64,000 nt of DNA from an uncultured Rhodospirillales bacterium. Lineage in GTDB: Bacteria; Pseudomonadota; Alphaproteobacteria; Acetobacterales; Acetobacteraceae. Position numbers and translations under genes: made by a program. The DNA is taken from NCBI GenBank assembly GCA_903844135.1, contig CAIMSN010000041.1, forward strand, positions 1,895 through 65,894, read 5' to 3'. This document shows, in pieces, positions 1 through 64,000 of the stretch; positions within the stretch are counted from its first letter, which is position 1; the number at the start of each line of letters is the position of its first letter. The notes under the pieces are model-generated. The model was given only the letters and a program-made list of their open reading frames with translations. It was not told the origin of the DNA and searched no databases.

Positions 1-1096
1 GGCCGCGCATCCAGCCGTCTGGCCGCGCCAGATCGGTCTCGATCGCGCCGCGCGCCCGCAACCAGACATCGGCCGCCCAGAAGCGCAGGCTCTCATGCGT
101 GAACAAGCCGCGCAGCGTATCGCCCAGATCGCGGGCGCGGTCGGGGTCGGTCTCGATCAGGTCGATCTCGTGCCGGATCCAGTCGGTGACCGCCTCGCGC
201 AGATCGGAATCGTGCGGATCGGTGCGGTCGAGCTCGGCATTGATCGCGCTCAGCACCCGGCTCGCCACCTGGCCGCCGATCGCCCAGCCGACCAGCCGGC
301 CGCCCTGCTCGCGCACCCGGTCCTCGATGAGCTGGGTCAGGGCCGCCTCGCGGTGCCGCAGCAGCTGCTTGATCTGGTCCAGCAGGAACGACAGCACCTC
401 CTGGTGCCGGTTGCCGTCGACCAGAGCGCGCAGCGCCCGCGCCACCACCGGCGCGAGCTGCCCGTCGCTCATCAACTGCGGCGCCAGCCTGGCCGCGACA
501 TCGCCGATCCTGGCCGCCTCCAGACCGTCGAGCACATGCGGCACCAGCCGCGTCACCCCGGCCGCCAGCAGGTCCGCCAGACGGGGATCGGCCAGCATCC
601 CGTGCAGTGCAAGCGGCACGTCGATGCCGGACAGAGCGCGCTCGATATCCGCCTCGGTGAACACGTGGTCGGCAACGAACCGGCCCAGGGCGCGGCCGAG
701 CCGCTCCTTCTGCGCCGGCAGGATCGCCGTATGCGGAATCGGCAGGCCGAGCGGATGGCGGAACAGCGCCGTCACCGCGAACCAGTCGGCGAGCCCGCCG
801 ACCAGACCGGCCTTCGCGGCCGCCTGCAGCAATCCCGCCCAGTAGCCATGGCCTGCGGCATAAGAGGCCACCGTCAGCCCGCCCATGCCGGCGAGCAGCA
901 GGGTGGCGCGGCGCTTCTGTCGCGTCAGCGCCAGGCGGAGCGTCCGATCCGGGTCCGGCGGCGCGACGGGCATGGCAAAGTCGGGCACGGCGATATCGGG
1001 CATGGCGTGGTCAACCCGGTCCGGCCTGGCGATCATCGCCTCCGATAGCATCGCGGCGCGGATTTGCCCAACCGCACGCATCCTGCGACGCGGCAT
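1..1096 (-). CDS. DUF445 domain-containing membrane protein (N-terminal part; the gene runs off the left edge)
   Basis: The reverse-strand frame is open from the window edge to the ATG at 1096-1094. It is missing from the ORF track because it has no stop in the window. My translation contains GLVGGLADWFAVTALFRHPLGLPIPHTAILPAQKERLG, the hallmark DUF445/YjiN-type motif. The + strand ORFs 95-1048 and 99-845 are Arg/Pro-rich shadows. Confidence 0.7.
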   Translation of the reverse strand, partial: MPRRRMRAVGQIRAAMLSEAMIARPDRVDHAMPDIAVPDFAMPVAPPDPDRTLRLALTRQKRRATLLLAGMGGLTVASYAAGHGYWAGLLQAAAKAGLVGGLADWFAVTALFRHPLGLPIPHTAILPAQKERLGRALGRFVADHVFTEADIERALSGIDVPLALHGMLADPRLADLLAAGVTRLVPHVLDGLEAARIGDVAARLAPQLMSDGQLAPVVARALRALVDGNRHQEVLSFLLDQIKQLLRHREAALTQLIEDRVREQGGRLVGWAIGGQVASRVLSAINAELDRTDPHDSDLREAVTDWIRHEIDLIETDPDRARDLGDTLRGLFTHESLRFWAADVWLRARGAIETDLARPDGWMRG

Positions 1097-1173
1097 TTCC
1101 TCGGCAGGCCATCCGGTTAATATGACGAAACCGCCACGGTGCCAGAGCGCCGCCGCCCGGAGCACCCGCGTCG

Positions 1174-4098
1174 ATGCATCACCCAGAACAGGCTGCCCCG
1201 AAACGCGCAAAGGCGAAGAAGCCCGCGCCGGCGACGGCGGCTCCGGAACCATCGGCCGCCGGCGCCCGGGACCGGGAGGTCGACGCCCGCCCCGCCTATC
1301 CCAGCCCCGCCGATCCCCGTCTTGCCGATCCCCGCCTTGACCAGTTGATCGCCACCGCCGGCCAGATCGTCGAGCGGCAGTCGGAGGATCCGTTCGGCAA
1401 TCCGGTGCTGGGGATCGCGCTGCATCTCTCGCGCCGCATGGACGAGGGCAGCCTGGGCATCGAGTCGATGGGCGCGCTGATCCGGCGCCTGCGCGACGAC
1501 GCCTTCGCCAAGCGCGCCGAGCGGCTCGGCCGCTATGTCGGGCTGGTGCCGGGCCAGGACACCGGATTCCGCCTGCATCGACTCGCCGCGCGCCTGATCC
1601 GTCCCGATCCGAACGACAGCCCGGTCCCGCTGGCGCAGTTCCGCAAGGCGATCCAGCGCACCCGCTTCGCGGCGGTGTTCACCGCGCATCCGACCTTCGC
1701 GCTCACCCCGGCCGCCTACGCCGCCCTCGCCGCCGTCGCCAGCGGCGATCGCGGCATTCCCGAGCCGGCGTCGCAGCGACCGAACGCACCGACGCTCGAG
1801 GAGGAGTTCCAGCTCGCCGTCGCGGCGATCCTGCGCGGGCGCGACGCCATCGACAAGCTGAACCGCGCCCTGGTCGAGGAGGCGGCGCAGGTCTGGCCGC
1901 AAGCCTGGACCAGCCTGCTGCCGCGTCCGCTGATCCTCACCAGTTGGGTCGGCTACGACACCGACGGGCGCACCGATATCGGCTGGTGGGACACGCTGCG
2001 GCTACGGCTGCGGATGAAGCTGCTGCAGCTCGAGCGGCTGCATCGCCAGATCTCGGCGCTGGAGAACCAAGCCGCGCCGCTGCTCGCGAAACTCGATGCC
2101 GCGCTGGAGGCGGTGGCCGCGCAGATCGAGGCGGCGCCGGACCGGGCCGATCCGGAGCAGGTGGCGCGCTTCGCCGCCGCGCTGATCGACCGCCGCGAGC
2201 AGGCGATCCACCTCACCAGCGCGCTGGACGCCGATTTCGCCACCGCGATCGAGGCGGCCAGCAAGGCCGACAAGACGGCTTTGGTGGTGGCGCGCGCCGG
2301 TTTCGTCTCGCACGGGCTGGCCGCCGCCCATACCCATGTGCGTCTGAACGCCACCCAGATCCACAACGTCGCCAGGCAGCGCCTCGGTATCGAGGACAGC
2401 CCGGAGAACCCGGCGCAGCGGCGCGCCCTGCTGACCAAGATCAACGACGTGCTGTCCGAGGTCACGCCGGTGCCGATCGATTTCGGCGCGCTGCTGTTCG
2501 AGCAGGCTTCGGCGGCGCGGCTCATGATGACCGTGACCCAGATCATCAAGCATATCGACGGCTCCAGCCCGGTGCGCTTCCTGATCGCCGAGACCGAGAG
2601 CGGCTACACGCTGCTGGTGGCGCTGTGGCTGGCCAGGCTGTTCGGCATCGAGGACAGGATCGAGATCTCGCCCCTGTTCGAGACCCAGGACGCGATGATG
2701 AACGGCGCGCGCATCGTCGAGGAGGCGCTGCATTCGCGCCACTACCGCGACTATCTCCGGCGCACCGGCAAGCTGGCGGTGCAGTTCGGCTATTCCGACA
2801 GCGGCCGCTATGTCGGGCAGCTCGCCGCCACCTACCTGGTCGAGCGGCTGCGTCTCAAGATCGCCGACCTGCTGGCCAAGCGCGGCCTGACCGACGTCGA
2901 GGTGATCCTGTTCGACACCCATGGCGAGAGCATCGGCCGCGGCGCGCATCCGTTCGCGCTCGCCGACCGGCTGGATTACCTCTCGCCGCCGCACTCCCGG
3001 CTGGCCTTCCAGGATGCCGGCATCGCCTATCGCGAGGAGAGCGCGTTCCAGGGCGGCGACGGCTACATGCTGTTCGGCACCGAGGCGCTGGCCGACGCGG
3101 TGATCGGCACCATCGCCGAGCACGCCTTCGCCACGGTCAAGGCCGAGAACGACCCGATCTACGACGAGCCCGACTTCTCCGCCGATTTCTTCTCGGCAAT
3201 CGGCGTCGGCATGACCGAGCTGGTCGAGGATCCCGGCTATGCCGGCCTGCTCGGCGCGTTCGGTCCGGCGCTGATCGACCGCACCGGCTCCAGGCCGGCG
3301 GCGCGGCAGTCGGACTCGTCCGGCAGCCCGGCCAGGATCAAACATCCGCGCGAACTGCGCGCGATCCCCAACAACGCGATCCTGCAGCAGCTCGGCTGGT
3401 GCGCCAACACGCTGCAGGGGCTGGGGCTGGCCGCCAACCGGCATCCGGAGACGTTCGAGGAATTCATGCTCAAGAGCCCGCGCTTCCGGCGCGCGCTCGA
3501 TTTCGCCAGCCATGCGCTGTCGCACTCGGACAGCGACGTGCTGCGCGCGATCGTGCTGACGCTCGACCCCGGAGTCTGGCTCGACCGCGCCGGCCACGAG
3601 CAGGATCCGGCCCGGCGCGACGCGCTGGTGCTGCTGTCGAAGGGGCTGGAGCGGCTCGACCTGTGGAGCAGCACGCAATCCATGTTCCGGCGCATCCAGG
3701 CCGACCATCTCGACCTGCGCACCGCCTGGCCGGACGCGCCGCGCATGGCGCTCTCCGAGGTGCTGCTGCATGCGATGCGCCTGACGATCATCGAGCGCAT
3801 CTGGCTGCTGTCGACCCGCATTCCCTACTTCTCGCCGCGCTACGGCTTCAGCCGCGAAGCGCTGGACGAGCAGGTGCTTCGTCTGGAGATACCCAACGTG
3901 CTCAAGCAGATGGCGGAGATCTTCCCGAGTGCCGCCGACCAGTCGGCGACCCGGGATTTCCGCGAACCCACCGGACCGCGCTTCGAGAATGCCTACACGC
4001 GGGAGAACAGCGAGATCTTCGAGCCGATGCGTCGGCTGTTCGGGCTGCTGCGCGAGATCAGCATCGTGGTGATGCACGAGGTCGGCGCGTTTGGCTGA
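1174..4098 (+). CDS. ppc: phosphoenolpyruvate carboxylase
   Basis: 974-aa ORF with PEPC motifs: VFTAHPTF (compare TAHPTE), GYSDSGRYVG and FDTHGESIGRGAHP. It ends in a Gly like other PEPCs. The low-complexity Ala/Pro N-terminus leaves the start uncertain. Confidence 0.85.
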   Translation: MHHPEQAAPKRAKAKKPAPATAAPEPSAAGARDREVDARPAYPSPADPRLADPRLDQLIATAGQIVERQSEDPFGNPVLGIALHLSRRMDEGSLGIESMGALIRRLRDDAFAKRAERLGRYVGLVPGQDTGFRLHRLAARLIRPDPNDSPVPLAQFRKAIQRTRFAAVFTAHPTFALTPAAYAALAAVASGDRGIPEPASQRPNAPTLEEEFQLAVAAILRGRDAIDKLNRALVEEAAQVWPQAWTSLLPRPLILTSWVGYDTDGRTDIGWWDTLRLRLRMKLLQLERLHRQISALENQAAPLLAKLDAALEAVAAQIEAAPDRADPEQVARFAAALIDRREQAIHLTSALDADFATAIEAASKADKTALVVARAGFVSHGLAAAHTHVRLNATQIHNVARQRLGIEDSPENPAQRRALLTKINDVLSEVTPVPIDFGALLFEQASAARLMMTVTQIIKHIDGSSPVRFLIAETESGYTLLVALWLARLFGIEDRIEISPLFETQDAMMNGARIVEEALHSRHYRDYLRRTGKLAVQFGYSDSGRYVGQLAATYLVERLRLKIADLLAKRGLTDVEVILFDTHGESIGRGAHPFALADRLDYLSPPHSRLAFQDAGIAYREESAFQGGDGYMLFGTEALADAVIGTIAEHAFATVKAENDPIYDEPDFSADFFSAIGVGMTELVEDPGYAGLLGAFGPALIDRTGSRPAARQSDSSGSPARIKHPRELRAIPNNAILQQLGWCANTLQGLGLAANRHPETFEEFMLKSPRFRRALDFASHALSHSDSDVLRAIVLTLDPGVWLDRAGHEQDPARRDALVLLSKGLERLDLWSSTQSMFRRIQADHLDLRTAWPDAPRMALSEVLLHAMRLTIIERIWLLSTRIPYFSPRYGFSREALDEQVLRLEIPNVLKQMAEIFPSAADQSATRDFREPTGPRFENAYTRENSEIFEPMRRLFGLLREISIVVMHEVGAFG

Positions 4099-4168
4099 GC
4101 TGCAACGCGCTTCCGGCAGGCGCCGCCCATGGCGCCTGACGGAATCGCCGCCGGAGCATTTCGTGCCG

Positions 4169-4951
4169 ATGCGGTTCCGCCAGGGCATCCGCCGCATCGT
4201 CGCGCCGAATCCCGGGCCGATGACCTATCACGGCACCAATAGCTGGCTGGTCGACTGGCACGGCGGCACGGTGGTGATCGATCCCGGCAGCGAGGACGAG
4301 ACCCACCTGGCGGCGATTTTGCGCGAGGCCGGCGACGCTCTGTCGCACATCCTGCTGACTCATACCCATTCCGACCATCTCTCCGGGGCGATGACGCTGC
4401 ACCGCCGCACCGGCGTGCCGGTCGCCGGCTACCACACCAGCGCCGAGCCGAGCTTCACCCCGACCCTGAAGCTGTCGGACGGCGACCGTATCGCCGGCCT
4501 GACGGTCGTGCACACGCCGGGTCATGCGATGGACCATCTGTGTTTCGAGGCGCCGGACTCGCTGCTGTTCAGCGGCGACCACGTGATGGGCTGGTCCACC
4601 TCCGTGGTGCCTCCGCATCCCTGGGGCGATCTGTCGCTGTTCGTCGCCAACCTGGAGAAGGTGCGGGATCGGGGCGACGCGGTGATCCTCTCCGCGCACG
4701 GTCCGGCGATCACCCAGCCGCGCGCCCTGATCCAGAACCTGCTCGACCACAGGCATGCCCGTGAGGCGTCGATCGCCGCACTCCTGAAGGCGACGCCGCA
4801 GCCGTTCGAGACCCTGCTCGCGCGGGCCTATCTCAATCTGCGACCCGACCTGCTGCTGCCCGCCAGGGCGAACCTGCTGGCGCATCTGGAGAAGCTCGAA
4901 TCCGAGGGCCGCGCGGCACACCACGACCAGCACTGGCGAAGCCTGGGATGA
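4169..4951 (+). CDS. MBL fold metallo-hydrolase
   Basis: HTHSDH metal-binding motif (HxHxDH), then a later HTPGH. I placed the start at the internal ATG (MRFRQGIRRIV...) because the first 26 codons of ORF 4091-4951 overlap the end of ppc. Confidence 0.8.
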   Translation: MRFRQGIRRIVAPNPGPMTYHGTNSWLVDWHGGTVVIDPGSEDETHLAAILREAGDALSHILLTHTHSDHLSGAMTLHRRTGVPVAGYHTSAEPSFTPTLKLSDGDRIAGLTVVHTPGHAMDHLCFEAPDSLLFSGDHVMGWSTSVVPPHPWGDLSLFVANLEKVRDRGDAVILSAHGPAITQPRALIQNLLDHRHAREASIAALLKATPQPFETLLARAYLNLRPDLLLPARANLLAHLEKLESEGRAAHHDQHWRSLG

Positions 4952-5039
4952 CGGGCCGAGCCGGTCTGGCGCAGCCATCTTTCCAGCCGGTCGATGCTGC
5001 CATATCAAGCATGCGCGAAACGCATGAGGAGAGCCAAGC

Positions 5040-6662
5040 GTGACTAAAGCCGGATTGCTGCTGACGACCGCCCTGCTCGCGCTGCCGGCCGGGCTGGCGC
5101 GTGCCGACGACGCGACCATCAAGATCTCCAAGAGCAGCAAGCCCGCGCCGCATCTGACCGCAGACGAGGCGACCAGCGACGGCAGCGTCACGGCAGGCGG
5201 CCAGCATATCGACTACACCGCCACCGCCGGTACGCTGGTGGTTCATCCGAAGGGATGGGACGACGCGGTCAAGCCGGACGCCGACAAGCCGGACGATTCC
5301 ACGCCGTCGGCGGAGGCGTCGATGTTCTACGTCGCCTATATCCAGAAGAACGCCAAGCCCGAGACCAGGCCGATCACGTTCCTGTTCAACGGCGGCCCAG
5401 GATCGGCCTCGGTCTGGCTGCATATGGGCGCGTTCGGACCCAGGCGCGTGGTGACGCTGGATCACGAGCACGGACCGGCCGCACCCTACCGGCTGGTGAA
5501 CAACGACGAGAGCCTGCTCGACGCCAGCGACCTGGTGTTCGTCGATGCGCCCGGCACCGGCTTCTCGCGTATCGCCGGAAAGGACAAGGAGAAGAGCTTC
5601 TACGGTATCGACCAGGACGCGCACGCCTTCGCCTCGTTCATCTCGTCCTTCCTGTCGAAATACGGACGCTGGAACTCGCCCAAATACCTGTTCGGAGAAA
5701 GCTACGGCACCACCCGCTCCGCGGTCCTGGTGAACGAGCTCGAGCAGGCCGACAGCATCGACTTCAACGGGGTGATGCTGCTGTCGCAGATCCTGGTGTT
5801 CGATGCCAGCGTCGACGGGCCGAGCGCCAATCCAGGCATCGACCTGCCCTACGTCGCCGGCCTGCCGACCTATGCGGCGACCGCCTGGTATCACCACAAG
5901 CTCGGGCCCAACCCGCCCGACCTGAACACGCTGCTCGGCACCGTCGAGACGTTCGCGCTCGGCGAATACAGCGCGGCCCTGCAGCAGGGCGCACTGCTCG
6001 ACGACGACCAGCGCGACCGGATCGCCGCCAAGATGAGCAGCTACACAGGACTGCCGGTCGAATATCTGAAGAAGGCCAACCTGCGCGTCGATGGCGGCAT
6101 GTTCGAAAAGACCCTGCTGGGCGGCAGCGACACCACCACCGGACGGTTCGATACGCGCTTCTCCGGCCCGACCATGGATCCGCTGAGCAAGGAGGCCGAA
6201 TACGATCCGCAATCCGCCGCGATCAGCTCGGCCTACGTCTCCGGCTTCAACGACTATGTCCGCCGGCAGCTCGGCTACGGCATGGGCAAGACCTACCTGC
6301 CGGACATCGAGATCGACAACTGGGACATGAAGCACCAGCAGCCCGGCAACAGCCAGCCGAGCACGCAGTCGGCCAACGTGCTGCCCGACCTGGCCGCGGC
6401 GATGACCTACAATCCCAACCTCAAGGTGCAGCTCAACCAGGGCTTCTACGATCTCGCCACGCCGTATTTCGAGGGCGAGTACGAGATGCGCCATCTGCCG
6501 ATGGCCAAGTCGCTGCAGGCGAACATCGAGTTCCGTCATTACCAGTCCGGCCACATGGTCTATGCCAACCAGGACAGCCTGAAGCAGCTTCACGACAACG
6601 CCGCCGACTTCATCCGCCGGACCGACGGAACCAGGCCGGGCGACGCAGCGCCGGCGAAATAG
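5040..6662 (+). CDS. S10 family serine carboxypeptidase-like peptidase (secreted)
   Basis: Signal peptide LLLTTALLALPAGLARA, GESYGTTRS (the GESYG nucleophile motif) and the typical WLHMGAFGP region. GTG start. Confidence 0.8.
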   Translation: MTKAGLLLTTALLALPAGLARADDATIKISKSSKPAPHLTADEATSDGSVTAGGQHIDYTATAGTLVVHPKGWDDAVKPDADKPDDSTPSAEASMFYVAYIQKNAKPETRPITFLFNGGPGSASVWLHMGAFGPRRVVTLDHEHGPAAPYRLVNNDESLLDASDLVFVDAPGTGFSRIAGKDKEKSFYGIDQDAHAFASFISSFLSKYGRWNSPKYLFGESYGTTRSAVLVNELEQADSIDFNGVMLLSQILVFDASVDGPSANPGIDLPYVAGLPTYAATAWYHHKLGPNPPDLNTLLGTVETFALGEYSAALQQGALLDDDQRDRIAAKMSSYTGLPVEYLKKANLRVDGGMFEKTLLGGSDTTTGRFDTRFSGPTMDPLSKEAEYDPQSAAISSAYVSGFNDYVRRQLGYGMGKTYLPDIEIDNWDMKHQQPGNSQPSTQSANVLPDLAAAMTYNPNLKVQLNQGFYDLATPYFEGEYEMRHLPMAKSLQANIEFRHYQSGHMVYANQDSLKQLHDNAADFIRRTDGTRPGDAAPAK

Positions 6663-6665
6663 AAC

Positions 6666-8312
6666 TCAGGCGACCCTGGGCTGCGGCGCGCCCCGCCGCA
6701 CGGCGTCGCCGAGCGACCGGTCGAGCGCCGCCTCCGAAAGGCTCTCGGCCGCCCAGGCGAGACCGGCGCGCGCGGTCTCGGCGTTCAGCGCCCGGTCGCG
6801 ATGCAGGGCCAGGATGGACGACGCGACGCCATGCGTGTCGGGGGCGATCCAGCGCCGCAGCGCGAGCGGCCAGTCGAACCCCTCGGCGGCGATCGGCGTG
6901 CAGACGCACGGGACGCCGGCGGCAACACTCTCCATCACCTTGCCCTTGATCCCGGCGCCGTAGGCCAGCGGCGCCACCGTCAGTCGCACGCGGCTGAACA
7001 GCCTGCCGAGATCCGGCACATGGCCGACAGGAACCAGCCGCGGATCCTCGCCCGTGAGGCCCGGCGGCAGATGGCTGCCGGCCAGCAGGCAGGTCATTTC
7101 CGGCTCGGATTCCCACACCAGCGGCATGATGTCGCGAATCAGACGCCGTGCCGCATCGAGATTGGGCGCATGCGCGTAGTCGGCGAGGAACGCCAGCCCG
7201 CGTCGCGCTTCGAACGAGGCGACGACCGGACGCGATCGGATCGCCCAGGGCGCCACCACGATGCGCAGGCCCGGCAGCGCCTGTTTCAGCACCGACGCCT
7301 CGGCCGCGGAATGCACCAGCACGAGATCCGCCTCCATGGCAGCCGCGAACTCGCGCTGCCGGCTGCGCTGCGCCAACCGCGCCAACTCGGGCCGGCCCTC
7401 GACCGCGCACTGCCGCGCCAGTCTCAGATGTTCCAGGTCGGCCATGGAACAGATCAGCCAGGCACGCGGACAATGCGCCCGCACCAGCCGCGCGTAGAGA
7501 AAGCCGGTCGCACCGCGATGCAGATAGACCAGACCGAGGCTCGACCCGTGACGACGCAGCACCTCCTCGAGCGACGCATAGAACGGCGCCGCGCACAGCG
7601 TCACCTGGTCGGCCGCCAAGCGGGCCCGCGCCGCCTGGTCGTCGCTCGAATCGCCCGGATCGATCGGTGCGAACAGCACCCGGTAGCCGAGCCGTCGTAG
7701 CGCCGCCATGTGCGACAGCAGGGCGCAGGACCCCGCATCGCGCCTGCCATCCGGGATCCTGGCATCGATCACCAGCGCCAGCCTGCCGTCCGGCGCGTCC
7801 GGCCGATCCGGCGCGCCGCCCAACCTGACCGCCTGCCAGCCGGCCGCGGGATCGTCCGGCTCGGGCGCCGCGCGCAGGCCAAGCAGACGATCGATCTGCG
7901 CGAACAGGAAGCCGAGGCGCCGGTCGAGCAGGGTCCGGTCGCAGGTCACCCCGTCCGCCAGCAACGGGGCGAGCCGCAACAGGGCCGAATCGTCCAGGCT
8001 GGTCGCCGGTTCCAGCAGCCAGGGCGACCGGTCGAGCTCGGTCCCGTCCGATTCCCGAACCACCCTGATCTGGTGCGGCGACAGGGGCGACAAGCCGTTG
8101 CCGAGGGCCAGCGCGAAGGCATGGCGGCCGTCGCCGATGCCGGCCGCCTCCAGATCGGCACGGTAGCGATCCGCGATCGTGCGGCCGACCAGGGTCCCGT
8201 TCACCGTCACCAGGAGGCTGATCCGCTGGTCGCACAGGAAGCGATCCTGAGCCCAGCCGCGGATCAGTCCGCGATCGACCGAATCGACCTGCCCGCGCAG
8301 CGTCGAGACCAC
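6666..8312 (-). CDS. glycosyltransferase (GT1/GT4 fold) with an N-terminal uncharacterised ~95-aa module
   Basis: The C-terminal half has the GT-B group-1 pattern (...LVHSAAEASVL..., APLAYGAGIKGKVMESVAAGVPCVCTP). I chose the in-frame GTG at 8312, 5 nt after the upstream stop, because the longer ORF would overlap the Hint gene. Confidence 0.7.
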   Translation of the reverse strand: MVSTLRGQVDSVDRGLIRGWAQDRFLCDQRISLLVTVNGTLVGRTIADRYRADLEAAGIGDGRHAFALALGNGLSPLSPHQIRVVRESDGTELDRSPWLLEPATSLDDSALLRLAPLLADGVTCDRTLLDRRLGFLFAQIDRLLGLRAAPEPDDPAAGWQAVRLGGAPDRPDAPDGRLALVIDARIPDGRRDAGSCALLSHMAALRRLGYRVLFAPIDPGDSSDDQAARARLAADQVTLCAAPFYASLEEVLRRHGSSLGLVYLHRGATGFLYARLVRAHCPRAWLICSMADLEHLRLARQCAVEGRPELARLAQRSRQREFAAAMEADLVLVHSAAEASVLKQALPGLRIVVAPWAIRSRPVVASFEARRGLAFLADYAHAPNLDAARRLIRDIMPLVWESEPEMTCLLAGSHLPPGLTGEDPRLVPVGHVPDLGRLFSRVRLTVAPLAYGAGIKGKVMESVAAGVPCVCTPIAAEGFDWPLALRRWIAPDTHGVASSILALHRDRALNAETARAGLAWAAESLSEAALDRSLGDAVRRGAPQPRVA

Positions 8313-8593
8313 GTTGTTCAGCCCGCCCCGTCCAGGATCGCGCCGTCCAGAGCGCGTCTGACGGTCAGCCTGCCGACGGGCGGGCGATCCGGCATGACGA
8401 GCTCGAAACCATGGCATCCGGTGCCGATGCCGGCGGCTTCCAGGTCGGCACGATAGCGGTCCGCCAGCAGCAGATGCACCGGGACCCCGTCCGACAGCAC
8501 TTCGAGGCAGACGCTGGCGTTCGGATGCGCCGGACACCAGGCCCAGCCGCGCAGCATTGCGGCGCTCGCCTCATCCACCCGGCCGCGCAGTTC
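8025..8593 (-). repeat. Two adjacent paralogous copies of a ~90-aa coding module: the C-terminus of the Hint protein (8321-8593) and the N-terminus of the glycosyltransferase (8025-8312)
   Basis: Both copies read LRGxVD..[LI]RGWA...ADRYRADLEAAGIG[TD]G[CR]H[GA]F. The 14-aa identical core is encoded with synonymous differences. Confidence 0.75.
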
Positions 8594-9673
8594 CGGCGCA
8601 CGCGCATCCCGGATCAGCCCCGCCAGGGCGTCGATGCGCCGCTTCGCCGCCAGCAGAGCCGGACCATGCTCGACCAGCGGCGCGCACCAGACCGGCGCCG
8701 CATCGATCCGGTCGGGATAGAGCGCGCGATAGTCCGCGCAATTCTGGAACATGGCGCGGCTGTCGTCGTCGACGAAGCTCTCCGCAGGAGTGCCCTCGGC
8801 CAGCAGAAGATGATGGCCGTTCAGCTCGACATGCAGATAGGCGACATCGGACTCGGGCTCCGGCTGGGTGACCGAGACCCCGTTGACGAGCAGCGAGGCG
8901 GGAACGAGCACGCCGTCGACCAGCATCGCATGGCGCGGCGAGACGAACAGCGCGCGACGCGGCAGGCCGCCGCCCAGCGCGCCGGCGCGGATCCGGACCG
9001 GAACGATCTCCTTGCGGCCGGCGACGAACCGGCGCGCATAGGTACGCCGCCCGATCCAGACGATCGGCTCGAGCCCGCCGGACGCGACCCGCACCAGATC
9101 GCCGATCCGCAGCGTCTCGATCGGCGCCTCGCCATGATCGGTGGCGAGCCTCGTGCCCGGGCAGTAGCAAGCGACGGCATCCGAGACCCGCAGGACCGGC
9201 GGCCCGAGACCGAGACGCTGGGTCTCCAGCGCGAAGTCGCGCCCGGCATAGTCGCCGTCGAAGCGGAAGGTCGCGATGCTCCCGTCGAGCAGGGTCACCG
9301 TCACCGTGGCGTCGCCGGACCCGTCGCACCCGGCTCGCAGGTCGACCGCCCCCTGATCGAGCTGGATGCCGTCGCCGGCGTCGAACCCCTCCAGGACCGG
9401 CAGGGCGTCGCAGCCGCTCTCCAGCACGATCAGCGCGTTCGGCCCCTCGAAGCGGATGCCCTGGTCAGGGCCGATCGACGGGGCGTCGAGAAACAGCCGC
9501 GCCTGGGCGTCGAGCTGGATCACCCCGTCGCCGGAGATCGGCCCCGAGAGGCTTTCCGTGTCGGCCGGGCCGCATTCGAGGATGCCGTCATTGTCGATCG
9601 CGCTCGTCGCCATGGAGCCGTCGAGAAGGACGGTCTCGCCGGGCTGCACCGTGATCGGGTCTTGCTGGACCAT
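8318..9673 (-). CDS. Hint (Hedgehog/intein-like, Hint_2-type) domain-containing protein
   Basis: Central region CYCPGTRLATDHGEAPIETLRIGDLVRVASGG...IVWIGRR...VSPRHAMLVDG...HHLLLAEGTPAESF is typical of alphaproteobacterial Hint-domain proteins. The ATG at 9673 is preceded by GGAAGGAGA. Confidence 0.8.
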   Translation of the reverse strand: MVQQDPITVQPGETVLLDGSMATSAIDNDGILECGPADTESLSGPISGDGVIQLDAQARLFLDAPSIGPDQGIRFEGPNALIVLESGCDALPVLEGFDAGDGIQLDQGAVDLRAGCDGSGDATVTVTLLDGSIATFRFDGDYAGRDFALETQRLGLGPPVLRVSDAVACYCPGTRLATDHGEAPIETLRIGDLVRVASGGLEPIVWIGRRTYARRFVAGRKEIVPVRIRAGALGGGLPRRALFVSPRHAMLVDGVLVPASLLVNGVSVTQPEPESDVAYLHVELNGHHLLLAEGTPAESFVDDDSRAMFQNCADYRALYPDRIDAAPVWCAPLVEHGPALLAAKRRIDALAGLIRDARAPELRGRVDEASAAMLRGWAWCPAHPNASVCLEVLSDGVPVHLLLADRYRADLEAAGIGTGCHGFELVMPDRPPVGRLTVRRALDGAILDGAG

Positions 9674-9739
9674 CGCGACCGATCTCCTTCCAGCCGCCAA
9701 GCTGCCAGAGAAAGGTTACCGACCCCTGAAGCGCACGCG

Positions 9740-9775
9740 AAAAAGGCCGGCCCCCTCGCGAGGGGCCGGCCTTTT
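9740..9775 (-). terminator. rho-independent terminator downstream of the EF-G gene (bidirectional shape)
   Basis: AAAAA-GGCCGGCCCC-loop-GGGGCCGGCC-TTTT. This is a perfect 10-bp GC stem with a U-run on both strands, lying between the EF-G stop (9808) and the Hint gene start (9673). Confidence 0.8.
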
Positions 9776-9807
9776 CAGTCGTGACGCCCGACCCCCGCCT
9801 GAGCGGA

Positions 9808-11892
9808 CTAGGCAGACTTGGACATGATCTCGTCGGCGATGTTGCGCGGCACCGGATCGTAGTGATGGAACTGCATGGTGAAGGAGGCGCGGCCCTTGGT
9901 CATCGAGCGCAGGTGCGAGATGTAGCCGAACATCTCCTTCAGCGGCACCTGGGCGCGGACCGTCACCGTCGAGCCGGCGCTCTCCTGGTTCTGGATCTGG
10001 CCGCGACGGCGGTTGAGATCGCCCACCACGTCGCCGACATGGTCCTGCGGCGTGGTCACCTCGACATCCATGATCGGCTCCAGGATCACCGGGCTGGCGC
10101 GCTTCATGCCTTCGCGGAAGCAGGCCTTGGCGGCGATTTCGAACGCCAGCGCCGAGGAGTCGACGTCATGGTACTTGCCGTCGAGCAGCGTGTACTTGAA
10201 GTCGACGGTCGGGAAGCCGGCCAGCACGCCGGTGGTCGCCTGCACCTTGATGCCCTTCTCGACCGCCGGGATGTATTCCTTCGGCACGGTGCCGCCGACC
10301 ACCTTGTTCTCGAACGAGATGCCGGCATTGCGCTCGACCGGGGCGAACTCGATCTTGACCTCGGCGTACTGGCCGGAACCGCCCGACTGCTTCTTGTGGG
10401 TGTAGGTCTCGACGTGCGCCTTGGAGATGGTCTCGCGATACGCCACCTGCGGCGCGCCGATGTTGGCGTCGACGCCGTATTCGCGGCGCAGCCGGTCGAT
10501 GATGATCTCGAGATGCAGCTCGCCCATGCCGGACAGGATGGTCTGGCCGGTCTCCTGGTCGGTCTTGAGGCGCAGGCTCGGATCCTCGCCGGCGAGCTTC
10601 TGCAGCGCCAGCGTCATCTTCTCGACCGCTTCCTTGGTCTTCGGCTCGACCGAAATGTCGATCACCGGAACCGGGAACGCCATGCGCTCCAGCACCACCG
10701 GATCGGCGGCGTCGGCCAGCGTGTCGCCGGTGCCGGTATCCTTCAGCCCGACGAAGGCGGCGATGTCGCCGGCATGGACTTCCTTGACCTCGGCACGCTT
10801 GTCGGCGTGCATCTGGAACATCCGGCCGACGCGTTCCTTGTGGCCCTTGGTCGTGTTCATGACCTGGTCGCCCGACTTCAGCACGCCGCGATAGACGCGC
10901 ACGAAGGTCAGGGTTCCGTACTTGTCGTTGATGATCTTGAAAGCCAGACCGGCGAACTTGCCGTCCGGATCCACCGGGATCACCGGCAGCGCCTTTTCGT
11001 CGATGACGCCGTCGGCATCCTCGGGAGGTGCCACGCGGATGCCCTCGACGTCGATCGGCGCCGGCAGATAGTCAAGCACGCCGTCGAGCAGCGGCTGCAC
11101 GCCCTTGTTCTTGAAGGCGGTGCCGCAGAGCACCGGACGGAACTCGCCGGAAATGGTGCCCTTCTTGATCGCCCGCTTCAGGGTCGCGACGTCGACGTCG
11201 CCCTTCTCGAAATACATCTCCATCGCCTCGTCGTCGGTGGCGAGAGCGGTGTCGAGCAGGAGCTGGCGCGCCTCGGCGGCCTTCTCCTTCATGTCCTCGG
11301 GGATCTCCTCGTCGTGGAACTTGGCGCCGAGCTCGCCGCCTTCCCAGATGATCGCCTTCATCTCGACCAGGTCGACCACGCCGAGGAAACCGTCCTCGAC
11401 GCCGATCGGCAACTGCAGCGGCAGCGCCACGATATCGAGCTTCTCCTTCAGCGTATCGAACGCGCGGTAGAAGTCGGCGCCGGTGCGGTCCAGCTTGTTG
11501 ATGAAGATGATGCGCGGCACGTTGTAGCGATCGGCGAGGCGCCAGTTGGTCTCGGACTGCGGCTGCACGCCGGCGACGCCCTCGATGATGAAGATCGCGC
11601 CGTCGAGCACGCGCAGGCTGCGATTCACCTCGATGTTGAAGTCGATATGGCCGGGCGTGTCGATGATGTTGATGCGGTGGTCCTTCCACTCGCACGTCAC
11701 CGCCGCGGAGGTGATGGTGATCCCCCGCTCGCGCTCCTGCTCCATGTAGTCGGTGGTGGTGTTGCCCTCGTGGACCTCACCGATCTTGTGGCTCACCCCG
11801 GTGTAATACAGGATCCGCTCGGTGGTGGTGGTCTTGCCGGCATCGATATGCGCGGTAATGCCGATATTGCGGATCTTGGACAGGTCGGACAC
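9808..11892 (-). CDS. fusA: elongation factor G (stand-alone, outside an rpsL-rpsG-fusA-tuf context; possibly a paralogue)
   Basis: 694 aa. Contains [37 protein letters not shown] and the full five-domain length. Confidence 0.9.
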
Positions 11893-12070
11893 GGCGGGTT
11901 CTCCTCAAACCAAGAAGGCGCGAAGGGCCCACGCTCGAAAGCGCATCCCCGCGCGCCCTCCGGGGCCGCAGGGCGAGCCGGCGGCCGAAAGACTGATGGG
12001 CCCTCACATGCGCGAGATGCCCCTGATTTGCAAGGCCGTCCCCCGAGGTCGACGCCCCCGGGGCAGGGCC

Positions 12071-12376
12071 TCAGGCGGTCGCTGAGAGCTGCTTCTTGGC
12101 CTGGGCGCGCAGGATGCGACGCTTGATCACCTGCGCCTCTTCCGGCAGGCGCCGGTTCGGCGTGGTCAGCAGGAACGAGTCCAGGCCGCCATTGTGCTCG
12201 ATGGTGCGCAGGCCGTGGGTGGTCACGCGGATACGGACCGAGGTGCCCAGCACATCGGACAGCAGCGACGTCTCCTGCAGGTTCGGCAGGTAGCGGCGGC
12301 GGGTCTTGTTGTTGGCGTGGCTGACGTTGTTACCCGTCAGCACGCCCTTGCCGGTCATCTCGCAGCGGCGCGACAT
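12071..12376 (-). CDS. rpmB: 50S ribosomal protein L28
   Basis: 101 aa. The sequence [34 protein letters not shown] is the conserved L28 N-terminus. Confidence 0.9.
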
Positions 12377-12541
12377 CGTCTCAAATCCTTAAAATTCCGC
12401 CGTCCCGATCGCTCCGGGACGCACGAACGGCCGGCTGCCGAGGCGCCGGCATCGATTCCGATAGAGGCGCGGCTTATCGCCAAGTGCGGCCGATCCGTCA
12501 AGCGCGCAGTCTCGTTGCCGGCCGCGCGAGCGCCCCGGATC

Positions 12542-12859
12542 TCAGGCGCGACCGTGTCCGCGATCGTTCGCCGGGTCGAGCTCGCCGGCGCGGACGCTGG
12601 CGATCGCGTTCTCCAGCATGCGGATCATCGCCGCCTGGGTCATGGTGCGGGCGAGAAGCCCGAGCGATCCGCCCAGCAGCGCCGAGGCGATCGCCATCGG
12701 CGGCAGCTTCTCGCCCAGCATGTAGTCGATCGCCTTGTCGGTCACCGCGCCGGCATGGCTGAGTTCCGCCGGCACCGCGCCGTCATGGCCGAGCGGCTGC
12801 TCGCCGACCGCCGGCCTCTCCTGAGCCTGTTTTCCCGGACCGCCTGGCTCGAAATTCAT
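12542..12859 (-). CDS. hypothetical protein (105 aa)
   Basis: ATG at 12859 preceded by AAGGGGGAA, 15 nt after the ABC exporter stop. The codon bias looks coding. I recognised no motif. Confidence 0.45.
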   Translation of the reverse strand: MNFEPGGPGKQAQERPAVGEQPLGHDGAVPAELSHAGAVTDKAIDYMLGEKLPPMAIASALLGGSLGLLARTMTQAAMIRMLENAIASVRAGELDPANDRGHGRA

Positions 12860-12876
12860 CTCGTTCCCCCTTCTGA

Positions 12877-14754
12877 TCAGATCGCCGCGTTGAGTTCCGG
12901 GCTGAGGATCGTCTCCGCCCTGCCCTCCGCGGTCTCCTCTTCGGACTGGGCCGCCCACATCCGGGCATAGACCCCGCCTTCGGCCAGCAAGTCGCGATGC
13001 GTGCCACGTTCTGCAACCAGCCCATCGACCAGCACCAGGATCTCGTCCGCGTCGACCACGGTCGACAGGCGATGCGCGATCACCAGCGTGGTCCGGTCGG
13101 CGGCCACGGTGCGCAGCGCCGACTGGATCTCCTGCTCGGTATGGGTGTCGAGCGCACTGGTCGCCTCGTCGAGCACCAGGACGCGTGGGTTCTTCAGGAT
13201 GGTGCGGGCGATCGCGACGCGCTGCTTCTCGCCGCCGGACAGCTTGAGGCCACGCTCGCCGACCCTGGTGTCGTACCCCTCCGGCAGGCCGATCACGAAC
13301 TGGTGCACCTGGGCCAGGGTGGCGGCATGCTCGATCTCGGCCTGGCTGGCGCCGATCCTGCCGTAGCCGATATTGTAGCGAATGGTGTCGTTGAACAGCA
13401 CCGTGTCCTGCGGCACCACGCCGATCGCCGCGCGCAGGCTCTCCTGGGCGTAGGCGCGCACATCGTGCCCGTCGATCGTCACGCTGCCGGCACTCACGTC
13501 GTAGAAGCGGAACAGCAGACGGCTGATGGTTGATTTGCCGGCCCCGGTCGGCCCGACGATCGCGGTCCGCCCGCCCGGCCGCACCGCAAAGCTCACCCCA
13601 TGCAGGATCTCCCGGTTGGGCTGGTAGCCGAACCGAACCGACTCGAACCGGACCTCGGCCGGCGGCGCATCCTCGAGTCTGGCCGGCAGCGTCGCCGGGT
13701 GCGCCGGGTCGCGCACCTCCTGCGCCTCGCCCAGCAGCCGGAACATCTGCTCCAGATCCACCAGCGACTGCCGCAGCGAGGAATAGACGAAGCCGAGCAG
13801 GTTCAGCGGCGCGTAGAGCTGCATCAGGTAGGTATTGACCAGCACGAACTTGCCGACCGAAAGCCGCCCCGCCGCCACCCCGTCCGCGGCCATCAGCATG
13901 ATCCCGGCCAGCGCCACGGCGATGATGCTGGCCTGGCCGACGTTCAGCAGGTTGAGCGAGACCTGGGTCTTGACCGCGGCCCGCTCGTAGCGCGCCTGGG
14001 TCTCGTCGTAGCGCCTGGCCTCGTGACGCTCGTTGCCGAAATACTTGACCGTCTCGAAATTGAGCAGGCTGTCGAGCGCCTTGGTGCTGGCCTCGCTCTC
14101 GACCTCGTTCATGCGTCGCCGGATGCCGATGCGCCAGCCGGTGAACGCGACCGTGAAGCCGACATAGACCACCACGGTGGCCAGCACCGCTAGCGCGAAG
14201 CGCCAGTCGAACAGCCGCCAGATCACCGCGGTGACCATCAGCGTCTCGATCAGCGTCGGCACGATGTTGAAGATGCCGAGACGCAGGATCAGCTCGATCG
14301 CCTGGGTGCCGCGCTCGATCGCCCTGGTCACGCCGCCGGTCTGGCGGTCGAGATGGAAGCGCAGCGAGAGCCCGTGCAGATGGCGGAAGGTCTGCATCGC
14401 CGCGACCCGGATCACCCTCTGCTTGACCGGCGCGAACATCGCGTCGCGCAGCTCGCCGAACGCGCCGGCGGCGATCCTGAGCAGCCCGTATCCGACGATC
14501 AGCGCGATCGGCACCACGAGCAGGTGGGTGGGGTCGTGATGCGAGAGACGATCGACCGCGCGGGCATAGACCAGCGGAACGCAGATGGTCGCCAGCTTGG
14601 CGGCCACCAGCAGCGCGACCGCGGCCACCACATGCGCCCTGGTACGCAGATCGTTGCGCGGCCAGAGATAGGGGAGCAGCCCGCGTACCGTCGCCAAGGC
14701 GGTCCGGCGGTCCACCGCCGGGGCGCGGCCGGTGCCAGATGAAGGAGGTGTCAT
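12877..14754 (-). CDS. ABC transporter ATP-binding protein/permease, ATM1/ABCB7-like exporter
   Basis: 625 aa from the ATG at 14754 (GAAGGAGG RBS). It has an N-terminal six-TM domain, Walker A GPTGAGKST, signature LSGGEKQRVAIAR and Walker B VLVLDEATSALD. The 813-aa ORF is a spurious 5' extension. Confidence 0.85.
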   Translation of the reverse strand: MTPPSSGTGRAPAVDRRTALATVRGLLPYLWPRNDLRTRAHVVAAVALLVAAKLATICVPLVYARAVDRLSHHDPTHLLVVPIALIVGYGLLRIAAGAFGELRDAMFAPVKQRVIRVAAMQTFRHLHGLSLRFHLDRQTGGVTRAIERGTQAIELILRLGIFNIVPTLIETLMVTAVIWRLFDWRFALAVLATVVVYVGFTVAFTGWRIGIRRRMNEVESEASTKALDSLLNFETVKYFGNERHEARRYDETQARYERAAVKTQVSLNLLNVGQASIIAVALAGIMLMAADGVAAGRLSVGKFVLVNTYLMQLYAPLNLLGFVYSSLRQSLVDLEQMFRLLGEAQEVRDPAHPATLPARLEDAPPAEVRFESVRFGYQPNREILHGVSFAVRPGGRTAIVGPTGAGKSTISRLLFRFYDVSAGSVTIDGHDVRAYAQESLRAAIGVVPQDTVLFNDTIRYNIGYGRIGASQAEIEHAATLAQVHQFVIGLPEGYDTRVGERGLKLSGGEKQRVAIARTILKNPRVLVLDEATSALDTHTEQEIQSALRTVAADRTTLVIAHRLSTVVDADEILVLVDGLVAERGTHRDLLAEGGVYARMWAAQSEEETAEGRAETILSPELNAAI

Positions 14755-14843
14755 GCTCCCCGATGTGGCATGGCGTCCGGCCAATTCAAAGGTTCGACCG
14801 GTCCCGTGATTGCCAAGCCGGTCCGGCTTTGGGACGCTCGGCC

Positions 14844-15686
14844 ATGACCAGCCCCCTCGCGCCGTTCTTTCGCCATCTCGACGCCTGCAACAACACCAGC
14901 CTGCCAGGCGACCGGCTGGCGTTCCGGCTCGCCGCCACCCCGGTCGGTTTCGTCCCGGCGGCGCTGGCGCCGGACCTCGAACGCGCCGGCGTCCGACGCG
15001 ACGCGGACGCGCTGGTGCTGGACGACCCCGCCGCCTTCCCGGCGCTGGGCGAGGCGCTCGCCAGGGCCGGGGTCTGCCGGTTCCGCGGCGAGCCGTTCGA
15101 CGTCCGCGGCGCCTTCGACGGCCCGGTGCTGACCACGCTCGATCGCGGCGCGCTGCCCTGCTTCGGCATCCTGGCCGAGGGGATGCATCTGAACGGGCTG
15201 GTCGAACGGCCGGACGGGCTGCATCTGTGGGTCGGGCAGCGCGCGGCGAACAAGCAGCTCGACCCCGGAAAGCTCGACCATCTCGCCGCGGGCGGGATCG
15301 CCGCCGGCCATGATCCACTCTCGACGCTGCGCAAGGAGGGCGAGGAGGAATGCGGCCTGACCCCGGCGCTGGCCCGGCAGGCGGTGCGCTCCGGGCTGAT
15401 CACCTACGTGATGGCGCGGCCGGAGGGGCTGCGGCGCGACCGGCTGCATTGCTTCGACCTGATGCTGCCGGAAAGCTTCCAGCCGGTCGCCAACGACGGC
15501 GAGATGGAGGCCTTCACGCTGATGCCGTTGCAGGAGGCGTTCCGCCTGGTCCGCGACACCGACCGTTTCAAGTTCAACGTCAATCTGGTGCTGCTCGACC
15601 TGTTCCTCAGGCGCGGGCTGATCGATCCGGACAGTGCCGACGGGCAGGCGATACGGCGCCGTCTGACCGCGCGCAGCCACCCGTGA
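14844..15686 (+). CDS. NUDIX hydrolase (with a DUF4743-like N-terminal domain)
   Basis: Nudix-box-like GGIAAGHDPLSTLRKEGEEECGL. Start placed at the ATG of MTSPLAPFF. Divergent from the ABC exporter. Confidence 0.65.
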   Translation: MTSPLAPFFRHLDACNNTSLPGDRLAFRLAATPVGFVPAALAPDLERAGVRRDADALVLDDPAAFPALGEALARAGVCRFRGEPFDVRGAFDGPVLTTLDRGALPCFGILAEGMHLNGLVERPDGLHLWVGQRAANKQLDPGKLDHLAAGGIAAGHDPLSTLRKEGEEECGLTPALARQAVRSGLITYVMARPEGLRRDRLHCFDLMLPESFQPVANDGEMEAFTLMPLQEAFRLVRDTDRFKFNVNLVLLDLFLRRGLIDPDSADGQAIRRRLTARSHP

Positions 15687-15704
15687 AGCCATGGTTTCGC
15701 GGTC

Positions 15705-16085
15705 TCAATAGCCGTAGCCGCGTCCGCCGGCGGGCGGGTAGGCTTGGGGATAGGAGGGCTGGACCGAGCCGGGCTGCGGATAGCCGGGCTGCGAATAGGC
15801 CGGCTGCGAATAGGCGGGCTGCGGGTAGCTGGGCTGCGGATAGGCGGGCTGCTGATAGGCGGGCCCGGCATAGCCCGGACGCACCTGGCTGGCCGGCACC
15901 TGATACCAGGGTCCGCGATAATTCTGGTTGAGCTGGCCGGCATTGAGCGAGTCGACCGCCACGTCGCCGGTTCCGTCCGGGTAGGACGAGGCCGGTGCCG
16001 GCTGCTGAGCCAGCGCCACGGAAACAACGCCGTTCGCGGCCAGCAGCAGGCCGGCCAGGCCGTATCCGATCATCGATCGCATCAT
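15705..16085 (-). CDS. secreted Pro/Gln/Tyr-rich pentapeptide-repeat protein (126 aa)
   Basis: ATG at 16085 with an AGGGAGA RBS and a signal peptide MMRSMIGYGLAGLLLAANGVVSVALA. The C-terminus reads YAGPAYQQPAYPQPSYPQPAYSQPAYSQPGYPQPG...GGRGYGY. Confidence 0.65.
   Translation of the reverse strand: MMRSMIGYGLAGLLLAANGVVSVALAQQPAPASSYPDGTGDVAVDSLNAGQLNQNYRGPWYQVPASQVRPGYAGPAYQQPAYPQPSYPQPAYSQPAYSQPGYPQPGSVQPSYPQAYPPAGGRGYGY
15771..15875 (-). repeat. seven tandem 15-bp units (GGGCTGCGRATAGSC-like) encoding Y-x-Q-P-x pentapeptides
   Basis: Read directly. The units start at 15771, 15786, 15801, 15816, 15831, 15846 and 15861. They are in-frame coding repeats inside the 15705-16085 gene. Confidence 0.85.
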
Positions 16086-16207
16086 GGTCTCCCTTGTCCG
16101 GACGCCGCGTTGCCCGGGCGTCGGTTGCACGCCCCCTTTGTGGCGTTTTCCAGGCGGATCGCCCTGCCACGCGCCGCGTTGCACCCGGACCAGGAGGAAC
16201 CAGCCCC

Positions 16208-16855
16208 ATGACCGACGATGCCGACATGCATGTCTACGAGCCAGCCCAGGGCCACGGGCTGAAGCACGACCCGTTCAACGCCATCGTCGGGCCGCGGCCG
16301 ATCGGCTGGATCTCCAGCCGCAGCCGGACCGGGGTGCTGAACCTGGCGCCCTACAGCTTCTTCAACGCGTTCAACTATACGCCGCCGATCATCGGGTTCT
16401 CCTCGACCGGCTGGAAGGACAGCGTCGCCAATATCGGCCAGACCGGCGAATTCGTCTGGAACCTCGCCACGCGCGCGCTCGCCCGCCAGATGAATGCGAG
16501 TGCCGCGTCGGTCGCCCCGGAGATCGACGAGTTCGCCCTGGCCGGGCTCACCCCGGTCGCCAGCCGAACAATGGACGTGCCCCGCGTCGGCGAAAGCCCG
16601 GTCGCCTTCGAATGCCGGGTGCTGCAGCAGATCCAGTTGCACGACCTGGAGCGGAACCCGATCGAGACCTGGCTCACGCTGGGCCAGGTCGTCGTCGTGC
16701 ATATCGATCGCAGCCTGATCCGCGACGGCATCTACGACACCGCCGCGGCGCACCCGATCCTGCGCGCCGGCGGCCCGGCCGACTATGTCGCGATCGAGCC
16801 GGGAGCCTTTTTCCAGATGAAGCGGCCGGATGCGGGCTCGCTTCCGCCGGCCTGA
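16208..16855 (+). CDS. flavin reductase family protein (FMN-binding split barrel)
   Basis: PRPIGWISSRSRTGVLNLAPYSFFNAF...ESPVAFECRV is typical of flavin-reductase-like domain proteins. Start at the ATG of MTDDADMHVY. Confidence 0.75.
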   Translation: MTDDADMHVYEPAQGHGLKHDPFNAIVGPRPIGWISSRSRTGVLNLAPYSFFNAFNYTPPIIGFSSTGWKDSVANIGQTGEFVWNLATRALARQMNASAASVAPEIDEFALAGLTPVASRTMDVPRVGESPVAFECRVLQQIQLHDLERNPIETWLTLGQVVVVHIDRSLIRDGIYDTAAAHPILRAGGPADYVAIEPGAFFQMKRPDAGSLPPA

Positions 16856-16862
16856 TACCACC

Positions 16863-17009
16863 CTATCGGCAGCGATACGGATGATAATAGCACCAGCCGG
16901 GTCCGCGGATCGGCGCCACGATGCAGCCGGACAGCGAGGCGCCGAGCACGGCGAGCACGCACGCCGCGCCGATCCGGCGAACGATCGTCGAACGGGTCAT
17001 CGCCTTCAT
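16863..17009 (-). CDS. small Cys-rich lipoprotein (48 aa)
   Basis: MKAMTRSTIVRRIGAACVLAVLGASLSGC has the lipobox LSGC, followed by IVAPIRGPGWCYYHPYRCR. Its ATG overlaps the upstream stop (ATGA at 17009-17006). Confidence 0.5.
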   Translation of the reverse strand: MKAMTRSTIVRRIGAACVLAVLGASLSGCIVAPIRGPGWCYYHPYRCR

Positions 17010-17260
17010 CTCCAGTGACCGCCGACCCAGTAGAGGCCGTTCCAATGCGCCGGCACCCAGACCGGCCCACCGGCGACGACCCGACCCGGCAGTGCGACGT
17101 AGATACGCGGGGCGTAGCAGCACCGGGCATAGCCCCACCCGCCATGCCAGCCGGGGCCGTAGCGCCACCACGCCTCGGCCGGCTTCGGAGCCAGCAGGAA
17201 GGCCGACGCCACCAGCATCATCGCCGGGACGGACAAAACCTTGAGCTTCGAGCGATGCAT
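17006..17260 (-). CDS. small secreted Trp/Gly-rich protein (YXWGXW-repeat-like, 84 aa)
   Basis: Signal peptide ...LLAPKPAEA, then WWRYGPGWHGGWGY...VWVPAHWNGLYWVGGHWR. An RBS (GAGAAAGGA) lies upstream. Confidence 0.55.
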   Translation of the reverse strand: MHRSKLKVLSVPAMMLVASAFLLAPKPAEAWWRYGPGWHGGWGYARCCYAPRIYVALPGRVVAGGPVWVPAHWNGLYWVGGHWR

Positions 17261-17290
17261 GTCGGTATTCCTTTCTCCCGAGGACGACGC

Positions 17291-17626
17291 TCAGCGAGGC
17301 ACCACGCCCGGTTGAGCGATATCGTTGTGCTTGTCTGCGTAGATACGGTTCGACACGGCAGTCTCGCGCCGGTTCAGGGAGCGGGATTCCGCGCCGGTGA
17401 GATGTCCGCCGTTGGCCGCGAGATCGGCGCGTCGCGACGCGTTGATGTCGGCCTCGCGGGTTTCCAGACGCGCCGCGCCACCCGCCGTGATCTGGCCGCT
17501 GCGCAGCCCCTGGCCGATACGCGCCTGCTGGCGCGCCTCGCGGTTGCGGACTTCGCCCGCCGTGGCCGTCAACGGTACGAGGATCGCCATCGCGGTGGCG
17601 ATCAGTCGGAAACGGTCCGTAGTCAT
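17291..17626 (-). CDS. secreted hypothetical protein (111 aa)
   Basis: Starts at the ATG of MTTDRFRLIATAMAILVPLTATAGE (signal peptide). The rest is a charged, helical-looking sequence. Same strand and tight spacing with the neighbouring small genes. Confidence 0.5.
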   Translation of the reverse strand: MTTDRFRLIATAMAILVPLTATAGEVRNREARQQARIGQGLRSGQITAGGAARLETREADINASRRADLAANGGHLTGAESRSLNRRETAVSNRIYADKHNDIAQPGVVPR

Positions 17627-17669
17627 TCGATCGTCCCTGTCTGTTCCTCTCTTCAACGGAGGAGAGATC

Positions 17670-17699
17670 GAAACCCGTCGCTGCGGCAGCAGGGTTTTC
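17670..17699 (-). terminator. stem-loop between the CpxP-like gene and the next small gene (possible attenuating terminator)
   Basis: GAAACCC-GTC-GCTGC-G-GCAGC-A-GGGTTTTC. On the - strand it is followed by UUUCGAUCUCUCC. Confidence 0.35.
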
Positions 17700-17780
17700 T
17701 TCGGACGAGAGAAAAACATCGGCTCAGGTATCATCGCCGCGCGATCGTGCCCTCGGCGACGATGCCCGAGCCATCGACCA

Positions 17781-18269
17781 TCACCGCCCGGTGTCGAGGG
17801 CTTTCGCGCGACCGGGTTCGCGCAGCGGTCCGCCGCGCGCAAGGCCTGCGGCCAGCGCCGCACGCTCCTCGAGCGGCAGGCCGGCGGCGAAGCCGATCGC
17901 CGCGGCCTCGAGCTGTCCGCGCAGATCGAAATCGGCCTGGCGCGCCCGCTCCAGGGCTTGCCCGATCGCCGCCTGATCGAAGCTCGGCTGCACGAACAAT
18001 GCGGCGGCCTGCCTGCGACTTTCGCGGGCGATCCTGGCGAGCGCGCGATTGTCGCGCACCACGGCGCGCATGGTCTGGTTGAAGCGCATCCGTTCGGGCG
18101 CCGGCAACTGCGCGCCGGCGACGACGACCGGCCGATGCGCGAACGCGGCCGGATGCGGACCGAAGCCGCCGCGCGCCGCCATCACGAGCAGCCCGCCGCC
18201 GATCGCGCCGATCGCGAACAGGTTGAGGAACACGGAAACGACGAACAGGATCGTCCAGCGGCGGGTCAT
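17781..18269 (-). CDS. membrane-anchored periplasmic Spy/CpxP-like protein ('periplasmic heavy metal sensor' type)
   Basis: MTRRWTILFVVSVFLNLFAIGAIGGGLLV is a TM anchor. It is followed by a helical Arg/Ala/Gln-rich domain of the kind commonly encoded after an ECF sigma / anti-sigma pair. ATGA overlap with the anti-sigma gene. Confidence 0.5.
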   Translation of the reverse strand: MTRRWTILFVVSVFLNLFAIGAIGGGLLVMAARGGFGPHPAAFAHRPVVVAGAQLPAPERMRFNQTMRAVVRDNRALARIARESRRQAAALFVQPSFDQAAIGQALERARQADFDLRGQLEAAAIGFAAGLPLEERAALAAGLARGGPLREPGRAKALDTGR

Positions 18270-18697
18270 CGCGTCTGTCCGTCCGGCGCGACCTCGTCGG
18301 CATCGTCGATAGGCTCGCCGAGGACGGTCAGGCTGTATAGCGCGCCGGACACCTGATCGCCGGCTTGCGGCAGCGCCAGGACGCTGATTCCCGCCGCCAC
18401 GCCGCCGGCGAGGGTCACGGCGGCACCCAGGCCGGAGAGGAAGACGCGCCACCGGAGCCGCAGCGACCGACCCCGCGACAGCCCCGCCATGACGCGTCCA
18501 GACAGGTCGGCGCCAGGCCCGGACACGGTCCAGCAGGCCAGCGCCGCGTCCAGCGCGGCCTCCCGCTCCAGCACCGCTTGCGCCTGATCGGGTCGCGCGC
18601 GCTGGAAGGCCAGGGCCTGCTCGCGCTCCGCTTCTGGCCAGCGATCCGGATCGGCGCCATACGCGCCGGCAAGGACGGCGAAACGCTCTGGCGTCAT
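18266..18697 (-). CDS. anti-sigma factor (single TM)
   Basis: 143 aa with a cytoplasmic N-terminus and the TM segment VFLSGLGAAVTLAGGVAAGISVLAL. It has 4-nt overlaps with the sigma gene upstream and the CpxP-like gene downstream. Confidence 0.55.
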   Translation of the reverse strand: MTPERFAVLAGAYGADPDRWPEAEREQALAFQRARPDQAQAVLEREAALDAALACWTVSGPGADLSGRVMAGLSRGRSLRLRWRVFLSGLGAAVTLAGGVAAGISVLALPQAGDQVSGALYSLTVLGEPIDDADEVAPDGQTR

Positions 18698-19323
18698 GGT
18701 TCGGCTCCTTCCAACAAGGCGCGCAGGCTACGGCGCGCACGCGACAGCAGGCTTTCGAGCGCTTCGACACTGACTCCGAGCACCGCAGCGGTCTCGATAT
18801 TCGTGAGCTCCTGGTAGGTCTGCAGCATGATCGCCTCTCTCTGCCGGTCCGGCAGTCTCGCGAGCGCCGCCTGAACGCGACGCGTGGTCTGGTCCTGCGC
18901 CATGCGCTGATCGGCTGGTGGCGCGGGATCGACCTGATCGGGCGGTTCGGCGAACGGCACCTCGCGCTTGCGGCGCAGGCGGTCGTAGCAGAGGTTCAGC
19001 ACCACGCGATGCAGCCAGGTGTCGAACCGGGCGCGGCCGGGCTTCCACCCCGCCGCCTGACGCCAACTGCGCAGCAGGGCCTCCTGGGCCACCTCCTCGG
19101 CGTCGCCGGCATCGCCGAGCATGCGCAGCGCGAGCGCATGGACCCGCGCGAGCTTGCGCCCGACCAGCTCCCGGCTCGCCGTCTCGTCGCCTTCGCCCAT
19201 GCGTCTGAGCACGTCGGCATCCGGATCCTCGTCCGAGACCGCCTCCCTCTTCTCGATCGCCACCCTTGCGCCACGGCGATCGCACCGGCCGGCCGGCCCG
19301 GCTCCGATCGTTGAACGCGACAC
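18694..19323 (-). CDS. RNA polymerase ECF-type sigma-70 family factor
   Basis: Region 2 (DAEEVAQEALLRSWRQA...FDTWLHRVVLNLCYDRLRR) and region 4 (LPDRQREAIMLQTYQELTNIETAAVLGVSVEALESLLSRARRSL). The start is uncertain: ATG 19323 or the GTG near 19263. Confidence 0.8.
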   Translation of the reverse strand: MSRSTIGAGPAGRCDRRGARVAIEKREAVSDEDPDADVLRRMGEGDETASRELVGRKLARVHALALRMLGDAGDAEEVAQEALLRSWRQAAGWKPGRARFDTWLHRVVLNLCYDRLRRKREVPFAEPPDQVDPAPPADQRMAQDQTTRRVQAALARLPDRQREAIMLQTYQELTNIETAAVLGVSVEALESLLSRARRSLRALLEGAEP

Positions 19324-19392
19324 GGCGCGATATCCGTCGCGATCGCGAGCGGTCTTTCCGGAGGCGGGCGCGCAAACGCGGGCCGGCCGACC

Positions 19393-20034
19393 CTACCAGC
19401 GCGTCAGCAGCGGAAGCGCCAGGCGGGTCAGCAGCGAGACCGCGCCACAGCCGACGAGATACCAGACCGCGATGTAGAGCGGATCGTCGATCGGGCAGGC
19501 GAACACGAAGACGAACGCGCCCCAGCTCGCCGCGGCGAGGCCGGCGATCCAGGCGGTGCCGTTCCGGTCGGTGGGTGCGCCGCGCTGCACCAGCACGCCG
19601 AGCCCCAGTACCGGCGGGATCGACAGCAGCACCATCTTGAAAACGCATTGCACGCCGCTCCGCCAGTCGAGGCGGTTCAGCAGCGATGGCCAGCCATCCA
19701 GGACGGCTCCGATCGGCCAGCCGGCGGCGAGGCACAGCAGGACCAGCGCCAGCACCAGACGCAGTCCGCGTCGCGGCGAGCGCACCGGATCCAGCGACAG
19801 GAGGGCGACGGCGCAACTGGTCAGAGCGATCGAGCCGAGGCTGACCAGCTTCCACCAGAAGCCGGCATGGCCCATCGCCTCGGGCATGTCGGGGCGAGTA
19901 CCGCCCAACACCAGGAACAGCAGCAGTTCGACCAGGCCGATGCCGCCGATCACCAGCGCATCGCCCAGGGCGGTGCGACGGCTCACCGGCGTCAGCTCGT
20001 GCGCGAGCCGGTCGATCAATGGTTCATCCGACAT
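19393..20034 (-). CDS. nrsF: NrsF-family (DUF1109) polytopic anti-sigma-F factor
   Basis: 213 aa starting MSDEPLIDRLAHELTPV, then six hydrophobic segments. This is the classic DUF1109 layout directly downstream of and overlapping an ECF sigma gene. Confidence 0.75.
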   Translation of the reverse strand: MSDEPLIDRLAHELTPVSRRTALGDALVIGGIGLVELLLFLVLGGTRPDMPEAMGHAGFWWKLVSLGSIALTSCAVALLSLDPVRSPRRGLRLVLALVLLCLAAGWPIGAVLDGWPSLLNRLDWRSGVQCVFKMVLLSIPPVLGLGVLVQRGAPTDRNGTAWIAGLAAASWGAFVFVFACPIDDPLYIAVWYLVGCGAVSLLTRLALPLLTRW

Positions 20035-20596
20035 CGGATCTGCTCCGCACCAGCGCACCGAGGCGAGAAAGCCCGCGATGGATGTTGACCTTGACCAGCG
20101 AAGCGGTCTGTCCGCTGCGCGATGCCGCCTCCTCGATGCTGAAGCCTTGCAGCTTCACCAGCCTGATGACCAGCGCCTGCGGCGGCTTCAGCAGGTCGAG
20201 CAGCTTTTCGAGCATATAGGCGCTGGTGACCGACGCCTCGTGATCGGCGACGGCGATATCCTCGTCCAGCGTGTGGGTCGGCGCCGCCTTCATCGCCCTG
20301 AGCCGGTCGATCCACTTGTAGCGCGCGATCGCCGCCAGCCAGGGCTCGAACGGTCGCGCCGGGTCGTAGGTGTGGCGCTTCTCGTGCACCACCAGCATCA
20401 GATCCTGCACCGCGTCGTCCACCATCGACGGCGGCAGGCGACGCGCATAATAGCGACGCAGCCAGGGCTGGATCTGGCCCAGCAGCCTGCGGTACGCCGA
20501 GGCGTCGCCGCCCTGCGCCGCCGCCATCAGCGCGCCCCAGTCGGGCGAGGAATTGGCGCGGGTGTCTGGCACCAAATCCACCTGCCGCACCCACAC
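20024..20596 (-). CDS. sigF: ECF sigma factor, SigF (ECF16)-like
   Basis: DWGALMAAAQGGDASAYRRLL..., DAVQDLMLVVHEKRHTY..., WLAAIARYKWIDRLR and region 4 LVKLQGFSIEEAASRSGQTASLVKVNIHRG. Paired with the DUF1109 gene. The exact start is uncertain. Confidence 0.8.
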   Translation of the reverse strand: MWVRQVDLVPDTRANSSPDWGALMAAAQGGDASAYRRLLGQIQPWLRRYYARRLPPSMVDDAVQDLMLVVHEKRHTYDPARPFEPWLAAIARYKWIDRLRAMKAAPTHTLDEDIAVADHEASVTSAYMLEKLLDLLKPPQALVIRLVKLQGFSIEEAASRSGQTASLVKVNIHRGLSRLGALVRSRSDVG

Positions 20597-20682
20597 CTCC
20601 GTCGTCCCGAACCGGTCCAGAAGGCGATGTATCCGCTGCCGGACCGTCTGGCCAGGACGTTCCGGCCCTGTCGTCGGCCGAC

Positions 20683-20708
20683 GTAACTTTTCTCTCCGTC
20701 CACACGAA
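20683..20708 (+). promoter_or_regulatory. SigF-type ECF promoter motif GTAACT-N16-CGAA upstream of the cytochrome b gene
   Basis: Read directly: GTAACT at 20683-20688, a 16-nt spacer, CGAA at 20705-20708, 31 nt before the GTG at 20740. It matches the GTAACC-N16-CGAA motif I recall for Caulobacter sigma-F. Confidence 0.6.
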
Positions 20709-20739
20709 GGCTTTCAGACAGCAACCGGACGTCAAAGCC

Positions 20740-21363
20740 GTGAGAACAGGAAAACCGGCCCATCCCCTGGTGGTGCGCGTGACGCACTGGATCGGCGCCG
20801 TCGCGATGCTCTGCATGATCACGAGCGGGTGGCAGATCTACAACGCCTCGCCGATTCTGCCGTTCGTGTTTCCCGCCTGGGCGACGCTCGGCGGCTGGCT
20901 CGGCGGCGCGCTGAACTGGCATTTCGCGGCGATGTGGGTGCTGGCCGGCTCCGGGCTGGTCTATCTCGCCTACGGTCTGGCCAGCGGGCACTTGCGGCGT
21001 GACATCCGGCCGGCTGGTCCGCGCGCGGTCTGGCGCGACCTGATCGCTGCGCTGACCTTCCGGCTGGCGCATCGCGAGGGCCACTACAATGCGGTGCAGC
21101 GCCTGCTCTATGCCGGTGTGCTTCTGGTGGCGCTGCTGACGGTGGCCAGCGGCGTGTCGATCTGGAAGCCGGTGCAGTTCGGCTGGATCACCTGGAGTCT
21201 CGGCGGCTACGACATCGCCAGACGCATCCATTTCGCGCTGATGTCGCTGATCGTCGGCTTCCTGCTCGTGCATCTGGCCCTGGTGGCGCTCGTACCCTCG
21301 ACGTTGCGCAGCATGATCACCGGCGGCCGGATCGCGCCGCCGAGCCAGGAGCACGGATCATGA
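20740..21363 (+). CDS. cytochrome b/b561-type membrane protein (partner of the Mo-oxidoreductase)
   Basis: HPLVVRVTHWIGAVAMLCMITSGWQIY... with four TM segments carrying conserved His (HW, NWHF, RIHF). 4-nt overlap with the next gene. Confidence 0.75.
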   Translation: MRTGKPAHPLVVRVTHWIGAVAMLCMITSGWQIYNASPILPFVFPAWATLGGWLGGALNWHFAAMWVLAGSGLVYLAYGLASGHLRRDIRPAGPRAVWRDLIAALTFRLAHREGHYNAVQRLLYAGVLLVALLTVASGVSIWKPVQFGWITWSLGGYDIARRIHFALMSLIVGFLLVHLALVALVPSTLRSMITGGRIAPPSQEHGS

Positions 21364-22127
21364 GCAACCAGGCCGGTCGGCTGATCGGGGCCCCTGCCCT
21401 GTCCGCGGTGCGTCCCGAACTGGCGAAGATCGAGCGTCGCCTGCTGCTGCGCGGCGCCCTGTCGCTCGGCATGCTGTCGATGCTGACCGGCTGCAAACTC
21501 GATGACGAGCCGTCGGTCGAGGCCGCATTGTCGGCGATGTCGCGTTTCAACGACAAGGTCCAGGCGGCGCTGTTCAGCCGGACCCGCCTGGCGGCGACAT
21601 TCCCCGCCAGCGCGATCACCAAGCCGTTCCCGTTCAACGCCTATTACGGCATGGACGAGATCCGCACCGTCGATACGCAGAAATGGCGTCTGGAGGTGTC
21701 AGGCCTCGTCACCGAGCGCGCGCCGTGGTCGCTGGCGGATCTGCGGAAGCTGCCGCAGCAGAGCCAGATCACCCGTCATATCTGCGTCGAGGGATGGAGC
21801 GCGATCGGGCAATGGTCCGGCGTGCCGTTTTCGGTGTTTCTCGACAGGATCGGGGCGGACCGGCGCGCACGCTATGTCGGCTTCAAATGCTTCGACGACT
21901 ATTTCACCAGCATCGACATGGCGACCGCGCGGCATCCGCAGACCATCATGGCGCTGGATTACGGCGGATCGCCGCTGCCGCCGGCCTATGGCGCACCGAT
22001 GAAGCTGCGGATGCCGACCAAGCTCGGCTACAAGAATCCGAAATACATCGCCGCGATCACCGTCACCAACGTCAACCCGGGCGGATACTGGGAGAACCAG
22101 GGCTACGACTGGTTCGGCGGTTCGTAG
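21360..22127 (+). CDS. molybdopterin-dependent oxidoreductase (sulfite-oxidase fold, YedY/MsrP-like)
   Basis: Tat-like RRLLLRGALSLG plus LTGC, and ...ITRHICVEGWSAIGQWSGVPFSVFLD...YGAPMKLRMPTKLGYKNPKYI, which is typical of the oxidoreductase molybdopterin-binding domain. Confidence 0.8.
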   Translation: MSNQAGRLIGAPALSAVRPELAKIERRLLLRGALSLGMLSMLTGCKLDDEPSVEAALSAMSRFNDKVQAALFSRTRLAATFPASAITKPFPFNAYYGMDEIRTVDTQKWRLEVSGLVTERAPWSLADLRKLPQQSQITRHICVEGWSAIGQWSGVPFSVFLDRIGADRRARYVGFKCFDDYFTSIDMATARHPQTIMALDYGGSPLPPAYGAPMKLRMPTKLGYKNPKYIAAITVTNVNPGGYWENQGYDWFGGS

Positions 22128-22129
22128 CT

Positions 22130-22155
22130 GTAACCCTCGAGGCGCCATCGACGGA
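22130..22155 (+). promoter_or_regulatory. SigF-type ECF promoter motif GTAACC-N16-CGGA upstream of the Met-rich protein gene
   Basis: GTAACC at 22130-22135, starting 3 nt after the upstream TAG. A 16-nt spacer follows, then CGGA at 22152-22155, 62 nt before the ATG at 22218. It has one mismatch in the -10 element. Confidence 0.45.
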
Positions 22156-22217
22156 GAAGAGGAGAGACGCGAGCCGCACCGGCGCGCGTCCCTTACGTAG
22201 TCAAGGAACTCCTCGTC

Positions 22218-22502
22218 ATGTCCAGGTTCTTTTCAATCCTCGCCCTGTCCGGCTGCCTCGCCGCTCCCCTCGCCGGGCCGGCCTTCGCGCAGGACACGAT
22301 GCAGAAACCCACCACCGCCATGTCGCACGACGGGATGCAGCCGAACGCCATGTCGCATGGCGCGATGCAGCCGAACAGCATGGCCCACGGCGGCATGCGG
22401 AAGAAAGCGCCTGGCCATGACGCGATGGCTCACGACGCGATGAAGCCCGACTCCATGTCCAAGGACGCCATGTCGCAGGACAAGATGGCCGCGCCGAAAT
22501 AA
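22218..22502 (+). CDS. pentapeptide MXKDX-repeat protein (Met/His-rich, secreted)
   Basis: Signal peptide MSRFFSILALSGCLAAPLAGPAFA, then AMSHD GMQPN AMSHG AMQPN SMAHG GMRKK APGHD AMAHD AMKPD SMSKD AMSQD KMAAP. An AAGGAA RBS lies 9 nt upstream. Confidence 0.8.
   Translation: MSRFFSILALSGCLAAPLAGPAFAQDTMQKPTTAMSHDGMQPNAMSHGAMQPNSMAHGGMRKKAPGHDAMAHDAMKPDSMSKDAMSQDKMAAPK
22296..22490 (+). repeat. 15-bp periodic coding repeat (about 12 units) encoding x-M-x-x-x pentapeptides
   Basis: Seen in the translation. Met recurs every fifth residue across this span. Confidence 0.75.
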
Positions 22503-22513
22503 TCGAGCGAACC

Positions 22514-22539
22514 CGCCCGGACCGCGAACGGTCCGGGCG
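22514..22539. terminator. GC-rich hairpin between convergent genes (Met-rich protein and DUF1223)
   Basis: CGCCCGGACCG-CGAA-CGGTCCGGGCG with a perfect stem and no clear U-run. Confidence 0.45.
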
Positions 22540-22556
22540 CCGATGGGAGACGGCGT

Positions 22557-23282
22557 TCAGAGCTTCGCCGCGGCGACGATCGGGCCGCCACGGCCTGCCT
22601 GCACCAGGATCGCGCTCTTCAGGTGCGGATCGGCGGAAGGCGGCAGCACGAAGGTCGCGGTGCCGCCGGTCCAGTCGCCGAGCGTCACCACCTGACGCAC
22701 CACGTTGCGGTGCGGCAGCGTGCGGCCGCCATTTTCGCCGCGACGGATCGGCACCTCGATGATCGACGGATCGTAGCGCACCAGCTCGACCAGCCCGCCC
22801 GCCGACGGTGCTGGGCCGCTCACGCCGAGCCGGTCGCCCGCCACCGATAGCGACGGTCCGGTGGCGCCGCGATCGTTGCGCGAGATCAGCGCGTCGAGCG
22901 CCGCGCGGTCCGCGCCGACCACGTCCGAGCGGCCATTCACCACCACCTCCGGGGTGAACACGCCGCTGCGCCGGAACGCGGCGGCATAGTCGTATTGCCG
23001 CTTCGTGAAGGCGGGATCGTCGAAAGTGTCCTTCCAGCCCAGCGAGTCCCAGTAGGTGACCTGCCACGACAGGGTCAGCAGATCGGGCCGGTCGGCCAGC
23101 GCCATCACGTTGGCGTTGGCCGGCGGGCAGGACGAGCAGCCCTGGCTCTGGAACAGCTCGACCACGGTCGGATGCGCGGCATCGGCGGCCTGCGCCGGTC
23201 GCAAGGCCAGACACGTGCAGACGGCGCCGAGGATCGGCACCATCCTCGACAGGCTGTGTCTTGGCAGTCGGCTCTTGTTCAT
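22557..23282 (-). CDS. DUF1223 domain-containing secreted thioredoxin-fold protein
   Basis: 241 aa from the ATG at 23282. Signal peptide ...LALRPAQA, then VVELFQSQGCSSCPPAN...LSWQVTYWD, the DUF1223 signature with CxxC. The 393-aa ORF is a 5' extension. Confidence 0.8.
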   Translation of the reverse strand: MNKSRLPRHSLSRMVPILGAVCTCLALRPAQAADAAHPTVVELFQSQGCSSCPPANANVMALADRPDLLTLSWQVTYWDSLGWKDTFDDPAFTKRQYDYAAAFRRSGVFTPEVVVNGRSDVVGADRAALDALISRNDRGATGPSLSVAGDRLGVSGPAPSAGGLVELVRYDPSIIEVPIRRGENGGRTLPHRNVVRQVVTLGDWTGGTATFVLPPSADPHLKSAILVQAGRGGPIVAAAKL

Positions 23283-23334
23283 GGCGTCGGCCCCTCCGCA
23301 GCGGCGCGCGACTTGCCGCCGGTTCCTGGGTCCA

Positions 23335-23360
23335 TTCGGTGGCGCTGCGCCGCAGGTTAC
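23335..23360 (-). promoter_or_regulatory. SigF-type ECF promoter motif GTAACC-N16-CGAA upstream of the DUF1223 gene
   Basis: On the - strand: GTAACC (23360-23355), a 16-nt spacer, CGAA (23338-23335), 52 nt before the ATG at 23282. The -35 hexamer contains the TAA stop (23359-23357) of the upstream lldD-like gene. Confidence 0.6.
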
Positions 23361-24559
23361 CGAACCGCGTTGGATGGATCCTGCCCGCCCGGCGCGAAGC
23401 GATCGACCAGGATGTGCCTGCCGATCTCGTCGCAGCTCCTGAGGCCGAGATAGGCCATGTCGCGATCGAACTCGGCGCGGATCAGCGACAGCGCCTCGCC
23501 GAGCCCGGCCTCGCCGCCGAGGATGGCGGAGAAGAAGAACGGGCGCCCGATCAGCACCGCATCCGCGCCGAGCGCCATCGCCTTGTAGATGTCGGCCGAC
23601 CGCCGGACCCCGCTGTCCAGCAGCAGCATCATGTCCGGGCACGCCGCCCTGATCGCCGCGATCGCCTGGATCGGCGCGACCACGCTGTCGATCATCCGTG
23701 CGCCATGGTTGGAGACCACCAGCCCGTCGACGCCGCATTCCTGCGCCAGCGTCGCGTCCTCCGGCGAGAGCACCCCCTTGAGCACCAGGCGGCCGCTCCA
23801 GCCACGCCGGATCTCCCGGATCGTGTCCCAGTCGAACGCCTCCGCACCGCCCACGGTGCCGTGGCGTCGCGAGAAGATGCTCGGGCCGGGCGTGGCGGTG
23901 ATGTTGCTGATGCGCGGCACGCCGCGCGCCGCGAGGGTCCGCGCGAAACGGCCGAGCAGCCAGCGCGGGTGCGTCGCCATGTCGAGCGCCAGGCGCGGCG
24001 TGACGCGGATCGGCATGGTGTAATGCGCCCGCCTCTCCCCCTCGCGCGGGTTCGCCACCGGCACGTCGACGGTGATCACCAGCACCTTGAACCCGGCGGC
24101 GCCGATGCGGGCCAGCATCGCCTCGATCACCGACCGGTCGCTCGGGAAATAGGCCGCGAACCAGGCTTCGGGATTCTCGGCGATCACCGCCTCCATCGGG
24201 GTGATGGAATTGGCGCTGAGCAGATAGGGCACGTTGGCACGACGCGCGGCCCTGGCCATCGCCCTGTCGGCGTCGAAACCGATCACCGCCGCCGCCCCGA
24301 ACGGCGCCACGCCGATCGGAACTGCGTAGCGATGCCCGAACAGGCTGACGCCGGTGTCCCGGCCGGCGACGCCGCGCAGCACGCGCGGCATCAGGCTCCA
24401 GCGCCGGAACGCGGCATTGTTCTCCTCCAGGCTGCGGCCCTCCCCGGCGGAGCTGGTGAGATACGCGTACAGCGCCCGCGGCAGCAGCCGGCGCGCCGCC
24501 GGCGCGTAATCGTTCAGCGACAGGAACCGCGTCCGCCGCCGAAACCGCATTCTGGTCAT
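23357..24559 (-). CDS. FMN-dependent alpha-hydroxy acid dehydrogenase/oxidase (LldD / glycolate oxidase family)
   Basis: 400 aa from the ATG at 24559. Contains ...LVLKGVLSPEDA..., VSNHGARMID and DSGVRRSADIYKALALGADAVLIGRP-like motifs. Confidence 0.8.
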   Translation of the reverse strand: MTRMRFRRRTRFLSLNDYAPAARRLLPRALYAYLTSSAGEGRSLEENNAAFRRWSLMPRVLRGVAGRDTGVSLFGHRYAVPIGVAPFGAAAVIGFDADRAMARAARRANVPYLLSANSITPMEAVIAENPEAWFAAYFPSDRSVIEAMLARIGAAGFKVLVITVDVPVANPREGERRAHYTMPIRVTPRLALDMATHPRWLLGRFARTLAARGVPRISNITATPGPSIFSRRHGTVGGAEAFDWDTIREIRRGWSGRLVLKGVLSPEDATLAQECGVDGLVVSNHGARMIDSVVAPIQAIAAIRAACPDMMLLLDSGVRRSADIYKAMALGADAVLIGRPFFFSAILGGEAGLGEALSLIRAEFDRDMAYLGLRSCDEIGRHILVDRFAPGGQDPSNAVR

Positions 24560-25848
24560 CCTGCTGCCTCCCTTTGCCGGTCTGGATTCTGCTGCCGCGC
24601 CGGTCGAGCCACCGTCAGCACGCTCATCGCCAACGCGGTCCCGAGCGCGATCGCCAACAGCGCCGCGCCGAACCAGGCGACGCCCGGCCAGGCGCCGCGG
24701 CTCCAGAACCAGCCGCCGACGGTGCCCATGATGCTGGAGCCGACATAGTAGGCGAGCAGATAGAGCGCCGCCGCATGGCCGCGATCGCGCGTGGCGCGGC
24801 TTCCGACCCAGGCGCTGGCGACGCTGTGCGAGACGAAGAAGCCGATCGTGACCAAAGCGAGCCCGGCCATCACCGCCAGCAGCGACGGCAGCAGCGTCAA
24901 GGCGAGGCCGGCCAGGCCGAAACACGGGCCGGAGATCAGTACCGGGCCAGGACCGAAGCGCGCCGACAGCCGGCCGGCGACCGGAGAGGCGACGATTCCG
25001 AACAGATAGACCAGGAACACCGCGCCGGAACCGGCCTGGCCGAGCGAGAAGGGCGGCCGCGCCAGACGGAAGCCGAGATAGTTGTAAGTACAGACGAAAG
25101 CGCTCATCGCCAGGAAACCGGTCAGGAACAGCGCCCACATCCCGGGATCGCGCAGGTGCCAGATCCAGCCCGATCCGGCCTGGCGGGAGGTCGCATTGTC
25201 CGCTGGACCAGGTCGGCGGGGTCCGGCCCACCCGCGCTCGGCCCGGGACGGCGGCAGCAGCGCCAGGAAGGCGAGCCCTGCCGCCAGGCAGGCGAGCCCG
25301 GTGATCGCCAGGCCGAGCCGCCAGGCATCGTGCCGGCCGTCCTGCGCGATCACCAGCGCGGTGCCGACCCGACCGGCCATGCCGCCGAACGCGGTGCCGC
25401 CGACATACAGCCCCATCGCCGCCCCGAGATCGGCCGGCGCGACCTCCTCGGCGAGATGCGCCATCGCCACCGCCGGCACGCCGCCGAGCAGCACGCCCTC
25501 GACGGCGCGCAGCGCCAGCAGCGCGGTCCAGCCCGGCGACTCGGCGCAGGCGATGTTGCACAGAGCGGCCAGCAGCATCGACGCGCCCATCAGGCGCTTG
25601 CGCCCGAACCGGACCGCGAGCGGCGTGGTGCCGATGATGGAGAACGCCAGCAGGCCGGTGCTGAGCGAAAGCGACAGAGAGGCGGCGGCCGGACTGACAT
25701 GGAACGCGTCGCCGAACATGGTCAGCAGCGGCTGCACGCAATAGAGCAGCGCGAAAGTGGCGAAGCCGGCCAGGAACAGGGCGGCGCGCAGCCGTCCGTA
25801 GAGCGGGGAGCCGCGTCCGATCGGACCCGTGGGAAGCGGTCCGCTCAC
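24556..25848 (-). CDS. MFS transporter
   Basis: 12 hydrophobic segments with an RFGRKR loop motif between TM2 and TM3. Start assigned to the GTG at 25848 (no upstream in-frame ATG is in plausible sequence). ATGA overlap with the dehydrogenase gene. Confidence 0.7.
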   Translation of the reverse strand: MSGPLPTGPIGRGSPLYGRLRAALFLAGFATFALLYCVQPLLTMFGDAFHVSPAAASLSLSLSTGLLAFSIIGTTPLAVRFGRKRLMGASMLLAALCNIACAESPGWTALLALRAVEGVLLGGVPAVAMAHLAEEVAPADLGAAMGLYVGGTAFGGMAGRVGTALVIAQDGRHDAWRLGLAITGLACLAAGLAFLALLPPSRAERGWAGPRRPGPADNATSRQAGSGWIWHLRDPGMWALFLTGFLAMSAFVCTYNYLGFRLARPPFSLGQAGSGAVFLVYLFGIVASPVAGRLSARFGPGPVLISGPCFGLAGLALTLLPSLLAVMAGLALVTIGFFVSHSVASAWVGSRATRDRGHAAALYLLAYYVGSSIMGTVGGWFWSRGAWPGVAWFGAALLAIALGTALAMSVLTVARPARQQNPDRQREAAG

Positions 25849-25928
25849 CGCGAGGCGATCGTTCTCTGCATGCGACCCGATTATGGCCGGGGTTCCGGCC
25901 TGGGCCAATGCTGCTAGCCTGGTGGCGG

Positions 25929-26435
25929 ATGACCAGACCGACGCTCCTGACCATCGGCTACGAGGCCGCGCAGTTCGACCAGGTGCGCGACGCGCTGCGC
26001 GAGGCCGGGACCAGGCTGCTGATCGACGTGCGCGCGATCGCCGCCTCGCGCAGGCCGGGTTTCTCCAAGCGGCTGCTGGCGGGCGGGCTGGAGGAGGCCG
26101 GGATCGGCTACCTGCATCTGCGACCGCTGGGCACGCCCAAGGAGGGGCGCGACGCGGTGCGGCGCGGCGATGTCGGCACCATGCAGCGCATCTTCCGCGC
26201 CCACATGCAGGGCGACCACTCCCGCGCGGCCCTCGCCGAAGCCCGGGCGATCGCAATCGAGACGCGCGCCTGCCTGCTCTGTTTCGAACGCGACCACGCG
26301 CACTGCCACCGCACCCTGGTCGCCGAGATGATCGCCGGCGAGACCGGCCAGCCGATCCATCACCTGCTTCCGGCGATCGCGCTGCCGCCGCCGGCCCGCA
26401 GCACCGCCCGACGTCGCCCGAGGACAACGCCATGA
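25929..26435 (+). CDS. DUF488 domain-containing protein
   Basis: MTRPTLLTIGYE...LLIDVRAIAASRRPGFSK...CLLCFERDHAHCHR is the DUF488 pattern. Confidence 0.75.
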   Translation: MTRPTLLTIGYEAAQFDQVRDALREAGTRLLIDVRAIAASRRPGFSKRLLAGGLEEAGIGYLHLRPLGTPKEGRDAVRRGDVGTMQRIFRAHMQGDHSRAALAEARAIAIETRACLLCFERDHAHCHRTLVAEMIAGETGQPIHHLLPAIALPPPARSTARRRPRTTP

Positions 26436-28546
26436 CCGATCAGCCGGCTCCGCCCGTCGCCCGCCGCGAGGACAGGCGGATCGAACAGCACGGCGTGGTG
26501 CGGATCGATCCCTACGCCTGGATGAAGGACGAGAACTGGCAGGCGGTGCTGCGCGACCCGTCGGCGCTGCGCGGCGACATCGCCACCCATCTCCGTGCGG
26601 AGAACCTCTATGCCGAGACCCTGCTGACGCCGACCAGGGCGCTGCAGGACGCGATCCTGGCAGAGATGAAGGGGCGGCTGAAACAGGACGAGATGTCCGC
26701 GCCGGTGCCGGACGGCCCGTTCGAGTATTACGCGCGCTACGAGCCGGGCGCGCAGCATCCGGTGCATGCCAGGCGGACGCGCGGCGGCGGCGGCGAGGAG
26801 ATCCTGCTGGACGTGCAGAAGCTCTCAGAGGGCAAGGACTATTACGTGGTCGCCGGCGCGCAGCATGCGCCGAATCACGATCTCCATGCCTATGCCGAGG
26901 ATTCTCAGGGCTCCGAGGTGTATCGCATCCAGGTCAGGGATCTTGCCACCGGTGAGACGCTGGCCGATCCGGTGGACAGCTCGACCGGCGATTTCGCGTT
27001 CTCGCCCGCCGGGGACTGGTTGTTCTGGACCTGGCGCGACGAGAACGGCCGCCCCGCGAAAATCTATCGCCGACCGTCGCGCGGCGGCGCCGACACGCTG
27101 GTCTACGAAGAGCGCGATCCCGGCTTCTTCATCGGCGTCTCGCTCAGCGCGTCGCGCGGCTGGATCATGATCACCGCCGGCGACCAGGAAACCAGCGAGA
27201 CGCTGCTGATCCCGGGCGACGATCCGACCGCTGCACCTTTCGTGGCGGCGCCCCGTTCGAAGGGCGAGCGATACGAGCTCATACCCTGGCGCGACCGGTT
27301 CGTGATCCACACCAACCACGGCGGCGCGATCGATTTCACGCTGATGCAGGCGCCGCTGGACAATCCGGACCGCGCCGCCTGGCGCACGCTGGTGCCGCAC
27401 CAGGCCGGGCATTTCATCATCGGCGCGACCGTGTTCTCGGGTCATCTGGTGTGGATCGAACGCAAGGACGTCAACAACCGGATCCTCGTGATCCGCTTCG
27501 CCGATGCCGACGCCGCCGATCTGCGCGCCGTCGCCCACGCGATCGCGGTGCCGGAGGAAGCCTACCTTCTCTCGCTCGACGGCTCGTACGAATACGACAC
27601 CGCCACGCTGCGCTACGGCTACCAGTCGCCCACCACGCCGCGCCGCTGGTACGAGTTCGATATGGCGACCGGCGAGACGATCCTGCGCAAGACCCAGGAG
27701 ATCCCGTCCGGTCACGATCCGTCGCTGTACGTGACGCGCCGGCTCGAAGCGCGGGCGCCGGACGGGGCGATGGTGCCGATCACGCTGCTGATGCGGCGCG
27801 ACACGCCGGTCGACGGCAGCGCGCCGCTTCTGCTCTACGGCTACGGCTCCTACGGCCATGCGATCGAAGCCAGCTTCTCGACCCGCGCGCTGAGCCTGGT
27901 CGACCGCGGCTGGATCCATGCCGTCGCCCACGTGCGCGGCGGCTCCGAGAAAGGCTGGGGCTGGTTCCTCGATGGACGCGGGCCGGCCAAGCCGAACAGC
28001 TTCTCCGATTTCGTCGCCTGCGCGCGACATCTGATCGAGACCGGCTACACCGCCAGCGGCCGGATCGTGGCGCATGGCGCATCCGCGGGAGGGCTGCTGA
28101 TGGGCGGGGTCGCCAACCTGGCCCCGGAACTGTTCGCCGGCATCGTCGCGCAGGTGCCGTTCGTGGACATGCTCAACACCATGTCGGACCTCTCCCTGCC
28201 GCTGACGCCGCCGGAATGGCCGGAATGGGGCAATCCGATCGAAGACGAGGCCGCCTATCGTCTGATCGCCAGCTATTCGCCGTACGACAATCTGGCACCC
28301 CGGCCATACCCGGCGATCCTGGCGATGGGCGGGCTGTCCGATCCACGCGTCACCTACTGGGAACCGGCGAAATGGGCCGCCCGGCTGCGCGACGTCACCA
28401 CGAGCGGTCGTCCGGTTTTGTGCAGGATCAACATGGAGGCCGGCCATGGCGGCGCATCGGGACGCTTCGACAGCCTGAAGGAAGCGGCCCTGGTGCAGGC
28501 CTTCGCGATCTGGTGCATCGAGGGCACCGACGGCCTCACCCCTTGA
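26432..28546 (+). CDS. ptrB: S9 family peptidase, oligopeptidase B (protease II)-like
   Basis: 704 aa. The N-terminus PPVARRE..HGVVRIDPYAWMKD...HLRAENLYAE is typical of PtrB. The catalytic region is GASAGGLLMG. ATGA overlap with the DUF488 gene. Confidence 0.8.
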   Translation: MTDQPAPPVARREDRRIEQHGVVRIDPYAWMKDENWQAVLRDPSALRGDIATHLRAENLYAETLLTPTRALQDAILAEMKGRLKQDEMSAPVPDGPFEYYARYEPGAQHPVHARRTRGGGGEEILLDVQKLSEGKDYYVVAGAQHAPNHDLHAYAEDSQGSEVYRIQVRDLATGETLADPVDSSTGDFAFSPAGDWLFWTWRDENGRPAKIYRRPSRGGADTLVYEERDPGFFIGVSLSASRGWIMITAGDQETSETLLIPGDDPTAAPFVAAPRSKGERYELIPWRDRFVIHTNHGGAIDFTLMQAPLDNPDRAAWRTLVPHQAGHFIIGATVFSGHLVWIERKDVNNRILVIRFADADAADLRAVAHAIAVPEEAYLLSLDGSYEYDTATLRYGYQSPTTPRRWYEFDMATGETILRKTQEIPSGHDPSLYVTRRLEARAPDGAMVPITLLMRRDTPVDGSAPLLLYGYGSYGHAIEASFSTRALSLVDRGWIHAVAHVRGGSEKGWGWFLDGRGPAKPNSFSDFVACARHLIETGYTASGRIVAHGASAGGLLMGGVANLAPELFAGIVAQVPFVDMLNTMSDLSLPLTPPEWPEWGNPIEDEAAYRLIASYSPYDNLAPRPYPAILAMGGLSDPRVTYWEPAKWAARLRDVTTSGRPVLCRINMEAGHGGASGRFDSLKEAALVQAFAIWCIEGTDGLTP

Positions 28547-29711
28547 ACGGAACCGATCCGAAAATCAGCTTGAACGCACGCACCAGGTCGATGTCGAGCT
28601 TGCCGTGCATCTCGTCGAGCAGCACGAAGGCCTCGGCGACCGGCAGGCTGGGCTTGTAGGAGCGTCGCTCGATCAGGGCGGCGAACACGTCACAGATCGT
28701 GGCGATGCGCACGGGATCGACGATCTGCGCGGCACGCAGCCGGTCCGGGTAGCCGCTGCCGTCGAGATATTCGTGATGGTGCCGGACGATGTCGAGAATT
28801 TCCGGATGATGCCCGCCCTGGGCCACGAGCAGTTCGTGGCCGTACGCCGCATGTCCGCGGAAGATGGCCCGCTCGTCCTCGGTCAGGGGGCCGGCCTTGT
28901 CGATGATCTCGGCTGGAATCAGCGCCTTGCCGATGTCGTGCAGGATGGCGGCGCTGGTCAGGCGCTGACAGTCCGGCGCCGGGAGGCCGAGCTGCAGCAC
29001 GAACGACGCCATCACGCCGGACATCAGCAGGCAATGGCGGTAGGTCTGGTCGTGGATCAGGCCGACCGCCGCCATCCAGCGGCCGATGCCGTCATTGTCG
29101 AGAACCCTCAGCATCAACTGTGCCGCCTGCTCGGAGAGCTGGCCGTCGACCCGCAAGCCGTCGCTGGCCGCGCGCATCAGGTCGGCCAGGACGAAGCCGA
29201 CATCCCGCACCCCGGCGCGCATCGCCTCCTGCTGCGCTTCCCGTCGCTGCGTGGTCGGCGAGGCGACCAGGGTGCGCAGGGCTGCGGCGATCACCCGCGA
29301 CGGCGCGGCGGACGCCAGGACCATGGTCGCGCCGATCGCCCGGGCCCGGACCTCGTCATGCAGCGTCGGCGACTCCAGCAGGCACAGCAACGGGATCGAT
29401 GCGGCGACGAAAGGATGCACGTGATCCTGCAGGGACCGGACCGAAGCGTCCTGGCCGAGGCTTCCCACCAGGATCACCACCGCGTCCGGCGGCTTATGCC
29501 CGATCGCGGTCACGCCGAAGCCCCGGGACGTGACGTCGCAGAGCAGCCCCAGGGCCAAGGCCCGGACCAGCGCGCTGCCCCGCGCCTCGTCCGCCGCGAT
29601 CACCAGCACCTGTCTGGTGGCCATCGACCCAGGCTGCGGAGTCCGCGCCAGCGCCGAAAAGGCTGGCTGCGAACGCAAGCGGTCGGCCGGTACAGACAGG
29701 CGCTGCGCCAT
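28536..29711 (-). CDS. HD-GYP domain phosphodiesterase with an N-terminal receiver-like domain
   Basis: HDIGKALIP...GHAAYGHELL...HHHEYLDGSGYPDRL (the HD and GYP motifs). The N-terminal part resembles a CheY-like fold. Start is ATG 29711 or 29624. Confidence 0.75.
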   Translation of the reverse strand: MAQRLSVPADRLRSQPAFSALARTPQPGSMATRQVLVIAADEARGSALVRALALGLLCDVTSRGFGVTAIGHKPPDAVVILVGSLGQDASVRSLQDHVHPFVAASIPLLCLLESPTLHDEVRARAIGATMVLASAAPSRVIAAALRTLVASPTTQRREAQQEAMRAGVRDVGFVLADLMRAASDGLRVDGQLSEQAAQLMLRVLDNDGIGRWMAAVGLIHDQTYRHCLLMSGVMASFVLQLGLPAPDCQRLTSAAILHDIGKALIPAEIIDKAGPLTEDERAIFRGHAAYGHELLVAQGGHHPEILDIVRHHHEYLDGSGYPDRLRAAQIVDPVRIATICDVFAALIERRSYKPSLPVAEAFVLLDEMHGKLDIDLVRAFKLIFGSVPFKG

Positions 29712-29879
29712 CAGGACAGACGGCTTTTCTCGACAACGCTGACGCGACGCGACGGCACGGTCATGGGATGCGGTTCCGGATGGAGAGCGCGCCCGGCACC
29801 CGGGTCGCGAAGCCACATCCTGGGACGCAATGGTGAACGGTTGCTTAATCCAGCCTGCCGCCGTCGGCGCAGGCCCGGC

Positions 29880-30488
29880 TCACGCGGCCTTGCGGACTTC
29901 CAGTTCGCAGGCCAGCAGGAATTCCAGCGCCTCGAGATTGGCGATCGCCTGCTCGGCATCGCGACCCCAGACGTACACCCCATGGCCGCGCAGGACGTAA
30001 CCGGGAATGCCCCCGGACAGGCGCGGGCCGACGATCCGCGCCAGCCGGTCCATGTCCTGGTCGTTGTCGAACAGCGGCAAGGCCAGGCTCGCCTCGTGGG
30101 TCGTCTGGCCCTCGAACGCCTTGAGCATCTCGTAGCCGGACAGCGCGATCGCATCGCCGGGCACCAGCCGCGACAGCACCGTCGCCGGCACCGAATGGCC
30201 GTGCAGCACCGCGTTCGCTCCCGGAATCTCGCGATAGATCTGGCAATGCAGCTTGGTCTCGGCGCTCGGACGGTCGCCCTCGGTCAGCACCCTCGCCTGC
30301 AGGTCGACCCGGATCACGCTGTCGCGATCCAGGAACCCCTTGCGGCCACCGCTCCTGGTGATCGCGATCTCGCCGGACTCCAGACGGAGGCTGATATTGC
30401 CGCCGAGCGACGGCACCCAGCCGAAATGATCCATCCGCCGGCCCAGGGCGACGATCTGATCGGCGGCGGCGGCGAGCGTCGCATGCAT
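29880..30488 (-). CDS. mtnB: class II aldolase/adducin family protein, methylthioribulose-1-phosphate dehydratase-like
   Basis: 202 aa. Contains GNISLRL...ITRSG..K..L, SAETKLHCQIY, VLHGHS and GHGVYVWG. Confidence 0.6.
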   Translation of the reverse strand: MHATLAAAADQIVALGRRMDHFGWVPSLGGNISLRLESGEIAITRSGGRKGFLDRDSVIRVDLQARVLTEGDRPSAETKLHCQIYREIPGANAVLHGHSVPATVLSRLVPGDAIALSGYEMLKAFEGQTTHEASLALPLFDNDQDMDRLARIVGPRLSGGIPGYVLRGHGVYVWGRDAEQAIANLEALEFLLACELEVRKAA

Positions 30489-30580
30489 GGGCTGTTCCTG
30501 TCCGGTGGAGCGTGGCGGCGGGAGGTGACAGCAACCGCGGCCGGGCACAATCGATTTTGCTGCAACAGAGCCATCCTGTC

Positions 30581-31018
30581 TCAGAGACTCTTGCGCATCA
30601 GGCGATGCGGCAGGGTGACCTCCCGATAGACCGGCCCCTCGGCAGCGTAACCGAGGCGCTCGTAGAAACCGATCGCGGTCTCGCGGGCGGAGAGCCGCAC
30701 GGCGCGCGCGCCGGCATCGCGCAGGACGCCTTCGCCGTGCAGGACCAGCCTCCTGCCGAACCCCTGCCCGGACCAGGCCGGCGCGACCGCCATCTGCCTC
30801 AGCTTCGCGATGCCCGACCGATCCGGCAGCAGCAGCAGCAGCGTGCCGGCCAGCGCGCCCTCGACCCGCAGCGCCAGATGGACCTGCGTGCACTCCTCGG
30901 CGAGTTGCGCCTCGCTGTAGGCCAGACCGAGCGGATCGCGCAGCACCCGCGTCCGCAAACCGACCATCTCTCGCCAGCCGGCCGATCCGAACGCTTGCTG
31001 CGCGATCTCGATCCGCAT
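30581..31018 (-). CDS. GNAT family N-acetyltransferase
   Basis: 145 aa. KLRQMAVAPAWSGQGFGRRLV is the acetyl-CoA-binding Q/RxxGxG motif. Confidence 0.75.
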   Translation of the reverse strand: MRIEIAQQAFGSAGWREMVGLRTRVLRDPLGLAYSEAQLAEECTQVHLALRVEGALAGTLLLLLPDRSGIAKLRQMAVAPAWSGQGFGRRLVLHGEGVLRDAGARAVRLSARETAIGFYERLGYAAEGPVYREVTLPHRLMRKSL

Positions 31019-31020
31019 AA

Positions 31021-32652
31021 TCAGCCCGCCGGTCCGCGACGACAGTGCCCGCGCGCCGTACCGGCCGGACGCAAATCCAGATCCTGCACGTCGAAGCTCA
31101 TGTCCGACCCGAGCAGACGCATCGACGCCCCGGCGATCCTGCCGTTCGCGCCGCGACGGAACTGCAGGAACGCGTCGTCCTCGCCATTGAACAGCCGGTC
31201 GTCCCAGTGCACCACGAACAGGTCGTGCGGCAGCGCCTGCAGCGTGCCGGCCAGATCGTCGGCGCGCGCGACCGACAGGCGCAACCGGTCGCCACGACGC
31301 ACGACGCGGAACACACCGCGCCAGCAATCGCGATAGCGCCCGACATAGGCGTCGAGACGTGCCGGTGCCGGATACAGGAACGGTCGCGCCGGCGTGCCCG
31401 GCAGCGACGCAGCGAGCCTGTCCCGGCGCGCGGCCGCCGCATCCTGACGCGCCTTATAGATCGCCAGCCAGTCGACCGGCGTCCCTCCTGGCGGACCGAT
31501 CAGCGCCTGGCTGAGCGCGGCGACCAGCCCGTTGCTGGCATTGCCGTTCTCCTGGTTGGTCAGCACCACGATCCCGGCATCCTGTTCCGGCAGCAGCGAC
31601 ACCATCCCGACCATGCCCGCGACCGAGCCGCTGTGCCAGATCCGCGCGACGCCGTCGAAATCCTCCAGGAACCAGCCCATCGCGTAATCGCGGAAATGCT
31701 GATGGCTCAGAGCGGCGGTCTCGGCGGTCGGCAGGGTGGTCTGCGGCGACCAGAGCGCATCGCGCTGCGCCCGGTTCAGCACATGCACGCCGTCGATGGT
31801 CCCGCCTGCCAGCAGCATCGCCGCCCAGCGCGACAGATCCGCGGCGCTGCACAGGATCCCGCCGGCCGGCGCCGCGGCCACCAGCGGATCGGGCGGCAAC
31901 GGCATCAGGGCGCTGCCGATCTCGGTGTAGCCGATCGCGACATCGCCCGCGGATGCGGCCTCGTTGAGAAACGCGGCCGCATCGGCATGGCAATCCGTCA
32001 TGCCGAGCGGGTCGATCAGGCGGCTCTGCACGAAGCGCTCCCAGCTCTCCCCGGAGGCGGCCTCGACGAGCCGACCGGCGACCACGAACATGAGGTTGTT
32101 GTAGGCGAAGCCGGACCGCGGGCGAGTGCGCAGCGTCAGGAACCGGGCGCCCCTGATCGCGTCCGCGCGGGTGAACCGGCTGCGCGAGAACAGCATCAGG
32201 TCGCCGGCGCCGGCGCCCAGGCCGCTGCGATGCGTGACCAGGTCGCGCACGGTCAGTTCCCGGGTGGCGACCGGATCGGACAGCCGGAACTGCGGCAGAT
32301 GCGCGACCACCGGATCGTCCCAGCCGAGCTTGCCCTCCTGCACCAGCAGCGCCAGCGCCGCGGTGGTGAAGGATTTGCTGATGGAGCCGATACCGAAGAC
32401 GGTGCGCGGATCGACCGGAAGCGACCTGGCGCGATCGCGCTGCCCGTAGCCTTTGGCAAACACCAGCCTGCCATGCTGGACGATCGCCAGCGATAGGCCC
32501 GGCACGTCGAACAGCAGACGGGCGCGCTCGGCGAGCGCGTCGATGGTGTCGGCCGGCGGCAGCATCGCCGCCGGGGCGGCGGGGGCGGCCGGGGCGCACG
32601 CGAGGACCGTCGCCACCGTCAGCAGACGCAAGGCCAGGATCAGGGCGCGCAT
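31021..32652 (-). CDS. serine hydrolase (beta-lactamase/transpeptidase-like family), secreted
   Basis: Signal peptide, SISKSFT (the SxxK motif) and a YNN-like region (FAYNNLMF). There is a long C-terminal extension. Confidence 0.8.
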   Translation of the reverse strand: MRALILALRLLTVATVLACAPAAPAAPAAMLPPADTIDALAERARLLFDVPGLSLAIVQHGRLVFAKGYGQRDRARSLPVDPRTVFGIGSISKSFTTAALALLVQEGKLGWDDPVVAHLPQFRLSDPVATRELTVRDLVTHRSGLGAGAGDLMLFSRSRFTRADAIRGARFLTLRTRPRSGFAYNNLMFVVAGRLVEAASGESWERFVQSRLIDPLGMTDCHADAAAFLNEAASAGDVAIGYTEIGSALMPLPPDPLVAAAPAGGILCSAADLSRWAAMLLAGGTIDGVHVLNRAQRDALWSPQTTLPTAETAALSHQHFRDYAMGWFLEDFDGVARIWHSGSVAGMVGMVSLLPEQDAGIVVLTNQENGNASNGLVAALSQALIGPPGGTPVDWLAIYKARQDAAAARRDRLAASLPGTPARPFLYPAPARLDAYVGRYRDCWRGVFRVVRRGDRLRLSVARADDLAGTLQALPHDLFVVHWDDRLFNGEDDAFLQFRRGANGRIAGASMRLLGSDMSFDVQDLDLRPAGTARGHCRRGPAG

Positions 32653-32671
32653 GGTGATCAGGAGGGGGCGA

Positions 32672-33229
32672 TCAGGGGCGGATCATCGCAGCATGCCGGA
32701 AACACGCGGCTTCATGGTCGTCGACGATGCCGACCGCCTGCATCCAGGCATGCACGATGGTCGGGCCGACGAAGCTGAAACCGCGCTGCCTGAGCGCCCT
32801 GGAGATCGTCTCGGAGAGCGGGGTCGAGGCGAGCAGGGTATGGCCGTCGCCGCGGATCGTCTCGCCGTGCGTGAAGCCCCAGCAGAACGCAGCGAAATCC
32901 TCGCCTCGCTCGGTCATGTCGCAATAGAGTGCCGCCGCCTTGATGGTGGCGGCGATCTTGGCGCGGGAGCGGATGATGCCGGGATTGCCGAGCAGCCGCT
33001 CGACATCCGTCGCGGTGAAGCGGGCCACCCGCTCCGGCGCGAAGCCGGCGAACGCCACGCGGAACGCCGCGCGCTTGCGCAGCACGGTGATCCAGGACAG
33101 CCCGGCCTGGAACCCCTCCAGCACGAGCTGCTCCCAGAGCGCGCGTGGATCGCGCACCGCAACGCCCCATTCCTCGTCGTGATAGGCGCGCAGCATCGGG
33201 TCGTCGCCGACCCAGCGGCAGCGCTCCAT
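32672..33229 (-). CDS. tag: DNA-3-methyladenine glycosylase I
   Basis: RCRWVGDDPMLRAYHDEEWGV..., LEGFQAGLSWITVLRKR and FVGPTIVHAWMQAVGIVDDH. Confidence 0.9.
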   Translation of the reverse strand: MERCRWVGDDPMLRAYHDEEWGVAVRDPRALWEQLVLEGFQAGLSWITVLRKRAAFRVAFAGFAPERVARFTATDVERLLGNPGIIRSRAKIAATIKAAALYCDMTERGEDFAAFCWGFTHGETIRGDGHTLLASTPLSETISRALRQRGFSFVGPTIVHAWMQAVGIVDDHEAACFRHAAMIRP

Positions 33230-33242
33230 CCCGCGCGACCCG

Positions 33243-34124
33243 TCAGACCTTCACGGTGGAGGCGCGATAGATCTCGTCGACCACCTTGGCCAGGGTCGCA
33301 TCGAACGCCGCATCGCTCATGCCATGGCGCAGCTCGTCGATCAGGGCGCGCGAGAAGCTCGCGATCATGCCGTGATTGTGCGACAGGCGCTCGCACGCCT
33401 CGGCGCGCGGATAGCCGCCGGACAGGGCGACCACGCGCGCCACGCGCGGGTGCATCACCAGCGGCTGATACAGGTCGGCGATCTCCGGAATGGTGAGCTT
33501 GAGCATGACCCGGCGTCCGTCGGGCAGGGCCTCGAGCTGCTTGGTCAGCTCGGAGAGCAGGATCGCCTCGGCGGCCGCCTTGTCCGGACTCTTGATCAGC
33601 ACCTCCGGCTCGATGATCGGCATCAGCCCATGCCGGGCGATCCGGTCGGCGACCTCGAACTGCTGCCTGGCGATCGCGGCGATACCGTCCTTGGACGGCA
33701 GGTTGATCACCGAGCGCATCTTGGTGCCGAACACGCCGAGCTTCACCGCGCGCTCCAGCAGGGCGTCGAGCCCGGGCATCGGCTTCATCAGGCTGACGCC
33801 GTCCTCCTCCGGCAGCAGCCCCTTGTCCATCTTGAGGTAGGGAACGACGCCGCGATCCTCCCAGAGATAGGCCGGAACCGACTTGCCGTTCACGTCGCCG
33901 TCCATCGTCGCCTCGAACAGGATGGCGCCGATCACCTTCTCGCCGGTGAAGGAGGGCGAGGTCATGATCCGGACCCGCATCGCATGCACCAGGGCGAACA
34001 TCTCCGCCTCGCCGGCATAGGCGGTCTCCGGAATGCCGTACTGACGCAGCGCGCCCGGGGTCGAGCCGCCGCTCTGGTCGAGGGCGGCGATGAAGCCGGC
34101 GCCTTCGGTGGCCTGCGCCATCAT
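33243..34124 (-). CDS. class I fructose-bisphosphate aldolase
   Basis: GFIAALDQSGGSTPGALRQYGI... and MRSVINL are typical of the bacterial class I FBA family. Start at the ATG pair at 34124. Confidence 0.85.
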   Translation of the reverse strand: MMAQATEGAGFIAALDQSGGSTPGALRQYGIPETAYAGEAEMFALVHAMRVRIMTSPSFTGEKVIGAILFEATMDGDVNGKSVPAYLWEDRGVVPYLKMDKGLLPEEDGVSLMKPMPGLDALLERAVKLGVFGTKMRSVINLPSKDGIAAIARQQFEVADRIARHGLMPIIEPEVLIKSPDKAAAEAILLSELTKQLEALPDGRRVMLKLTIPEIADLYQPLVMHPRVARVVALSGGYPRAEACERLSHNHGMIASFSRALIDELRHGMSDAAFDATLAKVVDEIYRASTVKV

Positions 34125-34267
34125 TTTGTCGTTGGACAATGATCGTCTCCCTGTGTTCCGGGCCGCCGCCGAACCGGAATGGACCCGACCGAAACATACA
34201 AGCTCCGGCCAAGTTTGACACCGGCCGTCGGGATGCCCGCCACCCGGCGGCACCAGCCTCTATGGCG

Positions 34268-35632
34268 TCAGACCGGCACCACCAGCGACAGCAGCAGCGT
34301 GAAGCCGAGGCCGAGCACGGCGATCAGCGTCTCCAGCACCGACCAGCTCTTGATCGTCTGCGGCACGGTGAGGCCGAGATATTCCTTGACCTGCCAGAAG
34401 CCGGCATCGTTCAGCGGCCCGAACGCCACCGAGCCGGCGCCGGTCGCCAGCACCAGCAGCTCCGGCGACGCGCCGTGGCCATGCAGCACGATCGGGCCGA
34501 CGATGCCCGCCGCGGTGCTCATCGCCACCGTCGAGGAGCCGGCGGCGAGCCGCATGATCACCGCCAGCAGCCAGGCGAGCACGATCAGCGGCACGTGCGC
34601 GCCGATCGCGAGATCGGTGATCGCCTTCGACACGCCGCTATCCACCAGCACCCGCCCGAAACCGCCGCCGGCGCCGATCAGCACCAGGATCACCGCGGTC
34701 GGGCCGAGGCATTCGTTGGTGAAGCGCAGGATGGTCTCGCGCGAGAAGCCGCGCGCCACCCCGAGCACATAGAAGGACAGGATCACCGCCAGCATGAGCG
34801 CGACGTCGGTATTGCCGGCGAAATGCAGCGCCAGGTTGGCCGTACCCCCCGCCGGCGCGATCCGGTCGGCCCAGGAGCCGAGCAGCATCAGCAGCATCGG
34901 CAGCAGGATGGTCGCCACCGTGATGCCGAAGCCCGGCAGGGTCTCCGGCGGCTTGGCGGCGACGAACTGGCTCTCCAGCGAGGCGCCGGAGATCGGCCCG
35001 AGCCGCGGCACGACGAAGCTGGCGAACACCGGCCCGGCCAGGACCGCGATCGGCACTCCGACGATCACCCCGTAGAGGATCGTCAGCCCGATATCGGCGT
35101 GATAGGCCTGCTGCGCCAGCAGCGCGGCCGGATGCGGCGGCAGCATGCCATGCACCACCGACAGGCTGGCGGCCATCGGCAGGGCCAGCATCAGCATCGG
35201 CTGGCCGGTGCGCCTGGCCAGGGTGAACACGATCGGGATCAGCAGCACGAAGCCGACCTCGAAGAACACCGGCAGCCCGACCAGGAAGCCGATCAGCATC
35301 ATCGCCCAATGTCCGCGCCGCGGCCCGAACAGCCCGGTCACGGTCAGGGCGATCCGGTCGGCGCCGCCGGATTCGGCCAGCATCTTGCCGAGCATGGTGC
35401 CGAGCGCGATGACGATGGCGATATGACCCAGCACGTGGCCGGCGCCGTTCTCGAACGACGCCACCACCTTGTCCGCCGGCATCCCGGCGACCAGCGCCAG
35501 CAGCAGCGACACCGCCATCAGCACCAGGAACGGGTTGAGCCGGAGGCGTGCGATCAGCACGATCACGGCGACGATGGCGGAGATGGCGAGGATCACGGCG
35601 AACAGGGCGGACATGCGCGGAAGCTGCGCCAC
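34268..35632 (-). CDS. GntP family (gluconate/sugar-acid:H+) permease
   Basis: About 450 aa, polytopic. Contains NPFLVLMAVSLLLALVAGMP...FENGAG..LGHIAIVIALGTMLGKML, the GntP signature. Start is 35632 or 35614. Confidence 0.8.
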   Translation of the reverse strand: MAQLPRMSALFAVILAISAIVAVIVLIARLRLNPFLVLMAVSLLLALVAGMPADKVVASFENGAGHVLGHIAIVIALGTMLGKMLAESGGADRIALTVTGLFGPRRGHWAMMLIGFLVGLPVFFEVGFVLLIPIVFTLARRTGQPMLMLALPMAASLSVVHGMLPPHPAALLAQQAYHADIGLTILYGVIVGVPIAVLAGPVFASFVVPRLGPISGASLESQFVAAKPPETLPGFGITVATILLPMLLMLLGSWADRIAPAGGTANLALHFAGNTDVALMLAVILSFYVLGVARGFSRETILRFTNECLGPTAVILVLIGAGGGFGRVLVDSGVSKAITDLAIGAHVPLIVLAWLLAVIMRLAAGSSTVAMSTAAGIVGPIVLHGHGASPELLVLATGAGSVAFGPLNDAGFWQVKEYLGLTVPQTIKSWSVLETLIAVLGLGFTLLLSLVVPV

Positions 35633-35694
35633 CCGATGACGAAGTCAAGCCGCCGGTCGAAACGACGGTTCGATCCGTGCGCAGCGCGTCGACG

Positions 35695-36471
35695 TCACCG
35701 CAGTGTCAGGCCGCCGTCGATGGTCATGATCTCGCCGGTCGTGAAGCTCGCCGCGTCGGACGCCAGATACACGACGGCGCCCACCAGCTCCTCGGGTTCG
35801 CCGATACGGTTCTGGACCGCCCCCCTTGCCCAATGGTCCCTGACCACCTCGGGATGCTCGCGCAGCACCTCCTCGGTGAGCTCGGTGCGGATGTAACCGG
35901 GCGCCACCGCATTGACGCGGATATTGTGCTCGGCCCACTCTGTCGCGAGCCCCTTGGTCAGCATATGCACGCCGGCCTTCGAGACGTTGTAAGCGGTGTG
36001 GCGGAACGGCCAGTTCACGATCAGGCCCGACATCGAACCGACCGTGACGATGCTGCCACGACGCTGCCGGATCATGTGCGCACCCGCCGCGCGACACATG
36101 AGGAAGACGCCGTCCAGATTGACCGCCATCGTCGAACGCCAGTCGGCGAGGGTGAAATCGTCGATCGGACCGGGACGGATGATGCCGGCGTTGTTGACCA
36201 GGATATCGACCTTGCCGAATGCGGCGACGGTCTCCTCGACCAGGCGCGTCGCGTCGGCTTCGCTCGACACGTCGGCCTGCACCGCGAGCGCTCGTCCGCC
36301 CATCGCCGCGATCTCGCCCACCACCGCGTGCGCGCGCGATGCTGTGACCTGGTAGTTCACGACGATCGCGGCGCCGTGTTCGGCGAGACCGAGCGCCAGA
36401 GCCCGGCCGATGCCGCGCGACCCGCCGGTCACGATCGCGACCCTGCCAGCCAGATCGAAGCGTTTCGTCAT
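35695..36471 (-). CDS. SDR family oxidoreductase
   Basis: VAIVTGGSRGIG (TGxxxGxG), NNAG and the YxxxK region YNVSKAG. Confidence 0.85.
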   Translation of the reverse strand: MTKRFDLAGRVAIVTGGSRGIGRALALGLAEHGAAIVVNYQVTASRAHAVVGEIAAMGGRALAVQADVSSEADATRLVEETVAAFGKVDILVNNAGIIRPGPIDDFTLADWRSTMAVNLDGVFLMCRAAGAHMIRQRRGSIVTVGSMSGLIVNWPFRHTAYNVSKAGVHMLTKGLATEWAEHNIRVNAVAPGYIRTELTEEVLREHPEVVRDHWARGAVQNRIGEPEELVGAVVYLASDAASFTTGEIMTIDGGLTLR

Positions 36472-36492
36472 GTCGAAGCCCCCTGGACCGAG

Positions 36493-38034
36493 TCAGCCTG
36501 CAACGGACTCGGACATCAGCACCTTGTCGGCGATGTGCTCGGTGACCCGGATCGCCTGCGCCACGATGGTCAGCGACGGATTGAACCCTGCCGAGCTCGG
36601 CAGGAACGACGCATCCACCACATAGAGATTATCGATATCCCAAGCCTTCGAATATGTGTCGAGAACTGAGTTCCTTGGGTCCGTGCCGAAACGTGCCGTC
36701 CCGCATTGGTGCATGGACACGGTGATGTCCATTTTCTGCGTCACGACCAGCGGAAAGCCGATCGAACGCATGATCTTCGTCCATTCCCGCACCAGCTCGC
36801 CATGCGCCTTGAGGTTGTTCGGCGTGTAGCTCAGCCGGATCTTGCCGTCCGACTCGACGCTGACGCGGTTGTTCGGATCCGGCAGATCCTCCGACATGAT
36901 CCACCAATCCACGGAGCGTTCGGCGAAACGGCTCATCACCCATTCCGGGATCCACCGCATGTTGGCCGTCAGCATGCCGCCCTGCAGCTTGCCAAGCCCC
37001 TGGATGTTGCCCATCGGATACGGCCGGACCGGGCTGGCGAGATAGAAGTCGTTGATACAGAGCGACTTCTGGAACTTCACCTTGTTCTTTCGCAGCGGAT
37101 GGATCGCCATCATGGCGGTGTTGTTGTGCGCCATGTAGTTGCGGCCGACCTGGTCCGAGCTGGTGTTGGCGAGCCCGGTCGGATGCCTGTCGGTCGCCGA
37201 GCGCAGCAGCAGGGCAGCCGAATTGATAGCTCCCGCCGCCGAGATGAACAGGTCGCCGCAGATCGTGCGGCGCCGCCCGTCCTGCTCGACCTCGATGCCG
37301 GTCACCCGCTTTCCGGCACTGTCGGTCAGCAACCGGATCGCCTTGGTGTCGAGCACGAGGTCGACCCGGCCGCTCGCCAGCGCAGGACCGACCAGCCGCA
37401 CCTCGGCATCGTTCTTGGCGCCCAGCTTGCAGGCGAAGCCGTCGCAGGTGGCGCAGCGGATGCAAGCCCCACCCTCGTGCCGGTCGATCGCAATCGGCAG
37501 CGGGAAGGGACGCAGGCCCCGCTTGCGGAGTCTTGCCGCCACCGCCTCGATCTCCGGCTCGTGACCGATCGCTGGATACGGCATCGGCCCCGAACGCGGC
37601 GGCTCGTGCGGGTCGGCACCCGCGGTGCCGTGCGTTCCCATCATCCGCTCGGCTTCGGCGTAGTACGGTTCGAACTCTTCGTAGCTGACCGGCCAGGCGG
37701 GCGAGACACCCGCCTCATGCTCCAACGCGGCGAAATCCTCTCTTCGGAACCGGACGGTCGCGGCACCGAAGAACTTCGAGTTGCCGCCGACATAGTAGAA
37801 GGTCGACGGGTTGAATTCGCGGCCGTTGGCGTCGAGCCAGGTTTCCTTGGTGGTGTATTTCCGGTCGTGGAACACGGCCTTGACCGACCAGTTGTCGGCC
37901 TCGCGCGGCAGATAGTTGCCACGCTCGATCATCAGCACGCGCGCGCCGGTGCGAGCCAGCCGGTTCGCCATGGCACCGCCGCCGACGCCCGCGCCGATGA
38001 TGACGATATCGTATCTGTCGTTGATCGCGGTCAC
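36493..38034 (-). CDS. GMC family oxidoreductase (FAD)
   Basis: YDIVIIGAGVGGGAMANRLA (the FAD fold) and a C-terminal HQCGTARFG / LYVVDASFLPSS motif. Confidence 0.85.
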   Translation of the reverse strand: MTAINDRYDIVIIGAGVGGGAMANRLARTGARVLMIERGNYLPREADNWSVKAVFHDRKYTTKETWLDANGREFNPSTFYYVGGNSKFFGAATVRFRREDFAALEHEAGVSPAWPVSYEEFEPYYAEAERMMGTHGTAGADPHEPPRSGPMPYPAIGHEPEIEAVAARLRKRGLRPFPLPIAIDRHEGGACIRCATCDGFACKLGAKNDAEVRLVGPALASGRVDLVLDTKAIRLLTDSAGKRVTGIEVEQDGRRRTICGDLFISAAGAINSAALLLRSATDRHPTGLANTSSDQVGRNYMAHNNTAMMAIHPLRKNKVKFQKSLCINDFYLASPVRPYPMGNIQGLGKLQGGMLTANMRWIPEWVMSRFAERSVDWWIMSEDLPDPNNRVSVESDGKIRLSYTPNNLKAHGELVREWTKIMRSIGFPLVVTQKMDITVSMHQCGTARFGTDPRNSVLDTYSKAWDIDNLYVVDASFLPSSAGFNPSLTIVAQAIRVTEHIADKVLMSESVAG

Positions 38035-38077
38035 AGAGTCCCTCCCTCGGGGAAGATTATTCTCGGTCCGGCCCGTC

Positions 38078-39622
38078 TCACATCACCGCGCCAACCTGCC
38101 AGGGCACGAACTCGTTGTCGCCATACCCGAGCGTTTCGCTCAGGGTCGCCCTGCCGGACGCGGTCTCGATCATGAGGCGGAAGATGCGCTCGCCGAGTTG
38201 CTCCACCGTCTCCGCTCCGGTGATCACCGTGCCGCAATCGATATCCATGTCCTCGGACATGTGGCGGAACATGTCGGAGTTCGACGCGAGTTTCAGGGAC
38301 GGTGCGGGCTTGAAGCCGGAGACGGAGCCGCGACCGGTGGTGAAGCAGATGAGGTTGCAACCGCCCGCCACCTGCCCGGTGACCGCCACCGGGTCGTAGC
38401 CGGGCGTGTCCATGAACACGAGGCCCGGCGTCTCGACCCGCTCGGCATATTCGAGCACCCCCTCGAGCGCCGAACTGCCGCCCTTGGCGACCGCACCCAG
38501 CGATTTCTCGAGAATCGTCGTCAGGCCGCCGGCCTTGTTGCCGAACGACGGGTTGTTGTCCATCTCGGCATTGTTGCGCTCGGTATAGTCGCGCCACCAG
38601 GCAATGCGCGCGAGCAGCTTTTCCGCAACCGCCGGCGAGGATGCGCGGCGTGTCAGCAGATGCTCGGCACCATAGATCTCCGGTGTCTCGGCGAGCACGA
38701 CCGTGCCGCCATGACGCACCAGCAGATCCGCCGCGTGGCCGAGGGCGGGGTTCGCGGAGATCCCGGAATACCCGTCCGACCCGCCGCATTCGAGGGCCAG
38801 CACCAGCCCCGAGACCGGCATCGGCTGCCGCCGCGCCGCACCCACCGCCGGCATCATCGCCTCGACAGCTTCGATACCCGCCTCGATCGTCCGCCGAGTG
38901 CCGCCGACCGCCTGGATTGTCATGGTTCGCAGCCGGTCGGATTGCGCGAGCCCCTCGCGCGCGAGCAGCGCCGGGATCTGGTTGGTCTCGCAGCCGAGCC
39001 CGATCATCAGCACGCCGCCGACATTGGGATGCGTGGCGTAGCCCGCGATCGTGCGCGTCAGATAGCGGTATCCTTCGGTAGCGGTATTGATCGCGCAGCC
39101 GCCGCCATGCGTCAGACCGATCACCCCGTCGACGCCCGGATGGCGCGCCATCACCCCAGGCAACGCGAAATGCGCCGCCACCGCCCGGCTCACGGTCGCC
39201 GAGCAGTTCACCGACGCGATCACAGCGATGAAATTGCGCGTGCCCACGCGCCCGTCCGGCCGGCGATAACCCTCGAACCGGATCTGCTCCGCCGCGGCCA
39301 CATAGTCGGTCGGCCGGGCGTCGACGCAGAACGCATGGTCGCGGGTGAATTCGCCGACCGCGAGATTTTGCGTATGGACGTGCTCGCCGGCTTCGATGTC
39401 CGCGGTCGCGAAGCCGATGATCTGACCATATTTGCGGACCGCCTCGCCGCGGGCGATCGCCGCCGCCGCCATCTTGTGCCCGCGCGGGATCGCCTCGAGC
39501 GGACGCAGGCCGTCGACCTCGCCGCTCGCGTGCGGTTCGATCCGCGACCGCGCCACGACGACGTTGTCTGCGGCGTGCAGACGGATCCAGGAGGGTGCGG
39601 CGTGCAGTGTGCCGTCCATCAT
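38078..39622 (-). CDS. UxaA family (altronate/galactarate-type) sugar-acid dehydratase
   Basis: N-terminal SAF domain (DNVVVA...IPRGHK.A...I..GE.V.KYG) and a large UxaA C-terminal domain (GLTHGGGC, VLAETPE). Confidence 0.85.
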   Translation of the reverse strand: MMDGTLHAAPSWIRLHAADNVVVARSRIEPHASGEVDGLRPLEAIPRGHKMAAAAIARGEAVRKYGQIIGFATADIEAGEHVHTQNLAVGEFTRDHAFCVDARPTDYVAAAEQIRFEGYRRPDGRVGTRNFIAVIASVNCSATVSRAVAAHFALPGVMARHPGVDGVIGLTHGGGCAINTATEGYRYLTRTIAGYATHPNVGGVLMIGLGCETNQIPALLAREGLAQSDRLRTMTIQAVGGTRRTIEAGIEAVEAMMPAVGAARRQPMPVSGLVLALECGGSDGYSGISANPALGHAADLLVRHGGTVVLAETPEIYGAEHLLTRRASSPAVAEKLLARIAWWRDYTERNNAEMDNNPSFGNKAGGLTTILEKSLGAVAKGGSSALEGVLEYAERVETPGLVFMDTPGYDPVAVTGQVAGGCNLICFTTGRGSVSGFKPAPSLKLASNSDMFRHMSEDMDIDCGTVITGAETVEQLGERIFRLMIETASGRATLSETLGYGDNEFVPWQVGAVM

Positions 39623-40296
39623 TTCTCTCCCTCCACGAAGATGCCCTCGCCCGCGCGCAGCAGCCCGGACATGACCTCGAACGAGGATTCGAGGTGGATG
39701 CGCATCGCCAGTTCGGCCTGGTCGGCCTTGCCACGCTTGACCGCGTCGGCGATGGCGGCGTGCTGCTCGGTGACGCGCGCGAGATGCCCGGGCACGGTCG
39801 CCGAGAGCTGGCGCATCCGGTCGAGATCGACCTTGGCGATCATGATGAACTTCCAGAGCCGCGTCATGCCGCTCATCCGCGCCAACGAGAAATGAAGCGC
39901 ATCGTCCTCGTCGAGATAGCGCTCGAGCCGTCCGCTCGTGACGATCTCGCGCATGCGCAGGATGACGCGATCGAGCGCACGCGAATCGTCTTCGGTTGCC
40001 AGCGACGCCGCCCGGCGCACCCCCTCCACCTCGAGCGCACGACGGATCACGAATCCCTCTTCGGCCGAACGGTAGGAGATGCGGCTGACATAGGTGCCGG
40101 AATGCGGCACGACCACCACGAGCCCCTCCTCGGCCAGACGCTGGACCGCCTCGCGCACGGGCGTGCGCGAGACCTCCCAGGTGGCGCAGAGCTCGCGTTC
40201 GACGATTGGCGCCCCCGGCGCCATCTCGAGCATGACGATGGAATGGCGGAGCAACTCATATATCTGATCGGCTTTCTGAACTGGCCGGTTTCGCAT
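39619..40296 (-). CDS. GntR family transcriptional regulator (FadR/FCD subfamily)
   Basis: The wHTH region is LCATWEVSRTPVREAVQRLAEEGLVVV. The C-terminal helical FCD-like domain carries His residues. 4-nt overlap with the dehydratase gene. Confidence 0.85.
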   Translation of the reverse strand: MRNRPVQKADQIYELLRHSIVMLEMAPGAPIVERELCATWEVSRTPVREAVQRLAEEGLVVVVPHSGTYVSRISYRSAEEGFVIRRALEVEGVRRAASLATEDDSRALDRVILRMREIVTSGRLERYLDEDDALHFSLARMSGMTRLWKFIMIAKVDLDRMRQLSATVPGHLARVTEQHAAIADAVKRGKADQAELAMRIHLESSFEVMSGLLRAGEGIFVEGEK

Positions 40297-40456
40297 CGAC
40301 GCATTCTCTCCGCCGCGACGCTACAAGGAAATATCAGAGCCTGGCAAACGCTTTCTCAACACGCTTGACAAGTCTCATATATCTGCTCCACCGTCCGTCG
40401 CGGACCAGAGGCTGCGAAGACGGCCAGGCAGTTCGCCAGGGAAAGGGACGGGGCGC

Positions 40457-41566
40457 GTGAGCTCGATCAGCTACTTGACCCGCATCGAGTTCGGCGAGGG
40501 TGAGGCAAGACGCCTTCCCGAACTGCTCGCCGGGATCGGCGTCCATCGGCCGATGATCGCGACCGACCGGGGCCTGGTCGCGACCGGCCTCGTGGCGCGA
40601 CTCACCGAGAGCCTCGATGCCGCGACTTTGTTCGACGCCACCCCGCCGAACCCGACCGAGGAAGCGGTGATGGCCGCGCATCGGCTCTATGTCGAGCAGG
40701 GGTGCGATGGCATCGTCGGGCTCGGCGGCGGCTCCTCGATCGACCTCGCCAAGGCCGTGCGCCTGCTGACCGGCCACCCAGCCCCGCTCGGCCAGTATGC
40801 CGCCATCAACGGCGGCGTCGCCCGTCTCCACGGGCGGATCTGCCCGATGATTGCCGTGCCCACCACGTCGGGCACCGGATCCGAGGTCGGCCGCGCCGCC
40901 GTGATCATTACCGCGGAGGGCCGCAAGCTCGGCATCATCTCGCCGCACAATCTGCCGACGATCGCGCTCTGCGATCCCGAACTCACCTACGGCCTGCCGC
41001 CCGGGCTGACGGCGGCGACCGGGATGGACGCCCTCTCGCACTGTCTCGAAACCTATATGGCGCCGAGTTTCAACCCGCCGGCGGAGGCGATCGCCCTGCA
41101 CGGTCTCGAAACCGGTCTGCACTCGATCGAGCGCGCGACGCGATTTGGACAAGACCGAGCGGCCCGGCGCGATATGATGGTCTGCGCGCTCGAAGGCGCA
41201 TTGGCGTTCCAGAAGGGCCTCGGCGCGGTCCATGCGCTCACCCATCCGCTCGGCGCGATCCGCAGCCTCAATCTCCATCACGGCACGCTCAACGCCGTCC
41301 TGATGCCGGCCGTGCTCCGCTTCAATCGTGAGGCGATCGGCGAGAAATGGACCGTGCTCGCACGCCTGATGGGCGGCGAGCCGGCGGAGATCGTCGCCGC
41401 TCTGAACACGCGGCTGGACCTGCCATCGGGGCTGGTGGCGATGGGTGTGACGGACGCGATGATGCAAGACGTGTCGCAGGCGGCGCTCCACGACCATTGC
41501 CACGCGACCAACCCGAGGACGCCGACCCGGGACGACTATCTGGAGATCCTGCACCAGTCCCGCTGA
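40457..41566 (+). CDS. iron-containing (group III) alcohol dehydrogenase
   Basis: GLGGGSSIDLAKA, PTTSGTGSE and the H..H metal-ligand region (ALSHCLE, HALTHPLG). GTG start. Confidence 0.85.
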   Translation: MSSISYLTRIEFGEGEARRLPELLAGIGVHRPMIATDRGLVATGLVARLTESLDAATLFDATPPNPTEEAVMAAHRLYVEQGCDGIVGLGGGSSIDLAKAVRLLTGHPAPLGQYAAINGGVARLHGRICPMIAVPTTSGTGSEVGRAAVIITAEGRKLGIISPHNLPTIALCDPELTYGLPPGLTAATGMDALSHCLETYMAPSFNPPAEAIALHGLETGLHSIERATRFGQDRAARRDMMVCALEGALAFQKGLGAVHALTHPLGAIRSLNLHHGTLNAVLMPAVLRFNREAIGEKWTVLARLMGGEPAEIVAALNTRLDLPSGLVAMGVTDAMMQDVSQAALHDHCHATNPRTPTRDDYLEILHQSR

Positions 41567-41615
41567 TCCAGGACCGCGCTTCTGCCAACGATAAAATCGG
41601 ACAAGGGGAACGACA

Positions 41616-42656
41616 ATGAACGACGACGCTGCATCCAAAGCGGGGACGCCAATCGACGGCTTGCGACTGACACGGCGCGGCGTGCTCTCCGCCGGCGCCG
41701 CTGCGGCGGTGGCGGCAACCATCATGCGTCCCGGTTTCTCGCGCGCGCAGAACAAGGACGTCAAGTTCTGCGCGTCGCTCGGCTGGACGGTCTGGGAGTC
41801 CGGTCGCCACATCTCGAACGGCTTCAAGGACGCGGTGAAGGTCCTCGGCGGCCAGCTCACCATGAGCGACGCGAACTACGACGTGAAGAAACAGGCCGAC
41901 CAGATCCTGGCCTTCGTCGATTCCAAGCCTGACGCTATCTTCATCGTGCCGGCTGACAGTTCGGCGATCTCGGGCGCGGTCGACCAGGCGGTCAAATCGG
42001 GTATCCCGATCTTCGTGGCCGACAGCTACGTGCCGCACACCACCGTGACCACCACGGCGATGTCGAACAATTTCGGACTGGGTCTGTCCTCCTCGCAGTA
42101 CATCGCCGACACGCTCGGTGGCAAGGGCAAGGTGGCGCTCGTCTCGCTCCCCTCCAACGAGAGCTGGGATCAGCGCACGCTGGGCGCGAAGGCGACCTTC
42201 GGCCGCTATCCGGACATCAAGATCGTCTCCGATATCGCCTACGCACTCGGCGGCCAAACCACGCCCCGCCAGGTGGTCGACCAGATCCTGACCGCCAATC
42301 CCGAACTCGATGCGATCTGGTGCGCCTGGGATGGTGCGGCGACGCAAGGCGCTCTCGCGATCCACGCCGCCGGGCGCAAGACCATCATCACCGGCATCGA
42401 CGGCGGTCAGCAATCCTTCGAATACATCAAGTCCGGCGGTCCGATGAAGCTCACGATGGCACAGAGCTTCTACGAGATGACCTATATGAACGCCTTCTAC
42501 GCGCATGAGCACCTGGCGGGGCGCAAGGCGCCTCGCTTCATCATCACGCCGGTCTACGCCGTGACGCAGCCCAGCCTCATAAAGCTGACCACCCTGCCGG
42601 ACAATTACGACCAGCCTGGCGAGGCCGCCAAGCTCGGCTGGACCCGCGTACTCTGA
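41616..42656 (+). CDS. sugar ABC transporter substrate-binding protein (Tat signal)
   Basis: An RRGVLSAGAAAAVAA twin-arginine leader and a periplasmic-binding-protein type I layout. AAGGGGAA RBS. Confidence 0.8.
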   Translation: MNDDAASKAGTPIDGLRLTRRGVLSAGAAAAVAATIMRPGFSRAQNKDVKFCASLGWTVWESGRHISNGFKDAVKVLGGQLTMSDANYDVKKQADQILAFVDSKPDAIFIVPADSSAISGAVDQAVKSGIPIFVADSYVPHTTVTTTAMSNNFGLGLSSSQYIADTLGGKGKVALVSLPSNESWDQRTLGAKATFGRYPDIKIVSDIAYALGGQTTPRQVVDQILTANPELDAIWCAWDGAATQGALAIHAAGRKTIITGIDGGQQSFEYIKSGGPMKLTMAQSFYEMTYMNAFYAHEHLAGRKAPRFIITPVYAVTQPSLIKLTTLPDNYDQPGEAAKLGWTRVL

Positions 42657-42686
42657 CGAACACCGAGCGCGCGAGAGGACAGCACG

Positions 42687-44207
42687 ATGGAGGCGGAACG
42701 GGACATCGTGCTCTCGGCGTCGGGGATCGAGAAGCGCTTCGGTGACGTGATCGCCCTCGACTGCGTGGATTTCGACCTGCGCGCCGGTGAAATCCACGCC
42801 CTGCTGGGCGTCAACGGCGCCGGAAAGTCCACCCTCATCAAAATCCTCTCCGGCGTCTACGCCAAGGATGGTGGAACCGTCACCATACGCGGCGAGCCGG
42901 TCGAACTGGGCACGCCACGCGCCGCGATCGAGGCCGGTATCGCCGTGGTGCAGCAGCATCCCGAGCTGGTATCCGATCTCACAGGTGCGGAAAACATCTT
43001 CCTCGGCCAGGAAGCACCCCGGCCCGGCCTGTTCCGCAGAGTCGACGCCGCCGGAATCGCGTCGCGCGCCGCACGTCTGCTGCACCGCTTCCCGATCCGC
43101 ATAGACCTCGACCAGCGCATCGGCGACATGCCGCCGGTGGAGCGCGAAATCGTGGCGATCCTGCACGCGTTGCGACTCGAGGACGCGCGCATCCTCATTC
43201 TCGACGAGCCGACCTCGACCCTCACCGAGCGCGAGAAGTCCTCACTCTTCGCGATGATGCGGACGCTGCAGGCCTCGGGTATCGCAATCATCTACATCAC
43301 GCACAGGCTCGAGGAAGTCTTCGAGATCGCCGACCGGTTCACGGTCTTTCGCGGAGGCCGCAACGTCGCCACCATGACCGTCGCAGACGCCCGCGCCACC
43401 CGCGCGTCGATCCCGAACCTCATGCTCAACGAGGCCGCCGGCGAGATCTTCCCACCACACGGCGACGAGCAGGAGGGTGAGATCCTGCTCGAAACGCGCG
43501 ACCTCGGCCGCGAGGCGGCGTTCGAGGGTATTTCGTTCGCCGCGCGTCGCGGCGAGATCCTCGGCATCTTCGGCCTGATCGGCTCCGGCGTCGACGCGCT
43601 GTCGAAGGTCCTGTTCGGCGCCATCCGAGCGGACACCGGCGAGATCCTGCTCCACGGGCGCTCCGTGCGGCTGCGTTCGCCGGCCGACGCGCTCGCCCAC
43701 GGCATCTTTCTCGTGCCGGGCGACCGCCGCAGCGAGGGGCTCAGCATGGAGGAGGACGTCGTTTTCAACATGACGCTCGCCAATCTGGGCCGCGCCTCGT
43801 GGTGCGGCTTCATGCGCGCTGGCGCCAACCGGCGCGTCGCCCGTGACCTGATGCGGCGCGTCGACCTGCAGCCGATGCGGCTCGCCCGCCCGCTCAGGGG
43901 CTTCTCCGGCGGCAACCAGCAGAAGGTGGTGATCGCCAAGGGGCTCTACCGGCGGGCGCAGGTCTACATCTTCGTCGAGCCCACCATCGGCGTCGACATC
44001 GGCGCACGGGCCAAGATCTACCTGCTGATGCGCGATCTCGCCCGCGAGGCGGCCGTCATCGTCATGTCGTCCGATTGCGACGAGGTATACGGCGTCGCCG
44101 ACCGAACCGTCGCCCTCTACAAGGGAAGCCCGGTCGGTCATCCGGAGCGCGGCATCCCGCGCAACCAGCTTCTGCACGCCGGCATCATGGGGAGGCTGGA
44201 CCAGTGA
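42687..44207 (+). CDS. sugar ABC transporter ATP-binding protein (duplicated ABC domains)
   Basis: GVNGAGKST, a second degenerate Walker A, LSGGNQQKV-like FSGGNQQKVVIAK. 506 aa. Confidence 0.85.
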   Translation: MEAERDIVLSASGIEKRFGDVIALDCVDFDLRAGEIHALLGVNGAGKSTLIKILSGVYAKDGGTVTIRGEPVELGTPRAAIEAGIAVVQQHPELVSDLTGAENIFLGQEAPRPGLFRRVDAAGIASRAARLLHRFPIRIDLDQRIGDMPPVEREIVAILHALRLEDARILILDEPTSTLTEREKSSLFAMMRTLQASGIAIIYITHRLEEVFEIADRFTVFRGGRNVATMTVADARATRASIPNLMLNEAAGEIFPPHGDEQEGEILLETRDLGREAAFEGISFAARRGEILGIFGLIGSGVDALSKVLFGAIRADTGEILLHGRSVRLRSPADALAHGIFLVPGDRRSEGLSMEEDVVFNMTLANLGRASWCGFMRAGANRRVARDLMRRVDLQPMRLARPLRGFSGGNQQKVVIAKGLYRRAQVYIFVEPTIGVDIGARAKIYLLMRDLAREAAVIVMSSDCDEVYGVADRTVALYKGSPVGHPERGIPRNQLLHAGIMGRLDQ

Positions 44208-45178
44208 GGACCCACCCCGTCCTGATGCGCCTGCTGGCATTCGCCGCGATCGTCGCCGTGGTCGCCTGCGTCTTCCAGTCTCTGACGCCGACCTTCCTGA
44301 CAGCGGAAAATCTGCGCGGCCTGCTCCGCCATATGGCGATCAACGGGCTCGCCTCCCTGGGCCTGACGTTCGTGATCGTCGTCCGCCACGTCGACCTTTC
44401 CTTTCCGGGTGTCGCTTCGCTGGGCGCCATGACGCTCGGCTGGCTGATCTCGACGAACGCTCCGCTCCTCGAAGCCGTCTGCGGCGCGATGGCGGTGGGG
44501 GCGGCGTTCGGCCTGCTCAACGGCATCGCCGTCGCACGCCTGAAGCTGCCCGACATCGTCACCACCATCGCGACCGGCGGCCTCGCCATCGGGTTGGCCT
44601 ATTTCTACTCCGACGGAACCACGATCTCGCAGAACTTCATGATGTCGGGGCTGCTGGATCTGAACGACGCAAAGGTGTTCGGCATCGACGAGCCCTTCGC
44701 GATCCTGCTCGCTACGGCGGTCATCGCCTACCTCGTGCTCCATACCTCGCGGGCCGGGCATGCCTTCTACGCTACCGGCGAGAATCCGGTCTCCGCACGC
44801 TTCTCCGGCATCGGCGTGCGCCGCACCGTGGTGCTCGCCTTCATCATCTGCGGCGTCACCGGTTGCTTGGCCATTATGTTGCTGGTGGCCTCCGCAGGGG
44901 CCTCCGACGTCACCGCCGGAAACCAGTTGTTGATGCCCGCCTTCGCCGCGGTCTATCTCGGTGCCGCCTTGTTCGGCCGACCCTCGGTGCCCGCGACCAT
45001 GGCGGGCACGCTGCTGATGTCGATGATGCTGAGCGGGTTCGTGCTGCTGGCGACGCCGTACTACTACTCCGACGCGATCGTCAGCACCGTCCTGATCGCG
45101 GCTATCCTCGCCTTCGATCCCGACCTCCTCCGGGCCGTGCGACACGGCATCCCGACCGGCCGGGAGCGGGCCGTATGA
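44204..45178 (+). CDS. ABC transporter permease (ribose/monosaccharide type)
   Basis: Polytopic. The GTG at 44204 overlaps the ATPase stop (GTGA). An alternative ATG lies at 44225. Confidence 0.75.
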   Translation: MRTHPVLMRLLAFAAIVAVVACVFQSLTPTFLTAENLRGLLRHMAINGLASLGLTFVIVVRHVDLSFPGVASLGAMTLGWLISTNAPLLEAVCGAMAVGAAFGLLNGIAVARLKLPDIVTTIATGGLAIGLAYFYSDGTTISQNFMMSGLLDLNDAKVFGIDEPFAILLATAVIAYLVLHTSRAGHAFYATGENPVSARFSGIGVRRTVVLAFIICGVTGCLAIMLLVASAGASDVTAGNQLLMPAFAAVYLGAALFGRPSVPATMAGTLLMSMMLSGFVLLATPYYYSDAIVSTVLIAAILAFDPDLLRAVRHGIPTGRERAV

Positions 45179-46188
45179 GCGACGTCGCCGAAGCCAGGCC
45201 GTTGCCCCCCGGCCTCGCGACCACCCGCAGCACCGACCGACGCCATCCCTGGGCGATACGCTACGGCTTCTTCCTGTTCGTCATGGCTGTCTTCGCAGTC
45301 CTGGCGGTGATGCGCCCGACCTTCGCCAATGCCGGCAACATCGAAAGCATGCTTGTGTCGGCGGCGATCGCCGCCCTGATGTTCCTCGGCCTGACCTGGA
45401 TCGTGGCCGCCGGCGAGATCGACGTCAGCTTCATGTCGGTGGCGACCCTGGCGAACATGGTCACCGCCAGCATGGTCGAGCATCGCGCCGGATGGCCGGC
45501 AGCCAGCCTCGCGGGCATGACCGCAGGGCTCGTGTTCGGCGCCTTCAACGCGCTCCTCGTGGGTATCCTGCGGCTGCCGGCGCTTGTGATCACCATCGCC
45601 TCGGGCGCCCTCGCCGCCTCGATCGCCGCCGCGATCGGCAGCGGCACCTCGATCTCGCTCGGCTCCACCGGCTTCGTCGGCGCCATCCTGGAGGCGCGCG
45701 CCGGTCCCGTGCCGCTGGTCGCGATCCTCGTGGTCCTGCTCTATGCCGGTGCCTGGTTCGTCCAGGAGAAGCTGACGCTCGGCACCTACATCTACGCCAT
45801 GCAGCAAAACCGCGCCGCGGTGATCGAGGCCGGCGTGCCGGTCAGGCGGCTGGTCGCGCTGCTCTACGTGCTCTCGGGCATCGTCGCTGCGGTCGCGGGC
45901 ATCCTGCTCGCGGCCAACCTCTCGTCGGGCCAGCCCTATCTCGGCGGTTCCTATTTCCTGAACGGCCTCACCGCGGTGCTGCTCGGCGGCATGGCGCTCA
46001 AGATGGGCAAGCCCAACGTGCTTGGCACGCTGGCGGGAATCGTGTTCCTGGTCGGCTTCCTCAACGGGACCGCCCTTCTGGGCTGGACCGACAGCCGGAG
46101 CCAGATCGTGCGCGGCTTGTTGCTCCTGATCAGCGTCGGCCTGATTGTCTTCGCCAACGACCGAAACCGCCGCACCCGCCGCGGCTGA
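45175..46188 (+). CDS. ABC transporter permease (second subunit)
   Basis: Polytopic. The ATG at 45175 overlaps the previous stop (ATGA). Confidence 0.75.
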   Translation: MSDVAEARPLPPGLATTRSTDRRHPWAIRYGFFLFVMAVFAVLAVMRPTFANAGNIESMLVSAAIAALMFLGLTWIVAAGEIDVSFMSVATLANMVTASMVEHRAGWPAASLAGMTAGLVFGAFNALLVGILRLPALVITIASGALAASIAAAIGSGTSISLGSTGFVGAILEARAGPVPLVAILVVLLYAGAWFVQEKLTLGTYIYAMQQNRAAVIEAGVPVRRLVALLYVLSGIVAAVAGILLAANLSSGQPYLGGSYFLNGLTAVLLGGMALKMGKPNVLGTLAGIVFLVGFLNGTALLGWTDSRSQIVRGLLLLISVGLIVFANDRNRRTRRG

Positions 46189-46207
46189 GACCAGGAGTTC
46201 CAGACAG

Positions 46208-47245
46208 ATGGCGGCCATACTCGCGACCACGCCGCGCGCCGTCGCCGAAACCGGTCTCACGGTCACGGCACTCGGGGTCGGCACCGCCCCGCTCGGCGGC
46301 CTCTACGCCGACGTGCCCCGCGCGCAGGCGCTCGACGTGCTGGACTGCGCCTGGGAGCGCGGCATCCGCTACTTCGATACCGCACCGATGTACGGACTGA
46401 CCCGCTCCGAGCACCTGACCGGCCACGTGCTGCGCGAAAAGACCGAGCCGTTCACACTCTCCACCAAGGTCGGCCGGCTGATGACCAACGAACGGGTCGG
46501 CCGCACGCTCCCGCCCGAGCCACCGCGCAATCCGCTCGATCCCGGTTTCTTCAACGCCCTGCCATTCCGCGAGGTCTTCGACTACAGCTACGATGCGATC
46601 CTTCGCAGCTACGACGACAGTCAGCAGCGCCTCGGGCTGCGACGCCTCGACCTTCTCTACGTCCACGATATCGGCCGCGTGACGCACGGCGAACGACACG
46701 ACCACCACTGGTCGGCACTGACCAAGGGTGGCGGCTTCCGGGCGCTGCAGGCATTGAAGGCTGCAGGGTGCATCGGCGGCTTCGGCCTCGGCGTGAACGA
46801 GTGGGAGGTGATCCGCGACGCCCTCGAAGAGACGGACCTCGATTGCAGCATGCTCGCCGGCCGCTACTCGCTCCTCGACCGGGATGCCGCCGAGACGTTT
46901 CTGCCGTTGGCAAAGCGCCGCGGCGTCGCGGTGGTGATCGCCGGCGTCTACAATTCCGGTATCCTGGCAGCACCGGTCGGTGGCCGCCGCAAATTCAACT
47001 ACACCGATGCACCACCCGAGATCCTCGCCCGGGTCGAAGCGCTCCGTGGCGTATGCGACGATCACAATGTCCCGCTCGCCGCCGCCGCCATCCGCTTCCC
47101 GATGCGCCATCCCGCGGTGACCTGCGTCGTCATCGGCGCGAAAACCCGCGATCAGCTCGAGAAGAACATCGGCTGGTTCGACACCGCGCTGCCCGAGGCG
47201 CTGTGGCCGGCCTTGGACGAGGCTCTCGCACCACGCAACGCGTAA
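46208..47245 (+). CDS. aldo/keto reductase (aldose 1-dehydrogenase-like, e.g. L-fucose/D-threo-aldose dehydrogenase type)
   Basis: LGVGTAPLGGLY..., GIRYFDTAPMYG and the VIAGVYNSGIL pattern. Confidence 0.75.
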   Translation: MAAILATTPRAVAETGLTVTALGVGTAPLGGLYADVPRAQALDVLDCAWERGIRYFDTAPMYGLTRSEHLTGHVLREKTEPFTLSTKVGRLMTNERVGRTLPPEPPRNPLDPGFFNALPFREVFDYSYDAILRSYDDSQQRLGLRRLDLLYVHDIGRVTHGERHDHHWSALTKGGGFRALQALKAAGCIGGFGLGVNEWEVIRDALEETDLDCSMLAGRYSLLDRDAAETFLPLAKRRGVAVVIAGVYNSGILAAPVGGRRKFNYTDAPPEILARVEALRGVCDDHNVPLAAAAIRFPMRHPAVTCVVIGAKTRDQLEKNIGWFDTALPEALWPALDEALAPRNA

Positions 47246-47260
47246 CACTCCGGAGACACC

Positions 47261-47686
47261 ATGCTCAAGACCATCCATCCGCTGCTGACCGGCGACCTCC
47301 TCGCCATCCTCGCCGACATGGGTCACGGCGACGAGATCGTGATCACGGATCGCAACTTCCCTGCCGCTGCGGCGGCGACGACGCAACTGGTGACGCTGCC
47401 AGGTATCCCGGCCACCGACGTCCTGCACGCGATTCTGTCGCTCCTGCCGCTCGACGATTTCGTCGACTCGCCTGCCGCCGTGATGGCAGCGCCCGGCGAG
47501 CGCCCGGCGATCTATGCCGCGTTCGATACCATCCTTGCGGAAGCCGAAGGCCGCGCCATACAGGTCGACGTCATCGATCGCTTTGCATTCTACGATCGTG
47601 CCAAGGCCGCCTTCGCGGTGGTCTGCACAGGCGAGAGCAGGTTGTACGGCAACATCATCCTCAAGAAGGGCGTGATCCGCGCCTAG
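47261..47686 (+). CDS. fucU: RbsD/FucU family protein (L-fucose mutarotase-like)
   Basis: MLKTIHPLLTGDLLAILADMGHGDEIVITDRNFP and the C-terminal GESRLYGNIILKKGV are hallmark FucU sequences. Confidence 0.85.
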   Translation: MLKTIHPLLTGDLLAILADMGHGDEIVITDRNFPAAAAATTQLVTLPGIPATDVLHAILSLLPLDDFVDSPAAVMAAPGERPAIYAAFDTILAEAEGRAIQVDVIDRFAFYDRAKAAFAVVCTGESRLYGNIILKKGVIRA

Positions 47687-47758
47687 CGGCAGAACGGCCA
47701 AGACTCTGCCTGGACCCCGCTAGGGGGGGAGCCCCTGGCTTTTTCGGGAGCGCGCCTC

Positions 47759-48583
47759 TTGCTCGACGCCCATCAGCATTTCTGGTCGATTGAACGCGGC
47801 GACTACGGCTGGATGACCCCGGATCTCGTCGTGCTCTATCGTGATTTCGGCCCCGACGATCTCGCCCCGGCCATGCAGGCGGCCGGCATCACCCGCACCA
47901 TCCTTGTCCAAGCCGCCGAGACCGAGGCCGAGACCGACTACCTGCTGGCGATCGCCGAGCGCACGGCGTTCGTGGCCGGCGTCGTCGGCTGGACGGACAT
48001 GCTGTCGCCGGATTTCCCCGCTCGCCTCGCCCACTACCGCGCCCAGCCGAAATGGGTCGGCCTGCGTCCGATGCTGCAGGAGCACGCGCCGGCGCTGATC
48101 CTCGATCAGCGCTTCGGCGCCGCACTCGCCGAAGTCGCGCGCCGCGACGTGCCGTTCGACATCCTGACGCGCCCACCCCACCTGACCGCCCTGCTACAAG
48201 CCCTCGCCGCCGTGCCGGACCTGCGCGGAATCCTGGATCACATCTCCAAGCCTGACATGACGGTCGCGGAACCCGGCCGATGGGCCGAGGACGTCGCGGC
48301 CCTCGCCGCGCATCCGCGCCTGATGTGCAAGATCTCCGGCCTGGTCAGCGAGGCCGGTCCCGACTGGTCGACCGACCGCATCAGGCCGTTCGTGCGCCAC
48401 GTCGCCGCATCGTTCGGCCCCGACCGGCTGGTGTTCGGCACCGACTGGCCGGTCTGTATTTCGGTCGCCAGCCACCGCCAGGTCGTCGACCTCGCACGCG
48501 GCCTGCTGGGCGAGATCTTCGACGCCACCGACCTCGCGCGGATCTTCGAAACCAACGCCTGCCGCTTCTACGGGATCGACTGA
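47759..48583 (+). CDS. amidohydrolase family protein (L-fucono-1,5-lactonase-like)
   Basis: LDAHQHFW (HxH) ..., ILDHISKP and FGTDWPV. TTG start as given by the ORF track. Confidence 0.8.
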   Translation: MLDAHQHFWSIERGDYGWMTPDLVVLYRDFGPDDLAPAMQAAGITRTILVQAAETEAETDYLLAIAERTAFVAGVVGWTDMLSPDFPARLAHYRAQPKWVGLRPMLQEHAPALILDQRFGAALAEVARRDVPFDILTRPPHLTALLQALAAVPDLRGILDHISKPDMTVAEPGRWAEDVAALAAHPRLMCKISGLVSEAGPDWSTDRIRPFVRHVAASFGPDRLVFGTDWPVCISVASHRQVVDLARGLLGEIFDATDLARIFETNACRFYGID

Positions 48584-48750
48584 GATGTCGCCGGGCGCGA
48601 CACGGCTTCGTAATTCCGGGTCGAGCGCCTCCAGACAATGCGCGCCGAGTGCCGCCGGGTCGCGCACCGCCAGGTATCCGCCGGGCATGATCGCGTCGGT
48701 GTCACGTTGTCGCCCAGGCGATTGACCATGCCGGTGAGTGTCGTGGTCAT
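48584..48750 (-). pseudogene. aconitase-family small subunit (LeuD-like) remnant: frameshifted and 3'-truncated
   Basis: MTTTLTGMVNRLGDNV is in one frame. It continues as DTDAIMPGGYLAVRDPAALGAHCLEALDPELRSRVAPGDI in another, so an apparent 1-nt deletion near 48700 splits the canonical GDNxDTDxIxP motif. Homology stops at the stop codon of the convergent amidohydrolase gene. Confidence 0.7.
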
Positions 48751-50068
48751 GTCCGGGCCCACTTCCCCGCAGCGGCGGCGGCGACCCAGGCATTGGCGAG
48801 GAATAGCTGCGGTTCCGGATCACCCAAGCGGCCGCGAAAGTTGCGGTTCGTGGTGGCGATCTCCGTCTCGCCAGCGGCCAGGATGCCTCTATGCCCGCCG
48901 AAGCACGCGCCGCAGGTGGGGGTCGAGATCGCGGCGCCGGCCGAGGCGATGATCTCCAGCAGACCCTCGGCCAACGCCTCGCGCCGGATCCGCTGCGTTG
49001 CCGGCACCACGATCATGCCCACCTTCGGCGCGATGGCACGCCCCCGGAGCATGTCGGCCACCTGACGGAAGTCTGTCATCATGCCGTTGGCGCAATTGCC
49101 GACATAGACCTGGTCGACCCGCTGGCCCGGCAGCGCGTCGAGCGCCACGCCGGCGCCGGGTGATGGCGGACACGCGACAACTGGCTGCAGCGCCGACAGA
49201 TCGAGCGTCACACTGCTGCGATAGATCGCGCCAGGATCCGGCATCACCGGCTCGTCCTGAGCGCGGTTCCGGTGCAGCATGCGCGCGCGAGGCGTCGTCG
49301 CCCTCGAAGGCGCAGGTGTCGGCGCCGGCTTCGACTGCCACGTTGGCGATCGCCATGCGCTCGTCGATCGACAGCGCGGAGAGACCGAGACCACCGAATT
49401 CCAGCGACACGTCGGCGGCGCCATCGACGCCGATCCGGTGTATCAAAGACAGTATCACGTCCTTTCCGGTCGAGTACGGCCCAGGGCGGCCGCGCAATGT
49501 CACACGGATACTTTCCTGGACCCGCATGCAGAGCTTGCCGGTGGCCAGGGCGACGTCGAGATCGGTCGAGCCGAAGCCGATGCCCAGCGCATTGAAGGCG
49601 CCGGCAGCACCGGATCGCCGCCACCGATCGCCGCACCCAGGATCACCATCCGTGACACAGGATCGGGGTTCGCAACGGCGTGGCGGTCGCCAATTCTGGC
49701 CCCAGGACCATCCGAGCAGGGCGGCGCTGGGATAGCTCTGTGCGGACAGCGAGTCCATTGTTGCAGCCAAATCGTCGATCGCGCTTTCGGCGCCGCTAGA
49801 GCGGATCGTCCGTTGCTTCCGAAGCGCCATGGCCGCGCAGCGAGACTATGACGGTTCCCGGCGCGCCACCCTCCGTACGCTCGTTCAGGGCGCCGATCAT
49901 TGAATACTCGTTGCCGCCTGGAAAGGAGAAATCGTAACCGGTCTGCCCGTCCAGGTTCGATCCCTGCACCAACACCACGACCCTCCCCGGACGATCCGTT
50001 AGACCCGTGCTGCGCACCGAACGCTTGCCTTCCGGTCCGTCGACGAACGAATCAACCGCCTGAGTCAT
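48747..50068 (-). pseudogene. aconitase-family large subunit (LeuC/HacA-like) pseudogene with at least two frame breaks
   Basis: Three ORF pieces cover it. 49796-50068 may be the N-terminus. 48889-49830 reads GAFNALGIGFGSTD...GKDVILSLIHRIGVDGA...ERMAIANVAVEAGADTCAFEGDD. 48747-49424 reads ...VDQVYVGNCANG...STPTCGACFGGH...TTNRNFRGRLG. Together they span about 440 codons, the size of one large subunit. The frame breaks are near 49.29 kb and 49.8 kb. ATGA overlap with the small-subunit remnant. Confidence 0.7.
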
Positions 50069-50257
50069 GTGCCGTCCCCGGTGCCTCTTACGCGATCCAA
50101 AAAGCAGTCGTGCTTCGACGCCTCACCCGGTGTGGCATCAAGAGGCAGGAAGGCCCGCTCCGGCGAACCGGGGTCCTGGTGAGACTGTCATAAAACGAGA
50201 ATATGACCGGACCAGGATCTGAGGTTACCAGTGCGCCGCTTAGCGAAAGGATCGAGG

Positions 50258-51637
50258 ATGAACCGCTGGTTTCTGGCAAGCAGGCTGTCGCGCGGGCTGC
50301 TGCCCTTGCTGCTGCTCGCGGCGGCCTCGCCGGTGGCGTCGTCCGCAGAGGCGCAGGTGCCAACGGTCGTCGCCGAGATCCCCTACGATCCGCCGGTCGA
50401 CGTGATCGGCGACGCGCTGGCAGGACTCACGCTGCAGAAGGCGGTACTGCTGATGCGGCACGGAGTGCGGCCGCCAACCAGCACGCCAAAATTCCAGATC
50501 TATGCCGACGCACCGTTCCCGTCCGACTGGGGCGTGCCGGACGGAGACCTCACCGCGCCGGGTGCGGCGCTGGTGAGCACGATCGGGACTTTCGACCGCG
50601 CCGCCTACGCGGTCCAGGGGCTGCTGCCGGCATCGGGCTGCCCGCGGCCAGGTGACATGTTCGTCTGGGCCAACAATGCCGACGAACGCACCGAGGCCAC
50701 CGGCCAGGCGCTGGTGCAGGGCTTGTTCCCGGGTTGCGGGCTGCATGCCGGCTACTCGGCATCGAGCACGGCCGATCCGCTGTTCACGGCGCCCTACCCC
50801 GAGGACACGGCGGCGCTGAGCGACGCCGTGCTGGCCCATATCGGCGGCAGCTTCCAGCCGATCCAGGCCGGGGCGGCGGCGGTGCTGTCGGACCTGAACA
50901 GAGTGCTCGGCTGCTGCTCGACGGCGCTGTGCCAGAGTGCCATCGGCGCGCCGGCCTGCACCATCGCCAGCCTGCCCTACGCGATCACGCCGAGCGGGAA
51001 CACGCTCTCCTTCACCGGCGGTCTGCTGACCGGGTCCAGCCTGGCGGAAATCTTTGAGCTCGAATACGCGAATGGCTTCACCGGCACCGACGTCGCCTTC
51101 GGCCGGACCGGCGAGGCCGGGATAAGGAGCCTGATGCGGCTCTACACCGCGAAATACCGCCTGTTCGACCGCACGCCGGCGCTGGCGCGGGCGACCGGCT
51201 CGAACCTGGCACTGCAGATGCTGGATGCGATCGAGGGCGGCGCCGGGACCATTGTGCCAGGCGGCCCGCCGGCAGGACGGGTCACGATCTTCGTCGGCAA
51301 CGACACCACGCAATCCGCGGTCGGCGGCCTGCTGAACCTCGACTGGCACCAGCAGAGCTTCAACACCGACGACATGCCGCCGGGCGGCGCGCTCGGGTTC
51401 GAGCTGCTGAAGGACCGGGTCGGGCGGTTCTTCGTACGGCCGGTTTTCGTCACCATGACGCTCGACCAGATGCATGCCGGCAAACCGCTTCGCCTGAACA
51501 ATGTCCCGCTCTACGAAGGGCTGGCGTTGCCCGGGTGCGAGTATCGGGGCGGCCGGCTCTGCAGCCTGTCCCGTTTCGCGTCGATCGTTACCGCCAGCAT
51601 CCAGCCATCGGCGACGGGGCCGATCAGCTACCGGTGA
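50258..51637 (+). CDS. histidine acid phosphatase family protein (branch 2), secreted
   Basis: Signal peptide, then LLMRHGVRPPT (the RHGxRxP motif). About 459 aa. Start is 50258 or 50231. Confidence 0.75.
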   Translation: MNRWFLASRLSRGLLPLLLLAAASPVASSAEAQVPTVVAEIPYDPPVDVIGDALAGLTLQKAVLLMRHGVRPPTSTPKFQIYADAPFPSDWGVPDGDLTAPGAALVSTIGTFDRAAYAVQGLLPASGCPRPGDMFVWANNADERTEATGQALVQGLFPGCGLHAGYSASSTADPLFTAPYPEDTAALSDAVLAHIGGSFQPIQAGAAAVLSDLNRVLGCCSTALCQSAIGAPACTIASLPYAITPSGNTLSFTGGLLTGSSLAEIFELEYANGFTGTDVAFGRTGEAGIRSLMRLYTAKYRLFDRTPALARATGSNLALQMLDAIEGGAGTIVPGGPPAGRVTIFVGNDTTQSAVGGLLNLDWHQQSFNTDDMPPGGALGFELLKDRVGRFFVRPVFVTMTLDQMHAGKPLRLNNVPLYEGLALPGCEYRGGRLCSLSRFASIVTASIQPSATGPISYR

Positions 51638-52164
51638 TCCGGCATGATGGAACGGACAGCAGCAACCTATCGCGACCGCCGCGATCCCACGCGCGCAGAG
51701 GCCTGCCTTCTCGCACCCGAACTGGCAGCCCTTCGCGTATCCGAGCAGCTCGTCGCTCTCGGCCTGTTAGTCGGGGTTGATTGTGGTGCCTGAAACGGCC
51801 GTGTCGCCGCCCGGTGCGATTCCACGCCGTGCTCGACTGCGCCGGACCGGCTGACGCACCATTGCGACATCGGTGAGACCGGCAACGACTGGCGGTTCAG
51901 GAACCGGACCGAGGGCAACGCCCGACTGTCCGATCGGGCTGCTAGAGGAGGGGTAAATATTCGGCTCCGACCGGTATCGGATCCCCATGCTGTCTGACGG
52001 CGATGCTGTAGTTGACACTCCGCATCATGCCGTTTGGGTTATCGATCGCCGATCCCTGATGGCGATCGCCACAATGAATTGCGGAATACGTTGCGATTCA
52101 ACAACGGACCGTCGGGTCGTTTTCATCTGTAACTCAACCATCACTCGACCTGGTTTCTCAGCGC

Positions 52165-54324
52165 ATGTATCGGCTCGGTCATGTCAGCTTCGCGTCAGAC
52201 AACCCCCTCAAACTGCAACGTCAAATCGATTCCGTTCTGCGCAGTTTTTATCCTCGCGACCACCGGCGTCGCCTTCGGCCAGGATATCGGAGCGGGGGAA
52301 CAAATAACCGTTCTCGGGCATACTGCGAACGATGCCGTGGCCCAGACTCCTTCACAAACGCCACTCAGCCTACATCCATCATAAGCAGTCAATTCATACA
52401 AAATAGCATTCCGCCGCAATCCGACTACTCGCAAGTCGTTTCTCTCTCGCCCAGCACCTATGCGATCAACCAGAACGGCCCAGGCGGCGCTTTCGCGGCC
52501 TCGGTGAGCATCCGTGGCTTCCAGGACGGACAGTACAACGTCACGCTTGACGGCATTCCATTCGGCGATTCGAACAACTACACGCATCACTCCTCATCCT
52601 ACTTCGTCAATCGCGACCTCGCTGATGTCGAAGTGGATCGCGGTCCAGGAACGGCATCAACGATCGGCAACGCCACGTTCGGGGGCACGATCGGCCTCGT
52701 CACCAAGGACCCGGCTAAGGATGCGACATTCACGCCTTTCGCATCCGGCGGAAGCTTCGGCACCGTCCTCTATGGCGCGCAGCTCGACACCGGAACGCTG
52801 CCAGGCGGCGGCTCCGCGGTCATCGACGGCGAAGGGACCTCAACCGACGGGGCTGAAACGCACGCAAACGCGCAACGCCAGAACATCTTCGCCAAGTTCA
52901 CCCAGCCGGTGGGCGATACGACGACGCTGACGATCGAAGGTATGTACAACGCGAGCGACATCGCTTTTTGGCGCGGCGCCTCACGCGCGCAGATCGCTGC
53001 GTTCGGCTCCGACTACGCATTCACCGACATTCCCGGAACGGACGACTATTACAAGTACTGGACCACCGACACCCATGCCGACTTCGAGTATGCACGTATC
53101 CAATCGAAACTTTCCGACCACTGGTCGCTCGACACGTCGGTCTACACCTACGCTTACAGCAATGATGCGCATCGTCCAATCGATGGCACCGGCTCCACGG
53201 TGGGAACCATCTACGGCGCGACCGACATACCCGGCATCACGCAGATCAACGAATACCGTGCGTTCGGCGACGTGATCCGACTGACCAGGGCCTTCTCGCT
53301 GGCCGGCATGACCGGCGACCTCAAATTCGGTGGTTGGGTCGAGCACCAGGAGAACGCCTATACCCAGGCGAACGTCGACGTCTCGCTGAACTACAAGCTC
53401 ACGCCGCAAACCCTCGGTGCCTTCGCCTATCTCGACCACGAGGACCTCCTGACGGTGCAGCCCTACGTCGAAATGGATCTCGAACCACTCCCCGGCCTTG
53501 TCATCACACCCGGCCTCAAATATGACTTTTTCAACCGCAGCCTCGATGCTGCGGTCAATAGCGGCGGCGGCTCGCTCGACTATGCTCGAGACTATGGGGC
53601 CATCCTGCCGGCGGTCACCGCCCACTACATGATCCGGAGCGACTGGTCGACTTACGTGCAGTACGCGAAGGGCTTCCAGATGCCGAACCTGAACTACATT
53701 CAGGTGGCCGATCCGACGCAGACGAGCGTCAGCCCGCAGAAAACCGACAACTACCAGGTAGGGACCACGTGGCAGAACCATCGCCTGTCGCTATCCGCCG
53801 ATCTATACTACATCGACTTCGGCAACATGGTTGCTAGCCGCAACGTTGGCGTATACACCATCTATTTCAACCAAGGTCGCGTCGATTATTACGGCGTCGA
53901 GGCAGAGGGCACGCTCAACATCGGCTGGTGCGTAAACCTTTACGCCAATGCCAGCGGCAACGAGGCGCGCGCGCGGTCCACTGACAAGCCCGTCGCCAAC
54001 AGTCCCCAAGCGACCGCGGCCGCCGGCATCATCTACGCGAACCAGCGCCTCTCCGCGTCGCTGATCGACAAGTGGGTCGGCACTCGTTACGGAGACGTCA
54101 ATCTCGGCCAGGGCCTTGACCCTTTCAACCAGCTCGACCTGTCGGCAACGACGTTCCTGCACGTACGCGGGAGCCGGAAGTGGAAGCTCTCCGTGCAGCT
54201 CGACAACCTGCTCGACAGCCGCAAGATCATCGCCTTCGACGGATATGTCGGCGCAGCAAACACGCCGCTCTTCTTTACACAGCCCGGCCGCTCTGTCTTC
54301 GCATCCGTCGAGCTTCCCCTCTGA
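52165..54324 (+). CDS. TonB-dependent receptor, apparently frameshifted near its 5' end (possible pseudogene or sequencing error)
   Basis: The main frame carries the plug (SIRGFQDGQYNVTLDGIPFGD) and a beta-barrel ending in ...SVFASVELPL. The signal peptide and ...EQITVLGH... lie in a different frame (ORF 52181-52384), so a -1/+2 shift is needed around 52340-52385. Confidence 0.7.
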   Translation: MYRLGHVSFASDNPLKLQRQIDSVLRSFYPRDHRRRLRPGYRSGGTNNRSRAYCERCRGPDSFTNATQPTSIISSQFIQNSIPPQSDYSQVVSLSPSTYAINQNGPGGAFAASVSIRGFQDGQYNVTLDGIPFGDSNNYTHHSSSYFVNRDLADVEVDRGPGTASTIGNATFGGTIGLVTKDPAKDATFTPFASGGSFGTVLYGAQLDTGTLPGGGSAVIDGEGTSTDGAETHANAQRQNIFAKFTQPVGDTTTLTIEGMYNASDIAFWRGASRAQIAAFGSDYAFTDIPGTDDYYKYWTTDTHADFEYARIQSKLSDHWSLDTSVYTYAYSNDAHRPIDGTGSTVGTIYGATDIPGITQINEYRAFGDVIRLTRAFSLAGMTGDLKFGGWVEHQENAYTQANVDVSLNYKLTPQTLGAFAYLDHEDLLTVQPYVEMDLEPLPGLVITPGLKYDFFNRSLDAAVNSGGGSLDYARDYGAILPAVTAHYMIRSDWSTYVQYAKGFQMPNLNYIQVADPTQTSVSPQKTDNYQVGTTWQNHRLSLSADLYYIDFGNMVASRNVGVYTIYFNQGRVDYYGVEAEGTLNIGWCVNLYANASGNEARARSTDKPVANSPQATAAAGIIYANQRLSASLIDKWVGTRYGDVNLGQGLDPFNQLDLSATTFLHVRGSRKWKLSVQLDNLLDSRKIIAFDGYVGAANTPLFFTQPGRSVFASVELPL

Positions 54325-55337
54325 GGGCGCTCCGTTGGAGACTGCGCGCTGCAGCCTTGCTCGTCCTCGTAGCCGCCGGCGCCGCTTTCACCACGCTTTG
54401 GCCGACTTCAAGGAACCATCTCGTCATCTACTCCATGATGGGACCGGCGCATGACCTCGTGCACGCTTTCTCCGCGCGCACAGGAATTCCTGTAACCTAC
54501 ATCAACCTTGACGGCGGTCCGATGCAGGCGCGCCTGTATGCAGAGGGCGACCGACCACGCTGGACGATTGCCTGGTTCACAGGTGATGCGCCGATGGCGG
54601 CACTGGATACCGCCGGTCTACTCGCGCGACACAAATCCGGTGATCCCGACTGGCCGGATGCGAGGTTCACCGGCCTGGCGCGGAGCCTGCTGCCACGCGA
54701 CGGTGCCTGGTTGCCGACGCGTATCGGGCTCGGCGCCGCCGTCGTCTCCCGCCTCGGTGCCGCGCCGCCGCGGTTCGACTGGCCAACAATTCTTGGGGGA
54801 ACACAGGCGCTCGGGATGCTCAGTCCGACCAACTCCGGGGGTGCGTATCCCGTGATCGCGACGATCCTCGCCCTCCCGAGCATGTCCGGCCGCGATGCGC
54901 TGCTTGCCGCCCGGCCGCGTCTGCGCGTGATGGCCTCAAGCCCGTACCTGCTCCGCGCGCTGCGGAGCGGCGATGCCGCAATCGGGCTGCTCCCAAGCGA
55001 AACCGCCTACGGCATTTGGAAACGCGACGGTCGTTTCAAGGTGACGCTTCCCACACCCGACAGCGTGCTGCCCGACACGATCGGGGTAAGCCACGATGCG
55101 GGTCCGACCGCGCGTGCAGCGGCAGCGCGTTTCATCCGCTTTGTGCTCAGCCCGGAAGGACAAACACTGCTCGGCCGCGACACAGCGGCCGCGATGGGGT
55201 GGCCGCCCATCGACGGCGTCGCGCGCCCAGCCGGATTGCCGGCGTTGCCGGGCGATCTGGTTCATCTCTCAGCAGACGCCTGGGGTGCGCGCCAGAACGA
55301 TGAAATCGGATGGTTCATTCGCGAAATAGCGCAATGA
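54180..55337 (+). CDS. ABC transporter substrate-binding protein (Fe3+/thiamine/2-AEP-type family 1 SBP)
   Basis: LVIYSMMGPAHDLV..., GIPVTYINLDGGPMQARL and a C-terminal FIRFVLSPEGQ. The real start is probably downstream of 54180 (TTG 54357 or CTG 54321), because the ATG ORF overlaps the receptor gene by 145 nt. Confidence 0.65.
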   Translation: MEALRAARQPARQPQDHRLRRICRRSKHAALLYTARPLCLRIRRASPLRALRWRLRAAALLVLVAAGAAFTTLWPTSRNHLVIYSMMGPAHDLVHAFSARTGIPVTYINLDGGPMQARLYAEGDRPRWTIAWFTGDAPMAALDTAGLLARHKSGDPDWPDARFTGLARSLLPRDGAWLPTRIGLGAAVVSRLGAAPPRFDWPTILGGTQALGMLSPTNSGGAYPVIATILALPSMSGRDALLAARPRLRVMASSPYLLRALRSGDAAIGLLPSETAYGIWKRDGRFKVTLPTPDSVLPDTIGVSHDAGPTARAAAARFIRFVLSPEGQTLLGRDTAAAMGWPPIDGVARPAGLPALPGDLVHLSADAWGARQNDEIGWFIREIAQ

Positions 55338-56902
55338 CACCATACGCGATCCTCGCGCGCGCCACGCTGCTCCTGATCGCGCTGCTGACGTGCGTACCGC
55401 TCGCCCGCTTCCTGCTGCTGCCCTTCATCCCCGCCTTCGGGCCGGCTCACACGCCGCCGCCGGGGTTCCCGGCGTCGTTGGCGCCAGCGTTGTACGGCTC
55501 GGTGGGGGTTGCGCTTCCCGGCGCGCTGATCGCGACCCCGGCGGCACTCTGGCTGGGCCTGCTGCTCGAGCGGCGAGTGTGGCGCGGCAATGCACTATTG
55601 CAGCCAGCTCTCTGGGTGCTCTTCATCTTGCCTGGCTACCTCGTTGCCTCCGGCTGGGAGGTGCTGATGGCACAGCTCGATGCCGGGTCGGAAGCTGTCC
55701 TGCGGCGAGCGCTGCTCGGCTGGCCCGGCTTCGTGCTGATCACCGCGCTCAAGGGATTGCCTGCGGCCAGCTTCGCCTGCCGAGCCGGCTGGGCATCGCT
55801 CGAGCCGGCCACGGTGGATGCCGGCGTGCTGCACGTGCACGACAAGCGAGCGCGATGGATGCTGGGGGCTCGGACCATGCTGCCCTTTGCGTCCGCCGCC
55901 TTCGTCATCGTCTTCGTCGAGTCGACGCAGGATTTTGGCCTCGCCACGACCCTCGGCGGTCGGCTCGCCACGCCGCTGCTGGTCAACGAGATCTATCGGA
56001 GCGTCACCGCCTGGCCGGTGTCCTGGTCGCGCGCAGCGCGCGGCGCCGACCTCCTGGTTTTGCTGGCGGCATCGGTTCTCTTGCTGCGTCTGTCACTCGG
56101 CGCGGGTTCTCGCGCGGCTGCTATCGGCCGTCGCGCCAAGCACCGTCCGCGTCCCGCCTCGGCGCAGGAACGCGGTGCCGGAATCGTCGCCACGACCGTG
56201 ATCCTCCTGCTCGGCGCATGCGTCCCGCTATCCGGCTTCGTCTCGGATCTGCTCTCGGCGGAACGCAGCGGCGAGCCCTGGGGTCTGCCGGAGGGATCCT
56301 GGCAGGCCTTGAGCGCCTCGATGCTCTATGCCGGGCTGGGTGCATTCGTCGCACTCCTGATGGCCTGCAGCCTGCTCGCCGGCGGCGCGAGATCGAGCAT
56401 CTGGCGCCTCCTCGCCCTGGCGTCGATGGTGAACATGGCTGTGCCGGGCGTGGTCCTCGGGGCCGCCTGGATCATCACGTTCGGAGCGCCGCCGGTGATC
56501 CTGACCGGAACGCCCCTGGCTCTGCTCCTGGCAAGCGCCATCAGCCAGCTTCCACTCCTGCTGCTGTTGTTGGGGAGCACTATCGTGTGGCACGGCGACG
56601 CCCCAGGGGACGCCGCTCGGGTACACGGCCTCGGGCTGCTCGACCGGATCGAGCTGATCCACCTTCCCTGCATGGTGAGGCCTCTCGCCTGGGGCTGGTC
56701 GCTCGCCTTTTCGCGGATCTTCTTCGAGTTGCCGCTCGCGACGCTGCTTGCACCGGCCGGCGGCGAGCCTGTCGGCGTGCTGCTGGTGCAGTTGCAGCGC
56801 GCGCTGCAGTTCAGCGGAGCGGCGGCGCTCGCGTTCACCGCGATCGTGATTTGCAGCGGCGTCGTTACGTTCGTCTGCACGATGGCGGCGAAGCTGGTAT
56901 GA
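55334..56902 (+). CDS. ABC transporter permease (two-domain FbpB/ThiP-like)
   Basis: 522 aa, about 12 TM segments in duplicated permease modules. ATGA overlap with the SBP gene. Confidence 0.75.
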   Translation: MTPYAILARATLLLIALLTCVPLARFLLLPFIPAFGPAHTPPPGFPASLAPALYGSVGVALPGALIATPAALWLGLLLERRVWRGNALLQPALWVLFILPGYLVASGWEVLMAQLDAGSEAVLRRALLGWPGFVLITALKGLPAASFACRAGWASLEPATVDAGVLHVHDKRARWMLGARTMLPFASAAFVIVFVESTQDFGLATTLGGRLATPLLVNEIYRSVTAWPVSWSRAARGADLLVLLAASVLLLRLSLGAGSRAAAIGRRAKHRPRPASAQERGAGIVATTVILLLGACVPLSGFVSDLLSAERSGEPWGLPEGSWQALSASMLYAGLGAFVALLMACSLLAGGARSSIWRLLALASMVNMAVPGVVLGAAWIITFGAPPVILTGTPLALLLASAISQLPLLLLLLGSTIVWHGDAPGDAARVHGLGLLDRIELIHLPCMVRPLAWGWSLAFSRIFFELPLATLLAPAGGEPVGVLLVQLQRALQFSGAAALAFTAIVICSGVVTFVCTMAAKLV

Positions 56903-57912
56903 GCGAGGTGCTTCGTATGCGGGGCGTCTCGCGCGAATTCGGGCGGCCGGTGCTACGCGAGGTCGATCTCGCAGTCCACACCGGAGAGATCGCGGTTCTC
57001 GTCGGCGGCTCGGGATCGGGCAAGACGACGCTGCTGCGCATCGCGGCGGGGCTCGAGCGGATCGGGGCGGGACAGGTCGAACTGCGCGGACAGCTCGTTG
57101 ACGATGGACGGCGTGCGTTCGTGCCGCCCGAACGCCGTCGTGTGGGCATGGTGTTCCAGGAGCATGCGCTTTGGTCGCATTTGACGGTACACGACAACAT
57201 CTCGCTCGCCTTACCCCGTGGCGAGCCCGCCTCGCGCACGGAAGAACTGCTAGAGGCGGTCGAACTCGGCGGTTTCGGCAAGCGCCCGCCCGCGACCCTG
57301 TCGGGCGGCCAGCAGCAGCGCGTGGCGCTGGCGCGCGCGCTTGCAACCAGGTCCGACCTGCTTCTCCTCGACGAGCCGCTTTCCAGCCTCGACGCGCCGG
57401 TGCGCGAGCGGCTGCGGCCACTGATCCGTGACATGGTCCGCAAGGAAGGACGCTCCGCGCTGTTCGTCAGCCACGACCGGCTCGATGCCTGGCACTTAGC
57501 CGACCGTATCCTGGTGCTCGAGGAGGGGCGGCTGGTCCAGGATGACCTGCCCGCGCGACTGCATGCGGCGCCGGCGACGGAGAGCGTGGCGCGCATCATG
57601 GGGGCGGCCGGGAAGCTCGCGGTGCTGGGCCTGGGCCAGGGTCGAATCGCCGCCGGCGCCCAGGTGCTGCAAACCGCCCACTCCATAGTGGCGCCCGGGC
57701 AGCCGGCGATTGCTCTCGCGCATCCCGCCGCGGTTCGCATCGAGGCGGATGGTCTCGCGGCGCGGCGGATCGATCTCATGTTTGAGGCCGGGTGGTGGCG
57801 AACGCGCTGGCAGACCGGTGTCGGTGAGCTGGTCGGCCTCCACCCCACCCCGCCGCCAGAAACGGCGTTTCTTACCATCGTTCCCGATGCTCTTTTCGTG
57901 TTTCCGCAGTGA
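56899..57912 (+). CDS. ABC transporter ATP-binding protein (FbpC-like, with a C-terminal regulatory domain)
   Basis: GGSGSGKTTLLR, LSGGQQQRVALARAL and LLLLDEPLSSLD. ATGA overlap with the permease gene. The 840-aa ORF is a 5' extension. Confidence 0.85.
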   Translation: MSEVLRMRGVSREFGRPVLREVDLAVHTGEIAVLVGGSGSGKTTLLRIAAGLERIGAGQVELRGQLVDDGRRAFVPPERRRVGMVFQEHALWSHLTVHDNISLALPRGEPASRTEELLEAVELGGFGKRPPATLSGGQQQRVALARALATRSDLLLLDEPLSSLDAPVRERLRPLIRDMVRKEGRSALFVSHDRLDAWHLADRILVLEEGRLVQDDLPARLHAAPATESVARIMGAAGKLAVLGLGQGRIAAGAQVLQTAHSIVAPGQPAIALAHPAAVRIEADGLAARRIDLMFEAGWWRTRWQTGVGELVGLHPTPPPETAFLTIVPDALFVFPQ

Positions 57913-57942
57913 GAGCCGTTCGACACCAGGAGGACCCCACCG

Positions 57943-58875
57943 ATGACTGCCAGACGGAAGTTCACCGTCACGCCGCTCTCGCCCATTCTGGGCTCCACGG
58001 TCGCCGACCTGAATGTCGCGGATCTCCTGGGGCCCGAGGGGGCGGAGCTCGTGGCAGAGATCCGCGCTTTGCTGCACGAGCGCCTGGTGCTGTTGTTCCC
58101 GCGGCAGAGGCTGACGCCACAGGACTACGTGGCCTTCGCCGCGTTGTACGGCGAGCTCCCGACCCAGAGATACGCGCAGCATGTGCCGGGCGAGGACAGG
58201 ATCAAATTCGTCTCGAACGGACGCGATGCCGAGGGCAAGCCCATCGGCGCGGGCAACGCAGCCGAGCTGGTGTGGCACGCGGACGACACCTATAGGTCGG
58301 AACCCCCCTCCTTCATGTATCTCCACGCCATCAAGGTTCCGGACACCAAGCGTCCGAGCACATCGTGGCTCAGCATGTATGAAATCCACGACCGGCTCGA
58401 CCCGGACATGCTGGCCGGCCTTGAAGGACTCCATGCCCACCATGCGGCGATCGGGACGAACGACGTCCGGCATCACCGCCATTCACCTCCGCCCAGCATT
58501 GAGGCGGGGCGCGAAGGCGCAAGGCATCCGCTCGTCCGCGCTCACCCAGATAGCGGGCGTCCCGCGGTGTTCATGCCGCGCCGCCGCGATGCGCTGGTGG
58601 TCGATAGGACACCGGAGGAAAGCGCGTCGATCATCGAACCGCTCTGGGACATCGTCACGGCCTCGGATCATGGCTGCAGCGTCACCCTGACCGTCGGCGA
58701 CCTGGTCGTTTGGGACAACCGTTTCACCCTGCATGCGCGGGAGGCGTGGAGCGACGGTGACGAGCGGACGCTGTGGCGGCTGGCAAATCTCGGAGAGCAG
58801 CCCATTCCGTTCCCTCAAGACTCGGCGTTGGATGCACGGAATCATAGGCTGGCGGGAATCGCTCAACCGGGCTAG
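57943..58875 (+). CDS. TauD/TfdA family Fe(II)/2-oxoglutarate dioxygenase
   Basis: LGSTVADLNVADL..., WHADDTY (the HxD iron ligands), a later H in HARE... and the overall TauD layout. Confidence 0.75.
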   Translation: MTARRKFTVTPLSPILGSTVADLNVADLLGPEGAELVAEIRALLHERLVLLFPRQRLTPQDYVAFAALYGELPTQRYAQHVPGEDRIKFVSNGRDAEGKPIGAGNAAELVWHADDTYRSEPPSFMYLHAIKVPDTKRPSTSWLSMYEIHDRLDPDMLAGLEGLHAHHAAIGTNDVRHHRHSPPPSIEAGREGARHPLVRAHPDSGRPAVFMPRRRDALVVDRTPEESASIIEPLWDIVTASDHGCSVTLTVGDLVVWDNRFTLHAREAWSDGDERTLWRLANLGEQPIPFPQDSALDARNHRLAGIAQPG

Positions 58876-58899
58876 CACCTCTGGATGCCGTTCAACCTG

Positions 58900-59410
58900 C
58901 AGGAGCAGGTCGTCACCCTGGAGGCGATGCGGATCTCCCTGACCCCTAGACCTGTCCCGTCGCGATGTCGGCAACCGACACTTTCCGGAAATGCGCTCGA
59001 ACATAGATCTTGAGCGTAGACCGCCTATGGCCGCCATACTCCTAGTCGCGTCACTCGGCCTTGTGCGATCGGAGGTAGGCTTCGTCAGCGGTCTGAAAGG
59101 GCATCGCCTTGACGGCCGCCTGCCGGACCGGACTCTCTTTCAGAACTCTTCGTCTCTCTCGCTGCCTTCAATGTGAGGAACGTCTTGTCGCCACGAGCAC
59201 GGCCGAGACCTATCTCCCGCATCCATCCGTCGCGGGTGTAACGGAACGCCGAGAACCCGACCTGCGGCGTACGGACAAAAGCAAAGAGAGCCCGACGCCA
59301 TCGCCATCGCGCCCGGGCGCGGCCTGCTGCACAATCTGCGCTGTCAGCCCGGCTGCTTTCGGAGGCTTGAAGCCGCCGTCCCCTCGATCCTTCGTCAGAT
59401 TGTTGCTGCG
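58900..59410 (-). pseudogene. tyrosine-integrase remnant: N-terminal arm-binding/SAM-like part only, multiple frameshifts and stops, catalytic domain missing
   Basis: Across three frames on the - strand I read LTKDRGDGGFKPPKAAGLTAQ...DGDGVGLSLLLSV..SG / FSAFRYTRDGWMREIGLGRARGDKTFLTLKAAR / ERRRVLKESPVRQAAVKAMPFQTADEAYLRSHKAE(stop at the expected W) / ...HRRSTLKIYVRAHFRKVSVADIATGQV(stop). This is the P4-type integrase N-terminal pattern. Homology is lost by about 58.9 kb, next to the TauD stop. Confidence 0.65.
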
Positions 59411-59576
59411 AACGGGCAGTGAAGCCGAACGGAGGAAGAACGGACAACCACGACGACGTCTCTGCTGTGCAATTTCGGCGATGCAATTTCGGCGATTTCG
59501 AGCCGCGGCGGACGGGGTTCTGGCGGGCCACGCACGATAGCGATGATCACTATGTTTGCGCTGTAGCACTCTCAAT

Positions 59577-60452
59577 CTAAAGTGCCGCTTTTCCGGCATG
59601 CGACCAAGCATGGAGGGCCGCTTGGTGAGGCGTCGCCTCGTCTTTCGCCGGGAGTGGAGCGTGTTCACCCAGCAGCACGACGACGATGAGATAGAGCACT
59701 AGCCGTCGGTCATAGTCGTCGTCGGTTTCACTATACTGGTCCGGATCTCGGTTGACTCGAACCTGCCCGAGATACAGATGTTCATTACGCCATGCCGCTT
59801 CGATTTCGTAAATTAAAAGGCCTGTCCAACTCCGACGGAACAGAAGCCGGCCACGCTCCATGTAAACAAACCACTTCTCCTCCATCACGGTCGGGACGAA
59901 CCCGCGGGCGATCATCCAGGAGTCAAAGGGACCGAAGGTCTGGTCTAGGCTGAAGAAGCTATGGCGAGCCGGCATCGGGGCATTATCTTGTCCGAAGCGC
60001 TCCGCCGTGGCGCCGCGAAGTACCTGTTCTGGCGTTCGGCCAAAGATGATGTCGAGATGCTCCTCGGCGGTTGGACCTGGAGGCGGTGGCTGCCCAACGA
60101 TGACGAAGCTCGGACCGGAGGGTGGGCGTCGGTGCATCAGAAGAGGGCAGTATGTCTCCAGCCAGCCATACTCTGGTGCCGCCAGAATCACTGTGCGGAT
60201 AGCACCGTCATCGTCTTTCAACGTGCCGACGAGGTGTCGGTCAGCCCGTAACATAACCCGGAGCAGGACCTCGCGTTCGTGCGCGGTAACCGGGTGGATG
60301 GCCTGAATGAACGTCAGGCGCAGCATCCCCTTGCCTGTCTTCAGCGGCTCGACACGCTGCACAAAAACGGGGCTGGCGCCCCACCCTGGCGACAAGACCG
60401 GCGCTTCAAGCCAACACCACCATCCTGTTCTAAGGATAACACTTGGATTCAC
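59577..60452 (-). CDS. hypothetical protein (291-aa ORF; possibly 249 aa from the ATG at 60326)
   Basis: The only long ORF between the integrase remnant and tRNA-Ser, in DNA visibly more AT-rich than the surroundings. I recognise no motif. The first 42 codons (GTG start, Trp-rich) look non-coding. Confidence 0.5.
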   Translation of the reverse strand: MNPSVILRTGWWCWLEAPVLSPGWGASPVFVQRVEPLKTGKGMLRLTFIQAIHPVTAHEREVLLRVMLRADRHLVGTLKDDDGAIRTVILAAPEYGWLETYCPLLMHRRPPSGPSFVIVGQPPPPGPTAEEHLDIIFGRTPEQVLRGATAERFGQDNAPMPARHSFFSLDQTFGPFDSWMIARGFVPTVMEEKWFVYMERGRLLFRRSWTGLLIYEIEAAWRNEHLYLGQVRVNRDPDQYSETDDDYDRRLVLYLIVVVLLGEHAPLPAKDEATPHQAALHAWSHAGKAAL

Positions 60453-60623
60453 ACGCGTATTCCCGCTGCTGCCGTGATCTTGGTAAACTTTCTCCGGATT
60501 CCAGGAGTATTATTGGCGAAGATCGTGTTGGTAAACAATCAAATTGGATGGCCTATAGCGCCGTACGCTAGCGGGCAACGGGAGATGGTATCACCGGATA
60601 GTCTGGCGCACTCTAGCGCAGCT

Positions 60624-60713
60624 TTGGCGGAGGAGGTGGGATTCGAACCCACGGTGCGCTTGCACGCACGGCGGTTTTCAAGACCGCTGCCTTAAACCAC
60701 TCGGCCACCCCTC
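60624..60713 (-). tRNA. tRNA-Ser (anticodon UGA)
   Basis: The reverse complement reads GGAGGGGTGGCCGAGTGGTTTAAGGCAGCGGTCTTGAAAACCGCCGTGCGTGCAAGCGCACCGTGGGTTCGAATCCCACCTCCTCCGCCA. It has a 7-bp acceptor stem with one G-U pair, the anticodon loop CT-TGA-AA, a long variable arm, a GGTTCGAATCC T-loop and an encoded CCA. Confidence 0.9.
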
Positions 60714-60983
60714 CGGGGCCTCGTTTATGCCCCGGAACCGGCGGGTGGCAAAGAGTGCCGGCATCCGGATGGCGCTCCCGGCGTTGCCGTCCCAGCAGGG
60801 AGGCGGCCGCGACAGCACCAGAAGAGCGGGCCCTTGGCGGCACGCCGGTTTCTTGCTTCTGTGTGTCCGGTATGTGCGACATGTGCCTGTAACATGGACG
60901 CCTCAGCATCAGGTGGAGCGGATGATACCCCAGCGCCTGAAACCGATCGGTCGGACGTCGACCGGCACCGACGACGCGACCTC

Positions 60984-62447
60984 ATGAGCGGGCCGAGCAC
61001 CCCTGCCTCGCCGGACCTGTTCTCGGGCTACGGCACGCCGCGCTTCTTCTGCGAGATCATGAAGGGGCTCGATCCGAACGAGCCGACCGTGTCGCTGATC
61101 CGGGAGCGCCTGCGCGCGTTCGACGTCGAGGAGCTGCGACGGCGCGCCACCGCCGCCGAGGCGGAACTCTACAATCTCGGTATCACCTTCACCATTTATT
61201 CGGACCGCGACGCCATCGACCGGATCCTGCCGTTCGACCTGATTCCGCGAATCCTGACCGCCAAGGAATGGGACGTGATCGAGCGCGGCGTGATCCAGCG
61301 CGTGACCGCGATCAACCAGTTCCTGTGGGACATCTACCACGACCAGAAGATCCTCGCCGATGGCATCCTGCCGCGCGAGCTGGTGCTGGGGAACAGCAAT
61401 TTCCGCCCGGAAATGATGGGGCTGGACGTGCCGATGGGCGTGTATGTGCATGTCAACGGCACCGACATCGTGCGCGACGACCAGGGGCGCTTCCTGGTGC
61501 TGGAGGACAATGCCCGCACCCCGTCCGGGGTGTCGTACGTGATCGAGAACCGGCACATGATGCTGCGCGTGCTGCCGGACCTGGTGGCCGGGATCGGCAT
61601 ACGCTCGGTCGACGAATACGGCGTCAGACTGCAGCAGGCGATGGCGGCGATGGCGCCGGCGGAGGTGCTCGATCCGCAGGTCGTGCTGCTCTCGCCCGGC
61701 ATCTACAACGCCGCCTATTTCGAGCACGTGTTCCTGGCGCGGGAAATGGGCGTGCCGCTGGTCGAGGGGCGCGACCTGGTGGTGGAAAATGCGCGGGTCT
61801 ACATGCGCACCATCGCCGGTCTGCGCCAGGTGCATGCGATCTACCGCAGGTTGAACGACGACTTTCTCGATCCGGACGTGTTCCGTCCCGACAGCCAGCT
61901 CGGGGTGCGCGGCCTGGTCGATGCCTGGCGTCGCGGCAACGTGGCGATCGCCAACGCGGTCGGGACCGGCGTCGCCGACGACAAGGCGATCTACGCCTAC
62001 ATGCCGCGCATCATCAAATACTATCTCGACGAGGACCCGATCCTGGACAATGTCGAGACCAACATCTGTCGCGAACGCGAAGGGCTGCAATACACGCTCG
62101 ACAACCTGGCCAACCTGGTGGTCAAGCCGGTAGGCGAATCCGGCGGCTATGGCCTGATCATCGGGCCGCACGCGACCAGGGCCGAACTCGACGAGTTCCG
62201 CGTCAAGCTGCTGGCCGATCCGGCCAACTACATCAGCCAGCCGGTGATCAATCTCTCGACCGCGCCCACCCTGTGCGAGGACGGCGTCGAGCCGCGCCAT
62301 GTCGATCTGCGGCCGTTCGCGGTGACCGGACAATCGACCTGGGTGCTGCCGGGCGGCCTGTCGCGGGTAGCCCTCAAGAAGGGATCCCTGGTGGTGAACT
62401 CCTCGCAGGGCGGCGGTTCGAAGGATACCTGGGTGCTGTCGTCATGA
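60984..62447 (+). CDS. circularly permuted type 2 ATP-grasp protein (DUF404/DUF407 family)
   Basis: 487 aa from the ATG at 60984. Contains LYNLGITFTIYSD...ILPFDLIPRIL..EW..IE.G..QR and VLEDNARTPSGVSYVIENR, typical of this family. Confidence 0.8.
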   Translation: MSGPSTPASPDLFSGYGTPRFFCEIMKGLDPNEPTVSLIRERLRAFDVEELRRRATAAEAELYNLGITFTIYSDRDAIDRILPFDLIPRILTAKEWDVIERGVIQRVTAINQFLWDIYHDQKILADGILPRELVLGNSNFRPEMMGLDVPMGVYVHVNGTDIVRDDQGRFLVLEDNARTPSGVSYVIENRHMMLRVLPDLVAGIGIRSVDEYGVRLQQAMAAMAPAEVLDPQVVLLSPGIYNAAYFEHVFLAREMGVPLVEGRDLVVENARVYMRTIAGLRQVHAIYRRLNDDFLDPDVFRPDSQLGVRGLVDAWRRGNVAIANAVGTGVADDKAIYAYMPRIIKYYLDEDPILDNVETNICREREGLQYTLDNLANLVVKPVGESGGYGLIIGPHATRAELDEFRVKLLADPANYISQPVINLSTAPTLCEDGVEPRHVDLRPFAVTGQSTWVLPGGLSRVALKKGSLVVNSSQGGGSKDTWVLSS

Positions 62448-63565
62448 GCCCGCCGGTCGAGCAGATCCAGCACGAACCGCTGCGCGCCGGGCAGGCGCTG
62501 CTGTCGCGCTACGCCGAGAGCACCGTCTGGCTCGCCCGCTACATGGAGCGGATCGAGAACCTGGCGCGGATCATCGACGTCACCGACACCTTCACCCGCA
62601 CCAGCCAGACCGAGAATGGCTGGCGCTCGATCATCCAGATCAATGCCGACGAGGAGCGCTTCTACGCCACCCGGCGCGAGGCCGACGTCGCCAACGTCGC
62701 CGAGTTCTACGTGTTGGACCGGGAAAACCCGAACTCGATCGCCAGCCTGATCCATGTCGCGCGGGAGAACGCGCGCGCGCTGCGGCCGCTGATCTCGACA
62801 GAGATGTGGACCCACATCAACATGTTCCACAACTGGGTCCGCCAGCTCACCCGACGCGACATCGGCCCGTCCCAGCTTTCCGGCCTGTGCGCCCGCGTCA
62901 AGCAGGAATGCCAGACCCATAACGGCATCACCGAGGGCACGTTCTATCGCGACCAGGGCTGGTATTTCTATTCGATCGGCAAGTATCTCGAACGCGGCGA
63001 CCAGACCACGCGGCTGGTCGACATCAAGTATCACACCCTGCTGCCGCGCGAGGCCCGCATCGGCAGCCAGGTCGATCTCAGCCAGTGGAGCGCGGTGCTG
63101 CGCTCCGCGGCCGCCTACCACGCCTACCGGCGCGTCATGCCGCGTTCGCTGACGCCAGCCGCGGTCGCAGGGTTCCTGCTGCTCAACAACGCCTTCCCGC
63201 GCTCGCTGATCCTGACGCTGCGCCAGGTCAACTGGGCGCTGGGGCAGCTCCGCACCGATTACGGGCTGCGACGCGGCGGCGATGCGCTGGAACGGATGGA
63301 CGAGCTGCGCGCCTCGCTGGAGGACCAGACCATCCAGCAGATCATCGTGCGCGGACTGCATGAATTCCTGGACTGGGTGCAACTGCAACTGCGCCATATC
63401 CAGGACGACGTCGCCGATGCGTTCTGGACTCTCGCCACGGCGCCGATCGAACCGGCGGTTGCGATCCAGACCTTTGGCGCGGCGCCGCCCGGTGCGATGA
63501 GCCAGACCATGGGCGGCATGACCCAGACGATGGGCAAGCCGGAACCCGATCCGGTCCAGACCTAG
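62444..63565 (+). CDS. alpha-E domain-containing protein (DUF403)
   Basis: LLSRYAESTVWLARYMERIENLARIID..., LISTEMW and FYSIGKYLERGDQTTRLVD. ATGA overlap with the ATP-grasp gene. It carries an extra ~50-aa C-terminal tail. Confidence 0.8.
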   Translation: MSPPVEQIQHEPLRAGQALLSRYAESTVWLARYMERIENLARIIDVTDTFTRTSQTENGWRSIIQINADEERFYATRREADVANVAEFYVLDRENPNSIASLIHVARENARALRPLISTEMWTHINMFHNWVRQLTRRDIGPSQLSGLCARVKQECQTHNGITEGTFYRDQGWYFYSIGKYLERGDQTTRLVDIKYHTLLPREARIGSQVDLSQWSAVLRSAAAYHAYRRVMPRSLTPAAVAGFLLLNNAFPRSLILTLRQVNWALGQLRTDYGLRRGGDALERMDELRASLEDQTIQQIIVRGLHEFLDWVQLQLRHIQDDVADAFWTLATAPIEPAVAIQTFGAAPPGAMSQTMGGMTQTMGKPEPDPVQT

Positions 63566-63591
63566 AGCCTGTTGGTTCAGCGAGCATCTCT

Positions 63592-63621
63592 ATCCGATCG
63601 AACGATTCCGTTCGATCGGAT
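63592..63621. terminator. perfect 13-bp hairpin between convergent genes
   Basis: ATCCGATCGAACG-ATTC-CGTTCGATCGGAT, nested inside an outer 8-bp inverted repeat CCTAGAGC (63561-63568) / GCTCTAGG (63625-63632). There is no U-run. Confidence 0.45.
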
Positions 63622-63653
63622 GATGCTCTAGGTCCGGACCGGGACGGAAGGCC

Positions 63654-63887
63654 TCAGCTCGGCGGGTTCGCCGCGGCGTCAGCCTTCGCCTTCTTGGCGG
63701 CCTCATGATGACCGACCGCGCAACCAGCGGCAGCCCCGAGCACGGCATGATGCCCGGCGACATGGCCGGCGACGCCGCCGACGGCCGCGCCCTTGAGGCA
63801 GCCCTTGGCGGAAGCCGGGCCGGCGAAACCGGCGGAGAGAAGCAGGGTGGCGCCCAGCAGGGCGGAAGCAGTCAGTCTGATGGCCAT
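63654..63887 (-). CDS. small secreted Gly/Ala/His-rich protein (77 aa)
   Basis: The ATG at 63887 has GGAG 9 nt upstream. Signal peptide MAIRLTASALLGATLLLSAGFAGPASA, then KGCLKGAAVGGVAGHVAGHHAVLGAAAGCAVGHHEAAKK. Confidence 0.55.
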   Translation of the reverse strand: MAIRLTASALLGATLLLSAGFAGPASAKGCLKGAAVGGVAGHVAGHHAVLGAAAGCAVGHHEAAKKAKADAAANPPS

Positions 63888-64000
63888 GGTCGATACTCCA
63901 GTGGATCGGCCCGCCACGACGCGCCCGGAATGTGGCCGATTCGCGGTCGCGGGCAGACGCACGGGCTTTTTATGTCAAAGCACGACAGCCGTCACCCGCG

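Follow-up and report, generated by a model that had tools for sequence, protein, structure and literature searches.

Among the described systems closest to the locus analyzed here, SigF/NrsF-YedZ1Y1-MrpX of Azospira suillum PS (Melnyk et al. 2015) is an experimentally defined hypochlorite-scavenging regulon, in which nrsF-sigF is divergent from genes denoted 'yedZ' (PF00033) and 'yedY' (PF00174) and from mrpX, the gene of a secreted Met-rich peptide (PMC4436054; gene table in PMC3884062). SigF and NrsF control the genes for the cytochrome b, the Mo enzyme and MrpX, which respond to chlorite and hypochlorite but are not induced by H2O2; MrpX becomes oxidized (PMC4436054). In Brucella melitensis, BcrS and AbcS are an alphaproteobacterial ECF16 sigma factor and its DUF1109 anti-sigma factor. 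BcrS activates bcrXQP, whose products are a Met-rich MXKDX peptide and two proteins that putatively make up an Msr pair. It does so from TGTAAC/GCGAA promoters (TGTAACC-N16-CGAA) for which the starts of transcription have been mapped; the targets form a single operon in the order X-Q-P, the sigma operon is autoregulated, and DUF1223 is not reported (PMC8315932).

Two other systems are comparable. Caulobacter crescentus sigma-F, which depends on C131 and C181 of NrsF for being kept inactive, acts on the motif GTAACC-N16-CGAA. Chromate, dichromate and cadmium induce it, a response that runs through the NrsF cysteines, and its small regulon consists mainly of DUF2282-DUF692-DUF2063-DoxX operons, with a YedY homologue but no MrpX or DUF1223 reported (PMC3511200). 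The ECF16 pair EcfF/OsrA of Bradyrhizobium japonicum, autoregulated from a consensus promoter, governs a dispersed regulon of methionine sulfoxide reductases and other oxidoreductases; the phenotype studied is singlet oxygen sensitivity, and no adjacent cluster of cytochrome b, Mo enzyme, MrpX and DUF1223 genes has been described (PMC3420878).

Here, we report on a 64 kb stretch of DNA (hereafter, the window) that most probably contains an ECF16-type SigF/NrsF stress switch together with its local regulon, a known kind of stress module that would guard the periplasm against bleach-like oxidants. Gene order and promoter type are the same as in Azospira. Whereas Azospira has one target operon and an autoregulated sigF-nrsF, in the window mrpX has its own predicted promoter, none was found for sigF, and there is an additional gene, for DUF1223, again with a predicted promoter of its own. 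Brucella shares with the window the combination of an alphaproteobacterial ECF16 sigma factor and a DUF1109 anti-sigma factor, as well as targets at the level of an MXKDX peptide and an Msr-like pair, and the T-rich start of its promoter spacer resembles that of the cytochrome b promoter in the window. Caulobacter and the window have in common the motif, two conserved cysteines in NrsF, and a small regulon with a YedY-type Mo enzyme. An earlier, sequence-only reading of this DNA was right on regulation and wrong on novelty: the gene combination, which it had not seen described as a unit, is preceded by the SigF regulon of Azospira (PMC4436054, PMC3884062) and by Brucella (PMC8315932). What is peculiar to this locus are the separate predicted promoters of mrpX and DUF1223, CGGA at the mrpX site, the missing autoregulatory promoter of sigF, and a cytochrome b561-type membrane partner.

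The sigF gene (20024..20596, minus strand) encodes an ECF sigma factor with only the Sigma70_r2 and Sigma70_r4_2 domains, of 190 aa if read from the first GTG; gene callers place the start two codons later in loci that are 96% identical (188 aa, as called in L161). It overlaps by 11 nt with nrsF (19393..20034, minus strand), which encodes a polytopic anti-sigma factor of 213 aa (DUF1109/NrsF; PF06532, 121.7 bits) whose 56 bits fall short of the 300 required for the NCBIfam equivalog. Cys130 and Cys180, numbered closely to C131 and C181 of Caulobacter NrsF, do not vary when the protein is aligned with homologues that are 47% and 30% identical to it. SigF homologues with 35-70% identity are encoded beside the same targets, accompanied by the same motif. 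A search for a fourth motif copy upstream of sigF on the minus strand, allowing 2 mismatches at most and spacers between 15 and 18 nt, found none. The autoregulatory promoter found in relatives is therefore missing here and, with it, the usual positive feedback. Directly downstream of nrsF lies a second ECF operon that includes a PF13801 Metal_resist protein.

Divergent from sigF are the genes for a cytochrome b561-type membrane protein (20740..21363, plus strand; 207 aa; PF01292, 76.9 bits) and a short molybdopterin oxidoreductase of the sulfite-oxidase/YedY superfamily (21360..22127, plus strand; 255 aa; PF00174, 106 bits), the stop of the former overlapping the start of the latter by 4 nt. 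The cytochrome b gene directly precedes the Mo enzyme gene in 80/80 genome loci, and its product presumably carries electrons from quinol to the Mo enzyme. The latter has a twin-arginine signal and a lipobox (Cys45), with RR26-27 and C45 invariant in its family. Its best PDB match is E. coli YedY (1XDQ), in which RMRCVEAWS aligns with the Cys-containing motif RHICVEGWS. Like MsrPQ (YedYZ) of E. coli, the pair combines a Tat-exported Mo enzyme of the same superfamily with a haem b membrane partner, and by analogy it may have a similar role in HOCl defence. However, the enzyme in the window is about 80 residues shorter than MsrP, carries the lipobox, and matches MsrP, its best NCBIfam hit, with 91 bits, far under the cut-off of 207. 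In this lineage, the short lipoprotein subfamily is a putative methionine sulfoxide reductase. MsrQ is a ferric-reductase-like PF01794 protein, and in E. coli a two-component system, not an ECF sigma factor, controls msrPQ. The YedZ/YedY- or MsrQ/MsrP-like pair proposed from the sequence was imprecise: the Mo enzyme falls well short of the MsrP model, and the membrane partner is a PF01292 protein and not a YedZ/MsrQ homologue.

The next gene encodes an MrpX-like secreted Met-rich protein (22218..22502, plus strand; 94 aa; TIGR02953 penta_MxKDx, 55.3 bits against a cut-off of 41) with a signal peptide that, as read from the sequence, ends at AFA-QD and a predicted mature part containing 17% Met, 7% His and 21% charged residues. 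It converges with the gene for DUF1223 (22557..23282, minus strand; 241 aa; PF06764, 188.9 bits), a secreted protein of thioredoxin fold that carries a CSSC motif, with ELFxSxGCSSCPPA invariant; the PDB match is 2AXO (Atu2684; E = 4.6e-34), classified as thioredoxin-like in SCOP, as cited in PMC3091736. Together with the ECF sigma domains and PF06532, these matches confirm the gene identities assigned earlier. Between the two convergent genes, an 11-bp GC-rich hairpin without a T-run (22514..22539; -31 kcal/mol on either strand, z = -2.8 and -2.4) likely ends transcripts from both sides.

The pattern GTAACY-N16-CGRA has exactly three matches in the whole window, all correctly oriented and within 2.8 kb of sigF: at 20683..20708 (plus strand), 31 nt before the GTG of the cytochrome b gene (20740); at 22130..22155 (plus strand), beginning at the third base past the Mo enzyme stop (22127) and ending 62 nt before the ATG of mrpX (22218); and at 23335..23360 (minus strand), 52 nt before the ATG of DUF1223 (23282). 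These sites, which we refer to as P_cytb, P_mrpX and P_DUF1223, are predicted promoters of the SigF type, serving a regulon that is compact and local. The three copies and their distances agree with the sequence and the open reading frames, the earlier assignment of GTAACC-N16-CGAA to Caulobacter sigma-F was correct (PMC3511200), and this motif corresponds to the consensus published for ECF16. The earlier count of two exact matches and one single-mismatch match has to be amended: against the strict Caulobacter motif, only P_DUF1223 is exact, P_cytb (GTAACT) and P_mrpX (CGGA) having one mismatch each. Under a weight matrix dominated by Betaproteobacteria, P_cytb scores 8.1, no better than two probable chance matches elsewhere in the window, and its support comes from position and orthology. 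Its -35 and -10 elements are identical in the 96% relatives, where changes fall only in spacer and flank, and Asaia (L004) has a homologous site, GTAACTTTT...CGAAGG.

Comparative genomics of 160 related loci (80 genome loci anchored on the Mo enzyme and 80 metagenome loci anchored on DUF1223) backs the proposal of a local regulon. In the first set, 49 of 52 motif copies reside in the 27 loci with SigF/NrsF nearby (Fisher test, 1e-16), at 13.8 copies per 100 kb versus 0.43 in the others; 41 copies are less than 200 nt upstream of cytochrome b (16), sigF (11), DUF1223 (9) or mrpX (5) genes. In the second set, all 13 copies occur in 7 of the 10 SigF/NrsF loci and none in the other 70 (4e-8). The T immediately 5' of GTAAC is 85% conserved, although it lies outside the search pattern. 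The 96% relatives retain all three -35/-10 elements with changed spacers and flanks, and relatives at 82-84% carry the motif at matching places. The motif also precedes exported MsrB-MsrA in relatives, where the arrangement suggests that SigF drives this pair as well, linking it to methionine repair. Dechloromonas (L070), with a Mo enzyme 66% identical, combines an Azospira-type layout with divergent motifs.

The -10 element of P_mrpX leaves room for a tentative alternative with two functional sites only, in which the promoter at the CGGA site has decayed and transcripts from P_cytb run on into mrpX, making the cytochrome b, Mo enzyme and mrpX genes one operon like that of Azospira. CGAA stands in each of the 40 unique, well-placed homologous sites and CGGA in none, though the search pattern permitted it, and the only other CGGA matches (L015, L044) are away from any target gene. 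Moreover, no terminator-like structure separates the Mo enzyme stop from the site, and the targets form single operons in Azospira and Brucella. Against decay, the -35 matches in full, as does the T before it, the site is the second-best weight-matrix match in the window (15.6), and CGGA and both hexamer-like elements survive in the 96% relatives despite a one-base change in the spacer. Its position is orthologous to CGAA-bearing mrpX promoters in L001, L003, L004, L007 and L165 (the motif with CGAA also precedes mrpX in L076), the L007 sequence that aligns with it being GCTGTAACC...CGAAGAACAGGA. We conclude that P_mrpX may be weak or dead, and that the switch with three predicted promoters is the better description of the locus.

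Under this preferred reading, NrsF, a six-helix membrane protein with its two conserved cysteines, would hold SigF at the membrane until an envelope oxidant frees it, a release step taken from published homologous systems. By analogy with homologues that are specific for hypochlorite, the signal would most likely be reactive chlorine species or another oxidant attacking methionine and cysteine. SigF-RNA polymerase would then initiate transcription from as many as three promoters that follow (T/C)GTAAC(C/T)-N16-CGAA. P_cytb would yield the cytochrome b561-type protein and the Tat-exported, lipid-anchored relative of YedY/MsrP, P_mrpX the secreted Met-rich MXKDX protein, and P_DUF1223 the secreted thioredoxin-fold CxxC protein. 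The Met-rich protein could serve as a sacrificial oxidant sink, with the Mo enzyme reducing methionine sulfoxides in it and in other periplasmic proteins at the expense of electrons passed from quinol through cytochrome b, as in the published methionine cycling, and DUF1223 would probably deal with oxidized thiols.

The same switch and promoters might instead answer metal stress (chromate, cadmium, copper), with the MXKDX protein as a periplasmic binder of soft metals and DUF1223 shielding thiols from metals. The induction of Caulobacter SigF by metals and its YedY homologue point in this direction, as do the histidines of the mature Met-rich protein and the Metal_resist protein encoded beyond nrsF. 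Nevertheless, we regard this as unlikely: the operons that dominate the Caulobacter regulon are absent from the cluster, the targets other than DUF1223, here and in relatives, are related to methionine sulfoxide (MsrP-like enzyme, MrpX, exported MsrA/MsrB), and the two experimentally studied systems with such gene content answer HOCl or chlorite, not H2O2. The emphasis previously placed on chromate and cadmium holds for Caulobacter, but the gene content here better fits the branch concerned with reactive chlorine and methionine oxidation.

That the three copies are chance matches without a regulatory role, as could be argued from single-mismatch matches inside genes elsewhere in the window and from the deviation of every copy from the extended consensus at 1-2 positions, is effectively refuted by their number (3 versus a mean of 0.15 in dinucleotide-preserving shuffles of the window, 0/100 of which gave three), in line with the earlier judgement, by retention at orthologous positions from 96% to ~60% protein identity, and by co-occurrence with SigF (only 3 copies in 1.07 Mb of related loci without a neighbouring SigF).

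Within the SigF regulon, the DUF1223 arm is apparently the sole point without a prior description. The stop codon (TAA) of the FMN-dehydrogenase gene upstream lies within the -35 of P_DUF1223, and G instead of T/C precedes GTAAC. Motif placement marks DUF1223 as a recurrent, predicted direct target of SigF in Alpha- and Betaproteobacteria: the motif is kept before DUF1223 in L001 (N16), L165 and L161/L162, occurs with N15, 60 nt ahead of the ORF, in L002 and L003, and is found upstream of DUF1223 in 8 Betaproteobacteria-type loci with a DUF1223-first operon and directly ahead of the ORF in 4 metagenome contigs.

A pattern scan of the window for GTAAC[CT]-N16-CG[AG]A returned three matches across its 64 kb, at 20683-20708 (+), 22130-22155 (+) and 23335-23360 (-), the same three copies that had been picked out in a sequence-only reading. 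Dinucleotide-preserving shuffles of the window gave a mean of 0.15 matches by chance, and at least three matches in none of 100 shuffles. The distances given in that reading are all correct: 31 nt to the GTG start of the cytochrome b gene (cytb, 20740-21363, +), 62 nt to the gene for a Met-rich protein (mrpX, 22218-22502, +) and 52 nt to the ATG of the DUF1223 gene (22557-23282, -), with the second motif beginning at the third base past the stop codon of the Mo enzyme gene (21360-22127, +) and sigF (20024-20596, -) overlapping nrsF (19393-20034, -) by 11 nt. The count of two exact copies and one with a single mismatch has to be amended, as the strict form GTAACC-N16-CGAA gives one exact match (DUF1223) and two single-mismatch matches. 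Profile searches upheld the gene assignments (ECF sigma factor, PF06532 NrsF, PF01292, PF00174, TIGR02953 and PF06764), and GTAACC-N16-CGAA is indeed the published sigma-F motif of Caulobacter (PMC3511200). One-mismatch matches at 47117, 52304 and 60286 were dropped, all lying inside long open reading frames, and an Rfam search of 19000-24000 yielded only sub-threshold noise.

For comparison, we assembled 80 genome loci around relatives of the Mo enzyme and located the homologues of all six proteins together with every copy of the motif. These loci, which amount to 1.06 Mb, hold 52 copies. A SigF-like sigma factor or NrsF is encoded close by in 27 of the loci, which account for 49 copies (13.8 per 100 kb); the other 53 loci have three (0.43 per 100 kb; Fisher p = 1e-16). 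Forty-one copies lie less than 200 nt upstream of the targets cytb (16), sigF (11), DUF1223 (9) and mrpX (5). The base preceding GTAAC is T in 85% of the sites, even though this position was outside the search pattern, and the derived consensus, cTGTAACC-N16-CGAA(t/c), is the published ECF16 consensus. The majority of the cytb-Mo enzyme(-mrpX) loci from Burkholderiales and Acetobacteraceae lack a neighbouring SigF/NrsF and are nearly devoid of the motif, so that in the 53 loci of this kind other regulators must control the module.

The window encodes the corresponding regulators. SigF consists of regions 2 and 4 only (PF04542, PF08281) and scores under the cut-offs of the NCBIfam subfamilies. 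NrsF, a polytopic anti-sigma factor of the DUF1109 type encoded directly downstream, matches PF06532 (121.7 bits; cut-off 26.8); with 56 of the 300 bits required by the NCBIfam model, it is not an equivalog of the Caulobacter protein. Two of its cysteines, C130 and C180, are unchanged in homologues with 47% and 30% identity and correspond, matched by numbering, to C131 and C181, which are functionally important in Caulobacter NrsF. Target promoters of the ECF16 form, (T/C)GTAAC-N16/17-CGAA, are represented by the three sites in the window.

All three -35 and -10 elements are kept in the four loci of 96% identity (L161-L164), where spacer or flanking bases have changed in each site. In more distant relatives, at 84% (L165) and 82% (L001-L003), the motif precedes cytb and DUF1223, with a 15-nt spacer at the DUF1223 site of L002 and L003; it also precedes mrpX in L001, L003 and L165, the relatives among these with a detected mrpX homologue. 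Furthermore, the mrpX site of the window aligns base for base with the mrpX sites of Gluconacetobacter (L007) and Asaia (L004). We also derived a weight matrix from 40 homologous sites, which was left out as a significance test because Betaproteobacteria dominate it and mononucleotide shuffles reach similar maxima. Within the window, this matrix ranks the DUF1223 site first and the mrpX site second, and places the cytb site no better than two intragenic matches.

At one or two positions, each of the three sites differs from the extended consensus. The mrpX site has CGGA as its -10 element, as against CGAA in 40 of 40 unique, well-placed homologous sites recovered by a search that also allowed CGGA, and this promoter may therefore be weak; the remaining CGGA matches sit away from target genes. 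Transcription of mrpX by read-through from the cytb promoter is accordingly a live alternative to a promoter of its own, to be set against the alignment of this site with those of Gluconacetobacter and Asaia. In an Acetobacteraceae metagenome-assembled genome (L016), a SigF motif just past the Mo enzyme stop codon (5261-5286, +) drives the same-strand, downstream sigF-nrsF pair, so that there the promoter slot after the Mo enzyme serves sigF-nrsF, not mrpX. In the cytb site, GTAACT follows a C; Asaia has this variant too, as GTAACTTTT...CGAAGG. The DUF1223 site has an unusual G before GTAAC, and its -35 element GTAACC contains the TAA stop codon (23357-23359, -) of the upstream gene for an FMN-dependent dehydrogenase (PF01070 in L161), so transcripts of that gene may also read through into DUF1223. 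Taken with their conservation, the three sites are, on comparative grounds, genuine SigF-type promoter sites, and we infer that the predicted promoters are used in this organism. The proposal that SigF-type promoters define a local regulon is thus well supported by comparative evidence.

The sequence-only reading knew of no description of this gene combination as a unit; its core has been described before. In Azospira suillum PS, Dsui_0154 to Dsui_0158 encode NrsF (PF06532), SigF, a cytochrome b annotated as 'yedZ' (PF00033), 'yedY' (PF00174) and MrpX (PMC3884062), in the same gene order and orientation as in the window. RNA-seq of strains deleted for sigF or nrsF has shown that the Azospira SigF regulon is exactly the cytb-Mo enzyme-mrpX operon, which is induced by chlorite and hypochlorite and not by H2O2, and in which MrpX serves as a methionine-based sacrificial sink that the Mo enzyme reduces again (PMC4436054). 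The frequent proximity of YedY proteins of the Azospira type to MrpX, SigF/NrsF and msrA/msrB has already been noted (PMC4436054), and our loci reproduce these associations. The second characterized case is the BcrS/AbcS-bcrXQP system of Brucella, with promoters mapped by 5'-RACE (PMC8315932), in which BcrQ and BcrP resemble the window proteins by description. Papers on ECF16 factors of S. meliloti and Cupriavidus contained nothing relevant to this gene set. The cluster is an Acetobacteraceae case of an established type, the SigF/NrsF-cytochrome b/Mo enzyme-MrpX system, and, because the Azospira and Brucella systems already explain the regulation and the core genes, mainly adds an example from this family. 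It differs from the Azospira system, a single operon, in having three separate predicted promoters, and what it shows beyond the known system is a modest new finding, the link with DUF1223, and a missing feedback promoter.

In the E. coli MsrPQ system, the haem b membrane subunit, MsrQ, is a ferric-reductase-like protein (PF01794), whereas the membrane partner in the window is a cytochrome b561-type protein that matches PF01292 at 76.9 bits and has no PF01794 match in Pfam. The earlier label 'MsrQ-like' is imprecise. The 255-aa Mo enzyme contains PF00174, and among the structures in the PDB it is closest to YedY (1XDQ), to which it can be aligned across the Cys-containing motif; it misses the MsrP equivalog score (NF003767, 91.1 bits against a cut-off of 207). 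A twin-arginine pair (R26, R27) and a lipobox cysteine (C45) are invariant in the alignment of the short Mo enzyme family, indicating that the enzyme is probably a Tat-exported lipoprotein, whereas E. coli MsrP is soluble. By analogy with the genetics of Azospira and Brucella, the enzyme would have methionine sulfoxide reductase activity. Given the PF01292 partner, the likely lipoprotein anchor and the sub-cut-off MsrP score, the cytb-Mo enzyme pair, although by analogy working like MsrPQ, is strictly not a member of that system and belongs with the Azospira-type pair. The proteins called 'YedZ/MsrQ' in these SigF modules are of the cytochrome b561 type, and their partner is a short lipoprotein Mo enzyme; this subfamily is distinct from E. 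coli MsrPQ and merits biochemical study of its own.

MrpX, a small secreted protein with MXKDX repeats, matches TIGR02953 with 55.3 bits (cut-off 41); a signal peptide is readable from its sequence, and the mature part is 17% Met. The predicted mrpX 5' leader (22156-22217, +) has a predicted fold of -28.4 kcal/mol (z = -3.56), more stable than that of any of 200 shuffled versions, in which GAGGAG pairs with CUCCUC just before the ATG and the AAGGAA ribosome-binding site is predicted to be buried in a small hairpin. A GC-rich hairpin lies between the convergent mrpX and DUF1223 genes.

The DUF1223 protein (PF06764, 188.9 bits against a cut-off of 30.7) is secreted, carries an invariant GCSSCPPA (conserved as GCxxCPPA) and aligns with PDB 2AXO (E = 4.6e-34), a structure classed as thioredoxin-like (PMC3091736). 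The motif stands ahead of a solo DUF1223 gene in the window, L001-L003 and L165, and in eight of the loci collected around the Mo enzyme, from Oxalobacteraceae and other genomes of Betaproteobacteria type, DUF1223 opens a motif-driven DUF1223-cytb-moox-(mrpX) operon. As an independent sample, we collected 80 metagenome loci anchored on DUF1223. SigF/NrsF is adjacent in 10 of these, the motif occurs in 7 of the 10, and all 13 motif copies are in SigF/NrsF-bearing loci, with none in the other 70 (Fisher 4e-8). In four loci (L085, L090, L106 and L128), 10-45 nt separate the end of the motif from the start of DUF1223, and neither cytochrome b nor Mo enzyme was detected on the captured contig; this third arrangement, in which DUF1223 with the motif ahead of it is the nearest neighbour of sigF-nrsF, is seen on several soil metagenome contigs. 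This association with the motif and SigF/NrsF in both sets of loci argues that DUF1223 is a recurrent, predicted direct SigF target, and the metagenome sample, in which many contigs are too short to tell, suggests that about one in eight DUF1223 loci is SigF-linked.

The literature searched with the term 'DUF1223' contained no link to SigF, and we believe this link to be the one undescribed element of the system. The broader proposal, that DUF1223 is a conserved direct SigF/NrsF target that supplies a missing thiol-handling part of the defences of the periplasm against reactive chlorine and the oxidation of methionine, is a tentative one, which we consider slightly more doubtful than probable; that the protein handles oxidised periplasmic thiols is something we only infer. 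The main value of the comparison lies in the testable context, envelope oxidant defence controlled by SigF, that it provides for DUF1223, a widespread family that is uncharacterised despite a solved structure. Copies encoded directly upstream of cytb (L006, L037, L055 and L058, mostly Betaproteobacteria) have one additional cysteine immediately past the signal peptide and a second close to the C-terminus, both lacking from the alphaproteobacterial type (window, L001 and L076 in the DUF1223 alignment), which suggests two subtypes.

An autoregulatory promoter of the sigma operon is typical of the ECF16 family and is weak in Caulobacter. No minus-strand match to such a sigF promoter was found in 20480-20760 when both strands were searched with up to two mismatches and spacers of 15-18 nt, and a sigma-70 scan of 19200-23600 found no site. 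The promoter is present in nearly all relatives, including L001-L004, L007, L039, L165 and many Betaproteobacteria, and is also absent from the 96% relatives; when the region is aligned with L001-L003, their divergent promoter pair has no counterpart in the window. In Asaia (L004) and L165, a SigF motif lies ahead of msrB-msrA-sigF-nrsF, and a gap of ~0.9-1.3 kb between motif and sigF points to the same layout in L007 and L039; in L085, the motif precedes an exported MsrB. Comparison of the sigF-cytb intergenic region (20597-20739) with these relatives shows that the window and its 96% relatives have neither the divergent SigF-type promoter nor msrB-msrA, and the region resembles what would remain after a deletion of msrB-msrA and/or the divergent promoter. 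Having lost both, this lineage would represent a small-scale natural experiment on the design of ECF circuits.

nrsF is followed directly, on its own strand, by a second ECF system (17781-19263, -), which comprises an ECF sigma factor (18694-19263, -), a putative anti-sigma factor of 143 aa with no Pfam match (18266-18697, -) and a periplasmic protein of the Metal_resist family (PF13801; 17781-18269, -), an arrangement that is kept in the 96% relatives.
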